A DNA stretch of 59,114 nt, filler included, from Asterionella formosa (taxonomy: Eukaryota), in NCBI GenBank assembly GCA_002256025.1. It is 7 parts of 7 records of this genome, joined end to end, with 100 filler letters (N's around TTAATTAATTAA, not from the genome) between each part and the next. Parts side by side here need not be neighbours in the genome. Positions count along the whole stretch, not along the records: positions 33,877 to 42,225 come from NKIB01012273.1; 6 more parts are not named here. One strand, given 5' to 3'. A model generated the notes under the pieces. The model saw nothing but the letters and a program-made list of their open reading frames with translations, was not told where the DNA came from and did not search any database. How positions within the stretch are numbered: the stretch's first letter is position 1; each line of letters starts with the position of its first letter. Below are positions 1-59,114 of this stretch, in pieces. The translations under genes and the position numbers were made by a program.

Positions 1-732
1 TCTACCATAAGCCGAAATCGACTTCGCATCGCTTGTTGAAGGCAATCGTGTTATGTCGAGAGAACGCGCGTGCCTGGTGTCAATTTTCTAACACAAAATC
101 GTAAATAAATAGTTGAAGTTGAAGACACTTCCATGACGCATCAAGAAAATAAGCGTGACTGGTGTCAATTTTAACAAAAGATCGTCTTCGCATTGCTAAA
201 TGCAGTCCTGTGATGTATCAAGAATACAAACTCCATTTCAAGCGTAAATTTGTACATGATAATTTTATACTCAGTGGTGATGGCAGGGCACATGCATTTT
301 AGTGCAGCCGACCACGCATGGAATATGAAACAACAGTCAAACATAAGGTTCATGGAGTTAACATTACTAACACTACTAACCTTGTTCCTGTTCGGAATCC
401 GGTTCCTGTTCCTCTCCTGTCGTAGAAATTCTACGCAGAGCAAATTATCATACTAACACAGCTAACTCTATTCATGTTATTTCTTCCGTGCATGTTTTAT
501 ACAAGCAAATCCATGGGTTAACCCTATGATGATGTCTGGTTAGGGTACTGTGCCGAGGGCCATACCTGCCGACTTTTATGAATCTGCCCAGGAAATTTTA
601 GTGGTCATGAACCCTCCTGTTGGTCAGTTAGTGGCCGATGTGCCTAATAATAAAAAACCCAGCAGAATGCTGAACATATCGCCATAACAGAAGTATGTGC
701 GACAATAGCAACAATGCTATGATTTTAATAAT

Positions 733-778
<46 letters not shown>

Positions 779-2562
779 GAGTGACAGCACATTGAATATG
801 TCTTACGTCAATCATTACCTGAATAACTTTTGTTATTTACAGGATAATTACAGGTTGGATATCACCGCTATTTTAACACGGGATATTTTAAAATGCAAAG
901 CTTAATTGCATTTCATTCTCATGTCATAAGCAACCCAAGCATTGGTGGCTGCGTTGTATATGCATGACAAAAGATGAATATTATTTGATCGCGGTGGGTC
1001 CTGATCTTTAACTTATGAATGGATTGCACTTCAGGACATTTCGTTGTAAATCGAACATTTATAATTAATATATACCATGCATAGCAGGTATGATCCCACT
1101 TTTTCTTCCTTTGCCAGTACTCAGCATGATGCTCTCAAAATTTAATCCGTCAGCTTGTATCTTGCAACAGAAGTACCTGGTCTTAGTACCTTCTGCGAGT
1201 TCGCTCATTTATCCAGCTGATTATTTTATGACGGATAATTTACAAATACCATGTCCTGTCTGTATGGTGGATATATCAGTGTTTTTCTGCATGTCATGCA
1301 TTCCTATAATGATACGCACAGAACATTTGCACAATGGTTTGTTATATTTTGATACACCTATCAAGGATTATGTTTACACATGGAACATTCAAGCTCCTAA
1401 CTATACAGATACGGAAATATGCTGTTATGGCTGAAGTCCTCCAGCACCATTCTATATGAAATGGTCTGTTAAAGAAACTGACTCATTGGGATATCGATAA
1501 ACTCCAACTGACTTCAAATTTTGGTCTTCAAATCTTAAAACAGGATTGAAATGGAACTAGACCATTTGTATGGTTACCTATGCATACATCAACAAATTTG
1601 TGCATCAATGAAAACATTGTTAGTTGCAGATACACTCATGAGTTATCCTGATCGTAATTTTCCTTTCCATATTTTTTACTAATGTTTCTGATTGTCAATT
1701 AAGAAACTTTCAAAGAATTTCGCTCTATGTCATTGAATGCGGTTCTACATGTTCACACTGAACATCATATTTTTTCTTTATTACCCTACACAGAAACTCA
1801 GCGTGTTCTCCGGTGGAGGATTTATATTGAAGAATATCTTCTCACTTTTCACAATATGAAGGGTACTGATAATGTGAAATATTACAGATTCTATCTCTCG
1901 CCTCCCGAGGCTTGAGTCTTTGGTGGGGGATGATATTGGACCGAAATTTTCGACATCAACATCCATTTCTACTTTCTCAATTGAAGTAGATGATGAACCT
2001 TTGTTTACCTGTTCCCTCAATCATCCAATTTTGGCAGACAATATTCAATATCCTCTGGAATATTACTCCATACATGATAGACAATTGCTGGATATACAAT
2101 TGATTCTCAATCAAACAACTCATCTCATTCTCAATCAACAAACCAAACACATCTGTTAAATTTTCCCTCTATCAATTTTCATCATATACATTTAATGTAT
2201 TTTGTGAAGAATCCAGGAGATACTTGACGTATTGTTATTCTTACATTACTATCGAATCCTATGGTACAGTTACTTTTCAACAAACTATGCATACAACGGA
2301 ACGAATTAATATCCATTACATCAAACCTTTTCAAAGGTAAAAGGTTTTTCCTTGGTGTGGGAGAGTGAGCGATCTTGCGCATCAATACAGATGTATATAG
2401 GGTTAGTGTTATATCATATATGTATAAGAACTCAATAATGAGAGAACTCGACTAACCCTCATTGTATACTTTGATGTCGACTTGGAGAACGAGTTACACA
2501 CAAGGATTAACAAATAAGCTCATATATTCAACAAATACTACTACTTCTAGTTAGATACTTCA
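1..2562 (+). mobile_element. Degenerate non-autonomous Ty3/Gypsy LTR retrotransposon, 3' part (5' end cut by the contig start)
   Basis: Colinear with 26371-29798. Decayed RT (MKWSVKETDSLGY*TPT, ~1456-1510), RT/RNase H connection (ADTLMSYPDRNFPF) and RNase H (TQRVLRWRIYIEEY..KGTDNV) remnants. Polypurine tract GGTGTGGGAGAG directly precedes the LTR. Confidence 0.9.
2366..2562 (+). repeat. 3' LTR (197 bp, TGA...TCA)
   Basis: Near-identical to 25446-25642, 29615-29798 and the reverse complement of 8478-8665; TG...CA ends; preceded by the PPT. Confidence 0.95.
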
Positions 2563-2563
2563 G

Positions 2564-5439
2564 GGTCTACTTTTAAGGCCAACAGATCATGACATTGATG
2601 ATAATGTTTTAAAATGTTACAAGAAACTAGCAGCACCCCTGATCTCAGGGGAAACAACCCCGACAAGGGTGGATGATATTGAATCCCAGTTGAAAGCTTG
2701 TCCTGAAGCTGCAAAGGTGCAAGACCGCAATGGAAACACTCTGTTGCACTTTGGAATAGAAGGAGGGGCCAATGTGGTGGTTATCAAGGCCCTTTTGGAT
2801 GCCTGTCCTGATGTCATGATGATGAATGACGACAAGGGTAACACTCCACTGCACCTTGGCATGAAAGTCCGGGCTCCGGTGGAAATTATAAATGTTCTTT
2901 TGGAAGCTTGCCCTCAAGCTGTAACAATAAAAGCCAAAGATGGTGAGACTCCTCTTGACCGCGGTCTAGGAGGGAAAAAGCGAGTATCACTTGAATCCAT
3001 CCAAGCTATTGTGGAAAAATATCCCGAGGCCATTAACTCCATGAAAATGCCCTTTATTCCACTTCATTTGGCAATTTTTCGAGGTGAAAAAGCTCCAGAG
3101 ATCAAGCAGATCATAATAAAATACCCAGATTCAGTTGCAAACTATGGCACTCCAAACCTGCAGTCACCTCTTCTTCTCGCGTTGCAACAAGGAGATTATC
3201 CTGATTTTGAGGTCGTCCGTATTTTGATTGAGAAAGACCCAGATGCGACTAACACTCTTGATAATGAAACGAGTTATAATCCATCCACATTTTGTGTATC
3301 TGGTCTCCTTCAATCGATAAAGAAATATGCAACGAAATATGCAACCCTTGATGTTGGAGAACACAAGCTAGATTTCCTGAGACACGAAGCGGAAATGTTA
3401 ATGATGAACTTGTTGAAGGAGAAACCGTGGAGTAATATTGAAATTTGGTATAAGGTTTTGCGGCTGAAATTTGGTATAAGGTTTTGCGGCTTTTGTGTGC
3501 ATCCCTCACTGACATTGGCGACCTCAAGCAATTGTGTATGCTAGACACACCCCAAGCTGAGAAAATTTCATATAGGCTGCGTTTTTTCATTGTTCCAGAG
3601 CCGCTGGGCTTTTTCTTTTGGGTGCTCGCCACCAAAGAATTCAATCAATTCGAAAGGACTCTCCCACGCCTCGATTTGAATCATGAACCAATAACTAATT
3701 GGACCGTTTTGGATAACTTGGTGGATCTTGGAACAAAAGATGCGGCCAATATATTCTTTCAGATAGAGGAACAGCTGAGAAGGTCTGAAGAACAGGATCG
3801 GCTGGAAATCTCCATTAATAATCATAGCAAAACAATAGTAGCGTCATTTCAGTCCATTGCTCAAGTTAAAAAAGAAACATGGCAAAAGGTTGCCAATAGG
3901 GCTAAGTTGTCCACGCTTCCCAAGCTCAAAGAGTGGGGTGATAAATACGGAAGGTTTCTTGGAAAATATCAATTTGAGGAGGAGAAGCATTTGTCAGATA
4001 CCTGTATGGTTATGTTTGGCACTGAATTGGTCGTTGTATCTGGGGCCACGCAATTGACCAATGTAGCATTCAAGCTCTTTACAGAAAGGCCTGCATTCCT
4101 GCGTGAATTGGCAAAGCGGAACAAAATCATGAGCATTGATGGTGCAAAAAAATTTGTAATCAGTGTGAGGGCTGCATATACTGACAGCATGGAAGGGTTG
4201 GATGAATATGGTCATCTGGGTATTGAGATTCAACTTAACCAGACAGTCAAATGGCGAAAAGGAGACATTGAATTCAATCATCTCCTAGTCATGGAGTGCG
4301 GGAACAAGAATGACCTCAGTGGTGTTATATCGCATAAAAACATTGCAGGCAAGGATGCACTAATGGTTCGTTTCATAGCAATCCAAATTGCCAAGTGCCT
4401 TCATTTTCTAAATGAAGAGTGTAATGTTATGCACGGAGATGTGAAGGCTCGAAATTTCGTGTCTCGTGGTGAGGGTGTTGGATATGCTGCGATCGATCTT
4501 GATAACGCAGCATCAATAGACGAAAATGGCGAGGAGGCTGGTCAGAAGCGAACAAGCTCTGGATACTTGCCTCCCGAACAGGCTGCTGTTGAGTACCATT
4601 TGCGAGAGAAGGAACATTGTGTTTCAGAGGATTTCGCCAGTAAGGGTCCTGCAAAAATTAAAGCCAGTCACAAATATGACATGTGGTGCTTTGGAGCCCT
4701 TCTATATAATCTCTGCACCGGTCGTCAACTTTTTGATATGAATGAGCGTGAAGAAGTATTGCTGGATGAGCTAAGCAAAATAGTAAATTGGAGTGATGAA
4801 GAATGTGTTAAAAAGGTCGATAACAATGTGTGGGATGACAATGACTGGAATCCCATGAAACCTCTGCTAAAAAAATTGCTGAAGAGAAATCCAGAAGAGC
4901 GCCATCGTCGTTGGGCGGATATTATTGAGAAACTTAAAGATGGTGACATTTTTAATCACGTAAGAGAAGTCAAGGATGTTGTGGTTGTAACCAAGGATGT
5001 TGTGGTTGAAAATAATAGTTTGCTGCATGCTCAGTCTGTGATACTCCAAGAGATAAAGTTGAGCATCATCCAAATCCCTAATTTGATGGTCACACTTCAA
5101 CAAGTGAAATTCCCATACATGTTTAGGATTCTCACTCGTGAAGAGTTTGCAAGTTTCCAGAAAACAAAGGAAGAGAGACCTTCAATGATTGAACAAGCTA
5201 GCAATGAAGCACAGAAAATGACAGAATTTTCTGGTGAATGTTGCCATGACTTTCTTGACTCTTTGAAGAAAAAGGAGACAGCCACTGCTATCAAAAAAGC
5301 CATCAAAAGTGGCTGGCATCTTTGGAGTGTGAATGAGACTGAAATTGTATATCTTCAGTTGTTGTGTGTGTTGACTCTCAATCCCCTTGTCTCATATAAA
5401 GTTGAAACAAACAAAAAAATCGAGTGGCATTTGACTTAA
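2564..5439 (+). pseudogene. Ankyrin-repeat Ser/Thr-type protein kinase, disrupted (5' end cut by the LTR element, frameshift at 3440-3491)
   Basis: Ankyrin repeats (GNTLLHFG, GNTPLHLG, GETPLDRG, QSPLLLAL) in ORF 2669-3544. Kinase motifs VAFK, HGDVKARN, DLD (DFG position), SSGYLPPE and DMWCFG in ORF 3484-5439. The two frames fuse if one copy of a 26-bp tandem duplication is removed. Confidence 0.85.
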
Positions 5440-6704
5440 AGGCAAAACATGGGAAGATGCACTGAAACAACATGTTCTTCATGATTCCAAGAATAATGAA
5501 AATCATGTAACATATATCTCTGAAGAATTGAAGAAAAAGCTTTGTGGAACAACACACACACAGAAACTAGTTTTAACTAATAATTGAAAGGGTTAGGGTT
5601 AGGGTACCAGTACCAGTATAGAGTTTAGCTGATTTTAGGATCATGTACCAGTATACATAAGTTTCTTCATCTTCTTGTCTGAAAACATAAAGTCATGTAG
5701 TGTAAACAACGGAAGTAAGTCACATTTAAAATATGATAGTAAAAGAATTATTGTAATAATACAACTATAAACAGCGAAAATTAGAGATGCAAATGGCACA
5801 TTTTTTCATGAAGTTTATGGATGCACAATTCAAAACAACCATTTTCTGAACAGATTTGACACTGTGACAGTAGCTGCGAAATCAATACAACGACGACTAT
5901 AGCAATAACATGATAGACTGTAGGAAAAAAAGTTATAACAAGCATTTTAAACTAAGAATTGGTTGTTTGTATTGACGCCGCAAAAGGATGCGTTGCATGC
6001 CTTTTGGTTTCTTGACAATGCACCCCTACTGGTATGTATGAGTGAAGGAACTTTTTGCTCATCATGCATGATGCACAAAAATCACAGCATGATTTGATTG
6101 GCTTGCGGAAATTACTGCAAGACACAACTCTCTTTATAACCTTCACAAGATAATATGTGTGTAGAAACAGGTATCGTCACTCTAGAAAAAAGTATGTTAC
6201 TTCTGCTAATTGTCTGGCGCACAAGGAAGTGCACCAAAATTTGATACAACAATTCATCATAGAAGCAAACCGATTCAACCAAGAACAATATCACTTTTTA
6301 TTAGCATTAGTATGTTTGCAACTATGGAGAAGAGCATGGGTATGACGTTTTGATCAACAGAAGTTGGCAATGCCAAAATCGCCATCATCCAGTCTCCCCA
6401 TCTAAGTAAATCTGGTCGTGGCTATGTCCATTTGAGGAGACCGAAGCACGGGATTTACGGTACCGGTATGTGACTGAAATATTGATCCATATCAAATGCA
6501 CTTAAGCCTTTTCATCTCTATCCATTTATTACTTAGATAGTGAGGTCTTGTAGTAAGTATGTAATGTATAATATGTTTACATATATGCCTACATGTATTA
6601 TATTAGGCTGTATTAAAACATACCTTCGTTGCCCAAGTTGTTGTACCGGTAACCTGGTTGGAGAATGGAAAGATTTGAATTCCACAGCAGGGCCACTTTG
6701 ACTA

Positions 6705-7919
6705 AGGGTCGTTCTTATCATTTTCGATTTGGTATCATTTTTTTTGAAAAAGTATCATGTAACGGCTACTCGATTTAAACCGAAAAAATCCATTCTCCAC
6801 AAAAATAAAAATAAAATTGTATCACCAAAAAGTATCACGAAAATTCAACAGTTACGGGCTGGCTACAAACATGTGCTTTTCCTTCCTGACTACCAGTACA
6901 TAATGGTACCAAGCCAGTCCTCAAACCATGCAAGAAATCTACGCGAATTATGTATATGGACTACTATAGTCAATGGTATTTGCACAGGTATTTGTTGTAG
7001 TCACGTGATCATTTTCGTATTCTATTGCCTAGTACCTTGTCATGAATTCCCGGACCAGGTACCAGGGTACCAGGTACCTGTAATTAGATAGCGGGTATGT
7101 CTCTATGCACATGACTCAATCTGTTCAATTTTCGACTCTGTGGTAGTCGTTCTTTGGTGTTGTGGCTGAACATTACCACACACGGCCGCTATAATGATTG
7201 TATTGTGCTCCTTTGATGCACACCGTAATAATTTTTGTGTATATTATCAAGATGTCAATAAAAGTACTGCTTGCACAGGTATTTGTTGTAGTCACGTGAT
7301 CATTTTCGTATTCTATTGCCTAGTACGTCCTGGACGAGAGATAGTAGAATGTACCGGTAGTGACAGCCAAAGCCAAAGTATTTGCACAGCTAGTATATGT
7401 CGTAGTCACGTGATCATTTTCGTATTCTATTGCCCATTAGCTACCTTGTCATGAATTCCCGGACCAGGTACCAGGGTACCAGGTACCTGTAATTAGAAAG
7501 CGGGTATGTCTCTATGCACATGACTCAATCTGTTCAATTCTCGACTCTGTGGTTGTTGTTCTTTGGTGTTGTGGCTGAACATTACCACACCCAGCCGCTA
7601 TAATGATTGTATTGTGCTCCTTTGATGCACACCGTAATAATTTTTGTGTATATTATCAAGATGTCAATAAAAGTACTGCCCTGCAGGCGTATTTTCGGTT
7701 ATTTTATTAGTGACAACGGAAATGATACCCGCGTGAAAATGTCAGTATCACTGATACCGTTTTTGGAGGGGGCAAAAAAAGGTATCAATTTTGTATCAAT
7801 GATACAAAATTGATACCATCAAGTTACCGTTGCTGATACCGTGTTTTGATACCAACCGTCATTTTTTGCCCGCAACCCGGAAATGATACAGCAAATTCGG
7901 AAAAGATAAGAATGACCCT
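6705..7919. mobile_element. Non-autonomous TIR DNA transposon (~1.2 kb, PIF/Harbinger-like)
   Basis: Terminal inverted repeats AGGGTCGTTCTTATC / GATAAGAATGACCCT, TA on both flanks. Many subterminal GTATCA/TGATAC motifs at both ends; no real ORF. Confidence 0.8.
6980..7679. repeat. Internal ~290-300 bp direct repeats inside the TIR element
   Basis: 6980-7270 recurs at 7381-7679, with a partial third copy at 7271-7326. Confidence 0.9.
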
Positions 7920-8101
7920 TAGTCCAATGTATGTATGATACCAGTATTTAACATAGATTAATGACCCCGAGGGTCATTTTAGCTTACCCGATATTCAGCT
8001 AAGCAAAATTCCGGAAATGGATTGAGAATTTTTCCATTTCGACTTCTACTGACAAAATGTTGGTACAAAAGCCTCACAGACAAAGTGGAAAGTGAAAAGA
8101 C

Positions 8102-8377
8102 TCACGAACAATCAAGTGCTTCTTCCTCCATCGACTCAAGTGTGCCTGTGAAAGTAGTGAGGGACAAATCTAGATAAAGACTTGTCAAGAGTCCAATCTC
8201 TGTGGGAAGTGTGCCATTGAAAGTGCTATAGGACAATTCTAGACCAGCGAGACTTATCAAGAGTGCAATCTCTGTGGGAAGTGTGCCATTGAAAGTAGTG
8301 GAGAACAAATATAGAACAGTAAGATTTGTCAAGAGTCCAATCTCTGTTGGAAGTGTGCCTGTGAAAGTAGGGAGGGA
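8102..8377 (-). CDS. Leucine-rich repeat protein, 3' fragment (rest lost at the contig end)
   Basis: Tandem ~24-aa repeats F(N/T)GTLPTEIGLLTSL..L.LS of the plant-type LRR class that is expanded in diatoms. Confidence 0.8.
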   Translation of the reverse strand, partial: SLPTFTGTLPTEIGLLTNLTVLYLFSTTFNGTLPTEIALLISLAGLELSYSTFNGTLPTEIGLLTSLYLDLSLTTFTGTLESMEEEALDCS

Positions 8378-8477
8378 NNNNNNNNNNNNNNNNNNNNNNN
8401 NNNNNNNNNNNNNNNNNNNNNTTAATTAATTAANNNNNNNNNNNNNNNNNNNNNNNNNNNNNNNNNNNNNNNNNNNN
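8378..8477. other. Artificial contig linker
   Basis: 44 N + TTAATTAATTAA (stops in all six frames) + 44 N. Confidence 0.99.
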
Positions 8478-8665
8478 TAACTAGAAGTAGTAGTATTTGT
8501 TGAATATATGAGCTTATTTGTTAATCCTTGTGTGTAACTCGTTCTCCAAGTCGACACCAAAGTATACAATGAGGGTTAGTCGAGTTCTCTCATTATTGAG
8601 TTCTTATACATATATGATATAACACTAACCCTATATACATCTGTATTGATGCGCAAGATCGCTCA
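8478..8665 (-). repeat. LTR of the same Gypsy family (5' or solo LTR, 3' end cut by the contig edge)
   Basis: Reverse complement of 2366-2553 with one visible substitution. It is preceded by CCAGG, not by the PPT. Confidence 0.95.
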
Positions 8666-9424
8666 CCTGGTACCTGGTACTGGCAAATAAATACGTGGTC
8701 AGGTATGTAACACCATGCCAATCATCGTCAATCATGCCGTCTGAAGGAAAATGAGTTCATTGATGATGTCAGTGGCACTTCGTTGCCAAACCAATGCAGT
8801 TGGTTGTTGGATTCTGGTCTTCTCATGGGATTCATGTACTTGCATTGTCCATATTTCTTCGGACGAACAATGATATTGGTATATCTGATGTTGGCAGCAA
8901 CAAGTTTTTGCTCCAGTCATTTATGGGCTTAATGGATATTCTAGTCATATAGCCTACATGTGTACATGGCACTAAAACAACCATGCATGGTTTAAGCTAA
9001 ACTTTAATGCTTGCTTTGAACATGTTATAATATTATTGCTGTAGACTCGGTATTATCTTTACAAGACCAGAATGTTAAGTTATATCATTCACATATTGAT
9101 TGATTTTAAGTATGCCCGATTTCGTCCTCACCATTACAATTCTCACTCTATCCTGCCTGCCGTTGCTGAATTTGGGCTTGCAACAGGGACCTTGACTTTC
9201 GATAGATCCCATCATCTGCTGCCTGATATACTAGTTAGAACAGATCGGTGAGTACAACAGTGAAACACTGGATGACTATTTGTCTAAATTCCGATTTGAT
9301 TGCTTCTACAGTCCATTTTGATCGCTTCAGTCATTGTCTATCATTCTGCACAGACATTTTGGTTCAATTGTATCTATCTAGCTACACAAAGTCCGATGTA
9401 TGTATCAATGCCTACTTTTTGAAG

Positions 9425-10016
9425 AATTATTGCTGTTGATCTTGCTTGTTGATTTGTATATTCATTGACCATGATGTCAATATTGCCGCCAAGCAATGCT
9501 TTTCTCTTGAACTAATGCGCCTTGCTACCTTTCAACTAAGAGTTCTAAGTATCAATATTCAGCTAGAGATAGTAGTCGATAGTGCTGGATCAGCCTGGCG
9601 ATCATGCTTGCTCAGGATGGAATGGAATGGAATGAACAATCAGGGTTGTTTGGCTGGTTGGAGGAACAACTGTGGGCAGAAGCACTCCTGCTATTTGTGT
9701 CAGACTACTAAAACTCCTATTTTTTACTATTTTTCTAACCCAAAACAATATTTTCTATTTCTCATTAGATGCTACTTATTACATCGCATTTCATACTTTG
9801 GTTGCTCCAAACATCAAGTTCAATTTTCGTTGATATTGCATGTTACAATCATTCTTGTGTGTTTTATGCTTGTTGTATCACCTCTATGCATATTACCGTT
9901 ATTCTGGCTGTCTTGCTAAAATCGGCAATTTTAATGCCAAAAAATTCTATGCGCCCCATATTGCCACTGAATAAAAATTACTTAAGAAGTTACTTAAAAG
10001 CCTAAAAATTACTTAA
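9425..10016. repeat. Unclassified dispersed repeat X (boundaries approximate)
   Basis: Diverged reverse-complement match to 51740-52420 plus 54695-54810, e.g. GCCTAAAAATTACTTA, GATGTCAATATTGCCGCCAA, GTCGATAGTGCTGGA. Confidence 0.75.
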
Positions 10017-10396
10017 AAAGTACCCGAATGGCAAGACGATAGCTGGAGCGGGAATCGCCTCAACAATACCCCTCTGATTGGCTAGTACAGGCCTTCTCAT
10101 ACACATGTGCAATCGCAGGGGTGTCTTGCTTTCGGCAAACCGCCAAGCAAAGAGTTGCTTCTTGATTTGAGGGAGGGTGGTGTTAAACATAAAAAATTAC
10201 ATGCCGGTATATCACATGATACAATATTCAACATATGTACAGCTAATACCAATGTGCATTATGTATCGGTAATCATCCGAATACCGAGGTCAACCACAAA
10301 AAACGAACAGATCGAGATCAAAAATAGGAAGTTGAACCCCCCGTAAGTATTCGCGAAGTCGCAAAGGAACGTCCATGACAGCACGCAGCCCATAAC

Positions 10397-11404
10397 ATGG
10401 GAACCAAACTTAGCACCGCTAAATCGCATCAAAGAATCTTGCTTCAGTCTTGCATAGATGGTAATGTCGATGTAGTAAAAGAGACTGTCGGCTCGTTTTT
10501 GGCATCCTATTCGCACTCAAATGTTGGATTCGTGGACGTTGATCCCAAGCTACGAGAATATGTCAACCAAGCAGATGAACAAGGAAATAATGCAATGCAC
10601 GGTGCTGTATTCGCTGGAAATATTGAAATTGTCAAGTATCTGTATGAGGATTGCGGGGCATCGCTCGTTTTGGCCAACAATCTTGGATGCTTTCCTCTTT
10701 GGCTGGCTGCTGGATACAATCGGATACAAGTCCTCCACTATCTATTTTCCATGCTCTCCGATCCTCAGCAAGAATTGCTACGAACTAACAAAACGGGAGA
10801 CACTTGTTTGGTGGCTGCCGCCTCTCGAGGAAATATAGAAATCTGTCAAATCGTGATGGACAACGCAAAGGCGATGGGCGTGTTGAACGAGCTCATGGAG
10901 ACCACGAATGCAGGAGGGGACAGTGCACTCTCCATTGCTGTTGCTGGGGGTCACTCGACGCTTTTGGATCTTATACTGCCATACACATCCAAAACTATGA
11001 TTAATCATCCCAATCACAAAGGTGTCACGCCCTTGTTGGTGGCTTGCGAACGAGATGACGTTGGCCTATGTGAGAAACTCTTGCACAATGGCGCTTCCTT
11101 GGACGTGACAGATACGAGCACTGGAGCATCACCGTTGGCAGTGGCGGCATTTTGTGGAAGCGATAACGTTATTGAAAAATTGCTACTCCAGCAGCAGCCC
11201 CCGTTGAGGTTGGAACAAAGCAACACCAATGGATGCACGCCATTGTGGTTGGCTGCTCGATCGGGACGAGACAAGATTGTGAAACTACTGTTGGAGGCTG
11301 GTGCAGATCCATGCGTGGCGAATAAGGATGGTTTGACACCAGTTGATGTGGCCATCAAATTCAAGCGAGAGAGCGTGATGCAACTTTTCAAGAACATGAA
11401 ATAG
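10397..11404 (+). CDS. Ankyrin repeat protein (335 aa)
   Basis: Intact ORF with ~8 ankyrin repeats (GNNAMHGAV, GCFPLWLAA, GVTPLLVAC, GCTPLWLAA, GLTPVDVAI). Confidence 0.93.
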   Translation: MGTKLSTAKSHQRILLQSCIDGNVDVVKETVGSFLASYSHSNVGFVDVDPKLREYVNQADEQGNNAMHGAVFAGNIEIVKYLYEDCGASLVLANNLGCFPLWLAAGYNRIQVLHYLFSMLSDPQQELLRTNKTGDTCLVAAASRGNIEICQIVMDNAKAMGVLNELMETTNAGGDSALSIAVAGGHSTLLDLILPYTSKTMINHPNHKGVTPLLVACERDDVGLCEKLLHNGASLDVTDTSTGASPLAVAAFCGSDNVIEKLLLQQQPPLRLEQSNTNGCTPLWLAARSGRDKIVKLLLEAGADPCVANKDGLTPVDVAIKFKRESVMQLFKNMK

Positions 11405-12166
11405 TATCCCACCAAAACGTCCAATATGGCCATCCTTCGTTTTCCTTTCTAATATCAGATATGCTAGTCTCTTCTTGGGTCTATGGGCCTTGCTGCGGCC
11501 TTCTTTTGGAGCTAGCTATGCATCTCAACTGCATGCACAAAAGGGGCAAATAATATGATACACTAAATAATGTGGTCTCCATTACATCCGATGCGAGCGA
11601 TAAGCAAGAGCACAACGTACGTACCGTACCGTACCGCCTTGACGCTATGAGTCAGTTATTTATGACCAGCATGTATCATATGATATTTATGACCAGCATG
11701 TGTATCATATGTATGCCTATCATATGTATGTATGAAGCAAGCGAGGATGAGCGATTTCGCGCATCGTCGTCACGGGAAAAGAATCTGACGACAGAGTGAC
11801 GACGACGAAGGCAAAAAGGAAACCAGAGGAGCGCGAAGTAACAAGCGTCTCGTCCCTCCTTTGCACTCCTATTATAATAAACACGGTACCTGGTAGCGTT
11901 CGATAGCATCTGGTACAAGCAAAGAAATTGGGACGAACAGCAACCACGACCACGCACGCAGGAACATCATTGCTGTATGCACAGCAACAATGCAGCGATT
12001 GGTTCATACTGCGGAACAAGAAATCTTCGTACCAGTTATTATATTTCTCAGGGAAGATCCCAACCAGTCCTCTCTCCTTACTCCCTAACCAATGTCGAGC
12101 TGGTTTCTACTATAGCATCGTGCGCCTCCTTCCTACGTTGGTCGACGGCAGTGCTCGTATATAACG

Positions 12167-14596
12167 ATGCATTTGATTGAAAAGAGTGCCAAGTTTCTGC
12201 TCGTTTTTCTGATGTTGATGCCTCCGCTGGAATGTTTATCGCCTCGGATTTCGACAAGGCGACGGAGGGTTTCAGCAAATGACAAGATGTCGATTCGCAT
12301 GGTATCAACAGCAGCAGCATGCGGTGGAGAGCATGCGTTCGAACGAGCCTTAAGCATGAAGAAGGACGCCATTCACTTGGTTACAGGAACAAACGACTTT
12401 CATCAAGCGATTGAGACAATCCGGTGCATGATTTCATTGGCAGAAGAAACGCCGGATGGAAGTAAGGAGCAGGTCAGCGAGTGCGTAGAAGATACCATTC
12501 GAACACTCACTACTGTCGCATTTGCTAGGCCACATCGAGGACGAACAGCTCGAACAAGAATAACCAAGGGCCTGGAAGCCATTCAATTGCAGCTATCGTC
12601 AGCACTGACTCAACCGTACGATACAGTCCCTAGAGATACATTCATGGGCGCGCTCAGGGCGCTCTCTGGAGTCATATCCAGTGAATCCGGTTGTTCTGAT
12701 GTACCCGACGAATTCGTGAATCCAGAAGCCGCCTTTCGAATTCTACAACGACTTCTCACTGGTGTTGGCGTGCGTTCAAAATCACATTCACAATTATCTG
12801 AACGAGATTTCAATATGGTGTTGAATGCTGTCTCTAATGTTGGACGGATGGATGTCGCTCATAAAGTGGTGGCGATCCAAGAACGGCATGTCCCACCGTT
12901 GACTCCCGTCACTTACTCCATTCTACTGAAGGGTTACGGCCGGCTACGAGATCTGGAAAATGTTGAAATGATTTTATCGCATGCTCGTGCGACTCGCGTC
13001 CAGCCAGATATAGTTATGCTCAACAGCATCGTGGACGCTTACATAAACTGCGACGTTATGGACAAGGCTCAAATGGTATTCTCGAAAATGAAACAAGATG
13101 CTGCAACGCCACCCAACACTAGAACCTTCAATACCCTGTTAAAAGGACACGCCAAGAATGGAGCACTTGAGAAAGCCATCGCTTTGTCCAATGAAATGAG
13201 ATTACGTCAATTATGGGACGATGTTACGACCAACACCTTGGTTAGTGCAGCAGTGACAGCCCGAGATTTTGCATTTGCCGAATCCTTACTCGCTAATTGT
13301 ACATCTGCAAAGAGCTCAACACGGAAGAATCATCCAAATGTTGAGGCGTATACAGAACTTTTGGATGGATACGCTAAATCCGGTCAGCTACAAAAGGCGC
13401 TCGGGGTCGTTCAAATAATGAGACAACGCGGGGTGGATCCCAATTCGTACACCTACACATGCATGATTGGCGCTCTTTCCAGAGCCAGAAAGGTACAACA
13501 AGCCATCGAGACGGTGAAGTTCATGGAATCTTCTGGTGTGAAAGCTACCGTAGTAACGTACAATGCACTCATTTCCGGTTTAGTAGCATCGGAGCACGAT
13601 TTGCGAAACCAAGATGCGTACGAGTACGGAATCCATGTATCGACCGAGCAGGATGACAACTTGGACTTATACGTCGATCAAGCGATTGTCATTTTGAAAG
13701 ACATGATAGGTGCCGGTGTCCGTCCTAATGTAGTGACAGTAGCCATTTTGATTGAAGCACTTGGTCGCTGTCGTCGGCCTCGAATTGACGAAGCTGAGAC
13801 GTTGGTTGCGAAATTTGAAGCCAATCGCCTTATTCCGGAGGACAATGCAAAGGTCAAGACCGCAATGATTCGAGCATGTGGATCTGCTGGCGATTTGAAG
13901 GCCGCGTTGAATGCCTTCCGAGGAATACCACGACCGGATGTTATTGCCATCAACGCGTTCATGGATGCCGCTTGTCGATGTGGCCATGATAAATTTGCAT
14001 TTGATACATTTGCGCATTTCTTGTCCGACAATGTCACAATGCGAGTTGAACCAGATGTGATCTCCTACTCCGTTCTCATCAACGCGTTGTTGAAGAAGAA
14101 TACAGTGATGGGATTGTCAAGAGCACAAAAGTTATACAAACAAATGCGACAATCTAAGATAATGCCAGACACTGCTCTGGTTGATATCATCCTAACTGCC
14201 ATGATCCGAAGTGGTCGTTTGGGACTGCAGAAGAAGGATGTTCAATTCACTCTGACTGTTCTTGCAGACGCTGAGGGATTGAAATGGCTGCCTGGTCAGT
14301 TTCAAAGGCGGAAACAAGCTGTGCGGGTGGTCATGACCGGTCGCATGAGCGAGATTTGGAAAGATAATGAACGTATGCACGGTATTGAGTCCGATGTGGT
14401 AGACGAGCTCTTTAAGAAAAAGGGATGGAACAAAGTTGACTCTGGCTTTCGATTATGGGGAGGTGGAAAAGACGACCTTTCCTTGTTTGCTCGTGACGAC
14501 CAACCTTTGTCGAAGAAAGGAGGTGCTGCGAGTGTTGACGAGTTTCTGGCAGCCAAGGGCTGGAATGATGTTGATTCTAGCTTTCGAATATGGTGA
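12167..14596 (+). CDS. Pentatricopeptide repeat (PPR) protein, probably plastid-targeted (809 aa)
   Basis: Many 35-aa PPR motifs (VTYSILLKGYG, RTFNTLLKGHAKNG, EAYTELLDGYAKSG, VTYNALISG, ISYSVLINAL). The N-terminus has a hydrophobic signal-like segment followed by an R/S-rich transit-like segment; targeting is inferred. Confidence 0.92.
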   Translation: MHLIEKSAKFLLVFLMLMPPLECLSPRISTRRRRVSANDKMSIRMVSTAAACGGEHAFERALSMKKDAIHLVTGTNDFHQAIETIRCMISLAEETPDGSKEQVSECVEDTIRTLTTVAFARPHRGRTARTRITKGLEAIQLQLSSALTQPYDTVPRDTFMGALRALSGVISSESGCSDVPDEFVNPEAAFRILQRLLTGVGVRSKSHSQLSERDFNMVLNAVSNVGRMDVAHKVVAIQERHVPPLTPVTYSILLKGYGRLRDLENVEMILSHARATRVQPDIVMLNSIVDAYINCDVMDKAQMVFSKMKQDAATPPNTRTFNTLLKGHAKNGALEKAIALSNEMRLRQLWDDVTTNTLVSAAVTARDFAFAESLLANCTSAKSSTRKNHPNVEAYTELLDGYAKSGQLQKALGVVQIMRQRGVDPNSYTYTCMIGALSRARKVQQAIETVKFMESSGVKATVVTYNALISGLVASEHDLRNQDAYEYGIHVSTEQDDNLDLYVDQAIVILKDMIGAGVRPNVVTVAILIEALGRCRRPRIDEAETLVAKFEANRLIPEDNAKVKTAMIRACGSAGDLKAALNAFRGIPRPDVIAINAFMDAACRCGHDKFAFDTFAHFLSDNVTMRVEPDVISYSVLINALLKKNTVMGLSRAQKLYKQMRQSKIMPDTALVDIILTAMIRSGRLGLQKKDVQFTLTVLADAEGLKWLPGQFQRRKQAVRVVMTGRMSEIWKDNERMHGIESDVVDELFKKKGWNKVDSGFRLWGGGKDDLSLFARDDQPLSKKGGAASVDEFLAAKGWNDVDSSFRIW

Positions 14597-14755
14597 TGCT
14601 GCAATATGCTATGTATAGTTTCTGTGTACCAGCTACCCATTCCATAGGGTACTACTAGTTGACATGTTGAAATATTTGGATATACTTATCTTAACTCCCT
14701 CCATAATTATTTATTCTCTAATAACGTCGTACCAATACTCCCTTAGATGCTGAAT

Positions 14756-16027
14756 TTACATTTCTTCTGTCAAAAGCTCCTTGATACGAGCCTTCTTAGT
14801 TCCCAAGTCCAAGCCAAATTTATCCGATGCCGTCTGAAGGGCATGCTTGGTAGTTGCTTTGTCCAAATCAAAGCAAGCGACGTAGGCTTGGACCCACTTA
14901 CGAAGCTCCTTGTCAGTGGGCATTTTACCTTTTTCCGTCACTTCCTTGACAATTTCCTTTTTAGGGCTTGGCTTCTCCTCAATTTCACCTTTCGAAGCCC
15001 TGCTCTTTTTGTGGACAGACTCTTTCTTCTTCTTTAGGGAATCAGATGTAGCCACAACATTCTTGGCTGATTCTTTGATCGCTTCTGTTGATGGAGACCC
15101 CAGAAAGTTCAGGAGTCTGTCAACTAACGTTTCCTTGTCGATGTTCTTTTCATTCTCCGGGGGTGATCTATCCACACAGAAAAAATCGCACAATGCCTTT
15201 ATTTCTGGAATTGTGAGTTTGTAGGCCTTTTGTGTCATCTTCGCCTAAAAATAATGAGAGGAAGGATGTAAGTGCCAGTCGCATGCATAGAACACAAACA
15301 CACAAATATATAGGTCTCATACCTCAGCATCCTCGTCAACTTTTTCTCTCTTCTCCTTATCTTCGTCCTTTTCAATCGGCGACAAAAATCCAGAAAAATC
15401 CAAAAGGCGCTCTTTCTTTTCCTGATGAGATGTTTTTGCGCGAAATGGAAAGAGAAACCGAAAGGCATTGAATATCTCCTTCATTGGATCGTTCGCAGAG
15501 ACTCCTTCAATACCCGTTCTTAAAGCCGGAATGTCTTTAAGCTTGATACCACGGCCCTTTGAGACCTCCGGTAGGGGAGTCACTTCTGTAAAATCAGGCG
15601 GCTTGTATGACTCTGCTGACTTGCGCTGACGCTTACCGCTAGGCTCGGGCACTGGATCAAGTTTGTTGCGCTGTCCTCGTTTCTTGATTTCCTTCTTTGG
15701 TGTATCAGCTTCGTCTGTCATTTTCTCCATTGGTGTATCTTCTGCCTCCTTCTCATCAGCCGGTGCCTCCTTGATTATCACGTCGTCAGTCACCGGCTTT
15801 GAAGTAGCCGCATCGTGAGATTTAGGATCTTCCTCTTCTTTTGGAGTTTCTTCCTCCGATTTCTTGTTTTGTGTATCTTTTGCCTCCTTTTCATCGGCTG
15901 GTGTGTCTTTGATCATCAGCATGTCGACAGTCACTGGCGTGGCAGAAGCCTCATGAAATTTAGGATCTTCCTTTTCCTTTTGAGTTTCCTCCTCCTTCTT
16001 GGTTGCATCAATATCTGCCATGCTCAT
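14756..16027 (-). CDS. DEK: DEK-domain chromatin protein, 2 exons (16027-15323, 15244-14756; ~397 aa)
   Basis: C-terminal DEK_C motif PTDKELRKWVQAYV...FDLDKATTKHAL...KFGLDL..KKARIKELL; SAP-like KLTIPEIKALCDFF; in-phase GT-AG intron at 15322-15245. Confidence 0.85.
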
Positions 16028-16845
16028 GATGAATCGATGCTATTCCAGTTTTGAACGTTCTTCGATGATGATGTTAACAACCAGTTGAGCTATGAACAAC
16101 ACAGTCGCCAATTCAAAGTGGCGTAATGATGGTAATGTTAAAATGGCGTCAAGATGCTTGTAAGCCATCCTCAGCTAAAAAACAGGTATCATATACGGTA
16201 CACAGGTAACAGCAAGATGAGAACCCATCATGATATGTATCCATTTGTGTATACCGGTAGATCATACCCTTGGTGGTATCAGGGTATTTTATATTATCAG
16301 GTACTCCCAGGTACCCCTGGTCCATACGGTCGTAACTGATACTCCGCGTTACTGGGTGGTAAATCGGATAGCCGCCCGTAGCTCATCGTAGTAGTACCAG
16401 TAGTGTGCTGGAAATTTAGAATCACCAAATCATAGTATAGTACAGTGGCCACTGTATTTGTGAATCGTCAAGATTCCCTGGTCCATCCTCAGTCATCATT
16501 AACTGCGTACTAAATGATCATGTTTTGGTCAGACATGCATCAAGGTAGTGGGCGCGCTCTGATAATAAAAAATTATTATATCATGTGTATTATAACACAA
16601 ATCGTTGTACCCATAACCCCAAAATTTGGTCAACACAAACACAAATTTTTTACAGTTATAAATAACAGTGCATTATATAAAAAGATGTTCAGACATGAGT
16701 GACTATAAAGAATTTCCCGGAATATTTCAAGACTTGCTTGCTCATACCCGAAATGGCTTGCTCTTACCAAAAAAGATGTCGGTATCATGCATATACATAT
16801 ACACATCAATCATCCTAAAGGTATCATGAATCCTCGTCTGCTTCC

Positions 16846-16945
16846 NNNNNNNNNNNNNNNNNNNNNNNNNNNNNNNNNNNNNNNNNNNNTTAATTAATTA
16901 ANNNNNNNNNNNNNNNNNNNNNNNNNNNNNNNNNNNNNNNNNNNN
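16846..16945. other. Artificial contig linker
   Basis: N44-TTAATTAATTAA-N44. Confidence 0.99.
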
Positions 16946-17956
16946 AATTATGAATTCAAAGTGAGCATCCGTGTCCAGCAGGAGTGTGTTGGAGAAAATA
17001 TTTTAGGAAAGAAAATCCCGGTATAAATTACCTACTACATATTGAATCGAATGAATCAAGAAAGAATATGGTACCAGAGAATTCGAAAACAATCTACGCC
17101 AACAGTAAAAACCCATAATTCTATTAAAACACTTAGGAACGATTACAATCGATCACGGAGACATCGTTGTTATATCTACAGCCTATTTGGTCCCTGACGT
17201 GTCCTTACAGGATACAAGAAAGCATAGAGTGCTTCGGGACGCAATTTCAACAACTTGAAGTTCTGCGGAGTGCAAACATGCAACGGTCTGATATGGAACA
17301 GAAATGACGACAGTTTGCTCGTCCTTGGAAAGGCCAGCACGCCGCTCATGAGACTTGCGAGTGTAAAGAAATATGCCAATGAGGTGCACGATCGAGGGAA
17401 ATGACGCTGTCTTCGACGTGTGTGTCTGCCGCCATGAACTGGACAATCATGGGTCTTAGCACTGGTTCGTGTGTTCAAATGGCAGGTCTCACTGTGGATA
17501 CGACACATTGGCTGAGGCTGTCAATTCCAGAGGTCGTTTCTTTCTTTTTCGCTTAGCAGATGTTGTTGGATGGCAATTGCTGTTGGACGGTGATTGCTGA
17601 TTCCCTCTTTCGGATTGAGCTTTCAAATGGAACTGAGAAACCAGCTCATTTCGCAACGCAGCTGGCAAGGCTGCTGGTAGTTGCCATGACAACCGTTGTT
17701 GCTTCCATGGCTGCACTCAATGTTGGTAATGTGCCAGTAAGGTTGATGATAGCGTTGGCGGAGTCGTCATGTTACAAATTATTCAAATTGTTATCATAAA
17801 ACAAAAATATTAAAAGTAAGAATTATTATATTAATAATATCTACGGTAATAATAATGACAATAATACTGCAATAGAAGTATCGAAGTATCGAATGCTATA
17901 TCATCAGTATATGTGATGGCGATTATATATTGTTTCCGCCATTCTGATTGGTGGAG

Positions 17957-18175
17957 ACAATCTTCGTTTGCCCGAAGATTAATCTTCGGGAAACGAAGAT
18001 TGTTCAAGAAAATACGATGACCCTCGAAATATTCGGGCAAACGAAGATTAATCTTCGTAATCGGGGGGGATTTGCGAGTTATTTAGCCAGTAAGGGACGA
18101 AAATACGAAGATTAAACGCCCAACAGGTATCCGGGCGACTGAATCTTCGTAATTCGGGCACCGTGAGACGGGGCC
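17957..18175. mobile_element. Probable terminus of a PIF/Harbinger-like DNA transposon (body extends left)
   Basis: Ends in CCGTGAGACGGGGCC followed by TAA. Dense subterminal CGAAGATT/AATCTTCG motifs; stop-riddled coding-like sequence on the minus strand at ~17170-17775. The other end is not in the contig. Confidence 0.55.
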
Positions 18176-19694
18176 TAAGCCGGAGACTCCAGTCGAAATT
18201 ATGCACATCCAGTGCCCACTTTCTTGTCATGCGCTCGCAAATTGATGATTATCAGGTCACAATAACCCCATTGCGGTCCTGACGTTTCTTTGTGGTCCCT
18301 CAAACTCGTTTCTTTCTTTTGGCTTTCTCAACTCCACTCCACTAGTGTATGAAGGCTTTCAAGTCCAAGGAAACACGCAAAACGACAGGGACAATGACAT
18401 GGTCGAAAACACCAAAAAAGCGACCACGTGACAAAATGACCCAAGGAAGATACTGCAGGGAGAACCCACCCAGCAATCAACCAATAAATGTGCCTCTACC
18501 AAGCACATAACGACAACAACAACTACTACAACTACAATAGCAAACCTCAAGGAATAAGTGCAAACAATGCAACAAAACCAACAGTTGGAAGTACAACAAC
18601 AAAACAATGACCACTCTTGGCTTTACTTTCAACCCAACTGATGCGGCTTAGCCCCATCACAAACTACATGAGACCATGCCACGACGGACTCAATACAATC
18701 GACACCAATGTCTTTCCTTTTATATTGCTCACGCAGCAATCAAACATATTACAAAAGTCCAACAAACCAAAGCCGACAACAATTGTTGTTTTCACTTTTA
18801 ATAAAAACAAAACTGCGGCCAACACCAGTGGCCACACACACAATCAGAGCAGCCAACACGCACTCGCTCCAATCTGAATGCCTGCCATGCTATACAACTG
18901 ATAAGTTTTTTCGAAACACAACAACCAACCAACAGCAAACAATCGAACAAAAAATGTTTTGCTATCACTACACCGTTTTCTCCAAAACCGGAGAGAGGAA
19001 CCTATTTACAGATCAGATACGATCTACACCGCACATATGGGCTTACACAAATGCCACTCAACCTAGCTTGGAACCAGTTTTCACACCCATAACAGCATAA
19101 CTTCTAAACAAACCAAAACCAAACATTTCAACCCAAACCATTTTGTTTCAATCCAAAAACCTCACGAGCTTAAGTTGGTGGTGCACCTACACCTACAACA
19201 GCCATTGTCACCTAGCCTATGGCACTACAAAATATTGCAATATAGGTTGCTATAAGGAAAAACATCAACTGCCAATAATTACTTATATGTCATGGCAATC
19301 ACAACAAACAACCATGTGTACATACAGCCTGTCTACTAGTATGCCCGCATATACATTTATGGCAAGTATAGACAAATATTCATTCTTTCTTTACTATACT
19401 AACCACACAACTTCAACATATCATTAGCTTTAGATGCTAGACAAGCAATAATGTCAATATATTAAAAATTCGACAAATGCCTTTCGCATAAATATCAACA
19501 CAATATACATATTAACCAATACACCAATATGTCCAGAGTATAGCATTCAAACAAACACTACCGGTTTTAACAAAGCACACTCTATTTTCCTACCATAAAC
19601 AAAACAAAATAAACTCACTCATAATTCCTAAACTTGGAATTGTCTATATAGCCTAAAGAAAACAAAAACAAAAAAACCCACACGAAGCACCACG

Positions 19695-22448
19695 ATGCTT
19701 CCACCAGCCAAGCACCTCGTTGCCACGGCCCCCGCCACCAGCAACCACCAAAACCCAATGCTCAAACGTTACCAGACGCTCCACCACTTGTTTCACATAT
19801 CCAACCTCACTGCAGCTCAAAAAGCTACCCTACAAACAAGTCTTGTCAATGCATCTTACCGACCAACCGAGACTCCACCAAGACACCCTGATGGAACCTA
19901 CAACCTGGACCACCCTTTTGCATCTTTTTTCCAAGCTCCAACACTTGAAGAAAAAACCAAATCCCTTCGTCATGCCGAAGCCATCCTTGTCATCACACCC
20001 ATGATAACAACTACCTTCTCCTCCGCAAACCCATCCTCTCTCCTGATGGACTAAGTGGAGTAGGAACTTGTGGCCACATTGACACAGTTGACACACCAGT
20101 CACATACACTTTCCAAGTCAGTGACCTCATTTCCAATGTCATTGCCCTAGCGCTAGGAGCCTTGTCTTTGCTCCTGCAACCACACCATGTCGATGAAGGC
20201 TCAGCTTTTGATGGTCGCATCACAAAGGGTACAAAATTCAAACTACTGAAAACACCAACCAGCCTTCCAAACCCCAATGGTTGGCCAGGATACCACTCTG
20301 CCTCTGATACCCCTGATGCAGTAGAACTCCATGATCTTGAAGGTTTCTTTGGTTCTATTCCAACCATAGCCATTTTAGATGCTCCACCTACATTCCCACC
20401 TGAAGGAACACTAGATGATTACGATTTCATCTCTTACCTTGATGGCCAACACCCTTTCCTCCACTATCTTGTGGCAGCCTGGCGTTACCTCCATGAACAT
20501 ACCAAGGGGACCTCCCTGCACATCGAGAACCCTATCCTTCCTGTAAAACACAAGTATGTGAAATGGTTAGTAGAAAACGCGATCATCCCAACAAAACCCC
20601 AACAAACCTCCAGTCTCCACACAAACGATACCGCTCCCTCTGTCCTTCATACCACAGCAAAAACAAAATGGCTCACTCTTCTCTGCCAAGCCATGGCAGA
20701 CTGGAATTGCTAATCCACTTCTAACCGAGCAATCTACGAGAGCACACTTGACAACATTTCCAATGACACTTGACAACATTTCCAATGAACCTTTGGCGGA
20801 ATTCTACCCCAGCACCAAACCAACCAACCCAGACAATCTCAATGCAACAGCAGCTGGAGAGGATACCAGCAAGCCTTGGCAAACCTCCACTACCAGTTTG
20901 GAGTCCCATACCAGCTGGCAGATACTCCACAACAACTACTATTCCACCCGAATCACACCCCTATGCCAAACAGCACCCTCATGACTAACCCCGTCCCTAC
21001 TGAAGCTCTTTTTGGTCAACAATACCAAAATCAACCAGCAAACATCCGAAACCAACTGGACAGGCTTGCAACATATCATGTCTTCGCATTCCGCCAAGCA
21101 GACAACGAACCTTGTAACCCAAATGATCGAGGGTATCTTATAACATATGCTCCACTCAACACCACCTCCACCATAGCAGCCGTCGTACAATTCCGACGCC
21201 TCCTTTCTCAAACAACAAGGTCCCTCCAGAGCGCAGGAGCCGACCTAACGAGTCCCTGGCGAATTGCCGAACTCGCAATCCATGCTATAAACAACACCAC
21301 GGTGGGGAAACTGAAAGCCTGCTCACTTGCACCTTTAGATGAGCTAGTACAAGCACGATCACACAAAGACATCCTCAACGATCCAATCACACTATACCAC
21401 ATGGCATGCCCTCATGCAGATCACGCCGCAGGGTTACCAAAACCTAATGGAACACCAAACAAGGCTCACTTTCGATGAACAAGCAAACGAAGCCGATCAC
21501 CACCAAACAAAGTCAACCACAAACATCTAATGCACAAATTTAGGAGACGACTCCATCAAATCAGTTGCAAAACATTGATAAACTTTTTAATCTTACTCCG
21601 AACACTTGCCAGAACACTTTCAACAATTCCAAACTCACAGGTGTCTGCATTGACAAAACATTTTTTCAAGCTTGGTCAATACGACTTACCATGTTACCGC
21701 CAGTGCCCCCAGACGCACCAGCTTTCAAGCCATACCCAAAGCTGTACCTTACATTCTCCAGGTAGCTGCAAACGTGGTTGCAGCTGTTGCAGACATCAGC
21801 CACAACCCAATAATCCGCCATGCTATTCTTCATGGTCAACCCATTTATGACAACCACCCTGCCTTCGATGATTTTTACAACAGTTGTCGCAAAGTGAACA
21901 ATATCAACGCAGACATACAATGCAGTGCACCAACTTTTAACTCATTGTTATGCAACAGGCTTTTCATAGAACAAAGCCCCACACAAAACAAAACAAGCCC
22001 TACAGATTCCGACAAGTCTCTCCAGAGTTACTATGACCAGCAAACAAACAAACAAAGAACCAAAGATCCACAAAAGGTAATTGACAAAGATGTCGACAAA
22101 AACATTCCCATACAAACAAAGAAACCAAGAGCTGAAAATCCCATCTCAACAGTAACTTACATCAGTTTAGTCCACCCAGTTCCGGCTGATTGGAAAGTAT
22201 GGGACCATAATCCTTTAGAAGTCCCAGGATCAAATGATGTAAGACTTATTGTGTGTTTTGCACACATTACTGAGCACCAGGAGGTATGCCGTCGACCAAA
22301 CTGCCAATACCGTCACCCCACCAAACCATCCGAAATCGGCACCATAGCTGAAGCCCAAACATTCGTCAGTTGGGATGACAATGACTCCACCATCACTTGG
22401 GTGGGAGACACGAAAAATAAAATCATGGATTGGATCCAACAGATGTGA
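19695..22448 (+). pseudogene. Frameshifted gag-like ORF1 of the DIRS-like element
   Basis: Consecutive same-strand ORF pieces 19695-20054, 20162-20713, 20876-21478 and 21672-22448, ending in a CCCH-like motif CFAHITEHQEVCRRPNCQYRH. Confidence 0.6.
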
Positions 22449-23018
22449 GTAAGCTAGAAAAACAGTTACACATACAACACACCATGATCTTATTTGTAGA
22501 ACTCACTAATAACATGCCACAACACCAAAAACAAGGCTCCTCCAATTCTACAAACCCTCACAATGCAATCATAACTTGATCACCGTGGACCATGCGCAAA
22601 CTAGCCACATACGAAAAATATCATAGCCGGATTCCACAGGACCCCAGAAACCAACACATCGAACAATCTCAACTCCCTTCACAGGGAGCCAAGTCAATGC
22701 AAGCATAAAAGCAGCCTACCTTACAAGATCAAGTATCCCAAGACCAGCACAACTTGCTGTCTCACAACCCTTTGGTAAGAATACAAAAAATGTTTCAGTT
22801 ACAACAGCGCCAACAATTTACTCAACCCTATTGATTGTGATCATGAACAGGTGCACTTACCTGAAAAATGATGACTACGAAGCCCTCTGGTCCATGGACC
22901 CCAGAGTCAAACACCTCTGCCGAAACATTGTCGAATCATCCACAGTAGATTTTAGCCACTCCAAACCTGTGACCCAAACTGGACCACCCAACAAGCCATT
23001 CCACCTCATCGCACCAAA

Positions 23019-24300
23019 ATGAGGTCAGCACTCCTTCTTCAATTTAGTGGTGACATCGCTGCATGTATTCGATATGTTGGAGGAACCCTTCTTAGACTCC
23101 CCTGTCGCAGCCCAACTACCATCTTGCCCCGACTGAAGGGAATAGTTGATGAAGCCACATACCAACACATAGCCTGCATTCTTACATTCGGATGCCCAGC
23201 CAAAATCAATGCTCATTTCTCAGCCCAACAAGTCAAGGAGTATCGCACCTATGCCAACCACAAAACCATTGACTCTAACCCAACCCTGGTCGCCAAAGCC
23301 ATGAACAAAGAAGACGCACATGAGAACATTTTCACAGTCGAACGTATGCTCGGTTTGTTCATCACAAATATCAGCTACACCGCTCAAGTTATCTTAATAA
23401 AACCAAACAAAAAGGACAGATTGATCAATGACAGTTCCTTCCAACTTACCCAAATTTCAATACCATACAACGCGTTCACAAACAAAAAGGATGAACCACC
23501 CTGCACATTTGGACCGGCCTTCATTACCCTTTTGATTGACGTATACAACCTTCGCATCTCATTTCCCAACCATGAACTACGACTGGGATCCAATGACATC
23601 ACCGGAGCCTTCCGTCTGTTGAAATTTGCACCAGAGGCTGTCAGTGGGAAAGCCATTCAAGTGGGAAACAACCTACATTTTGCAGTTGCCCAAACTTTTG
23701 GCAACACAACCAGCCCACCAAATTGGGATCCATTCTCAAGAACCACCTCTCAAATTGCGTCCCATTTACTCAAAACGAATGTTGACCTCCCAACCCACCA
23801 AACATACATGAACAAAGTAAAAGTTAGCCCAGATCCAGAATACAAATCCATCACTTTCACAAAAGCAACCAAAGACAAATTCAACCCTGGAAAACTTACT
23901 GACCACAACACAGTTTCCCCACCAAACTTTGCCATGCATGTCGATGACAAAATCTATGAAGCAGCATCCATTGATCACATACTCAGGGCTACCACAGCAT
24001 CTATCACAGCAAACAATTTGGTACGTGGTCTTCTAGATCACAACTTGAAACCTGATGCTACAGACATGGATAAACTCCACGAAACAGAGATTTCCTACCG
24101 CAGAAACATCCTGGGAAAACTTGTTAACACAAGGACAATGACAGGCAGGGAGTCTACCCATTGACAAAAGGGTTGCAATACACACAGCTCTAACCACTAC
24201 ATGGGGCACCCAAAGAACAAGCTTCACACTCCTGGAAGCCATCCAGCTGGCAGGCTTCCTTGTCAATGCAACTCAATATTCCAATGGGGAGCATTCATGA
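23019..24300 (+). pseudogene. Reverse transcriptase (DIRS-type) plus the start of the following domain, frameshifted near 24150
   Basis: KPNKKDRLINDSSF, YNLRISFP...NDITGAFR, QTFGNTTSPPNWDP, MHVDD (YxDD box), ILGKLVNTRTMT. Confidence 0.85.
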
Positions 24301-25309
24301 GCACACTCTGTCTGCAAATAAATAGTATCATGCATATAGGATCAATGGTATCGTACGCTAAGTGGCAAAGGATTTTCGTATATATGATATATTTTGGATC
24401 AAAATCATGATCAAGGTATACTATAACCATGATAATTTATTAATGTTTTACCAGCCTTGAAGTATAATTATAATAAGAACAGTATCATCACACAATGTAT
24501 ATCAACTGATCAACAACATTACTCATCAACTTCATAAACCTTCTCATATTATTTTCAATTCCCGTGATTGCCCGATGTAAATTATTACTACAACGCATCC
24601 TAAAATCAGCTCAACTCTATGCTATCATTTAAATTGTTTCGTCGTTAATCTATCGTAAACATGATCATAATTCAAATCACACGCAGTGTTCAAAATAGAT
24701 GGTGAAATGGATCGTAATTTAACCATCACATATAGCAATGCTATCTATTAATCTACATGCCAGCGGCCCAACGTTTCTCTCTCTCTACCTGGCTCAATGT
24801 ATATTGTTCCTGTCTCGCGCTTTCCTTCCTCTATTCTGACTCATGTGTGAGGCAGTGCCTCCTAATGTTGCGTCTCTTTTGCTGCTGTTAGTGTCACTCT
24901 AAACTCGCCAACTATTCCGTTGTTTGATCGGTTTTATTGTCCTATGCAGTTAGAGTACCAATGAGAAGGAACGACTTGTTAGCTAGACATGTTACACTGA
25001 CACAACATCACGCCATTCCATCGTATCATCTTGCTTGCTTCACTTACCACAGCCAAATCAAAGCAAATGATGCATAAGTCTGTAATAGTAGCAGTAAATT
25101 GTCAGTAGCTAAATTCTTGAATAGGTAAGTATCAGGTTGCTTTCCAATGTTGCCGAATAAAACTTACCGATTCATTTTCGTCACCTTAACTTTGAGAGAA
25201 GGTAAAATGGCGTGTCCGTCAGTTATGTTCCATCAGAAGTGAATAAGTCCAATGACAAGAGCACTTACCAATTTTGCTTTGTTTTGTTTTGTTTTACTTT
25301 ACATTGGTG

Positions 25310-25409
25310 NNNNNNNNNNNNNNNNNNNNNNNNNNNNNNNNNNNNNNNNNNNNTTAATTAATTAANNNNNNNNNNNNNNNNNNNNNNNNNNNNNNNNNNN
25401 NNNNNNNNN
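25310..25409. other. Artificial contig linker
   Basis: N44-TTAATTAATTAA-N44. Confidence 0.99.
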
Positions 25410-25445
25410 TTATGTATGCGCATCCATCAGGTACCAGGTACCTGG

Positions 25446-25642
25446 TGAGCGATCTTGCGCATCAATACAGATGTATATAGGGTTAGTGTTATATCATATA
25501 TGTATCAGAACTCAATAATGAGAGAACTCGACTAACCCTCATTGTATACTTTGGTGTCGACTTAGAGAACGAGTTACACACAAGGATTAACAAATAAGCT
25601 CATATATTCAACAAATACTACTAATTATAGTTAGATACTTCA
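25446..25642 (+). repeat. 5' LTR (197 bp)
   Basis: TGAGCG...TACTTCA; 4 visible differences from the 3' LTR over 184 bp. Confidence 0.95.
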
Positions 25643-28600
25643 CTTTGAATTCAAAAAGAGTCCAATTAGAATTAATATTGTTGATGTCCTCTCAAGTTCC
25701 AGTGGTCCCATTGATGAAGGATAACAACATAGTACTAAACATCAAGATTCAAACTTCTCAAGCCAGGTCGACATTTGGAGTCTTACAGCAAAGATATGAT
25801 CAATTGACGCTCAGGGGAAGCTTGTTTATTGATTTCCTCAGTAAATCCTGTGATATGGCTAACACATATATCTTCAGTCCAGCAGATTCCTTGCTTGTTC
25901 ACCTACTGCTACAAAAGATGACTCACAGATATCGTCTTGTTTGACTGGATCATGAGCGTTGCAATACATTCAGATGCTCAGTCCCACCATAACAGTCTCA
26001 ACAAGAAGTCATAGTGATGTGGCTGGAAGATTACCTTCTTCATGATATCTCTGAGAGTCAATAACAGTGGCTGGATGCCATGATATTACTCAATAAAACA
26101 TTTGAACATGTTTATAATCGACTTCGCTGCCTGTCTCAAGACCTTAAAGAAGCTCCTAAAACTCATGATAACTCATCCACAAGATCAAGAGGTTTCCGCC
26201 AAGGAAGATTTGAGGTTGATTGTCATTTTGTTTGATCGACAATGCGTGGCAACAAGTGTTTGAATGGAACAATGAAAAGAACACAAAATAATTGATTCGC
26301 TTGGTTTTGACTTGCTTCGAGAGTCAACAATCATTCAAAGATCAACTCAAGCACATCCTCAAGCATGAGTTCTACCATAAGCCAAAATCGACTTCGCATT
26401 GCTGACGGCAATCGTGTTACGTCGAGAGAACGCGCGTGCCTGGTGTCAATTTTCTAACACAAAATCGTAAATAAATAGTTGAAGTTGAAGACAATTCCAT
26501 GACGCATCAAGAAAATAAGCGTGACTGGTGTCAATTTTAACAAAAGATCGTCTTCGCATTGCTAAATACAGTCTTGTGATGTATCAAGAGTACAAACACC
26601 ATTTCAAGCGTAAATTTGTACATGATAATTTTATACTCAGTGGCAATGGCCGGGCACATGCATTTTAATGCAACCGACCACGCATGGGATATGAAACAAC
26701 GGTCAAACATAAGGTTTATGGAGTTAACATTACTAACACTAATAACCTTGTTCCTGTTCGGACTCCTGTTCCTGTTCCTCTGGCGTAGAAATTCTACACG
26801 AAGCAAATTATCATACTAACACAGCTAACTCTATTCATGTTTTTTTCTTCCGTGCATGTTTTATACAAGCAAATCCATGGGTTAACCCTATGATGATGTC
26901 TGGTTAGGGTGCTATGCCGAGGGCCATACCTGCCAACTATTATGAATCTGCCCAGGAAATTTTAGTGGTCATGAACCCTCCTGTTGGTCAGTTAGTGGCC
27001 GATGTGCCTAATAAAAAATCAGCAGAATGCTGAACAGATCGCCTTAACAGAAGTATGTGCGACAATAGCAACAATGCTATGATTTTAATAATATACATAT
27101 ATATATATATATATATTTATGAGCGACAGCACATTGAATATGTCTTACGTCAATCATTACCTGAATAACTTTTCTTATTTACAGGATAATTACAGGTTGG
27201 ATATCACCGCTATTGTAACACAGGATATTTTAAAATGCAAAGAATGCATAAGCTTAATTGCATTTCATTCTCATCTCATAAGCAACCCAAGCAAGGACTG
27301 GTGGCTGCGTTGTATATGCATGTCATAAGATGAATATTATTTGATTGCTGTGGGCCTTGATTTTTAACTTATGAATGGATTGTAATTCAGGACATTTCGT
27401 TGTAAAATCGAACATTTATAATTAATATATACCATGCATAGCAGGTATGATCCCATCTTTCCTTCTTTTGCCAGTACTCCGCATGATGCTCCCAAAATTT
27501 AATCCGTCAGCTTGTATCTTGCAACAGAAGTACCTTTTCTGCGAGTTTGACGATTTGTCCAGCTGATTAATTTATGATGGATAATTTACAAATACCATGT
27601 CCTGTCTGTATGGTGGATATATCAGTGTTTTTCTGCATGTCATGCATTCCTATAATGATACACACAAAACATTTGCACAATGTTTTGTTATATTTTGATA
27701 CAGCCACCTATCAAGGATTATGTTTACACATGGAACGTTCATGCTCCTAACTATACAGATACGGAAATATGCTGTTTTGGCAGAAGTCCTCCAGCACCAT
27801 TCTATATGAAATGGTCTGTTAAAGAAACTGACTCATTGGGATATCGATAAACTCCAACCGACACTTCAAATTTTGGTCTTCAAAACTTAAAACAGGATTG
27901 AAATGGAACTAGTCCATTTGTATGGTTACCTATGCATACATCAACAAACTTTTGCATCAATGAAAGCATTGTTAGTTGCAGATACACTCATGCGTTATCC
28001 TGATCGTAATTTTCCTTTCCATTTTTTTACTAATGTTTCTGATTTTCAATTAAGAAACTTTCAAAGAATTTCGCTCTATGTCCTTGAATGCGGTTCTACA
28101 TGTTGACACTGAACATCATATTTTTATCTTTATTACCCTACACAGAAACTCAGCGTGTTCTCAGGTAGAGGATTTATATTGAAGAATATCTTCTCACTTT
28201 TCACAATATGAAGGGTACTGATAATGTCAAATATTACAGATTCTATCTCTCGCCTCCCGAGGCTTGAGTCGTTGGTGGGGGATGATATTGGACCGAAATC
28301 TTCCGCATCAACATCCATTTCTACTTTCTCAATTGAAGTAGATGATGAACCTTTGTTTACCTGTTCCCTCAATCATCCAATTTTGGCAGACAATATTCAA
28401 TATCCTCTGGATTATAACTCCATACATGATAGACAATTGCTAGATATACAATTGATTCTCAATCAAATAACTCATCTCATTCTCAATCAACAAACCAAAC
28501 ACATCCGTTAAAATTTCCCTCTATCAATTTTCATCATATGCATTTAATATATTTTGTGAAGAATCCAGGAGATACTTTGACGTATTGTTATTCCTACATC

Positions 28601-29614
28601 ACTATCGAATCCTATTATTTATTGGTATCATCAGATGTTAGCTCATGTGCGTATGACAAGATGAGATGCCACATTTTCTACACATTTTTACTATCCTCCA
28701 TTAAGAGCAAGAGTGGAACATATTGCAAGCATATATGAAACATGTCAAAACGTACAAAATTACCTGATGCTTGGTTTTGGTGAACTTCCAACAAGGAATG
28801 CATTGTTATTACAATGCTCAGAAGTCACAGTGGATTTCATTGGTCCATGGAAGATAACAGTGACTGCACAAGCGATTGAATTTCATGCTCCAACTTGAGT
28901 TAACACAGTCACCAATTTACCAGAAATTTCACACATCAATAATAAGACATCAGAATATATTGCGATGAAATTTAAAAATGATTGGTTAGACAGATATCTC
29001 CGTCCAGAAGGTTGTATACATGACTATGGAGGTCAATTTACTGGTATTCCTTTCATACACATGTAAGTGTTGAATGGAATTAAAATTGGGACCATTACAG
29101 TCAAGAATCCACAAACAAATGCTCTCCGTAACGTTTACATCAATCTATCAGTAACAGTCTATGTATGAGTTATGTTAAAGGCTCATCCTCCAATCAAGGA
29201 ATTTCAAGTTCAGAATATTGTGGATACCAGTTTGCTGCATCATATGCAGCTCGAGCTACAATTTATGGTACATTGTGTATTTTCACCAGGAACATGGGTT
29301 TTCCAACATGATTTGATTACAGATATGTAATTGATATTGGGATATCAATGTCGATAAGTGATAATTGACAAATGACTACTTCGTGATAATGTCCGCCGTT
29401 GTTCTTGCAATTACAAAGTTCTTGATGAGGTTTTAATCCTATTAGATAATCCTACTACCTTGGATAACCATGGACGAGGTCCTTATTCTATTTATTCAAG
29501 TACATGCCAATGGTACAGTTACTTTTCAACAAACTATGCATACTACGGAACGAATTAATATTCATTACATCAAACCTTTTCAAAGGTAAAAGGTTTTCCC
29601 TTGGTGTGGGAGAG

Positions 29615-29798
29615 TGAGCGATCTTGCGCATCGACACAGATGTATATAGGGTTAGTGTTATATCATATATGTATCAGAACTCAATAATGAGAGAACTCGA
29701 CTAACCCTCATTGTATACTTTGGTGTCGACTTAGAGAACGAGTTACACACAAGGATTAACAAATAAGCTCATATATTCAACAAATACTACTACTTCTA
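29615..29798 (+). repeat. 3' LTR, lacking the last 13 bp
   Basis: Matches the 5' LTR up to TACTTCTA and then diverges. Confidence 0.93.
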
Positions 29799-30363
29799 CT
29801 GTACAAAAGTATTGAATGCAGGGAGTCATTGAATACCGTTGGGATGTGCGTATCCGGTACATAATAGGCATTATCGACGTTCGACGTCATCACGACTGTT
29901 GTGGTCGTGAACAATGCTTTGAATAATCATCAGACAACGGCATTGCACACATATTCATGCCATTAAAGGTCATTCTACCGGTATTGTGAATCATTATTAT
30001 TGTATGTACCTTAAATGTACTAATGGTCGGTTCGGGTCTTACCTTCAAATGATAAATTCAACCAGGTATAGTAAGGAGTATTTGATATGTAATGCCTGAT
30101 GTTGTATTCGTTATGTCGTAACGATTTTCATTATGGACATATATGAAAAGAAAGGTCGTGCAGGTTTGATAAAAAAATATTCACCATGGCTGGCCGGCTG
30201 GCCCAAAGAAAATAGCGGTACTTTATTCTGCTCCCGATTGTGAAAGTTTGAGAGATGTGAAGTCGCGGCAAGATTGAAATAAAAAACCCATCGGACCCAA
30301 TGCCAGTTCGTGTCGTCATTTGAACTATGTACAGAAACAGTGCATCTTGTTACATTTGTACAG
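29799..30363. mobile_element. Possible MITE abutting the truncated LTR
   Basis: Imperfect inverted ends CTGTACAAAAGTA...ATGCA / TGCAT...TACATTTGTACAG, with TA on both flanks. Confidence 0.4.
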
Positions 30364-30840
30364 TACTGGATACGAATTAATTTATGCGACTGCCAGGTAC
30401 CAGGTAGTTGAAATCACCGGCTACTATGTTACATACGATACTTTCTCTTTTTTTAGACTTATATGCCAGTAGACTAGACCTAATGTTTATTTCAAAGGTG
30501 ATGTGGTTTTGAAAAATATGATAAAGACCTCGCGGAAAACGTCATAGAATGAACTGGTACCTCGTAAAACACTTTTATCTTATACTCTAGGGGCAATAGA
30601 CTCAGAGGTAAAGTAAGTCGCCCCATGTTATCCTTCACTAATACAAGACAAGCGCTTTTAATTCGTTGGGAAGTCGACTCCGTTCACAACATACAAAAAA
30701 AGAAGATGTGCACCTTTGTTCAAGATACTTGGTACTTGACACTTGGTACTTGGTACTAGGTTTAGATCCTCCTTGCAAAAACATAAAAAAACATTTGCAA
30801 ACGGAGTTATCCAGTACGTTTACTAGATCGCAAAGTGAAA

Positions 30841-31503
30841 ATGAAGATCTTTATATGCGTCCTCCTCTTTCCTTGGGGCGCCGCAGCCGATTGCAACCTC
30901 CGCGGTCTCATGCAGCGCATTTTCAACACCCAGGCAGCAGATTGGAACCTCCGCCGTCTTGCTGGTGGTGGCGGCATGGAGGGCGGCGGCATGGGAACCG
31001 TCCCTCCCACACCAGGCTCTCCCATCGCAAGCTTTACTGACACAGGCGCTAAAGTCACAGCGGTACCATCATTGACTCCCCTTCCCACATCAGCGCCAGT
31101 CGCAAGCCCTACAGTCTCAAGCTCTAAAATCACAAGTGTACCATTGACGCCCTCTCCCATATCAACTTCAGCTATTCAAGTGACACATGCTGGCGGCATG
31201 GGTGGTGGTGGCGGCGGCATGGGAGGAGGTTTAGGCGGCGGCATGGGTGGTACTTCTCAACCTGTCACACTGTCACCGACCAACGAAGGTGAAACTCGCG
31301 CACCAGTTGTGACCCCAAAGCCAAAGAAGGGAAAAAAGACAAATGCACCAGTCACACTGTCACCAACCAACGAAGGTGAAACTCGTGCACCGGTCGTGAC
31401 TAGAAAGCCAAAGAAGACGAAGAAACCCAAGATCACTCAAGCGCCTTCCTCTTTCCCTTCTAAAGATGGAGATGTAAATTTTTCCGAAGCTCCTTCCTTC
31501 TAG
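30841..31503 (+). CDS. Secreted low-complexity Gly/Met-, Pro/Thr- and Lys-rich protein (silaffin-like / cell-wall-associated candidate, 220 aa)
   Basis: Signal-peptide-like start MKIFICVLLFPWGAAA; NLRGL and NLRRL (RxL) motifs; GGMGG runs; duplicated PVTLSPTNEGETRAPVVT; KPKKGKK / KPKKTKKPK clusters. Confidence 0.8.
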   Translation: MKIFICVLLFPWGAAADCNLRGLMQRIFNTQAADWNLRRLAGGGGMEGGGMGTVPPTPGSPIASFTDTGAKVTAVPSLTPLPTSAPVASPTVSSSKITSVPLTPSPISTSAIQVTHAGGMGGGGGGMGGGLGGGMGGTSQPVTLSPTNEGETRAPVVTPKPKKGKKTNAPVTLSPTNEGETRAPVVTRKPKKTKKPKITQAPSSFPSKDGDVNFSEAPSF

Positions 31504-31807
31504 CCAACGCAATTGTCCAATGATTTGTGCTGAATCTGGCCGCCTTCAACAAATCAGTCTGTCTCTGCGCATACCCTTTGTTAGTTCCCAACACTGCACA
31601 TTCGACTAAGGGTGCCGAGCCCCTTTATGGTAAAAGAAGTCTTTTCGATTCTGCATCTTTTGTTATCCTACTCCATTGTACGGCAAGCGAAAATTCGGAT
31701 ATAAAGTAAATTATTTCATTTTTATTGATCAGCTCTGTTAAAGTGAGCTCATCTACATAGTTACTATGACTTTAAGTCAAATGATTCAATTGAGTCAACT
31801 TTGATGG

Positions 31808-32953
31808 TGTACCAAGCTCTCATCAACCACATTTTGAACGATGTTACTCCAGTTATAATGAGCTGGACAATATACCGGTAAGCTTTTTTGGAAGACTGAT
31901 AGTTTGAAATGAATGATCAATGGTTTTAAACCTATGATCAGTAAGTGTGAGATAGACATGAGTCTATCTATGACTGTACGTTTCTAGAATTTCAAGCAGC
32001 ATTTGGAGAATAGTCCGTTTGTCTATTCAAACCAAAGAACCTCAACTAGCTGAGTAACTCACAATAAGAATATAGAAATGAAAGAGAAACAAACTTCTCT
32101 TTCTATAGCCTTCTTTGTCTACCAATAGTGATCAATCTAAAAAGGTAATACTTGAACCTGTTTATAAATGGAATTAAGTTTTCAACATGTCAACAGAGAT
32201 GTCTGAAGAAAGCATGAGGCTCATCAAGTTTGATGGGAATAAACAAATTGGTATTAGTGGAACATGAAGATGCTTGCTCTTGCCAAGGCCAGATGATTCC
32301 AAATGATGTACTCGAAGAACTACAACACATGTTCTGACAATGAGCATGAAGTCGAGACAGACAAGGAAGTCAAGGCAATCTACAAGGCTTACCAGTTGTA
32401 CATCATGGTGAGCTGCTCCAGAATTGTCTTCGGACTTGTAAATCAAGCAAAAACGAAAATGTTGATCGATGGTGATGCATACATGGCATGGAAGAACCTC
32501 AAAGCGAGGTATGCCCCCCATTATCATGCTTGTTGAACATAATATATATATATAGAAATAAAAAAATTTATTTATGACGTCGTTCTTCCGATTTCGACAT
32601 CAAGCATGGCATAAAAACGGATTCTGGATTCCGTTCTATGGTACACTCATATGTGGAATTTATTGTATGTAGCCTGTTCATATCTGACCTACGTAAATGT
32701 CAAGTGTCCGGTAAAACTGTTATGCAACTCATCAACAACACATTCAACATTGTTACTCCAGCTAAAATGAGCCACACAGTATAAGTTTTTTTGGAAGACG
32801 GATAGTTTGAAATGAATGATCAATGGTTATAAACCTATGATTGGTAGTAAGTGTGAGATAGACATGGGTCTATCTATGAATTTATGTTTCCAGAAAAGCA
32901 AACAACATTTGGAGAATATTTTGTTTGACTATTCAAACCAAACAATCTCAATA
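31808..32953 (+). mobile_element. Old Ty1/copia (CoDi-like) remnant: LTR-like repeat ~31808-32143, gag fragment, second partial LTR-like copy ~32718-32953
   Basis: Two diverged direct repeats sharing GATAGTTTGAAATGAATGATCAATGGTT and AGTAAGTGTGAGATAGACATG flank a gag fragment. Confidence 0.7.
32187..32530 (+). pseudogene. Copia-type gag N-terminal fragment
   Basis: MRLIKFDGNK..., then FGLVNQAKTKMLIDGDAYMAWKNLKARYAP, typical of copia gag; frameshifted and truncated. Confidence 0.75.
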
Positions 32954-33776
32954 AGGGTGGTGACTCGAGTACCAAGTTTGGCTGCCTCATAATGTCCAAC
33001 CTCCATGACCCTGGTTGCCTTGCCAAGTTTATGCCGCATGTTGTTTCCAGCCGCTTCCAATGCCATTGTAACTCCATCCCAAACTGTAATGGTTTCCCCA
33101 CAACTTTCCATTATTTCTGAATTTGGTCCACCTAGCTAACTTGTTCCCAACTGTTCCAATCTTATCAAACACCTTATGACCTGTTTTATCAGACCAGCTC
33201 CTGGACTATTGCACAGTGCGTTTACACTTTTAGGTAGTTTTGTTTCCAGCTCTCTCACCGTTTGTGTGATAGTATTCTAGTGTCTCATCATTGTTAAGCC
33301 TTGCTACCGAAAAGTGCTCATTATTCTCCCACATGCGTGTCATCAGAATAATGCGCAGACCTCTGCCTGTTCCAATGTCTGTACCTGTTACCATGCCGCA
33401 AACCTCCTTAGCTGGAAGCACGCCGTGATGAATTTTACTTAGGTCTGGTTTTAGGTAAATCTCTTGATTGTCCTGGACCCCCTTAAGTAAAATCAGTCAA
33501 ATTCAGTCACAGCACTGTACATTGGGGGGTCCAGGACAGTGCAGTATACGGTACACTCCTTCGTGCTCGTCGTCCTACTCCATCGTTCCCTCTTTCATTG
33601 CATATACCGTTACATTAGGGTCCAGCCACATCATCACATACTACCGGTACATGTAATACGACTGCCGTACGTCCACTTCCTAACAGGCAAAAACCGCCAC
33701 CAGTAGGCGATTAAAATAATATTGTAACCATCATCTCAATCAAAGCCTGATAAAAACTTGCCAATTTATTTTACAC

Positions 33777-33876
33777 NNNNNNNNNNNNNNNNNNNNNNNN
33801 NNNNNNNNNNNNNNNNNNNNTTAATTAATTAANNNNNNNNNNNNNNNNNNNNNNNNNNNNNNNNNNNNNNNNNNNN
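33777..33876. other. Artificial contig linker
   Basis: N44-TTAATTAATTAA-N44. Confidence 0.99.
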
Positions 33877-34880
33877 CTATAGACAAGTTGTCTAGCAATA
33901 GTGCAGCTGAATTTGCTGCGATTCGTCTAATTTACAATCAGCTTTGCGGTGACAATCGCATTTTTTCAATCATGTTGCTTGCTTCCAAGTTGAAGCACTT
34001 CTTGGGACATGATGTTAATTTGAGCATCATGCAACAGCCTGTAGCTCACTGCTGTACATCACAAAGCATCATGTATCATATTGTATCACTCACAAGGCAC
34101 AAAAGCAACATGTGCTATGTAGCTACTGAGTTGTGTCACCATGCAGCAGTATCTCCGGTATGTAAACATACAGTGCATTTCTTGAAGGGTCACATATCAT
34201 AAACAAACATTTATTTCGATTTTTCGGTCAGTCTCATGCAAACTGATAAAGGTGCACAAACCATCTGTTTACACACCAATGGCAGCAGCAGGCATTGGAC
34301 AGTGGTATTGTTGGGCATTTCAATGTCTGAAGAGACGATTGCTCCTCTTGGTTTTTTCGAAGGAGTACCTGACACCAAGATCCAGAGGTAATTCAACAAT
34401 CAACAATCAACAATCAACAGTTTCTTGCCTATCCTCAGGAAATGGTTTATTGTTGTCAGGCAAAGGCGTGGGTCGATGAGTCAGCGTTTGGGCTTGGGAT
34501 TTGGGAAGTTTCGAAGCCATGGACAATCAGCCATGATTCTCAACCAAGCTACCTGCTAATGGACAAGGTCCAGGTGCATTTGACAGCAACAAGCCTCAAT
34601 GCAACAATAAAGGACTGTGGAACTTTTATGGGTTTCATTTGTGAAGGTACACCTACAAACTTCAAGTTTTTAAGTTGAGGTAAACAAGCCCTTTAAAAGG
34701 TTTGATAGGGATGCCCATAAGGACTGGATGGTTGCCCATCCTCATGGCACAAGAAAGTCAAATGACAGGATGTTACTCTGTGGTTCTGGACAGATTAGGA
34801 GAAGGTCTCTGAATCTACCATTTTAAACACTTGGAATTCAGTCGGTTTCATTGACTGCTGTGACCATGTATATAGATATA

Positions 34881-34942
34881 GGGGAATGGCTTAGTCGTTA
34901 GCACACATGTTGTGGTGGCAGGTTCGATTCCTGCATTCTCCA
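34881..34942 (+). ncRNA. tRNA-like head (not a functional tRNA: shortened anticodon arm)
   Basis: Acceptor stem GGGGAAT/ATTCTCC, D stem GCT/AGC, T arm GCAGG-TTCGATT-CCTGC; only 62 nt with no 7-nt anticodon loop. Confidence 0.6.
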
Positions 34943-35132
34943 CCTGTCTTTTTCATGTAGTCCCTACTAGGATTCCGGGGGGTGCAGCTGACGAAAAGAC
35001 AGGTCCTGTTGTACCCTACAAACAAATAAAACCTGTACTAATTGTGTCCATTTATTCATTTATTTGGGCACGAGTGCGATTATTGGATAGCTTTAACATA
35101 GCTACTATAAGATTTGATTGATAATTTTTTTC
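34881..35132 (+). mobile_element. tRNA-derived SINE-like retroposon (252 bp) with a 19-bp TSD
   Basis: Exact direct repeats GACCATGTATATAGATATA at 34862-34880 and 35133-35151. The insert starts with a tRNA-like fold carrying an A box (TGGCTTAGTCG) and a B box (GGTTCGATTCC). Confidence 0.8.
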
Positions 35133-36056
35133 GACCATGTATATAGATATAAAGATACCAAGTATGTTCATACTAGTATTGGCAAGGCTATCAGGGCGGA
35201 GGGGGTAGTGGTTCTTGTGTCTGTTCATCCATGTATATACTTCATAGGCATAAGAGTCATTCAGAAAATCTATTTGTATTCACAAGTTGAAGTAATTGTC
35301 AGCAAATCCTAGTCATTGTCAGCAGGTTCTTAATGTTGAAAGAGATGATCCCTGTTTGTATTCTGAAGCTAGAAGACTGTTTGCTAAACTGGTTCATCAG
35401 TCTGCAAATCTTAGTCATGTTCAGAGACTGATTCTGCAAATTGTCATCTGTCGATAAGCATAACATTTTTCTAAATTACTTAAGGAATATTATTTCCATC
35501 GAAAGCTGGCCTATCTTGTCCAGCAGGCATGGGACAAATCATTGGGAGTGAGTTGAAAATGACAAGGTGTGGTGCTAGTACCAGACCTTCCGGGTTTACT
35601 ACAGGTACACGTACCAGCCATTGGACTACCGGTATGCATTGTAGATTACCTTAGATTACCGGTGCCTGCAAATATAAACTCGGAGTCGACATCAGGTCGT
35701 GGAAAGCTAGCAGGCATCTCGCCGTGCCTGCGGCCAAGGTCTCTGAGTTTATGGCGCGCGGCCGGTAAGCAATGTGAAGCATCGTCCTCATCCATCTTGT
35801 GTTCAGCCATGAGCATCATGAAATATGGGTCCCAACGCAGTATTGGTACTACCGTACATAGAGAGAAGCATCGCGTCCAGTTGTTGCTTGTTGAGCCATC
35901 TCCAAATCGGGGCTTGTGGAACGATAATTACTGTATGCACCATTCACCAATTCTTACTTTTTCTTCCGTCGTCAGGAATAGCCAAGAAAGACACTTATGT
36001 TAGCACTAGTCCCTCGTTTCACATCTTTCATTCCAATTTAATGCGGGCAGTGTTGT

Positions 36057-37049
36057 ATGACGCCAATTGACTTGGTCCTGGTGGATGTTGCGGCAGCAAT
36101 GGGCGATGATAATTCTTGCGGCAGAGAAAAATTCCACGACCTAATCGGCCAAGTTTTAATGGATTGTTCCACGGCGGAAGCGTTTCTTGTCGGTGGCGAT
36201 GCATGCAACAACGCGAAGTGGAAGGATTGCTGTAGATGCCTGTTTGTCCATTGCCCGGAAGGGCCCGTTTTGAGTGAAGAAGAAGTAGCCGAGCGCCTCA
36301 AGAAGTCAGTGGCAGCATTCATCAATCCCAATGACCAGTATCTCCAATTGACATCGCTTTTACTCAAAAGCCAAACATTTCATCTAGCGTTTGCAACAGA
36401 AAACGACCGTCCAATCATTCATCTCCCAAGGACAAAAGCGGGCAAGCCTTACATACCCGGAAGAAAATCGTTTCAGTTTAGCGTCTCTCATCAATTTCCC
36501 TTTGCTGGAATTGCACGCTGTCGAACCAAAGGAAAGGGGAGGGTGGGAATGGACATTGTTGTGTTTGAAACGCTCAATACAAGACTCTACAATAACCCCG
36601 AGGATTTTGTGGAGGTGTTTCGATCAAACTTTGCCGAATCAGAATGGAATGCCATTCTAACAGCGACGGATACCGTCAAGGAGTTCTACCTTCGATGGGC
36701 GATAAAAGAAGCATACACCAAGGCTCGTGGGCTAGGAATGAGTTTGGCTTTCTCCTCCTTTGAAACAAAGTTGAATGGCGTCGATGGTAGTCTCTGGGAA
36801 TATGTAGCTACAACTGACAATTGGTGTTCACTTTCTGGCGAAGTCTTTTCATTCAAGAATTGTCGAAAGGAAATGTGGCACTTCTTCTTTCATAAACTTA
36901 AATCCGGTGCTGAGCTGAAGGGTTGCATTGCAGTATGCACTGGACCAGTAGCTTTGACGAGGCTTCCAAATCCTGAACCCTTTCCTGAGATTACATGGAC
37001 AAGTATCCACGATTTATCGGATTGGCACTACAAAAGCTTGTTGAACTAG
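36057..37049 (+). CDS. 4'-phosphopantetheinyl transferase (Sfp/Lys5/AASDHPPT type, 330 aa)
   Basis: RTKAGKPY, FSVSHQ, VGMDIV and FYLRWAIKEAYTKARGLG (WxxKEAxxK) motifs. Confidence 0.92.
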   Translation: MTPIDLVLVDVAAAMGDDNSCGREKFHDLIGQVLMDCSTAEAFLVGGDACNNAKWKDCCRCLFVHCPEGPVLSEEEVAERLKKSVAAFINPNDQYLQLTSLLLKSQTFHLAFATENDRPIIHLPRTKAGKPYIPGRKSFQFSVSHQFPFAGIARCRTKGKGRVGMDIVVFETLNTRLYNNPEDFVEVFRSNFAESEWNAILTATDTVKEFYLRWAIKEAYTKARGLGMSLAFSSFETKLNGVDGSLWEYVATTDNWCSLSGEVFSFKNCRKEMWHFFFHKLKSGAELKGCIAVCTGPVALTRLPNPEPFPEITWTSIHDLSDWHYKSLLN

Positions 37050-38464
37050 TGCAGCAAAAAGATTGAATAACTATTGTACATTTGTAGTATCTTAACGAAA
37101 TAATTCAACAGACAGCAACCTATTGTAAATGTACTCTGGTTGGAGTTATGTTCGACCAGATCCATCCTTCCATTAAATCCCAAAAGCGAAGTGTTGCACA
37201 CTGTATGTACTGTTTTTGTTTTGAGCGTCACTTATGGTTAATCGGAGACATGGAGATCAATTTTGGTTTGAATGCGAGATGTTGTGATGTGTCTGCAGCA
37301 AGGAGCAAAAATATTGCTTTTTGTAGAGGGAGTATCATCTAATAGTGCCGTGTATGTAATATACGACTGAATGCCATTGTCAATTTCAATTGCTTACCGT
37401 TGGTGCCATGATTTACTAATTCTGATACGATACTAAAAACATCATCGTCTACTATTCTCAACAAAAGTCTTGTTTTATTGATGTGCGTCGTTTCAATTTA
37501 TGTACCGGTAGTGGTTACCAGGTACCTGGTACCATGAGCAAGATGACCGGTTTATGGTCTACTCCGTCGAGTGCCAGGGTATGGAGTACTGGTACCAGTT
37601 ATCGCGCAGGTAATTAGGTCGTCTGTGTCGTCGCGCAGAACATGGTAAAATTGGGATAATGACAACCGCTCGAAAAGCTTCAAAATTTAATCCATAACTA
37701 CGTTATTGAAGATATCTTATGTTTCTCTCAACGCAGGGACGGTTATTTTCTCTAAGTAATGGCAGCAACCTTGCGTTGAACGGCAAAAGATCCGAATGTG
37801 TGCCATGAATGTCTGTATATCGCATTCTATGTGCCTGTCCGGGCCTGCTCCACAAGAAAAGGTCATGACGAGGTGCAGGACAACACTCCCTTCATTATAC
37901 AGATCAATAATAGCGTTTGTTCGGGAATCGTCAAATCGCATTTTCTTCAGCTCATTTGTAGAGGTGAGTGTTCCATGATGACTCTCTCCAGTGGTAGGAC
38001 GAGGCAGGAGAGACGAAATTGGCAGTGCCGGCATGTTGACAACGACTCATGAATTTCAGAATGAGTCGTTTAAATGGGCAATGCATTTTTGCGTAGCATC
38101 GGTGTTTAAGGACGATTCAAATCGATGCACATTTATTGTGGATGTCGAAAACTGCCAATTGCCTTGTGGCGTTGCGCGGAAGAGTTACATAAGGGACTAT
38201 GCTACGATAGGAACGCTCAGCGCCGTCCCGTGTTGCTCGTCATGTGTGATACACTCGACGCCCGACAAGCACAGAGACTGGTCGAGCCAGCAAATGTAGA
38301 ATGCGCAAAAGCGGAACTAGAAAACAAAAAAGGCTTCGAAATCATCTCTCCTTCCAGCGAACACTTTGCCGTTGTGTCAATAGCAGCTCGTCTCATTGTC
38401 ATGTCTGGTACTCACACTGTTCATCTCAACATACGCATGGCATTACAGGACATTGAATGTGATC

Positions 38465-41400
38465 ATGACTGACGTCAATGAAGAAAAGCGAATGGATGAA
38501 GAAATTAACAAGCTAAAGTCGCTAGAACCTGCCGACAAGGAAGAGGAACCACTCAGACCATCTCCAACATTGGCTAATCGGCCTTCATCAGTGGCGTCGA
38601 CGCATTCAAATACATCGTCGTGTACACCTCGAACCACCACGAGTCGTCGTGGAAGAACACGGAGCAGATCTCCACCAACAATGACTAGTCACTCTAGAGC
38701 GACATCGAACCTGGCTGATCATCCCTATCATGCTGAGAATTATGAGAGAAGTGGTCGGAGTTCGCCGAGATCCCCTCGGAATCTATCGTCAGCCGCTGCT
38801 GCTGCTGCTGCAGCTGCAAAGGCGATATCCACAGGAGGTAGAAATACATCGCCTTGGGCTTACGAGAATGTAGCCGAGGGTGGACAACAACACAGTGAGC
38901 AACGTGGGGACATCAGGTATCATCAGGGCTTTGACAATATGTTCGGGGGATCTACTAGCTGGCCGGGCGAAGACCAAGCTTCCCGGCGCAATGGTCACGG
39001 TCGTGAACAGATGAGAGATCGACATGGATACTCAAGACATTCACAGTACCCTAAACAAACTCAGTCCGCATCTTTAGCCGAACCCTACAGTAGCCGTAGT
39101 GCTCCTCACTACGATCAATATGGAGCACCTTACGATCCCGGCTACGATGATCGATATCGGGAATCGCATGATAGAGGATCGTATGATCAAGAACATCCCC
39201 GGAGAATCGGCAGGAATTCACCTCAAGAGTCTCCTCCTGTTTATCCGCCTGGGCCATATGGCGACCGTCATCAACGTCATGGCAGTGGAGATCCTTATTA
39301 TGGAGGGGCTGGCAGTATGGCCCCGATGGAACGCGATATAACACAAAGGGAAAAGGTTCATGGCTATAGCGACTCTTTCTCCTCAAAAGGAATTTCTGGA
39401 CATAGAGAAGCAGGATCTTCTACCACAGTGAAACGAGGAGGAGGTACTAGTCGAGTCATCGGGACACCTACTCCAATACATGTGCCACGAGCTGCGGATC
39501 CGCCAAGAAAGCATTCTTCACGTGTTCATCCAGCCGGAACTCCATCGTCTGTCTTCCGCGGACGTCCGGACGAGGGACATGGGCAGCGATCGTCGCAAGT
39601 TGATTCCCCTCAAAAAATTCTCCTTTCCCTTCGGACACCAACAACTTCGTACGATGAGAGGGACGCTCCAATGAAACAGAGAAGCGATGTGGGCAATAAA
39701 GGATCTCGTGGTGCCACTCCATTGAGTCCGGAGGAGCCTCCGCAGATTCATCATGCCCACAACCAGCATCAAATGGATCACAATATTTTCTTCGAGGTGC
39801 GTTTATTTCGTTGGGAAATATGCTGAAGTATTCTTTATTCTAACTCTTCCCTTGATCTGTCATTTATGACACTGCAGAGAACAAGTCCCGGGGACCATAC
39901 AAGACAACCGAGTGGTACTCTCGAGATGGCTCCTTCCTTCTCATTGTTCAATCAGTCGTTCGATAGTCTGGGCGATGCAGCACAGTATTTGACTGTTGGT
40001 GGTCCGCTGGATGTAGCTTTTCACTCAAACTCATTCGGAGCGCCGTTAGCTGGCGGCAGTGGAGATAACACAGACAATCCGCATTTTCTGCCGAACTCAC
40101 TTGAAAGGGGGCTCTCTGGAATCGGCTTATTAGGCAATCCTTCAGGTGGGAATTTAACGTTTGGCATGAGTCCAGTCAACTCGTTCGGAAATGGAGCTCC
40201 ATCAAGTGGTGGCAACATGATCCTGGGCGGTCCAGATGCTCAAGTCACAAGTCCAACACAAATGCTAAGCATGTATCCATCTTACTCTGGAGGATACAGC
40301 CAATCATCAGGACAGCAAGCTCCTTTCAGGGCTCGAGGAAGCGGCGAGCAACCAGCCCGAAGTATGAGCAGTGGAAGTGGTGGTGGGATTTACGCCCGTT
40401 CGTTCAATGAAGGATCTCCTCATATTAACTATCATGGTCATACGGGCCGCGATGCCCCTTGTTCACAGGACGATGGCCCTCCTAGCTTCTACATCTTTCT
40501 TGCCAAAAACAAAAGCGCTTTCATTAAGTGTTCATTCTTGCTCCCTGGTTTGAAGGCTGCTCTTCTTGAATCACCTATTTCTGATGCTAAGAAATCAGGG
40601 GACGAAGGCGATAGGTCAAAGAAGACTCTGTCTAGCAGAAGGAGCAGATTCCCGGATCCATCTCCGCAGGATACAGCCATTGCCCTCCGTCGTGTGGCGT
40701 GTGCCATATGCGCATTTGGTGGTAGCATCAGTGGAGACCGAGCGATTGCCTCGTCGTCTGATGCAAAATCAAATGAAAGCGGAACTCAATCCATTTTCAG
40801 GGGGAAAGATGGCGGCACCACCCCTTCGCTAGCCACAACTGTGACCCCTTCTTCTTCAACCGGATCTCCGGCTGGAGCGGGCGGACAAAATCGTGAGAAG
40901 CTGAAGTACGACGAGGCGTTGCCGGGACGATATTACGAAAACGAGAACAGGCTGTCGTGGGAATTCGAAGAGTCTCCTCCTGTTGGCTGTTTTTCTGAGG
41001 ACGAAGAAGATGCACGCAACCGGAGCATGAAGGCAGAGGCGAGTGGACAAATTGAGATCGATGATGACGACGAAGACCATGATGAAGAAGACGATGATGA
41101 CGGAATGAGCTCACCTCACCTTTTGAACAATGGCTCTCTCTCAGAACATGACAAGAAGAACGACGACAGCCCATCAGCTTCTGATCAGCCCAAGATGCGC
41201 TATCGATGCAAGCTTTGCGGACAACCAAAACAGAATCACACTTGTCCCTACCAGCAGTCTCTACAACGTAGCATTGGTGTCATGATCTATCCTGCTGTAA
41301 ACGCGTTCACGTCTAACGAGCCTGGAGTGCTTGCCCCAACCCTAACCGATATGAATAATTTTGTATCATCGGGCTGTGATGATATGTCATCTGCCGACTC

Positions 41401-42070
41401 ATCGCCAGCTCGCCCTACCCCTGATCGCCAAGGTAACGCGCCAAAAAATTCTACGCCTAGTGGTAGCAGTGGGCCCACAAATGTGACCCCAGAAACGATG
41501 CGTTCACCCACAGGAAATTCTCCGGGGTCGTCATCTTTGTCAACTGGAAGTGGTACATCTCCACAGCGCAACCCATTCCGCACTCCATCATCCAAGAGAA
41601 AAAGCCGTAATACTGCAAGCCTCTCGGGTGGCGGAGCGATGAGCCACCGTGAAGCATCGCCTCCTCGCAGTGGTGGACGTAAACGTCATTTGACACAAGT
41701 GACAGCCGGTTTGGACGATAATGCAGACATGCTGTTTGTTGAGGTCATGGACCTCAAGCCCGAGCAATTCCGTATGATCACTCCTTCCAAGAAGACATCT
41801 CTTCCAGATGCTTACACGTATCCATCACTTCCTCTCCCATACGCTCAACGCAAACGTTTGAGTGACAATCTCTTCTCGCTTTCGAAGGAGATCCCCCAGC
41901 TCACTGACGAATGTGCCGTTGTTCTTCGAAAGGCGCGAGTGAAGGATATGTGGGATCTTGCGGTTGCAGAGCTCATGACGCAGGTGGTCGTAGTGATCCA
42001 CTGCACTAATGGTGACTGTCGTTTTGAGGGCTTGCGTCACTACTTGCTTACTCTTGGTATTGCTTGCTAG
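38465..42070 (+). CDS. Large, mostly disordered protein with a CxxCGxPKxxHxC Zn-binding-like motif, 2 exons (38465-39796, 39878-42070; ~1174 aa)
   Basis: Two long ORFs joined in phase by a GT-AG intron at 39797-39877. Contains RYRCKLCGQPKQNHTCPY, an acidic tract, basic NLS-like KRKSR and an ordered C-terminal segment. The start codon is the first in-frame ATG. Confidence 0.85.
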
Positions 42071-42225
42071 TGGGCGAATTCATTTTATGCAGAATGCCCC
42101 AGATAAACCCGGGAAGGGGGAATACAATAAGACATAGTAATCGAATGCGCAAAGGGACTATAATACATCTATCGTACCCTCCTCAGAACATTGTAAAACC
42201 GGCAGCGTAGATATTCAATTTTTTT

Positions 42226-42325
42226 NNNNNNNNNNNNNNNNNNNNNNNNNNNNNNNNNNNNNNNNNNNNTTAATTAATTAANNNNNNNNNNNNNNNNNNN
42301 NNNNNNNNNNNNNNNNNNNNNNNNN
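42226..42325. other. Artificial contig linker
   Basis: N44-TTAATTAATTAA-N44. Confidence 0.99.
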
Positions 42326-42531
42326 GCGAACTTCAAGCCGATGTCAAGAAGGTTTTCTTGAATCGTTACGAAAAGTTTTACGACAAGTACTCTCGTTTCC
42401 GTTTCTCCAAGAAGAATCAAAACGAATACTTGAAATTTCCCCCGGAGAAAGTTGACTCCTTGCTGGACACCATGTTTGGTGGACAGGGTTTCATCGACGA
42501 TATTTCATTTCCAGTTGAAATTGAACATTAA
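42326..42531 (+). CDS. EXO70: Exocyst subunit Exo70, C-terminal fragment (absent from the ORF track)
   Basis: Frame from 42328 reads ELQADVKKVFLNRYEKFYDKYSRFRFSKKNQNEYLKFPPEKVDSLLDTMF..., matching the Exo70 C-terminal pattern Y..FY..Y....F.KN..KY.KY.PE.v...L..lF. Confidence 0.75.
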
Positions 42532-43663
42532 AGATTATTAACAAAAGTCTACACCATGTCACTTCTGTCTATGTATACTTGATTGGTTTTTGTTTCTTGT
42601 GTGTGGCGAGAGGATTAACAAGAAATAACACGAAGTGCACAACCAACGTTTGATTTATGATGGTGCAGTGGTTGAATTTCCCAAGAGGTTACAACAATAT
42701 ACGACTAATCTGAGTTGAAAATTCAACCAAAAGAAGAGGAAAAATTCAACCGCCAATGCAACCGGGTTGAAATTCTTGGAGGTCAGTACCTAATTTTACC
42801 ACGGTAAAATGTTGTCAATACTGTCAAGGTACCATCATGTCCCGAGTAGGACAATACCAGGGGTCTACAGAAAAATACAACTTGGGTTGAATTTTACCAA
42901 TAACAGGTACGTACTCGGAGAACAAGGCAGGTGTCAGGATTTTTCTGCTGGCGGCAGGTGTAATGATGGTTCCTTTTGATGCCAGTTAGTAGCTAGAAAG
43001 TACCCCGAGCATGTATTTATATGTAAAATCAATCGCACATCCCGCCATCGCCACGACGAGGCAGGACGTGCACTGGAAAATACTATCATACTAGCACAAA
43101 TGCATGCTGCCATGTACCAGATACCTGGTACCTTCTTCTGTGTATATACCGAGTACCTGGTATTGTAACTCCGTAATAGTTTCTATATACATACCAGGGT
43201 ATCACTCAATCCCACCATCATGGTGTGTTCATTCTCGTCGTCACAAAATTCAAGTTTATTGGTAGCTAAGTGTTAGACTACCAAGGTCACGGCTGGTATT
43301 TGTTCACCCTGCATTGTGATTCACTGCTGTATTCGGAAGCGAACCGATCATAGTCCCTCCCCCACCTCTTTCTGCTTGCAGAACTTGTTAGCATTCCAGT
43401 GCAAAGGAACTTGCATTGTTAACTCGAAACGCGAACATTGCCATTCACTTGATTATTGAATGTAAGTAGAGTGGAACTTTGAACAGAACTTCACCTCCCC
43501 CCCAAACGATGTCACTAGTTCCAACTATGGGATGCTGCCTATTGTGTGATACATGCCACAAGCAGAACGAATTCAAGCAAATGCTCGTTTGTCTAACATG
43601 GTCGTTCACCCGCAACAGCAACCCATTTAGAACTCTCTTGAATCAAGAATTGATCGAAAAAGC

Positions 43664-44890
43664 ATGAAATTGTCGCACGCTATAAGTATGCCCATCTTTC
43701 CCAAGGATGACACTCCGAGCTCCGAGGTGATGTCCACTCCTCACATCGCACGTACTGGGAGTACTCTCTGTCTTTCCGATCTCAACGATGAGGAGGAGGG
43801 TATCAACAAGAAATTGGTTCAACCTCACGTAGGATACAAGAAAGTACTGGTGACTGGAGGAGCAGGTTTCATCGGATCACACGTTGCAGAATATCTACTG
43901 GCTCGTGGCGACGATGTTGTGATTGTTGACGAAATGAACGACTACTATGATGTCAAAATCAAGAGAGCCAACCTTGAGCTCTTGCGACAGCTATGCCCCG
44001 ACGAACGTCGTCTATCCATATACTACGGGGACATTTGCGATGGAGACTATATGGAGAGTATCTTTGAGAAAGAGCAGCCGGAATGGGTTTGCCATATGGC
44101 TGCTCGTGCAGGTGTTCGCCCTTCTATTCAGGATCCGTACGTCTACATTCATTCGAATATCAGGGGTACAACGCAGCTCATGGAGCTAAGCCACAAATTT
44201 GGCGTGCAGAACTTTGTTTTTGCGTCCTCCTCCTCCGTCTATGGTGGCTCCAAATCGACTTTCTTTTCGGAGGAGGAAGTCGTGGATAACCCTGTGAGTC
44301 CCTACGCCGCCTCGAAGAAGGCATGCGAGCTCTTGGCTTACACCTATCATCACCTCTACAAGCTCAACACTACTGCTCTGCGTTTCTTCACCGTCTACGG
44401 ACCACGTGGAAGGCCTGATATGGCCCCCTTCAAGTTTATCGATCGCGTGAGTCGTGGAGTGGAGATTCAGCAATTTGGGGATGGATCGTCGTCACGTGAC
44501 TACACCTATATTGATGATATTGTCGATGGGATTGTCCGAGCTATTGATCACCCATACAAATATGAAATCTTCAACCTTGGGAAAGGCGACGGCACCTCCT
44601 TGAAGGAATTTATTGATCTGGTTCAAAAGTACACTGGGAAGAAAGCTGTGATTAGGGTGCTTCCTGACCAGCCCGGTGATGTACCTTATACCTGCGCAGA
44701 TATTACAAAGGCTAGACAGTTGTTGGGGTACAAGTCGAAAGTTTCATTCGAAGAAGGTATTCGCCGTACTGCTGAATGGTACAAGGAAGCTTACAGTCAG
44801 AAGAAGCTCGAGGTCTGTCCTGAGATGCAAGCGAATGGCATGGGTCGTGCAGCATCGTTTTCTGAGCTCAACGACGCTTTCAAAAATTGA
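43664..44890 (+). CDS. GAE: UDP-glucuronate 4-epimerase (extended SDR, 408 aa)
   Basis: VTGGAGFIGSH, HMAARAGVRPS, ASSSSVYG, YAASK and LRFFTVYGPRGRPDMA motifs. Confidence 0.92.
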   Translation: MKLSHAISMPIFPKDDTPSSEVMSTPHIARTGSTLCLSDLNDEEEGINKKLVQPHVGYKKVLVTGGAGFIGSHVAEYLLARGDDVVIVDEMNDYYDVKIKRANLELLRQLCPDERRLSIYYGDICDGDYMESIFEKEQPEWVCHMAARAGVRPSIQDPYVYIHSNIRGTTQLMELSHKFGVQNFVFASSSSVYGGSKSTFFSEEEVVDNPVSPYAASKKACELLAYTYHHLYKLNTTALRFFTVYGPRGRPDMAPFKFIDRVSRGVEIQQFGDGSSSRDYTYIDDIVDGIVRAIDHPYKYEIFNLGKGDGTSLKEFIDLVQKYTGKKAVIRVLPDQPGDVPYTCADITKARQLLGYKSKVSFEEGIRRTAEWYKEAYSQKKLEVCPEMQANGMGRAASFSELNDAFKN

Positions 44891-46165
44891 CCGAAATAGG
44901 GCTGCTTGATGCGTTTCTCTAAGCAAATGCTTATGTGATCATGCGTTTACTTATTTCCTGAAAGACAGTCAGCCTTCTCTGAGTAGCAGACACACCTTGT
45001 CTTACTACAAAATTTCAAATGGATAATTCTCACGATAAAAAAGAAAATACTGAGTTTTTTTAAATTTCTGTTCCGTGCTTCATTAGTTACGACTTGCGCC
45101 GGAATAAGAGGAATAAGAAATTAACAATTGTTGGGTTATCCTTTGAACGATACATCATAAATACTTCAATAGAGACTCTCACTTGTATTTGTTGTCAGAT
45201 GATCGGAACACGTGCCAAAACGATGATTGTGTCGCGCGCAACTAGTTTGCAGAGAGCATCAGCATCAGTTACCTGTGCAATGATGCAATCTGAAGGAACA
45301 ATGTACATTCAGAAAATGCTCTAGCGGTTTCATATGCGTCTTCTTTCACTTTATAGGGTATCTGTTATACGTCCCCGTCGTTTGCTTACTAGCTACGCAT
45401 TTCAGAGTCAGTGAACTTGGTCAAGTGATGTACGGAGTAGACTATCTGAAAACCTATCAAGTTGTCGCTAGAGTGAAAAACTACTTGTAAGCTAGTGGTA
45501 TATTACAAAGTCAGCGAACTTTCTCGGTTTACCATAGGGACTACCGGAGAACCTAAAATTGAAGCTAGGGTGCAAAACTACTAAGCGAATAGCGTTCTTC
45601 AGGGACGTTTGCAGTATCTTCCAACAGTGATGTCAATGAACTCGGGTTTTGGAAGCAAGAAGTGAAAGAAATGATCTGGGGGCTAATATCGATTGTTCTT
45701 GATGGGTTAGCTAAGAATATTTTGTCACCGGCGCATGCTGTCCGGGCAGTGGCAACTGACACAACCTCGTTATTAGCCCTACTTTGATATGCGTACAAAA
45801 CTTCGCTGTGTTGCCATTATGTATCGAATAAAACCATTGTCACAGAATGACCCGATGAGCACGTGATAATATTGAATTCATGACGTTGGAAGTTGTTGAA
45901 AACCATAAAAGGTGTTCACTATGTTAACATAAAGTATGCTACAACAAGGCAAATGTAGCAACATTTCACTCAAATGCATATATATGAATAAATGTACATA
46001 CTGTTGAAATTAAAGTACCGGTACCAGTACCTACTATAGTAACTTCCAAAAAATTTCACAATGCGTTATATCTTTAATATATCGTTCACCAATGCACTTG
46101 CTAGCTCTTGCTTCTATCACGTCAGTCACATCAATCCCATAAATATGTAGTCCTCCTGTACCTTA

Positions 46166-46723
46166 TTACAGAGCAATGAAATTGTCGCAGTCAGCAAAGG
46201 TAGCAGGAGGAGTATGGAAGACGAAATGTGGCATTGTAGCCATTTCATCTTCCAGTTCTGGCAACAAGTGAAAAGAACCAAAATCGCTTACCAAGGCTGG
46301 GCTCTCTGGAATGTATTGGGCCGATTGTTCTATTAGGCGTCGTTTTGGTATCCGTTCGTCGGTGTCAACAGAGGATCCGGAATGTCGACGCGATGCCTTC
46401 TTGCCGCCACCATGGTGAAGTCTTACGTCAAGGCCTTCGCGAAGAGCTTGCGATGTCTTTTCAGCTGCTTTCTTGTCCCCAACGTCGATCCATTGGCCAG
46501 TGGCATCATCTCTGCGCAAAAACCGCCCCCCGCGCTCCCGAATGATGCGCACGATTCGACGAGCAATTACCACCTTGTCCTTCTTTCGTGCTCCCAAATA
46601 TTCCGGTTGATGTTCAGCGACAGTGGAACGGAATCGCTTATTCCCGTCATGGTTATTGGTAGCTCCTCCACGGCCACAAAGTACGTCGTCTGCTTTGATC
46701 TCAGTTGTCATTTGTTGGATCAT
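46166..46723 (-). CDS. DUF6824-domain protein (185 aa)
   Basis: DVLCGRGGATNNHDGNKRFR...GGRFL...W.....KKAAEKTSQALRE, the diatom-expanded DUF6824 pattern. Confidence 0.9.
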   Translation of the reverse strand: MIQQMTTEIKADDVLCGRGGATNNHDGNKRFRSTVAEHQPEYLGARKKDKVVIARRIVRIIRERGGRFLRRDDATGQWIDVGDKKAAEKTSQALREGLDVRLHHGGGKKASRRHSGSSVDTDERIPKRRLIEQSAQYIPESPALVSDFGSFHLLPELEDEMATMPHFVFHTPPATFADCDNFIAL

Positions 46724-47137
46724 GCTGTATATGGAAGCTGTTGTTTCTGAATTGATGTTGCTGATGGGGGTTGAGTTCTCGTCTTGAAATCACTGAGTTG
46801 TGAGTTCGTTTTTCGGTCCAGGAACTACCGGTAGTTTTTTTGTGGGATTGAACTATTCCTCAATCATTACCCTGTACATATTGTTGTGTACAACGAAGAA
46901 AGGTCGGCCCTCGTCCCACAGATGTGCGTACTGGTAGATCAGTGTATACATTGTACCAGCTGCCACGACTTTCTGGTCGTGCTACCAGTACCATGACTGG
47001 AGGTATAAAAGCTACATATGTACCGGTAGTGGTGAATTCTATAGTGTCGACGTGTCAATTGCGGGTGGCGTTCCACGACAAGGCAGCAATACCGTTAGGA
47101 GCTTGGGCACTTTCACAGTCATCTCTAAAAACATTGT

Positions 47138-47370
47138 GGTACCTGTTACCAGGTATCATGCTGAGCGTTTGCTCGATTCTAGCCACCTGGTACCAGGTAC
47201 CGGTACCTGGACCTTGCTACCTGGTACCTGGTACCGGGTACACCAAGGTGACATACTAGCTACGTACTACCGGTAATGTCACGGTACTGGTACCTGGTAG
47301 TGCCACCAAGAGAACAAGTCGTGATCTCTCCCCTGCCGTGCAAGGCACTGTACCTGGTACCATTGTTACC
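47138..47370. repeat. GTACCWG (CCTGGTA/CCAGGTA) heptamer repeat cluster
   Basis: Numerous tandem or interrupted GGTACC-centred units in both orientations. Confidence 0.85.
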
Positions 47371-47928
47371 AGGGAGTACCATAGTTGACGAAGCCTTGCG
47401 AATTTGGTGGGTATGGAAACACTATGTTACTCATTGATTCCAGGTAGGTGCACCTAACGGCATCGTTGTGTTGTTGCATTATTAGAGACTTGCTACCCTC
47501 GACAAGAAGTTGTCGATTTACAAATTATCCAAGACTTGAGGACGACTGTTCATCCCAGGAGAGGTCCTGGAAAGTGAGAGAGAGAGCCACTACGATGGTG
47601 CATCTCATCAAGACTCACACTTGACACCAATTCCCGCTACGACGCAGTTTGGGACTCCAACAAGTCAATCCATGAATGTGTCGTTCCATGACTGAGCTTT
47701 CTTGATGCAACGGCTAATATGAGAAAATCTACCAATCGTGATTATGTCGTCAACCATCGACTTTCTTATGTGCTAAAAACTACTTCCTGCTCCGGAGTAC
47801 CAACCAAGAAAATATAGTCGCTCTACATAGTTGTTAGTGGCAATCTAAACTATGCATCGGACTTCCTCCTCAAGAGTGATCCATCAATAGGAGATATGAA
47901 ACACAGACTTCATGTCGGTATAATCAAC

Positions 47929-48307
47929 CTACTTCCAGTATCCCTGCTTGTACTGCTGGTGTCTCAAACCAAATGCTATGCTACCGTATCCGATGATGCA
48001 GATACCAGCGATCATACCGACAGCGACAGGGGGATCGTAGGGAAGTTCGAAAACAAGCTAAACGTTTCATGAAACGAGAAGTCAAAGGTCGTTAGCAAAG
48101 TTACCAATGGAATACCAAAATAAAATAGTATAAGCGAATGAGAATTTTTGTAGTCCAACTCACATGCTCATGATGACCGTGCGGACGGGTCTGTTCCTTC
48201 AATTGAGGCCAAAAATCCTTCGCCTTGTGCATACGGGGGACTGTTGACATGCAGCGCGGTTTACCCGAACGGACAATGGCGCGAGACGCGAGTGAACGGG
48301 CCAACAT
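47929..48307 (-). CDS. Small mitochondrial single-pass membrane protein, 2 exons (48307-48164, 48057-47929; 90 aa), possibly Cox7c-like
   Basis: R/S/A-rich presequence-like start MLARSLASRAIVRS; GTGAGT...GCTAAC...TTTAG intron at 48163-48058 in phase 0; exon 2 LVFELPYDPPVAVGMIAGICIIGYGSIAFGLRHQQYKQGYWK*. Confidence 0.85.
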
Positions 48308-48418
48308 GGTGAGAAGAGGTGAATACTGCTTTGCAGGGAGAACGGTTGTTCGTGTGCAAGTAATAACAGAACGCACAATTATACACCATGATACCCGTAC
48401 ATACATCATAGAAACGCC

Positions 48419-48850
48419 GCTGGTACCTGGTACACCTGGTACCTGGTACCATGTAACAAGCAGCGAAGGACACAGGCAGCAAACCAAACTACCAGGTACT
48501 GGTACCGTAGCTAACCAGTACTGCTAGTACCAGGTACCGGTATTGTCACGACAGTACATAAGAACAAGCTGAATACTGTATCATACATACGTAGAGTGAG
48601 GGGGATGCTGCCTGATAGCTACGGTACATGGTACTTGGTACCAGGTACATTGAACATAAGGATAGTACAAGGTAGTCCATATTCTTATGTCTACATCTTT
48701 CACCTGTGTGTACAGTATGTGCAAGTGCAGGTTGTCAAAAACTGTTTGTATGTTTGGCTGTGCAATTGTAAATTTCTCTACCGGTTGCTTCGCACACGGA
48801 GTATGTACCAGGTACCTGGTACTCCGGTCAGGTACGTGGTTACCAAGTGA
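48419..48850. repeat. GTACCWG heptamer repeat cluster
   Basis: Multiple CTGGTACCTGGTAC / GTACCAGGTAC units upstream of the small minus-strand gene. Confidence 0.85.
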
Positions 48851-48933
48851 AGGTCCGGTAAAACACGTTATTAACTTATTAAGCTAAATAACTCGATTTC
48901 CAAGCCTTCCAAGGGTACCAGGGTATCGCCTGG

Positions 48934-50400
48934 TGAAGTATCTAATTATTCTTAGAAGTACAAGTAGGTAGTAGTATTTGCAACTCGTTCTCGTAGGTCG
49001 ACACTGAAGTATTCAATATGTGTTAGTTGAGTTCTCTCCTGATCGAGTTCTGATATAATCCATGAAACCCAAACCCTATAGGTGTAAGTGTAGTTGAGCG
49101 GGATTGCTCAATCTCCCACACTAAGGGAAAACCTTTCACCTATGAAAAGGTTTGATACAACAAATATTAATTTATTCAGAAATATGCAGAGTTCATTGAA
49201 AAGTGACTGTGCAATTGGCATGCACTTGAATAATTGTATTAGGACCTCATCCAGCATGATCATCCAAGGTAGTTGGATTATTCAATAGGATAAGAATCTC
49301 GTTGCGAACTTTGTAATCACAAGACCAATTGAGTTTAGGAGAATCATTTCATATAAAAGAAAATTGACATGCGTGTGAAGAAAAAGAACCTGCTATGCAA
49401 GGTATATATTAATTGTAAATTTTTGATAGTCAGTGAACTGGCTGGTGGAATCAAAAGTAGCAAATAGAGTAACTTCTTTCTCTAATAATCAAGGTAAACT
49501 ATTTGTACTACTAGATGATGTCACAGCCCAGTGACCATTATGAACATTTGATCATCACAATCCTGACTTCCACTTTTCACCTGCCTCTCCAAAGGAAAAC
49601 ATTCCTACTCCCATTCAGATGAGCTCTCATATGTTGGGGAGTAACTTGAGGTACTACCTGCCACTACCAGGCGTTCATGTGTCAAAGATAGGGACCCACC
49701 ACTTTCAAATAACATTTGCATTAGTTCATGCATATGAACAACATCCACCAATCCTGCCTGGGGTTGTTCCTACTAATCACATGGAAATTAAATTCAAATG
49801 AAGCTAATGTATTCTTGGGCAGAAAAACATAAGACCGGGCGGAATTGGGTGTTGATATCATCATGCATGGGATAATATTGAATCCTCTTATGCAATTTAA
49901 ATATCACCTGCATTACAAAACGGCGGTATCAAGAATGAAGTTGTCCTGTAAATAACAAAAGTTATCCAGATGATGAATGACATGAGACAAATTCAATGTT
50001 TTGTCATATATTATATAATAATTGCTATTGTTGCACATACGCGATCTGTTCAACATTCTGCTGGCTTTTTAGGCACAAAGGCCACTAGATGACCAACAGG
50101 AGCGATCGTGACCACTAAAATTTCTTGGGCAGATTCATAAAAGTCGGCAGGTATGGCCTTTGGCACATTATCCTAAACAGACATCATCATAGGGTTAGCC
50201 CATGGATTTGTAGAAAATTTGTATGCAAGAAAAACATGAACTGGGTTAGCTGCGTCAGTATGATAATTCGCTCTGTGTAGAATTTCCACACAAAAGGAAC
50301 AGGAAATGGATAAGTAGTGTTATTATAGTGCTAATATGATAGCTTTAGGGGCCTCATGTTTGACTGTTATTCCACAATTGCATGCATGGCTGACTGTGAT
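48934..50400 (-). mobile_element. Older, internally deleted copy of the Gypsy family (3' LTR 48934-49110, PPT, internal remnants)
   Basis: The reverse strand shows TTAGATACTTCA as LTR end, TGTGGGAGAT|TGAGCAATCC as PPT/LTR junction, the integrase tail (ATCAAACCTTTTCATAGGT) and blocks matching ~300-950 (e.g. GCCATACCTGCCGACTTTTATGAATCTGCCCA). Confidence 0.85.
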
Positions 50401-50670
50401 CACTATAGCATGTCTGCAAATAAAAACCATCATATTTCCATGATGCATCATAGAATTATGATCATCTGATCATAATTTTTCGTTATATCATCATCTAATA
50501 ATTTTGATAAATGCCCTCGTAATTTAAATAGTAACCCTTTTGACTACATCTACAACGCCGATTACTGGTACAGCCGCCACAAAAAAAACGCTAGTCAAAT
50601 ATGATCACCCAAATTAATTATTTGGGTGGCCCAATATGACGAATTTAGCTACGTACATAATTTAAGGGTA

Positions 50671-50770
50671 NNNNNNNNNNNNNNNNNNNNNNNNNNNNNN
50701 NNNNNNNNNNNNNNTTAATTAATTAANNNNNNNNNNNNNNNNNNNNNNNNNNNNNNNNNNNNNNNNNNNN
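50671..50770. other. Artificial contig linker
   Basis: N44-TTAATTAATTAA-N44. Confidence 0.99.
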
Positions 50771-51331
50771 TAAGGAAATAGTGGATTCCTTCTTGCCATT
50801 CCTGTACCCTGACACTTTAAATCTCACGCAAATTTTTCGAAGTACCTTGACAGATATATGTTTTATGTCAATTCCTTTTATATGAATCAATCCCAGCCCA
50901 CTTTCATCCAGAATAAAGTCATCTGGTACTATGAGCGAGTTGACGAACTCATCAATATTGGCTAGCCAACCGGGAAAGGGTTTCCTCTTTTCAGGGGGAC
51001 CAATCTCGTTAATGTCAAGAAGTGTACCAGTAGTTGCAGTTACACTATTTTCGGATGGATCCATCTTGTCAACGTCGAGTGTACCAGCAGTTGGAGGTAT
51101 TTTCATTTCAGGTGGAATACCCTTCTCGTCAATGTCGAGTGTGTCAGCAGTTGGAGGTATTTTAATCTGAGGTGGAGGAACCATCTCGTCAATGTCGGTT
51201 GGATCAGCAGTAGACAACTCAACAATATCTTCGACATCCTCATCAGCGACAACGCATTGATTCTCTTCCGAATCAATGCGAATAGAGGCAGCATCAGAAG
51301 TTTCAGCCGTACCCACTACTTTGCTGCTCAT
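50771..51331 (-). CDS. Transposon-borne ORF of unknown function, 5' part (possible Harbinger accessory protein)
   Basis: Open for 187 codons up to the contig edge. Acidic N-terminus with 20-aa tandem repeats, then FVNSLIVPDDF..IKGI....VKVLRKICVRFKVSGYRNGKK; decayed paralog at ~57650-58140. Confidence 0.6.
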
Positions 51332-51739
51332 TGCGCCAATTAATCGAGATATAGTCGATGTTGGAAGATTGGTATAGAGATGAGCGGACTACTGATTCTT
51401 GTTTGACTCACGAAGCTGAAAGGTAATGTATACAGAGTACCGTAGTATATATATAACAAAAAATAGTTGGCGTAATATTTAATAGTGTTGTGCTTGCGTA
51501 TTTACAGTTATTTTATCAGTGCCAACGGATGTGATACACAGTGATCAGCGGCTGTATCAGTGATACAGCATTGGTCAGGGGTCCAAAAACTGTATCAGTG
51601 ATACACCCATGATACACCGGTGATCAGACCAAAAAAACCGTTGGTGATACACAAAAAGAAACCAAACCGCCATTTTTGTATCATATTTCGGCGATGATAC
51701 ACCAATGACAACAAATAACAGAATGATAAGAACGGCCCT
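50771..51739 (-). mobile_element. One end of a coding TIR DNA transposon related to 6705-7919
   Basis: Terminus GATAAGAACGGCCCT|TA at 51725-51741 (reverse complement AGGGCCGTTCTTATC); same TGATAC/GTATCA subterminal motifs at 51530-51700. Confidence 0.75.
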
Positions 51740-52420
51740 TAAGTAATTTTTAGGCTCTAAGTAATTTTTATTTAGGGGCAATATAGGGCACATCCAATTT
51801 TTCGGCATTAAAATTGCCAATTTTAGGATGACAGCCAGAATAACGGTAAAATACATAGAAATGGTACAACAAGAGCAAAACACACGAGAATGATTGTAAC
51901 ATGCAACATCAATGAAAATTAAACATGATGTTTGGAGCAACCAAAGTATGAAATATGATGTAATAAGTAGCGTCACATGAGAAATAAAAAATATTGTTTT
52001 GGATTAGAAATGGAGTGAAAAATAGTAGTTTCAATGAAGACACCATATGCAGCCATTGTTGTAGCACTTACACAGCAGGCAACAATGACTTTCCATCACA
52101 CCATCGAAGAGCGAAATGAAACAGATAAGAAGAAAAAAGCTCAACCCAATTGAAATCTGCATTGCTGTGATGATGTAGCGTAGATGATCTGGTTGATGCA
52201 ACCATGAACATTGCTGTAGTAGCCTGACCCAACAAGTTGCTTGCAGTCCTTCCGCCCACAGTCGTTCCTCCCATCAAACAGCCAGCAGCCCTGATCATTT
52301 CATTCCAATCCGTTCTGATTGATCGTGATCGTGGTCAGGAAGCTCCAGCACTATCGACTCCCTGTAGCCGAGTATTTATGTAGCTTGTGATATGAACTCG
52401 TAGTAGAAATGTAGCAAAGC

Positions 52421-54694
52421 TGGGGCAGCATGGCATTACCAACCCTCCATGGAGTGGCTCACCAAACTCCACCAAGCTACACGGAATCTATGGAGCTAAA
52501 ATATACAGACAAAACAGTGGAAAATATTTCAGAACATCTCACTTCGCCCAACTATACTGAAATTCAATATTGCTGCTGAGGGAATGATGGCATCACTAAG
52601 CAAACCTCCCATGGACAGTGTTCCATGTGACGTACTAGACAACAAAACATCAGGACTTATTAAATTCAGGCGGAGCTTCATCTACCACCAATGCAGTGAT
52701 CCTGTGGGGGTCGTACAAACATTTCGGTAACACATTGAGAACAGGGGTTAAATGTAGGATCTCTGGACATCTCAACATGACCCCGATGGGGGAAAAAAGG
52801 TTCCACAGACACCTACAGCTGGGTCTTCCATCATGCCAACTTGCCACAGACGGATCAATGGAATCTGATTCTAGATGCTCATTTGGGTGTTGTGTCCAGG
52901 CAAAGGGCGACCGAACCAGGATAGCACCAATCATTGCCATGGGTTCAGGGCCAGTGGATGGGGGCGATCCTCGCCTGAACAGCTCTACACAAGCAGAGTT
53001 ATTTGGCCTTCTTGCGCGCCTCAGCCCTCCAGTTTCTTCAAGAATTTGTAAAATTCCATAACATTGATACTGAGTCCAAAAAGACCATCTGGAGTGATAG
53101 CACAGCCGCTATCGCAAGATTGGATTACCTAGCTATCATGGACGCTTCACCAGGGGAGTCCACCAGCAAATGCAGACATAGTGTCTTTCCTCACTCACCT
53201 CCTTCTTAGTGACCTTGTTTGCTGCAGGGTTCATATTAGATGGGTAAAATCGCACCAGGATAATACCTAGGGTCAGTCCAAACTTTCAATAGCTGCGGCT
53301 CTGAATGTAAAAGCCGACCAGCTGGCTTCGGAATTCCTGAAACAGTGTAAGAATACCTTGACCGGAGGGCAGCAAGACATGTCTGAGCATTTTGAGTGGC
53401 TGGATTCAGGCAAGTCTTTTGGTGAATGGATGCATCCAGGATCCACAGCTCCTCCACTGGTCGGGCAATGCGGGAGCATATCCAGGAAACAAGGTATCAA
53501 ATCTATTTCAGAGCCAAACACAGCAACTTAAGAGAGGCAGGCATGCTGCCAAAATATTGACCACTGGAAAGGATGAAAGGATTCTCTGCGGCTTTTCAGT
53601 CACAACCACAAAAATATAGGATCATAGTCACCAAATATATTCATGGATGGCTCCCAACTAGCGACCGCAGAAATTTCATCCATAACGGAGACTTCTCATC
53701 ATGCCCCCATTGCTCCTTGAAAAAAACAAATGAGCACTTGATACTCTGCAAACACAGGAAAACGGAATACACCAGAAATATGTACCTTACTACTACAATG
53801 CGCTCAAAAATGAATACATCCAAAGTGGGGAAGAATGTCTCTCAAATTTGGCTAGACTACCTGTCCCATATTATCAATACATCGGGACAACCATTTCAGC
53901 TCTGCTGTGCCCCCTGCACTACGGAAAAGACTAGCTAAATCTATTCTCAGGAGGGCAATCAGGCTTCAAGACAAGTTAGGAGTCAAGCTAACGCTGAGAG
54001 GTACCTAAACAAACACTGGGTCAGTGCTGTCCACAGCTCCAGGGATGAACTATCCTCCCTAACTCCAGAAGAATGTTGGCAATGTTCAAAACTGGCCAAC
54101 AACCAAATATCGTCTCTTGTAATTAGAGTGTGGGGAGAGCGAAACGAGAGTTTTCACAAGGGAAAAAATCATACTATTGCACACTCAGATTAAAATGCCA
54201 AAATCACCAGGGTGTATGCCCAGAGGGGAGAGACACCACCATGTACCCGGGACTCCCACTTATTCGCAACAGAAATAAAAATAATGCTGACTTCGAGGCT
54301 GAACAAGAAGAAAAGATTCTTAGAGAGCGCATCCTACATGTTAGCACAATCTAAAGAGTTCGAAAAAACGGGTCAAAGATCATTGCATGATTACTTTGAC
54401 CAAAATACACCAAAGCCAAAGGCGTACATCAAAAATACGGAAGAAAGTATAATAACAAGACGCCCTCAGACACAAGCAAAACTATCTTTCAGGTACATCA
54501 GCTGACACACCGCAAACATCGTTCTAACAAGACCGCGCTATATCACAGATACAAATTTTTTATTTTACAGACTTCCACACGAGGGAGTGACTTCCCATCT
54601 CCACCGCTCCAGCACCTTTCATGGGCCATGGAGCGCAATGAAGATGAACCTAGAAATAGACCAGTAATAATTCGCTATAAAAAAGATCAATATA
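52421..54694 (+). mobile_element. 5'-truncated, degenerate non-LTR retrotransposon (LINE with RNase H; Ambal-like) with a 17-bp TSD
   Basis: RNase H motifs LATDGS, GSGPVDG...SSTQAELFG, WSDSTAAI, WVKSHQD, LNVKADQLA; C-terminal HGWLPT...CPHC...EHLILC and W..RN..FH. Flanked by TAGAAATGTAG(C/G)AAAGC at 52404-52420 and 54695-54711. Confidence 0.88.
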
Positions 54695-57651
54695 TAGAAA
54701 TGTAGGAAAGCGCGTTAGTACAAGAAAAGCATTGATTGGCGGCAATATTGACATCACCATCATGGGAAACGACTATAAAAATCAACAAATATGATCAACA
54801 ACAATACGTCGTCAAAGAGTGGTCATCTATAAATACATTGTACTCGTACTAGCTACGATGGTTGCCCAATGTGGTACTAGCTAGTTTCATGATACACCCA
54901 GCTATAGGGTGGGACATAGTGGATTCTTCGACAGTCCATTTTTAGGTTTGAGCAGCAGGGACCATCGACGAATGACAGGAGAAATTTTTTCAAGGGAATA
55001 TTAGAATCAAAATGCACCAGCCACAGCCATCAAAAGCGCACGGAGCAAATGAAGAATCATTACACAAGAATGGTTGTTACAAAACTCGAGATATTCGACA
55101 TGATGTTTTTAAGCAACCAATGTATGAAATGGAAAATGAAAGGTAAGACTTGACAGTGAAGAACAGCAGGGGTGAGAAAAAAAGTGAAAAACAAAATGGG
55201 TTAATGGAAAATTTGGGTGAAAAATTGGTCAAAGCATGCTCGCTCATTAAAATAAAAATTGTCAATGTACACTTTTTTCTTGTTTTGTCGAAAGGAAAAT
55301 TCAGAAAGGTTCAAAACAGTCCTGGAGGATCAGCACCAACTGATAAAACAATCAGGGTTATGGACCGACTATGACTTGTGGTGGCTGGCACAGGTGTGGA
55401 GGCGAAACAGCTGGATAGTAGTAGGCATTTGGTGCTGGTGGTGCCAATAGCTGCTGGTAGTATCTGGCAGGAGCAGGGTGGCTTGGTATACTATATTTTT
55501 CACTTGAAAGAGAGTCGGATACAGAATCAATATCATTGGAATCATTATCGTCACCCCAAAATTCAAAAGGAAGTAGCTAACATATTATTGTCAGCAATAG
55601 CATGTTTGAGTTCAACTGTATGAATGAATGGCAGGCTTTTCAATGCATAGTAGCTAGGTATGAAATGATATGGGATGGGATGGAAGCAAACTGTTCAAAT
55701 GTGATTACGGAAACAAAACCGACAATAAAATGTTTGCATACATTTGCTCATCACCAGAAGAAAACAAACTGGTTCAACCAGTGGACAGCGATTTCTTGGC
55801 AACATCAGAAAAGGAGCAGTAGCAGGACGGAGTGCTTTCTTTCGAACTTCTAAAGCAAAAGAAATTTTTACTATAATCAGTATAATTGACCATGGCGGGA
55901 ACAAGTCAAACATGACAACAATAATTAACAAGAACATACCTGTCCTCTCTTGCTTGTTAAGTACAAGTTGATGTAGACCGCTGGTTCTCATCATGTTCTG
56001 TCTACTTTACTGAGTTTAAGACAGCGCATTGGGATTGAGGACTTTTCGTTGTCATTGTAGATGATAAAATTAGTAAAAATAATATTGTGATAAGAAAAGA
56101 AAAATGAAACACTACGATTGTAGAGCAGTGGGAAAAAAGCAAAAACATGAGCACTAAAACTTGCTGCTGAGATCTGAGTTGAGATAGCGTAGGACATGTA
56201 GAAATCATGTCAAAGAATGATAATTATATTAAAGACTGATCATATCTGACGAAAATACTGAAATATTGGTGCCACCGCGAAGAAGCAAGAACGATGTGAC
56301 GACATAAATCCCACAAGAAGTCAAATCATCAAACAACCAGCACATCCATTTAATGACGAATCGCTACTTGAATCATCAATGAATACATTTTCTACGAGTC
56401 TGAACATGCTGGATTGCAGCAGGTATGTATCTAGTAGTGGAATTGCTGTCGATGACACCTTACAGAAAATCATCATTTCGTGCCTTCATGTAGTTCATCC
56501 TACTCTCTTCCAATGTTGCCAGTCCATTTTACTTAAGTTAACAGCAGCCCGTTGACCTTGAGAGGCTCTATATATCAGCAATCAATTTCCCTTAAATGCA
56601 CAGCAGTCCATTGCGCCGGCAGGCAAATCAAGGGGATATTTATAATATTGAAGGTAGTTTGGCGGTCCAAAAACGGAGCATGTAAAATACAAAAAATATG
56701 TTTTAGCTATATGAAGGGCAATTGCAGGATTGAGTAATACAAAAGCTGATCATATGAAATCAACAATAAATGTTTTATGTGAAGGGCAATTGGCTAGTTT
56801 GCATCCCACATGCAAACTATTTAAAACCTGGCGCTGCAAGAAGGAAGGTCGACCTGTGAAGGACTCCCAAGTCGAGTACACAAGATTATGATTAGGCAAT
56901 CTCCACCCTTGGTTGTGTCTTGTTACCTTCAGTAGTCTGCAACACATACCGGTAGTCTTTTACTCCTGTTTATTATGACATTACAGATGGTATAAGGGGC
57001 GATCTTAACAAATATACAATTCAATTCTCTTTTTGTATCTTAAAAATCTCGAATCTTTACATAGAGCACATTTCACAAATATATCTCAGTAACGGCAAAA
57101 AAAGTTACCAGCATTGTGTACTTCAATTTTACAACCTGTCTGATGATCATCATTAATCAAATGACATTGAAAAATCGACTGGAAGAACCTGACAGTTGGA
57201 CTGACATTGATACTCTTGATTCAGAACAGGAAATACAAGACAAACAGATTTGTTTTGTGCAGCAGTTTACTTCTCATGGAATCATTTCATTCTTCAGCTA
57301 ACAAAAGTTACTCTGTCCCAAGGAAACTGGATGACCAGTGGGTCGCAAGCACCACTCCTGCTGATTTTTTCATTGACAGCAGAGGAAGATTGACATGTCT
57401 TTTCAATATCCAAAAATACACCTGTAGGGCACTAGTTTTAATGACATAAAAATATTTAAGTTTATTATGGTGTGTGTATCAAAGCAACACCAACCAAAGC
57501 ATTTTGGCGGCAATGGACAGAAACTTTTATCTCTCTTGATTCTTGACAACTTGCCACTGGCTTTCATCGGCCGTTGTTTGTCTCCAAAGAGTTATTGGTG
57601 AAACAGATAAGTCATTGGACTCTCCCTGAGGGTAACAAGTACAGCAGGTAT

Positions 57652-58140
57652 ATGGAAGAAATACAAACAAGGCAAATGGAACCCATCACACAAACACAGA
57701 CGATGAGTATTGAAGCTGTGACCACTATCCACCATGAGAAACCCACCTCCCCCAACAAAACAAGCAATTACTCTTGTTACATATGCTGAAGTTGATATAT
57801 TTGTTGATTCCCTCATAATTCCTGATGACTTTGAGCTTGAGATTGATAGAAACCTACCTGATTTCCATCAAAGGCGTTGCAATGGAGAAGATCTTGGTCA
57901 AGATTTTGCGAAATATTTGCATGAGATACAAAGCTTCTGGATACAAAAATGCGAAGAAGGCTTTCACTGTCAGTTCGATAGTTTGACTGTTGAGGAGAGA
58001 CAGCTTGTCATAGAGATTTTACCCAAGTTTTTTCAATGTAAATGAATTAGACAATTTACGGGATAGAGGTTATGACAATGAAGATGATGGTTTAATTAAT
58101 GATGAGAAAAAAATCAAAGAAGATTGTCACAAGAATGAAG
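57652..58140 (+). pseudogene. Frameshifted paralog of the transposon ORF at 50771-51331
   Basis: VDIFVDSLIIPDDFEL then, after a frameshift, SIKGVAMEKILVKILRNICMRYKASGYKNAKK aligns by eye with IDEFVNSLIVPDDFIL...IKGIDIKHISVKVLRKICVRFKVSGYRNGKK. Confidence 0.7.
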
Positions 58141-58436
58141 TAAATGGCGTCTAAGATGCACATGAGAGTGTGTATCCCCCTTTTCCCCTTATTCCAGTGA
58201 CCACCATCACCATGTTCTCTGTTGGGCTGATAATGGAAAGAAGTATGAGATCAAATAGCACACAACACAAAAGTAAATCAGGATCCAATTTCGACAGGGA
58301 GTGCTACTGAAACAATCCTCAATCTAGTAAAATGAAAGGCAACAGGAAACCCTAAAACAAAATAAAACCTAATGAATTAAAATGATAAGGTCTGATCAGA
58401 ACAACGGTGTTCATAAGAGTACTACTATGTTAATTT

Positions 58437-59114
58437 CTATTCTTCGTCTTCATCCATATCTTGCTCGACTTCTTCTTCCTCTTTCAAAATCAGGGTCTTG
58501 CCAAACAAAGCCTGCCTAGCTTTGGATTCATCAAATGACAGAATTGCTTGTTGAGGAGCTGGCAATAAACTCAAAATGATACCAGGAGGGTTAGCAGCAG
58601 CATAAAATGCTTGCTTCAACCAAATTTTGACTGGGCGAGCTTGTAAGAAAAATGTCAGTGGGGCACCCAATAGCAGCAAGTTTCTTGACACAGCATTTCG
58701 GCCCCCAAAAACACCGAAAAAGATGAACAACAAGAAATTTCGAATGGTCTTCGGCCAGTTCTGGAATTTTTCCAACACATAGAATGAGATTCATGCAAAC
58801 CCTGAACAAAACAACTGAAAAACATTCAGACTTACCACATTGAGATTTAGCTGAATTGATTTTCGTAAATTCATGGTAGTACCTCCGTTGCCCGATCGTA
58901 CTCTCTGACCACGTCTTTCTTCGAAAACGTCGTTTTGGTTGCTGGAGGGAACCTCCATCTCCAAGAGTTGCATGGCTGCTTCTGGCCAACTATCGATCAT
59001 TTGCTTTCGTATTCGCATGGCTTGATGGCGGAGCTCCAACGATAGTGGACCGTCCAGTTGAGGGCTGGAGAATTGTTCTAGTGATTTTGCATTATGGTAC
59101 ATGGCAGCTGCGTT
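58437..59114 (-). CDS. 3' part of a spliced membrane-protein gene of unknown function (exons >59114-58836 and 58760-58437)
   Basis: Phase-0 GTAAGT...TTCCAG intron at 58835-58761 joins ...IQLNLNV to NWPKTIRNFLLFIFFGVFGGR...; hydrophobic segments and an acidic tail. Confidence 0.75.

Follow-up and report, generated by a model that had tools for sequence, protein, structure and literature searches.

A Ty3/Gypsy retrotransposon family in the Asterionella formosa assembly inserts in a fixed register within a palindromic GGTACC repeat

Introduction

Why should copies of one LTR retrotransposon family, lying on separate contigs of the Asterionella formosa assembly, abut the same five bases of host DNA? 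According to a 2017 review, only errantiviruses and their derivatives integrate sequence-specifically, at TATA, CGCG or ATAT cores; it presents the way in which an integrase comes to read bases as an open question (PMC5408687). More widely, nearly all reports of strict sequence choice concern non-LTR elements, Dada and Ginger1, with the errantiviruses and their 4-bp cores as the LTR case.

The stretch of DNA that raises the question (hereafter the window; 59,114 nt, made up of seven contigs of ~8.4 kb each with N spacers between them) holds four copies of a single LTR repeat family, at 1–2562, 8478–8665, 25446–29798 and 48934 to at least 50305. From these the initial annotation proposed that the family targets CCWGG beside GTACCWG repeats, perhaps as a safe-harbour or promoter-proximal strategy. 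To that proposal we add genome-wide counts, controls, a spacing test and an apparent empty allele.

Results

LTR–host junctions in the window

Re-reading of the window showed that three of its four LTR–host junctions, each on a separate contig, abut CCWGG exactly as first quoted: GCTCA|CCTGGTACCTGGTAC (8665/8666), GGTACCAGGTACCTGG|TGAGC (25445/25446) and, in an older copy, ...GCCTGG|TGAAG (48933/48934). The junction TCA|GGGTC (2562/2563) is likewise the sole exception among the four. The features are as follows.

1–2340, plus strand: decayed gag-pol remnant of the target-selective Gypsy family (contig 1), 93% identical to 26371–28615 and without a long ORF.
2354–2365, plus strand: purine-rich tract GGTGTGGGAGAG upstream of the 3′ LTR, read from the sequence; GAGAG precedes 295 LTR starts genome-wide.
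2366–2562, plus strand: full 197-bp 3′ LTR, TGAG...TTCA, with the off-motif junction GGGTC; adjoins the ankyrin/kinase reading frame.
8478–8665, minus strand: young LTR, 5′ or solo, represented by its initial 188 bases, beginning TGAGCG, truncated by the contig end; 99.5% identical to 2365–2553.
8666–8670, plus strand: CCTGG (CCAGG in element orientation), the 5-bp target-site duplication unit, called from the sequence and the genome-wide register (423/647 ends).
8669–8674, unstranded: GGTACC target half-site spanning the duplication edge as GG|TACC; outward positions 4–9 over 126 junctions.
8666–8680, unstranded: host (CCWGGTA)n micro-array, apparently LTR-free in contigs from two other studies.
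25431–25445, unstranded: host target array GTACCAGGTACCTGG, read from the sequence, of which 25441–25445 is the duplication unit.
25446–25642, plus strand: 5′ LTR belonging to a decayed but near-complete copy, 97.5% identical to 2365–2562.
25644–25655, unstranded: perfect 12-bp palindrome TTTGAATTCAAA at the expected tRNA primer-binding site, read from the sequence; relatives have a palindrome of other sequence there.
25656–29614, plus strand: decayed internal region of the copy starting at 25446, by sequence comparison.
29615–29798, plus strand: 3′ LTR of that copy, by sequence comparison, lacking its final 13 bases and with no readable junction.
48929–48933, unstranded: CCTGG at the 3′ junction of the older copy, reading TCA|CCAGG on the minus strand; CGAT, not TACC, comes next.
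48934–49110, minus strand: older, shorter 3′ LTR (~76–83% alike, by sequence comparison); remnants of the internal region reach at least 50305.

The window itself offers no readable target duplication, because the 3′ LTR at 29615–29798 is 13 bases short at its end; the unit at 8666–8670 is called from its register, and the duplication itself was demonstrated on two-ended copies at other loci.

Several neighbouring features of the window were recorded on their own account. The off-motif LTR adjoins an ankyrin-repeat frame (2555–3544); a protein kinase domain (3454–5439) comes after it in a different frame, and a tandem duplication of ~26 bases lies near 3441–3491, at the change of frame; 2555–5439 is probably a broken ankyrin–kinase gene. 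An old dispersed repeat, ~80% alike and with 412 candidates in the assembly, extends from 8711 to ~10060, starting 45 bases from the 8665/8666 junction, and summed depth is very high across it. By eye, the segment at ~6709–7925 resembles a miniature element of the Harbinger type: GGG..CCC inverted ends flanked by TAA/TTA enclose a 300-bp block that is duplicated and contains GTACCAG arrays. At 5590–5612 a short telomere-like run, (GGGTTA)x2-GGG, is fused directly to GTACCA repeats.

Anatomy of the element and its integrase

The element is a Ty3/Gypsy LTR retrotransposon, an assignment that follows from its frame order of protease, RT, RNase H and integrase. It has direct LTRs of 197 bp with TG..CA ends (pairs 89–96% alike; fetched copies 2.8–5.1 kb), and both a purine tract before the 3′ LTR and a 5-bp target duplication are present. 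In the copy at L144 gag continues into protease and RT as a single frame, with RVP followed by RVT_1, and one natural frame of 926 aa carries RVT_1, RT_RNaseH, Integrase_H2C2 and rve, the last of these weakly (E 0.015). There is no env frame, the integrase stop lying 26 bases ahead of the 3′ LTR. A near-identical open integrase stretch of 341 codons recurs on dozens of contig ends, which suggests recent activity.

The integrase consists of an H2C2 zinc domain, a DDE core (both from Pfam, the core weakly) and a short beta-rich end. Residues D87, D150 and E186 are invariant in 47 sequences, and a GPY/F motif, RGPY, is found at 305–308. In the structural model (mean pLDDT 89, pTM 0.62) the protein ends in a short beta-rich domain. 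No chromodomain was matched in Pfam at E 0.1; the protein stops 33 residues past GPY, and the model there has beta strands only. Inspection of the C-terminus, where a targeting domain might have been sought, thus revealed neither a chromodomain nor an added domain. The best sequence and fold matches are the visna and foamy-virus integrases, with the Ty3 intasome 7q5b among the top folds. Relatives number 860 at E 1e-20 or better, and Nitzschia inconspicua (52%) is the only named eukaryote among the best 120; this match, together with the freshwater and algal metagenomes that contain the flank at 8666, makes a diatom host probable. In the foamy virus (PFV) integrase, Ala188 and Arg329 are described as contacting target bases (PMC4422553). 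The positions aligned with them here are Gly153 and about Asn296, columns that vary among the 47 relatives; to judge from the alignment, no residue of the integrase is indicated as a likely reader of bases.

The TGG with which a tRNA primer site starts is absent past the 5′ LTR, its place being taken by the 12-bp palindrome. In the family this begins one base after the LTR (25644–25655 in the window). Relatives down to 36–39% integrase identity keep a palindrome of different sequence after CA, at presumed LTR ends in the distant cases. Besides the window, palindromes at this place were noted at L144:36–47, L145:330–341, L175:771–782, L179:3973–3984, L183:176–187 and L185:2863–2874. The family is a candidate for tRNA-independent priming in a Gypsy lineage.

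CCWGG is duplicated host DNA

CCWGG is the 5-bp target duplication and not element sequence. The two-ended set comprised 12 of 13 copies, L096 having been dropped since its 5′ match is internal sequence. Nine of the 12 carry an identical 5-mer on both sides, always CCAGG or CCTGG, so that the two flanks agree in the middle base (9/9), and the other three have unequal flanks (ACCGG/CCAGT, CAAGG/CACGG and CCTGG/ACTGG). Five of the 12 (L081, L082, the full copy of L083, L090 and L097) had been chosen by a CCWGG 3′ end, leaving the 5′ side unselected; among the copies not chosen on the 3′ motif, 4/7 are perfect. In the young subfamily the off-motif 5′ ends GATGG, AGCGG and GGTGG each find the same 5-mer at a 3′ end on another contig. 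If these ends are indeed pairs split across contigs, as we infer, the far half-site is absent in two of the three.

The flank at 8666 was also found in freshwater and algal metagenomes, of which four runs were compared. In run X2 (record 9) LTR and flank lie on one contig across the 8665/8666 junction. In run X1 (record 1) the contig matches the flank over 8665–8856 with no differences and continues for 16 letters not aligned to the LTR, at a depth of 38 where the single-copy level is 34.5; in run X6 (record 18) the flank match ends at 8665 and 10 letters not aligned to the LTR follow. These two runs come from two other studies, the evidence in both being the point at which the match stops. 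Both contigs appear to be empty alleles, in which the motif was present before insertion. Within the assembly, a search for an empty allele at 8666 gave only the junction's own contig and the old repeat from 8711.

Junctions across the assembly

Exact-match counts of LTR ends in the 68.4-Mb assembly, which were not de-duplicated and miss diverged copies, gave 586 3′ ends and 602 5′ ends. Internal CTTTG follows 246 of the former and the purine-tract GAGAG precedes 295 of the latter, so that the internal neighbours of the LTR are not CCWGG and the motif is not part of the element terminus. CCWGG lies next to 226 of the remaining 340 3′ ends and 197 of the remaining 307 5′ ends. Together these make 423/647 non-internal ends (65%, in denominators that contain mutated internal junctions and contig ends), ~385-fold above a background of ~0.17%, the density of CCWGG in the window being 1.69 per kb (99 sites). 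Extraction of the junctions genome-wide therefore sustains the proposed targeting, in that the duplicated 5-mers are far from random.

Loci picked by element sequence alone and de-duplicated on their flanks gave CCWGG at 92/126 junctions and CCWGGTAC at 85/126, loci L081–L100 being excluded from the frequency counts. The youngest subfamily, picked by integrase match only, is as strict or stricter (CCWGG at 22/28 junctions). About one-third of ends are off-motif, and 15/126 junctions depart from CCWGGTAC at three or more places. Many junctions lie on short contigs.

The target is a 13-bp palindrome with a spacing requirement

Read outwards from the LTR, positions 1–9 are C, C, W, G, G, T, A, C and C at 116, 106, 116, 110, 112, 114, 110, 113 and 99 of 126 junctions, respectively; base identity is conserved at 79–92% at eight of the nine positions, and position 10 is uninformative. 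Genome-wide, TAC follows CCWGG at 202/226 junctions compared with 49/198 CCWGG sides in the window (Fisher p 1e-44). From this profile and the TAC continuation it follows that the pre-insertion target is the 13-bp palindrome GGTACCWGGTACC, that is GGTACC-W-GGTACC, two hexamers one base apart that are each cut GG|TACC. The 13-bp word occurs 9,910 times in the assembly (reversed control 5) and its 11-base core, GTACCWGGTAC, 17,533 times (control 117). The outer half-site NNNGGTAC is kept at 29 off-motif 3′ ends (231 minus 202). The sequence-specific integration proposed in the initial annotation is thus supported, and in a stricter form: the GTACCWG repeat is itself the target and does not simply lie beside it.

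A similar sequence, GTACCGGTAC, is present at 3,538 sites in the assembly. No ACCGGTAC junction was seen (0 of the 14 D-starting rows able to hold one); had such sites been used equally, ~41 of these junctions would be expected. GTACCGGTAC is unused, and correct half-site spacing is needed. Additional repeat units were present less than 100 bases away from 71/85 used sites, as against 48/81 unused ones (p 6e-4). Copies inserted a few to ~110 bases apart in one repeat tract were noted at L026:1053–1456 and L083:35–533; at L140:767–961 a 3′ LTR continues into a new gag, and L139 holds two bodies 5.0 kb apart.

Copia elements as controls

A second Gypsy family was sought as a control. The assembly search with a distant integrase piece returned the target-selective family itself at the top, and Copia families therefore served instead, an LTR pair being found in only 7/36 Copia regions. 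In one Copia family 80 of 221 LTR starts are internal, and CCWGG, allowed in either of two registers, adjoins 7/141 of the rest (5%; Fisher p 7e-44 versus Gypsy), a frequency ~13 times below that of the Gypsy family yet still ~15-fold above background. In a second Copia family, with 6-bp duplications, an eye count of 29 junction reads found one insertion in CCAGGG; several more of its insertions are in GTAC-rich tracts, and one Copia lies in GTA-CCAGGG-TAC. A low-copy Copia family with AGC..GCT ends (L218:2002–7622; L282–L286) has 2/3 insertions at CCWGG and makes a 5-bp duplication, one full copy duplicating CCTGG within TG-CCTGG-CA; it possibly has a second sequence-specific integrase. An LTR related to this family, with an AGT end, was noted at L237, and Copia families with TG..CA ends (L243, L234, L256/L276 and L273/L275) show apparent 6-bp duplications CCAGGG, GAGTAT, TAATGT and TAGTCT.

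Since the Copia controls show little CCWGG, the strict register is a property of the target-selective Gypsy family, and the Copia enrichment at CCWGG suggests that the elements share a response to something in the host or in the physical properties of the DNA. Among loci of relatives elsewhere (eight metagenome, 12 MAG-contaminant and three IMG/VR), no host junction was readable for any distant relative, because contigs were collapsed or cut or held a single LTR; the only one with CCTGG at its junction is L141, a metagenome contig of the same Gypsy family. The targeting is real, strong and family-specific.

Genomic location of the insertions

A run of 300 bases free of stops in any frame is present in 6/108 flanks compared with 35% of window background, and off-motif insertions are likewise non-coding (stop-free flank in 2/29). 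None of 14 motif sites in the window lies in a long ORF. Among background motif sites 19/79 have a stop-free 300-base flank, so that in this set, drawn mostly from Copia regions, the word is not restricted to DNA without coding potential. In 47 flanks examined for promoter bias, none was detected, the nearest long ORF pointing away in 16/26 (p = 0.33). Of the strategy first suggested for the family, avoidance of coding DNA is therefore upheld, for off-motif insertions too, while the promoter-proximal part is not.

As to the origin of the repeat, 810 kb were scanned for TA-flanked inverted-repeat elements that might leave it as a scar, and none with CCWGG-type ends was found. The same scan gave one TA-flanked family with CCG..CGG ends, of ~650–850 bases and in three copies (L104, L225 and L032). 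This family is a possible source of TA-CCGG-TA scars, with which a scar origin would fit in part.

Discussion

An account of this family has to accommodate its element anatomy, the 5-bp duplication, the fixed register, the spacing rule, the lack of an added domain, the family specificity and the non-coding location. The likeliest mechanism, to which we give a probability of roughly 0.6, is that a symmetric integration complex reads the GGTACC half-sites directly. A two-fold symmetric complex would set one active site on each half-site and join the LTR ends to opposite strands with a 5-bp offset, in each case at the GG|TACC step. Residues of the catalytic core and of the SH3-like C-terminal domain would contact the target, much as they do, weakly, in retroviral integrases, and a single good half-site could suffice at low efficiency. 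Open, intergenic, repeat-rich tracts may add a weaker regional preference common to Copia, and the ~10,000 perfect non-coding sites would offer the family a large and mostly harmless landing ground. Direct readout is favoured over tethering because insertion falls at the axis of the palindrome, whereas tethered elements land at a distance, away from the bound site and not within it (PMC3706591). Against a purely intrinsic reading stand an integrase without an extra DNA-binding domain, the enrichment of Copia at the same motif and the preference for clustered sites. If direct readout is true, integration into naked DNA should occur at GG|TACC in GGTACCWGGTACC and should be lost with GGTACCGGTACC or with scrambled words.

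The main alternative is modelled on Ty3, which is tethered by TFIIIB. A host DNA-binding protein might bind the GGTACC repeat and phase the integration complex, the integrase itself having little sequence preference. Unrelated Copia elements enriched at the same word and the use of clustered sites (71/85 versus 48/81) would then be explained, and a repeat that is very abundant and intergenic, with 0/14 window sites in long ORFs, is what would be expected of a binding site. We nevertheless hold this to be unlikely: insertion is at the symmetry axis, DNA that a bound protein would cover; known tethered elements insert beside their sites (PMC3706591); the integrase is without the C-terminal extension or chromodomain used for tethering; and the Copia enrichment lacks a single register and is lower by a factor of ~13. 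Copia also enters into the quite improbable case of indirect readout, in which an easily bent palindrome (central CA/TG step, flanking TA steps) in nucleosome-poor DNA would suit any integrase with a 5-bp stagger, through no base-specific contacts. Copia families with 6-bp duplications do hit the same tracts in no fixed register, the AGC..GCT Copia with its 5-bp duplication is at CCWGG in 2/3, and retroviral sites are reported to prefer flexible pyrimidine–purine steps centrally (PMC4422553). The shape-driven retroviral consensus is however described as weak (PMC5408687, PMC4422553), whereas here eight of nine positions are conserved at 79–92% by base, beyond step type, and the similar GTACCGGTAC is unused.

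There could, finally, be no targeting, the pattern having arisen from random insertion followed by selection, from repeats added later beside the LTR ends (scars, slippage) or from artefacts of assembly. Arrays of the repeat are unstable and are concentrated around elements, many junctions are on short contigs and the genome-wide counts were not de-duplicated. Even so, a base-exact register is beyond what selection can fix, the youngest subfamily is equally or more strict (22/28), the middle base is the same on both flanks in 9/9 perfect cases, and 92/126 junctions retain the motif after de-duplication of flanks. The LTR-free site is moreover apparent in two other studies, and the metagenome contig L141 shows CCTGG. 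We consider this explanation extremely improbable and, including its artefact form, already largely refuted.

The element differs from known systems in several ways. Like Ty3 (TFIIIB) and Tf1 (Pol II promoters), it belongs to Ty3/Gypsy and avoids genes by targeting. Ty3 inserts at a distance from its protein-bound site, with no strict sequence at the insertion point. Tf1 also is described as landing at a distance from a protein-bound site with no strict insertion sequence (PMC3706591), whereas the present element inserts not away from the site it recognises but at the palindrome axis. Nor is it a chromovirus, the integrase having no C-terminal chromodomain. With the Drosophila errantiviruses and two-ORF derivatives (gypsy, ZAM and Idefix) it shares a Ty3/Gypsy integrase, a register-fixed palindrome and a motif that extends beyond the duplication (PMC5408687, PMC3276498). 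Population data on errantiviruses give about one extra conserved base per side, and palindromic motifs past the duplication are reported there to be general, mostly weak and AT-rich (PMC3276498). Errantiviruses have an env frame, or two separate frames derived from such an element, and duplicate a 4-bp TATA, CGCG or ATAT core. The present element has neither: it lacks env, encodes gag-pol as a single frame and duplicates the 5-bp CCWGG within a GC-rich word of 13 bp, and it differs further in its TG..CA ends and its non-animal host.

A further parallel is Ginger1, DNA transposons with a Gypsy-like integrase that carries GPY/F and with a CCGG duplication in 75% (PMC2836005). The likeness lies in a Gypsy-related integrase with GPY/F joined to a highly specific GC-rich duplication, and the CCGG specificity of Ginger1 shows that a Gypsy-type integrase fold needs no added domain to be sequence-specific. 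Ginger1 differs in being cut-and-paste, with inverted repeats, no RT and a 4-bp duplication, and no long flanking palindrome is described for it in the account cited (PMC2836005); the present element has LTRs in place of terminal inverted repeats, and an RT. In target choice it is thus errantivirus- or Ginger1-like, yet it has the defining features of neither group. Diatom Gypsy elements are reported to form their own cluster, GyDi1/GyDi2, which, compared by description and not by GyDi sequence, have the same pol order and probably the same host group (PMC2806351). That paper, its supplement aside, describes no target preference for them. R2 and its kin, and Dada, similarly insert at one set point of a repeat that is abundant and dispensable (PMC3706591), but they are non-LTR elements or belong to another DDE superfamily, and their targets are RNA genes, telomeres and microsatellites. 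Repbase, closed journals and supplements aside, where a prior description is possible, we found no paper in the literature with CCWGG or GGTACC as the target of an LTR element.

A bolder synthesis, which we regard as speculative and on the doubtful side, is that an ordinary-sized Gypsy integrase without an added domain reads a 13-bp palindrome almost as a restriction enzyme would, more strictly than the LTR elements compared, and has specialised on the excision scars of another class of transposon (TA-CCWGG-TA) as pre-tested safe sites.

With a 341-residue integrase region, a 13-bp target of two half-sites, hundreds of insertions, near-misses and many relatives, the question of how an integrase comes to read bases becomes testable in vitro, and the system would offer a starting point for tools that integrate site-selectively. 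For the host, the targeting explains how ~300 insertions are tolerated in a 68-Mb algal genome with its coding DNA largely spared.

Follow-up and report, generated by a model that had tools for sequence, protein, structure and literature searches.

In animals and plants, SINEs influence how genes are regulated and how large genomes become. According to the available parts of two papers, they have long been held to be absent from most unicellular eukaryotes (PMC7466962; PMC5859163). The closest described systems are the tRNA-derived SINEs gathered in SINEBase, whose accessible text describes a SINE as shorter than 1 kb and interspersed, present in at least 100 copies and sharing 60% identity or more with a tRNA across 60 nt (Vassetzky and Kramerov, 2013; PMC3531059). 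In the same text, mean SINE length is given as 253 nt, the commonest pattern (41%) is a tRNA head followed by a body whose origin is not known and then a tail, and promoter boxes count as an indication only (PMC3531059). Among stramenopiles, the infSINE families of the oomycete Phytophthora infestans are short interspersed elements likewise, known here by citation alone (Whisson et al., 2005, cited in the accessible part of PMC5063351). Oomycetes and diatoms are distant lineages, and common ancestry of their families is not expected. Some of the P. infestans families are reportedly tRNA-related.

For diatoms, the accessible parts of the genome literature hold brief entries: 13 'putative SINE' with 1,454 bp in all in P. 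tricornutum, where the non-LTR row of the repeat table contains only 'putative SINE' (PMC5859163); a mention of SINEs in Cyclotella cryptica (PMC7466962); Skeletonema costatum, named for SINEs, with SINEs reported in only two further diatoms (PMC8147415); and a mention of an RTE-like non-LTR family in T. pseudonana (PMC2806351). A full-text literature search returned only such automated tallies and no paper describing a tRNA-derived SINE with target-site duplications in diatoms, in agreement with the remark in an earlier note on this DNA that tRNA-SINEs are little described in this group.

The locus described here lies in a 59,114-nt stretch of DNA from Asterionella formosa (assembly GCA_002256025.1), which was analysed as a whole and is referred to as the window. 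Like the tRNA-derived SINEs of SINEBase, the element has a head-body-tail build with a tRNA-derived head, is interspersed and high-copy, and carries a variable simple tail; at 252 bp, it also falls next to the mean length of 253 nt given in the accessible text of that source. It differs from them in its host, a unicellular stramenopile alga, in a head that has no anticodon loop and is followed directly by a T5 run and a conserved hairpin, and in a tail that ends in T rather than A. It is the host group and this head-terminator-hairpin arrangement that give the element its interest. With the diatom tallies, it shares host group and label. In their accessible parts, however, those tallies reflect automated classification with tiny numbers and are given without heads, boundaries or duplications (supplementary tables may hold sequences), whereas structure, boundaries and duplications are laid out here and the copy number apparently reaches hundreds or more. 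The element is thus of an ordinary kind, a tRNA-derived SINE, that is hardly described in diatoms, and it may represent a candidate new SINE family.

Boundaries and build of the insert

Each feature placed by the earlier note, i.e., the duplication, the tRNA-like head, the hairpin, the T5 run and the tail, was found at its position, and all of them are given below on the plus strand. The left copy of the 19-bp target-site duplication (GACCATGTATATAGATATA) occupies 34862-34880 and is 100% identical to the right copy at 35133-35151 (GACCATGTATATAGATATA, 19/19). The score of this repeat was reached by 0 of 2000 shuffles in local alignments of 30 bases either side. It cannot be extended, the adjoining bases being T/C before and G/A after, and the insert between the two copies is 34881-35132, 252 bp. 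The insertion may be recent, a dating that derives solely from the perfect 19-bp duplication. The motif of the duplication occurs a third time, in part (CCATGTATATA), at about 35224-35239 (35229-35239), a position given as 94 bp past the right repeat; the host sequence therefore has some internal repetition.

The tRNA-derived head spans 34881-34942 and comprises a 7-bp acceptor stem with a G3-T70 pair, a D arm, a mini anticodon arm and a T arm. The Rfam tRNA model (RF00005) matches exactly this interval over model positions 1-71, with 26.0 bits and E=0.0039 against a gathering score of 29, and in this alignment the anticodon arm is shortened to a few pairs. The expectation that the insert begins at base 1 of a tRNA-like fold, with a 7-bp acceptor stem and a shrunken anticodon arm, is confirmed by the match from model position 1. 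A box-A-like motif (TGGCTTAGTCG, 34887-34897) and a box-B-like motif (GGTTCGATTCC, 34921-34931) were read by eye against the general consensus sequences, and their spacing is shorter than in a normal tRNA gene. Scanned at gathering thresholds, the whole window gave no Rfam match. ARAGORN found no tRNA gene across the window, a silence that is expected because the head has no anticodon loop. Judged by the marks of a functional tRNA gene (full cloverleaf, 7-nt anticodon loop, detection by tRNA finders), the head is not one. The element also cautions that, in diatom assemblies, a tRNA-like match can be the head of a SINE and not a tRNA gene.

The relationship to tRNA is also visible in related copies from metagenomes (loci L001-L005, described below). 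The L003 head scores 30 bits on the Rfam tRNA model, above the gathering score of 29; in the Rfam scan of the five loci, an E-value of 0.1 was reached only by L003 (tRNA) and L002 (a weak tmRNA-like match of 16 bits), and not by the L004 head. For the L003 and L004 heads, the minimum free energy fold is a cloverleaf with a mini anticodon stem of 4-5 bp and a 4-nt loop. For the window head, the minimum-energy fold is not a cloverleaf, and the centroid retains the acceptor and T stems. In a blastn comparison of the head with phage genomes, its 3' half was best matched by an annotated tRNA-Ala (90% over 30 nt). Against this annotated tRNA-Ala, from a Streptomyces phage, which serves as a stand-in tRNA and not as the diatom parent, the window head is identical at 46 of 63 positions (73%), and four heads range from 70 to 76% over 63 aligned nt; the alignment contains one 10-nt gap, which takes out the anticodon loop. 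The head keeps the G3-T70 pair, which we take to be a mark of alanine tRNAs. The parent was thus probably an alanine-type tRNA, as a lead drawn from the sequence. The parent-tRNA search suggested in the earlier note has therefore settled the tRNA relationship, through Rfam and the phage tRNA-Ala alignment, but has yielded the isotype as a lead only.

Directly behind the head, a long hairpin spans 34942-35004. Its arms, 34942-34952 and 34994-35004, are 11 nt each and 100% complementary, in full support of the hairpin noted previously at this place, and the extended hairpin has a predicted energy of -26.4 kcal/mol (z -2.56). The stem is kept in 5 of 5 copies, and one pair changes from UA to CG on both sides in L004 and L005, an observation that is anecdotal at n=5. 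Within the 5' arm lies the internal T5 run (34949-34953), at a distance of 7 nt from the head; four of the five copies have an internal T run of at least five. The T5 run looks like a tRNA gene's own terminator carried into the element. The earlier caveat that it could terminate Pol III early holds insofar as the run is real and kept in most copies, but early termination itself stays at the level of a possibility: the run could act as an early Pol III terminator, with transcripts of about 73 nt.

The body (35005-35110) is conserved between copies, aligns in L001, L003 and L004 and has a high summed contig depth; beyond the hairpin, it gave no match in the searches made. The A/T-rich tail (35111-35132, GATTTGATTGATAATTTTTTTC) was also confirmed as previously noted, and consists of GATT-like short repeats followed by T7 (35125-35131) and C. 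Tails of other copies are similar and differ in length and end. The tail belongs to the element, since the loose ends of contigs, with a consensus at 35097/35100, continue as a comparable A/T-rich tail that closes with a T run. It has no significant blastn match elsewhere in the window, and Tandem Repeats Finder reported inside the insert only a 16-bp two-copy row.

Dispersal, related copies and an insert-free site

The abundance of the element was assessed with contigs assembled from public sequencing runs. Among the 24 runs listed in a search with the 1401-base stretch 34300-35700, 20 hold some of the stretch and 6 hold half or more; the matching runs are freshwater, lake and algae metagenomes. 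Contigs were placed at a likeness of at least 80% for three DNA runs (X1, X2 and X13) and one RNA library (X17), and 6765 X1 contigs fell on the stretch; of the runs with small shares of it (X10-X16 and X18-X20), X13 alone was used. In X1, summed contig depth reaches 1.21 million within the insert (34911-34957) and 0.35-0.69 million across the body, against 4.7-10 thousand in the upstream flank (34770-34863) and 18 thousand in the downstream flank (35146-35192), a drop of about 100-fold from the insert to its immediate flanks at both edges. The depth profiles of X2, X13 and X17 are shaped as in X1. At position 35034, the majority letter is carried by 96 distinct X1 contigs. Unique flank contigs of X1 with perfect matches have a depth of about 800-840; set against 0.35-1.2 million, this gives about 400-1300 copy equivalents, in a metagenome-type run to which other organisms contribute. 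The element thus appears to be present in hundreds to about a thousand copies, with the reservation that a sum of contig depths does not equal a copy number and that the top bin, covering the T arm, may draw in other tRNA-like sequences. In the RNA library X17, the contigs cover the element in roughly the proportion seen in the DNA runs and are therefore uninformative on specific expression, as they are on transcript starts and ends.

The contigs also place the 5' boundary of the element. In X2, 16 contigs diverge just before 34881, and the upstream flanks differ between copies, because the sequences of these loose ends agree to only 0.43. In addition, the match of X13 record 14 starts exactly at 34881 after 129 unlike letters, and that of X2 record 28 at 34882.

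Related copies were sought with a 21-mer of the head scanned over metagenome contigs, which yielded five loci, L001-L005; two patterns searched against viral contigs and a 22-mer of the head searched against prokaryotic genome contigs gave no hits. Within the window, neither blastn (word size 7) nor a five-copy profile found another copy, the only other profile hit having an E-value of 0.78. The contig pile-up on the insert and the five related metagenome loci nevertheless answer the concern, raised in the earlier note, that the segment might be single copy. L004 holds a complete copy (519-762, 81% identity). Those in L001 and L003 are cut off where the contig ends; L005 carries a partial copy, and L002 nothing but the head. 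Pairwise identity is 77-92% among the window, L001, L003 and L004, and 66-73% for pairs with the partial L005.

A genome-wide search for copies with distinct duplications of their own had been proposed. In the five loci covered here, L004 provides one such case besides the window: its flanking repeat abuts the element and matches at 11 of 12 positions with one gap. As 60 of 2000 shuffles reach its score, this duplication is only modestly above chance. Both complete copies (2/2) are accordingly flanked by duplications, 19/19 in the window and 11/12 in L004, in a sample of five loci only.

In the marine contig L002 (556-630), the head has a shortened anticodon arm and 88% identity over 75 nt, and the sequence behind it is completely different. 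L002 may be a different SINE family that shares the head; a 188-aa reading frame on the opposite strand, which abuts the head, has no clear family. The freshwater loci L003 (487-669) and L005 (353-520) have a downstream gene (minus strand) in common, but the distance of the element from this gene and its state differ between them. In this comparison, the L003 copy counts as full. That of L005 is 5'-truncated and joined to the end of a GAT-repeat coding stretch, where the final residues and the stop of a reading frame come from the element.

An insert-free counterpart of the locus was recovered in run X2. One contig, with a depth of 89 that corresponds to the single-copy level of the run, joins 34880 to 35176 through 18 letters, 14 of which match 35152-35175 by eye. 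This contig corresponds to a diverged form of the flanks that has the 19-mer once and lacks the insert; it represents the empty site of either a paralogue or a relative. The earlier note had proposed a check for the empty allele; a homologous insert-free site is thereby at hand, but it belongs to a paralogue or relative and is not established as an allele. Joints from 34878/34879 to 35230 were also considered as empty sites and were dropped, their sides being only 21-22 letters long and falling on the partial third copy of the motif. Insertions of the element supply markers with which strains and populations of freshwater diatoms can be studied.

Class, probable route of insertion and alternative readings

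Altogether, the tRNA relationship, the exact boundaries, the unlike flanks, the copy number, the duplications and the insert-free homologous site bear out the interpretation as a tRNA-derived SINE. We consider it very probable that the insert (34881-35132) belongs, as one of many copies, to a family of tRNA-derived SINEs in a freshwater diatom and moved by the classical SINE route. Measured against the SINEBase description, the element is 252 bp long (below 1 kb), interspersed and non-tandem, with copies in unlike flanks; its copy equivalents in X1 (about 400-1300, subject to the caveat on summed depth) exceed 100; and its identity of 46/63 to the phage tRNA-Ala stand-in exceeds 60% over 60 nt. 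Flanking duplications of variable length, as expected of a SINE or retroposon, were found in both complete copies (2/2; window and L004), and their unequal lengths (19/19 vs 11/12) fit retroposition.

Along this route, the head would be what is left of a tRNA, probably of alanine type, after the loss of about 10 nt from the anticodon arm, with the box-A/B-like motifs kept. Pol III would initiate at base 1 from the internal box A/B promoter, and transcription would end at the terminal T run. By target-primed reverse transcription, the reverse transcriptase/endonuclease of an autonomous non-LTR element would then insert a copy of this RNA at a staggered break in the chromosome, and fill-in of the stagger would leave the 19-bp duplication. 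The structural steps are shown by the sequence; transcription by Pol III, the partner's identity and its activity, and the way in which synthesis is primed are inferred. A clear-cut tRNA-SINE in hundreds of copies in a diatom would imply productive non-LTR retroposition in the lineage, and it points to an autonomous partner element.

The alternative that survives best also accepts a true tRNA-headed retroposon, but one moved by a non-standard route, either by a non-LINE enzyme (e.g., Penelope-like) or from a template made other than by Pol III owing to the T5 run. The conservation of T5 directly behind the head in four of five copies speaks for it, as does the lack of a LINE in the window, where Pfam assigned no transposon protein domain (reverse transcriptase, endonuclease, integrase, transposase or any other) to the 54 reading frames scanned (15 + 39 ORFs). 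Furthermore, LINEs are reported to be scarce in model diatoms in the accessible parts of two studies (PMC2806351; PMC5859163). Against it, the window copy and the X13 and X2 contigs start precisely at the first tRNA position, which fits an internal-promoter Pol III transcript and is hard to derive from read-through Pol II transcripts, while the terminal T run would serve as a final terminator. Moreover, Rfam gave no match to a hammerhead or other ribozyme family in the insert region. On balance, we regard a non-standard route as unlikely.

It is much less probable still that the segment is only part of a larger repeat, either the 3' end of a LINE or a module of a composite spanning about 34441-35568. 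This reading draws on the neighbouring stretches 34441-34600 and 35240-35568, for which these runs likewise indicate a high degree of repetition (summed depth of 0.12-0.34 million in X1). However, depth falls about 100-fold from 34911-34957 to the intervening 34770-34863 and 35146-35192, copies differ in their upstream flanks, the window flanks are common to none (0/5) of the metagenome loci, and a perfect duplication encloses the insert, which begins at position 1 of the tRNA. The earlier note had named membership in a larger element as a result that would speak against a SINE; the divergence of contigs at 34881 and the fall in depth at the edges make this very unlikely.

Weakest of all, and barely credible, is a non-autonomous DNA transposon (MITE-like) or local DNA duplication in place of an RNA-mediated insertion, for although direct repeats flank the insert and the partial third motif copy CCATGTATATA lies nearby, cut-and-paste transposons have terminal inverted repeats and fixed short duplications, whereas the insert has no terminal inverted repeats (its sole inverted repeat is the internal hairpin), its duplications are long and unequal (19 bp and about 12 bp), and it carries a tRNA-derived head with promoter boxes and a T/A-rich variable tail.

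Within the preferred reading of a tRNA-derived SINE, a more far-reaching proposal joins several observations: in diatoms, this would be the first SINE family with a defined structure, a high copy number and recent activity, with Pol III units of two outputs and a modular head. We hold this joint proposal to be doubtful. If it were true, an alanine-type tRNA would have lost its anticodon loop and the parent gene's terminator (T5) would have been folded into the conserved hairpin. Each copy would then mostly yield a tRNA-like RNA of about 73 nt, with the full-length retroposition template arising only on read-through, and the L002 head with its different body would mean that the head is shared by several diatom SINE families driven by an active non-LTR element.

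Surroundings of the insert in the window

The window consists of seven pieces of about 8.35 kb each, separated by 100-letter fillers (8378-8477, 16846-16945, 25310-25409, 33777-33876, 42226-42325 and 50671-50770), with 528 N in all. The insert is located in the fifth piece (33877-42225), and adjacent pieces are not necessarily neighbours in the genome. The insert is surrounded by a repeat-rich intergenic patch. The two highly repeated flanking stretches, 34441-34600 and 35240-35568, look like other repeat families, possibly truncated. Contigs placed at 35282-35537 show numerous internal skips of 56-254 bp, and other copies extend beyond 35568 into conserved sequence that is absent from the window.

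About 900 bp downstream of the insert, a reading frame on the plus strand (36042-37049) encodes a 4'-phosphopantetheinyl transferase (Pfam ACPS and AASDHPPT_N), and the long reading frames at 38384-42070 have no Pfam family. The window also encodes a conserved sugar epimerase whose named relatives are exclusively from diatoms, the best being that of Stephanopyxis turris (82%), which marks the host as a diatom. More than 2.5 kb is common to two pieces of the window at 93-97% identity (1-2262 vs 26371-28615, and 2258-2549 vs 29507-29798), and several repeats of 185-200 bp recur at four places at 97-99% identity. Both kinds of repeat may stem from segmental duplication, represent copies on different haplotypes or belong to other mobile elements.
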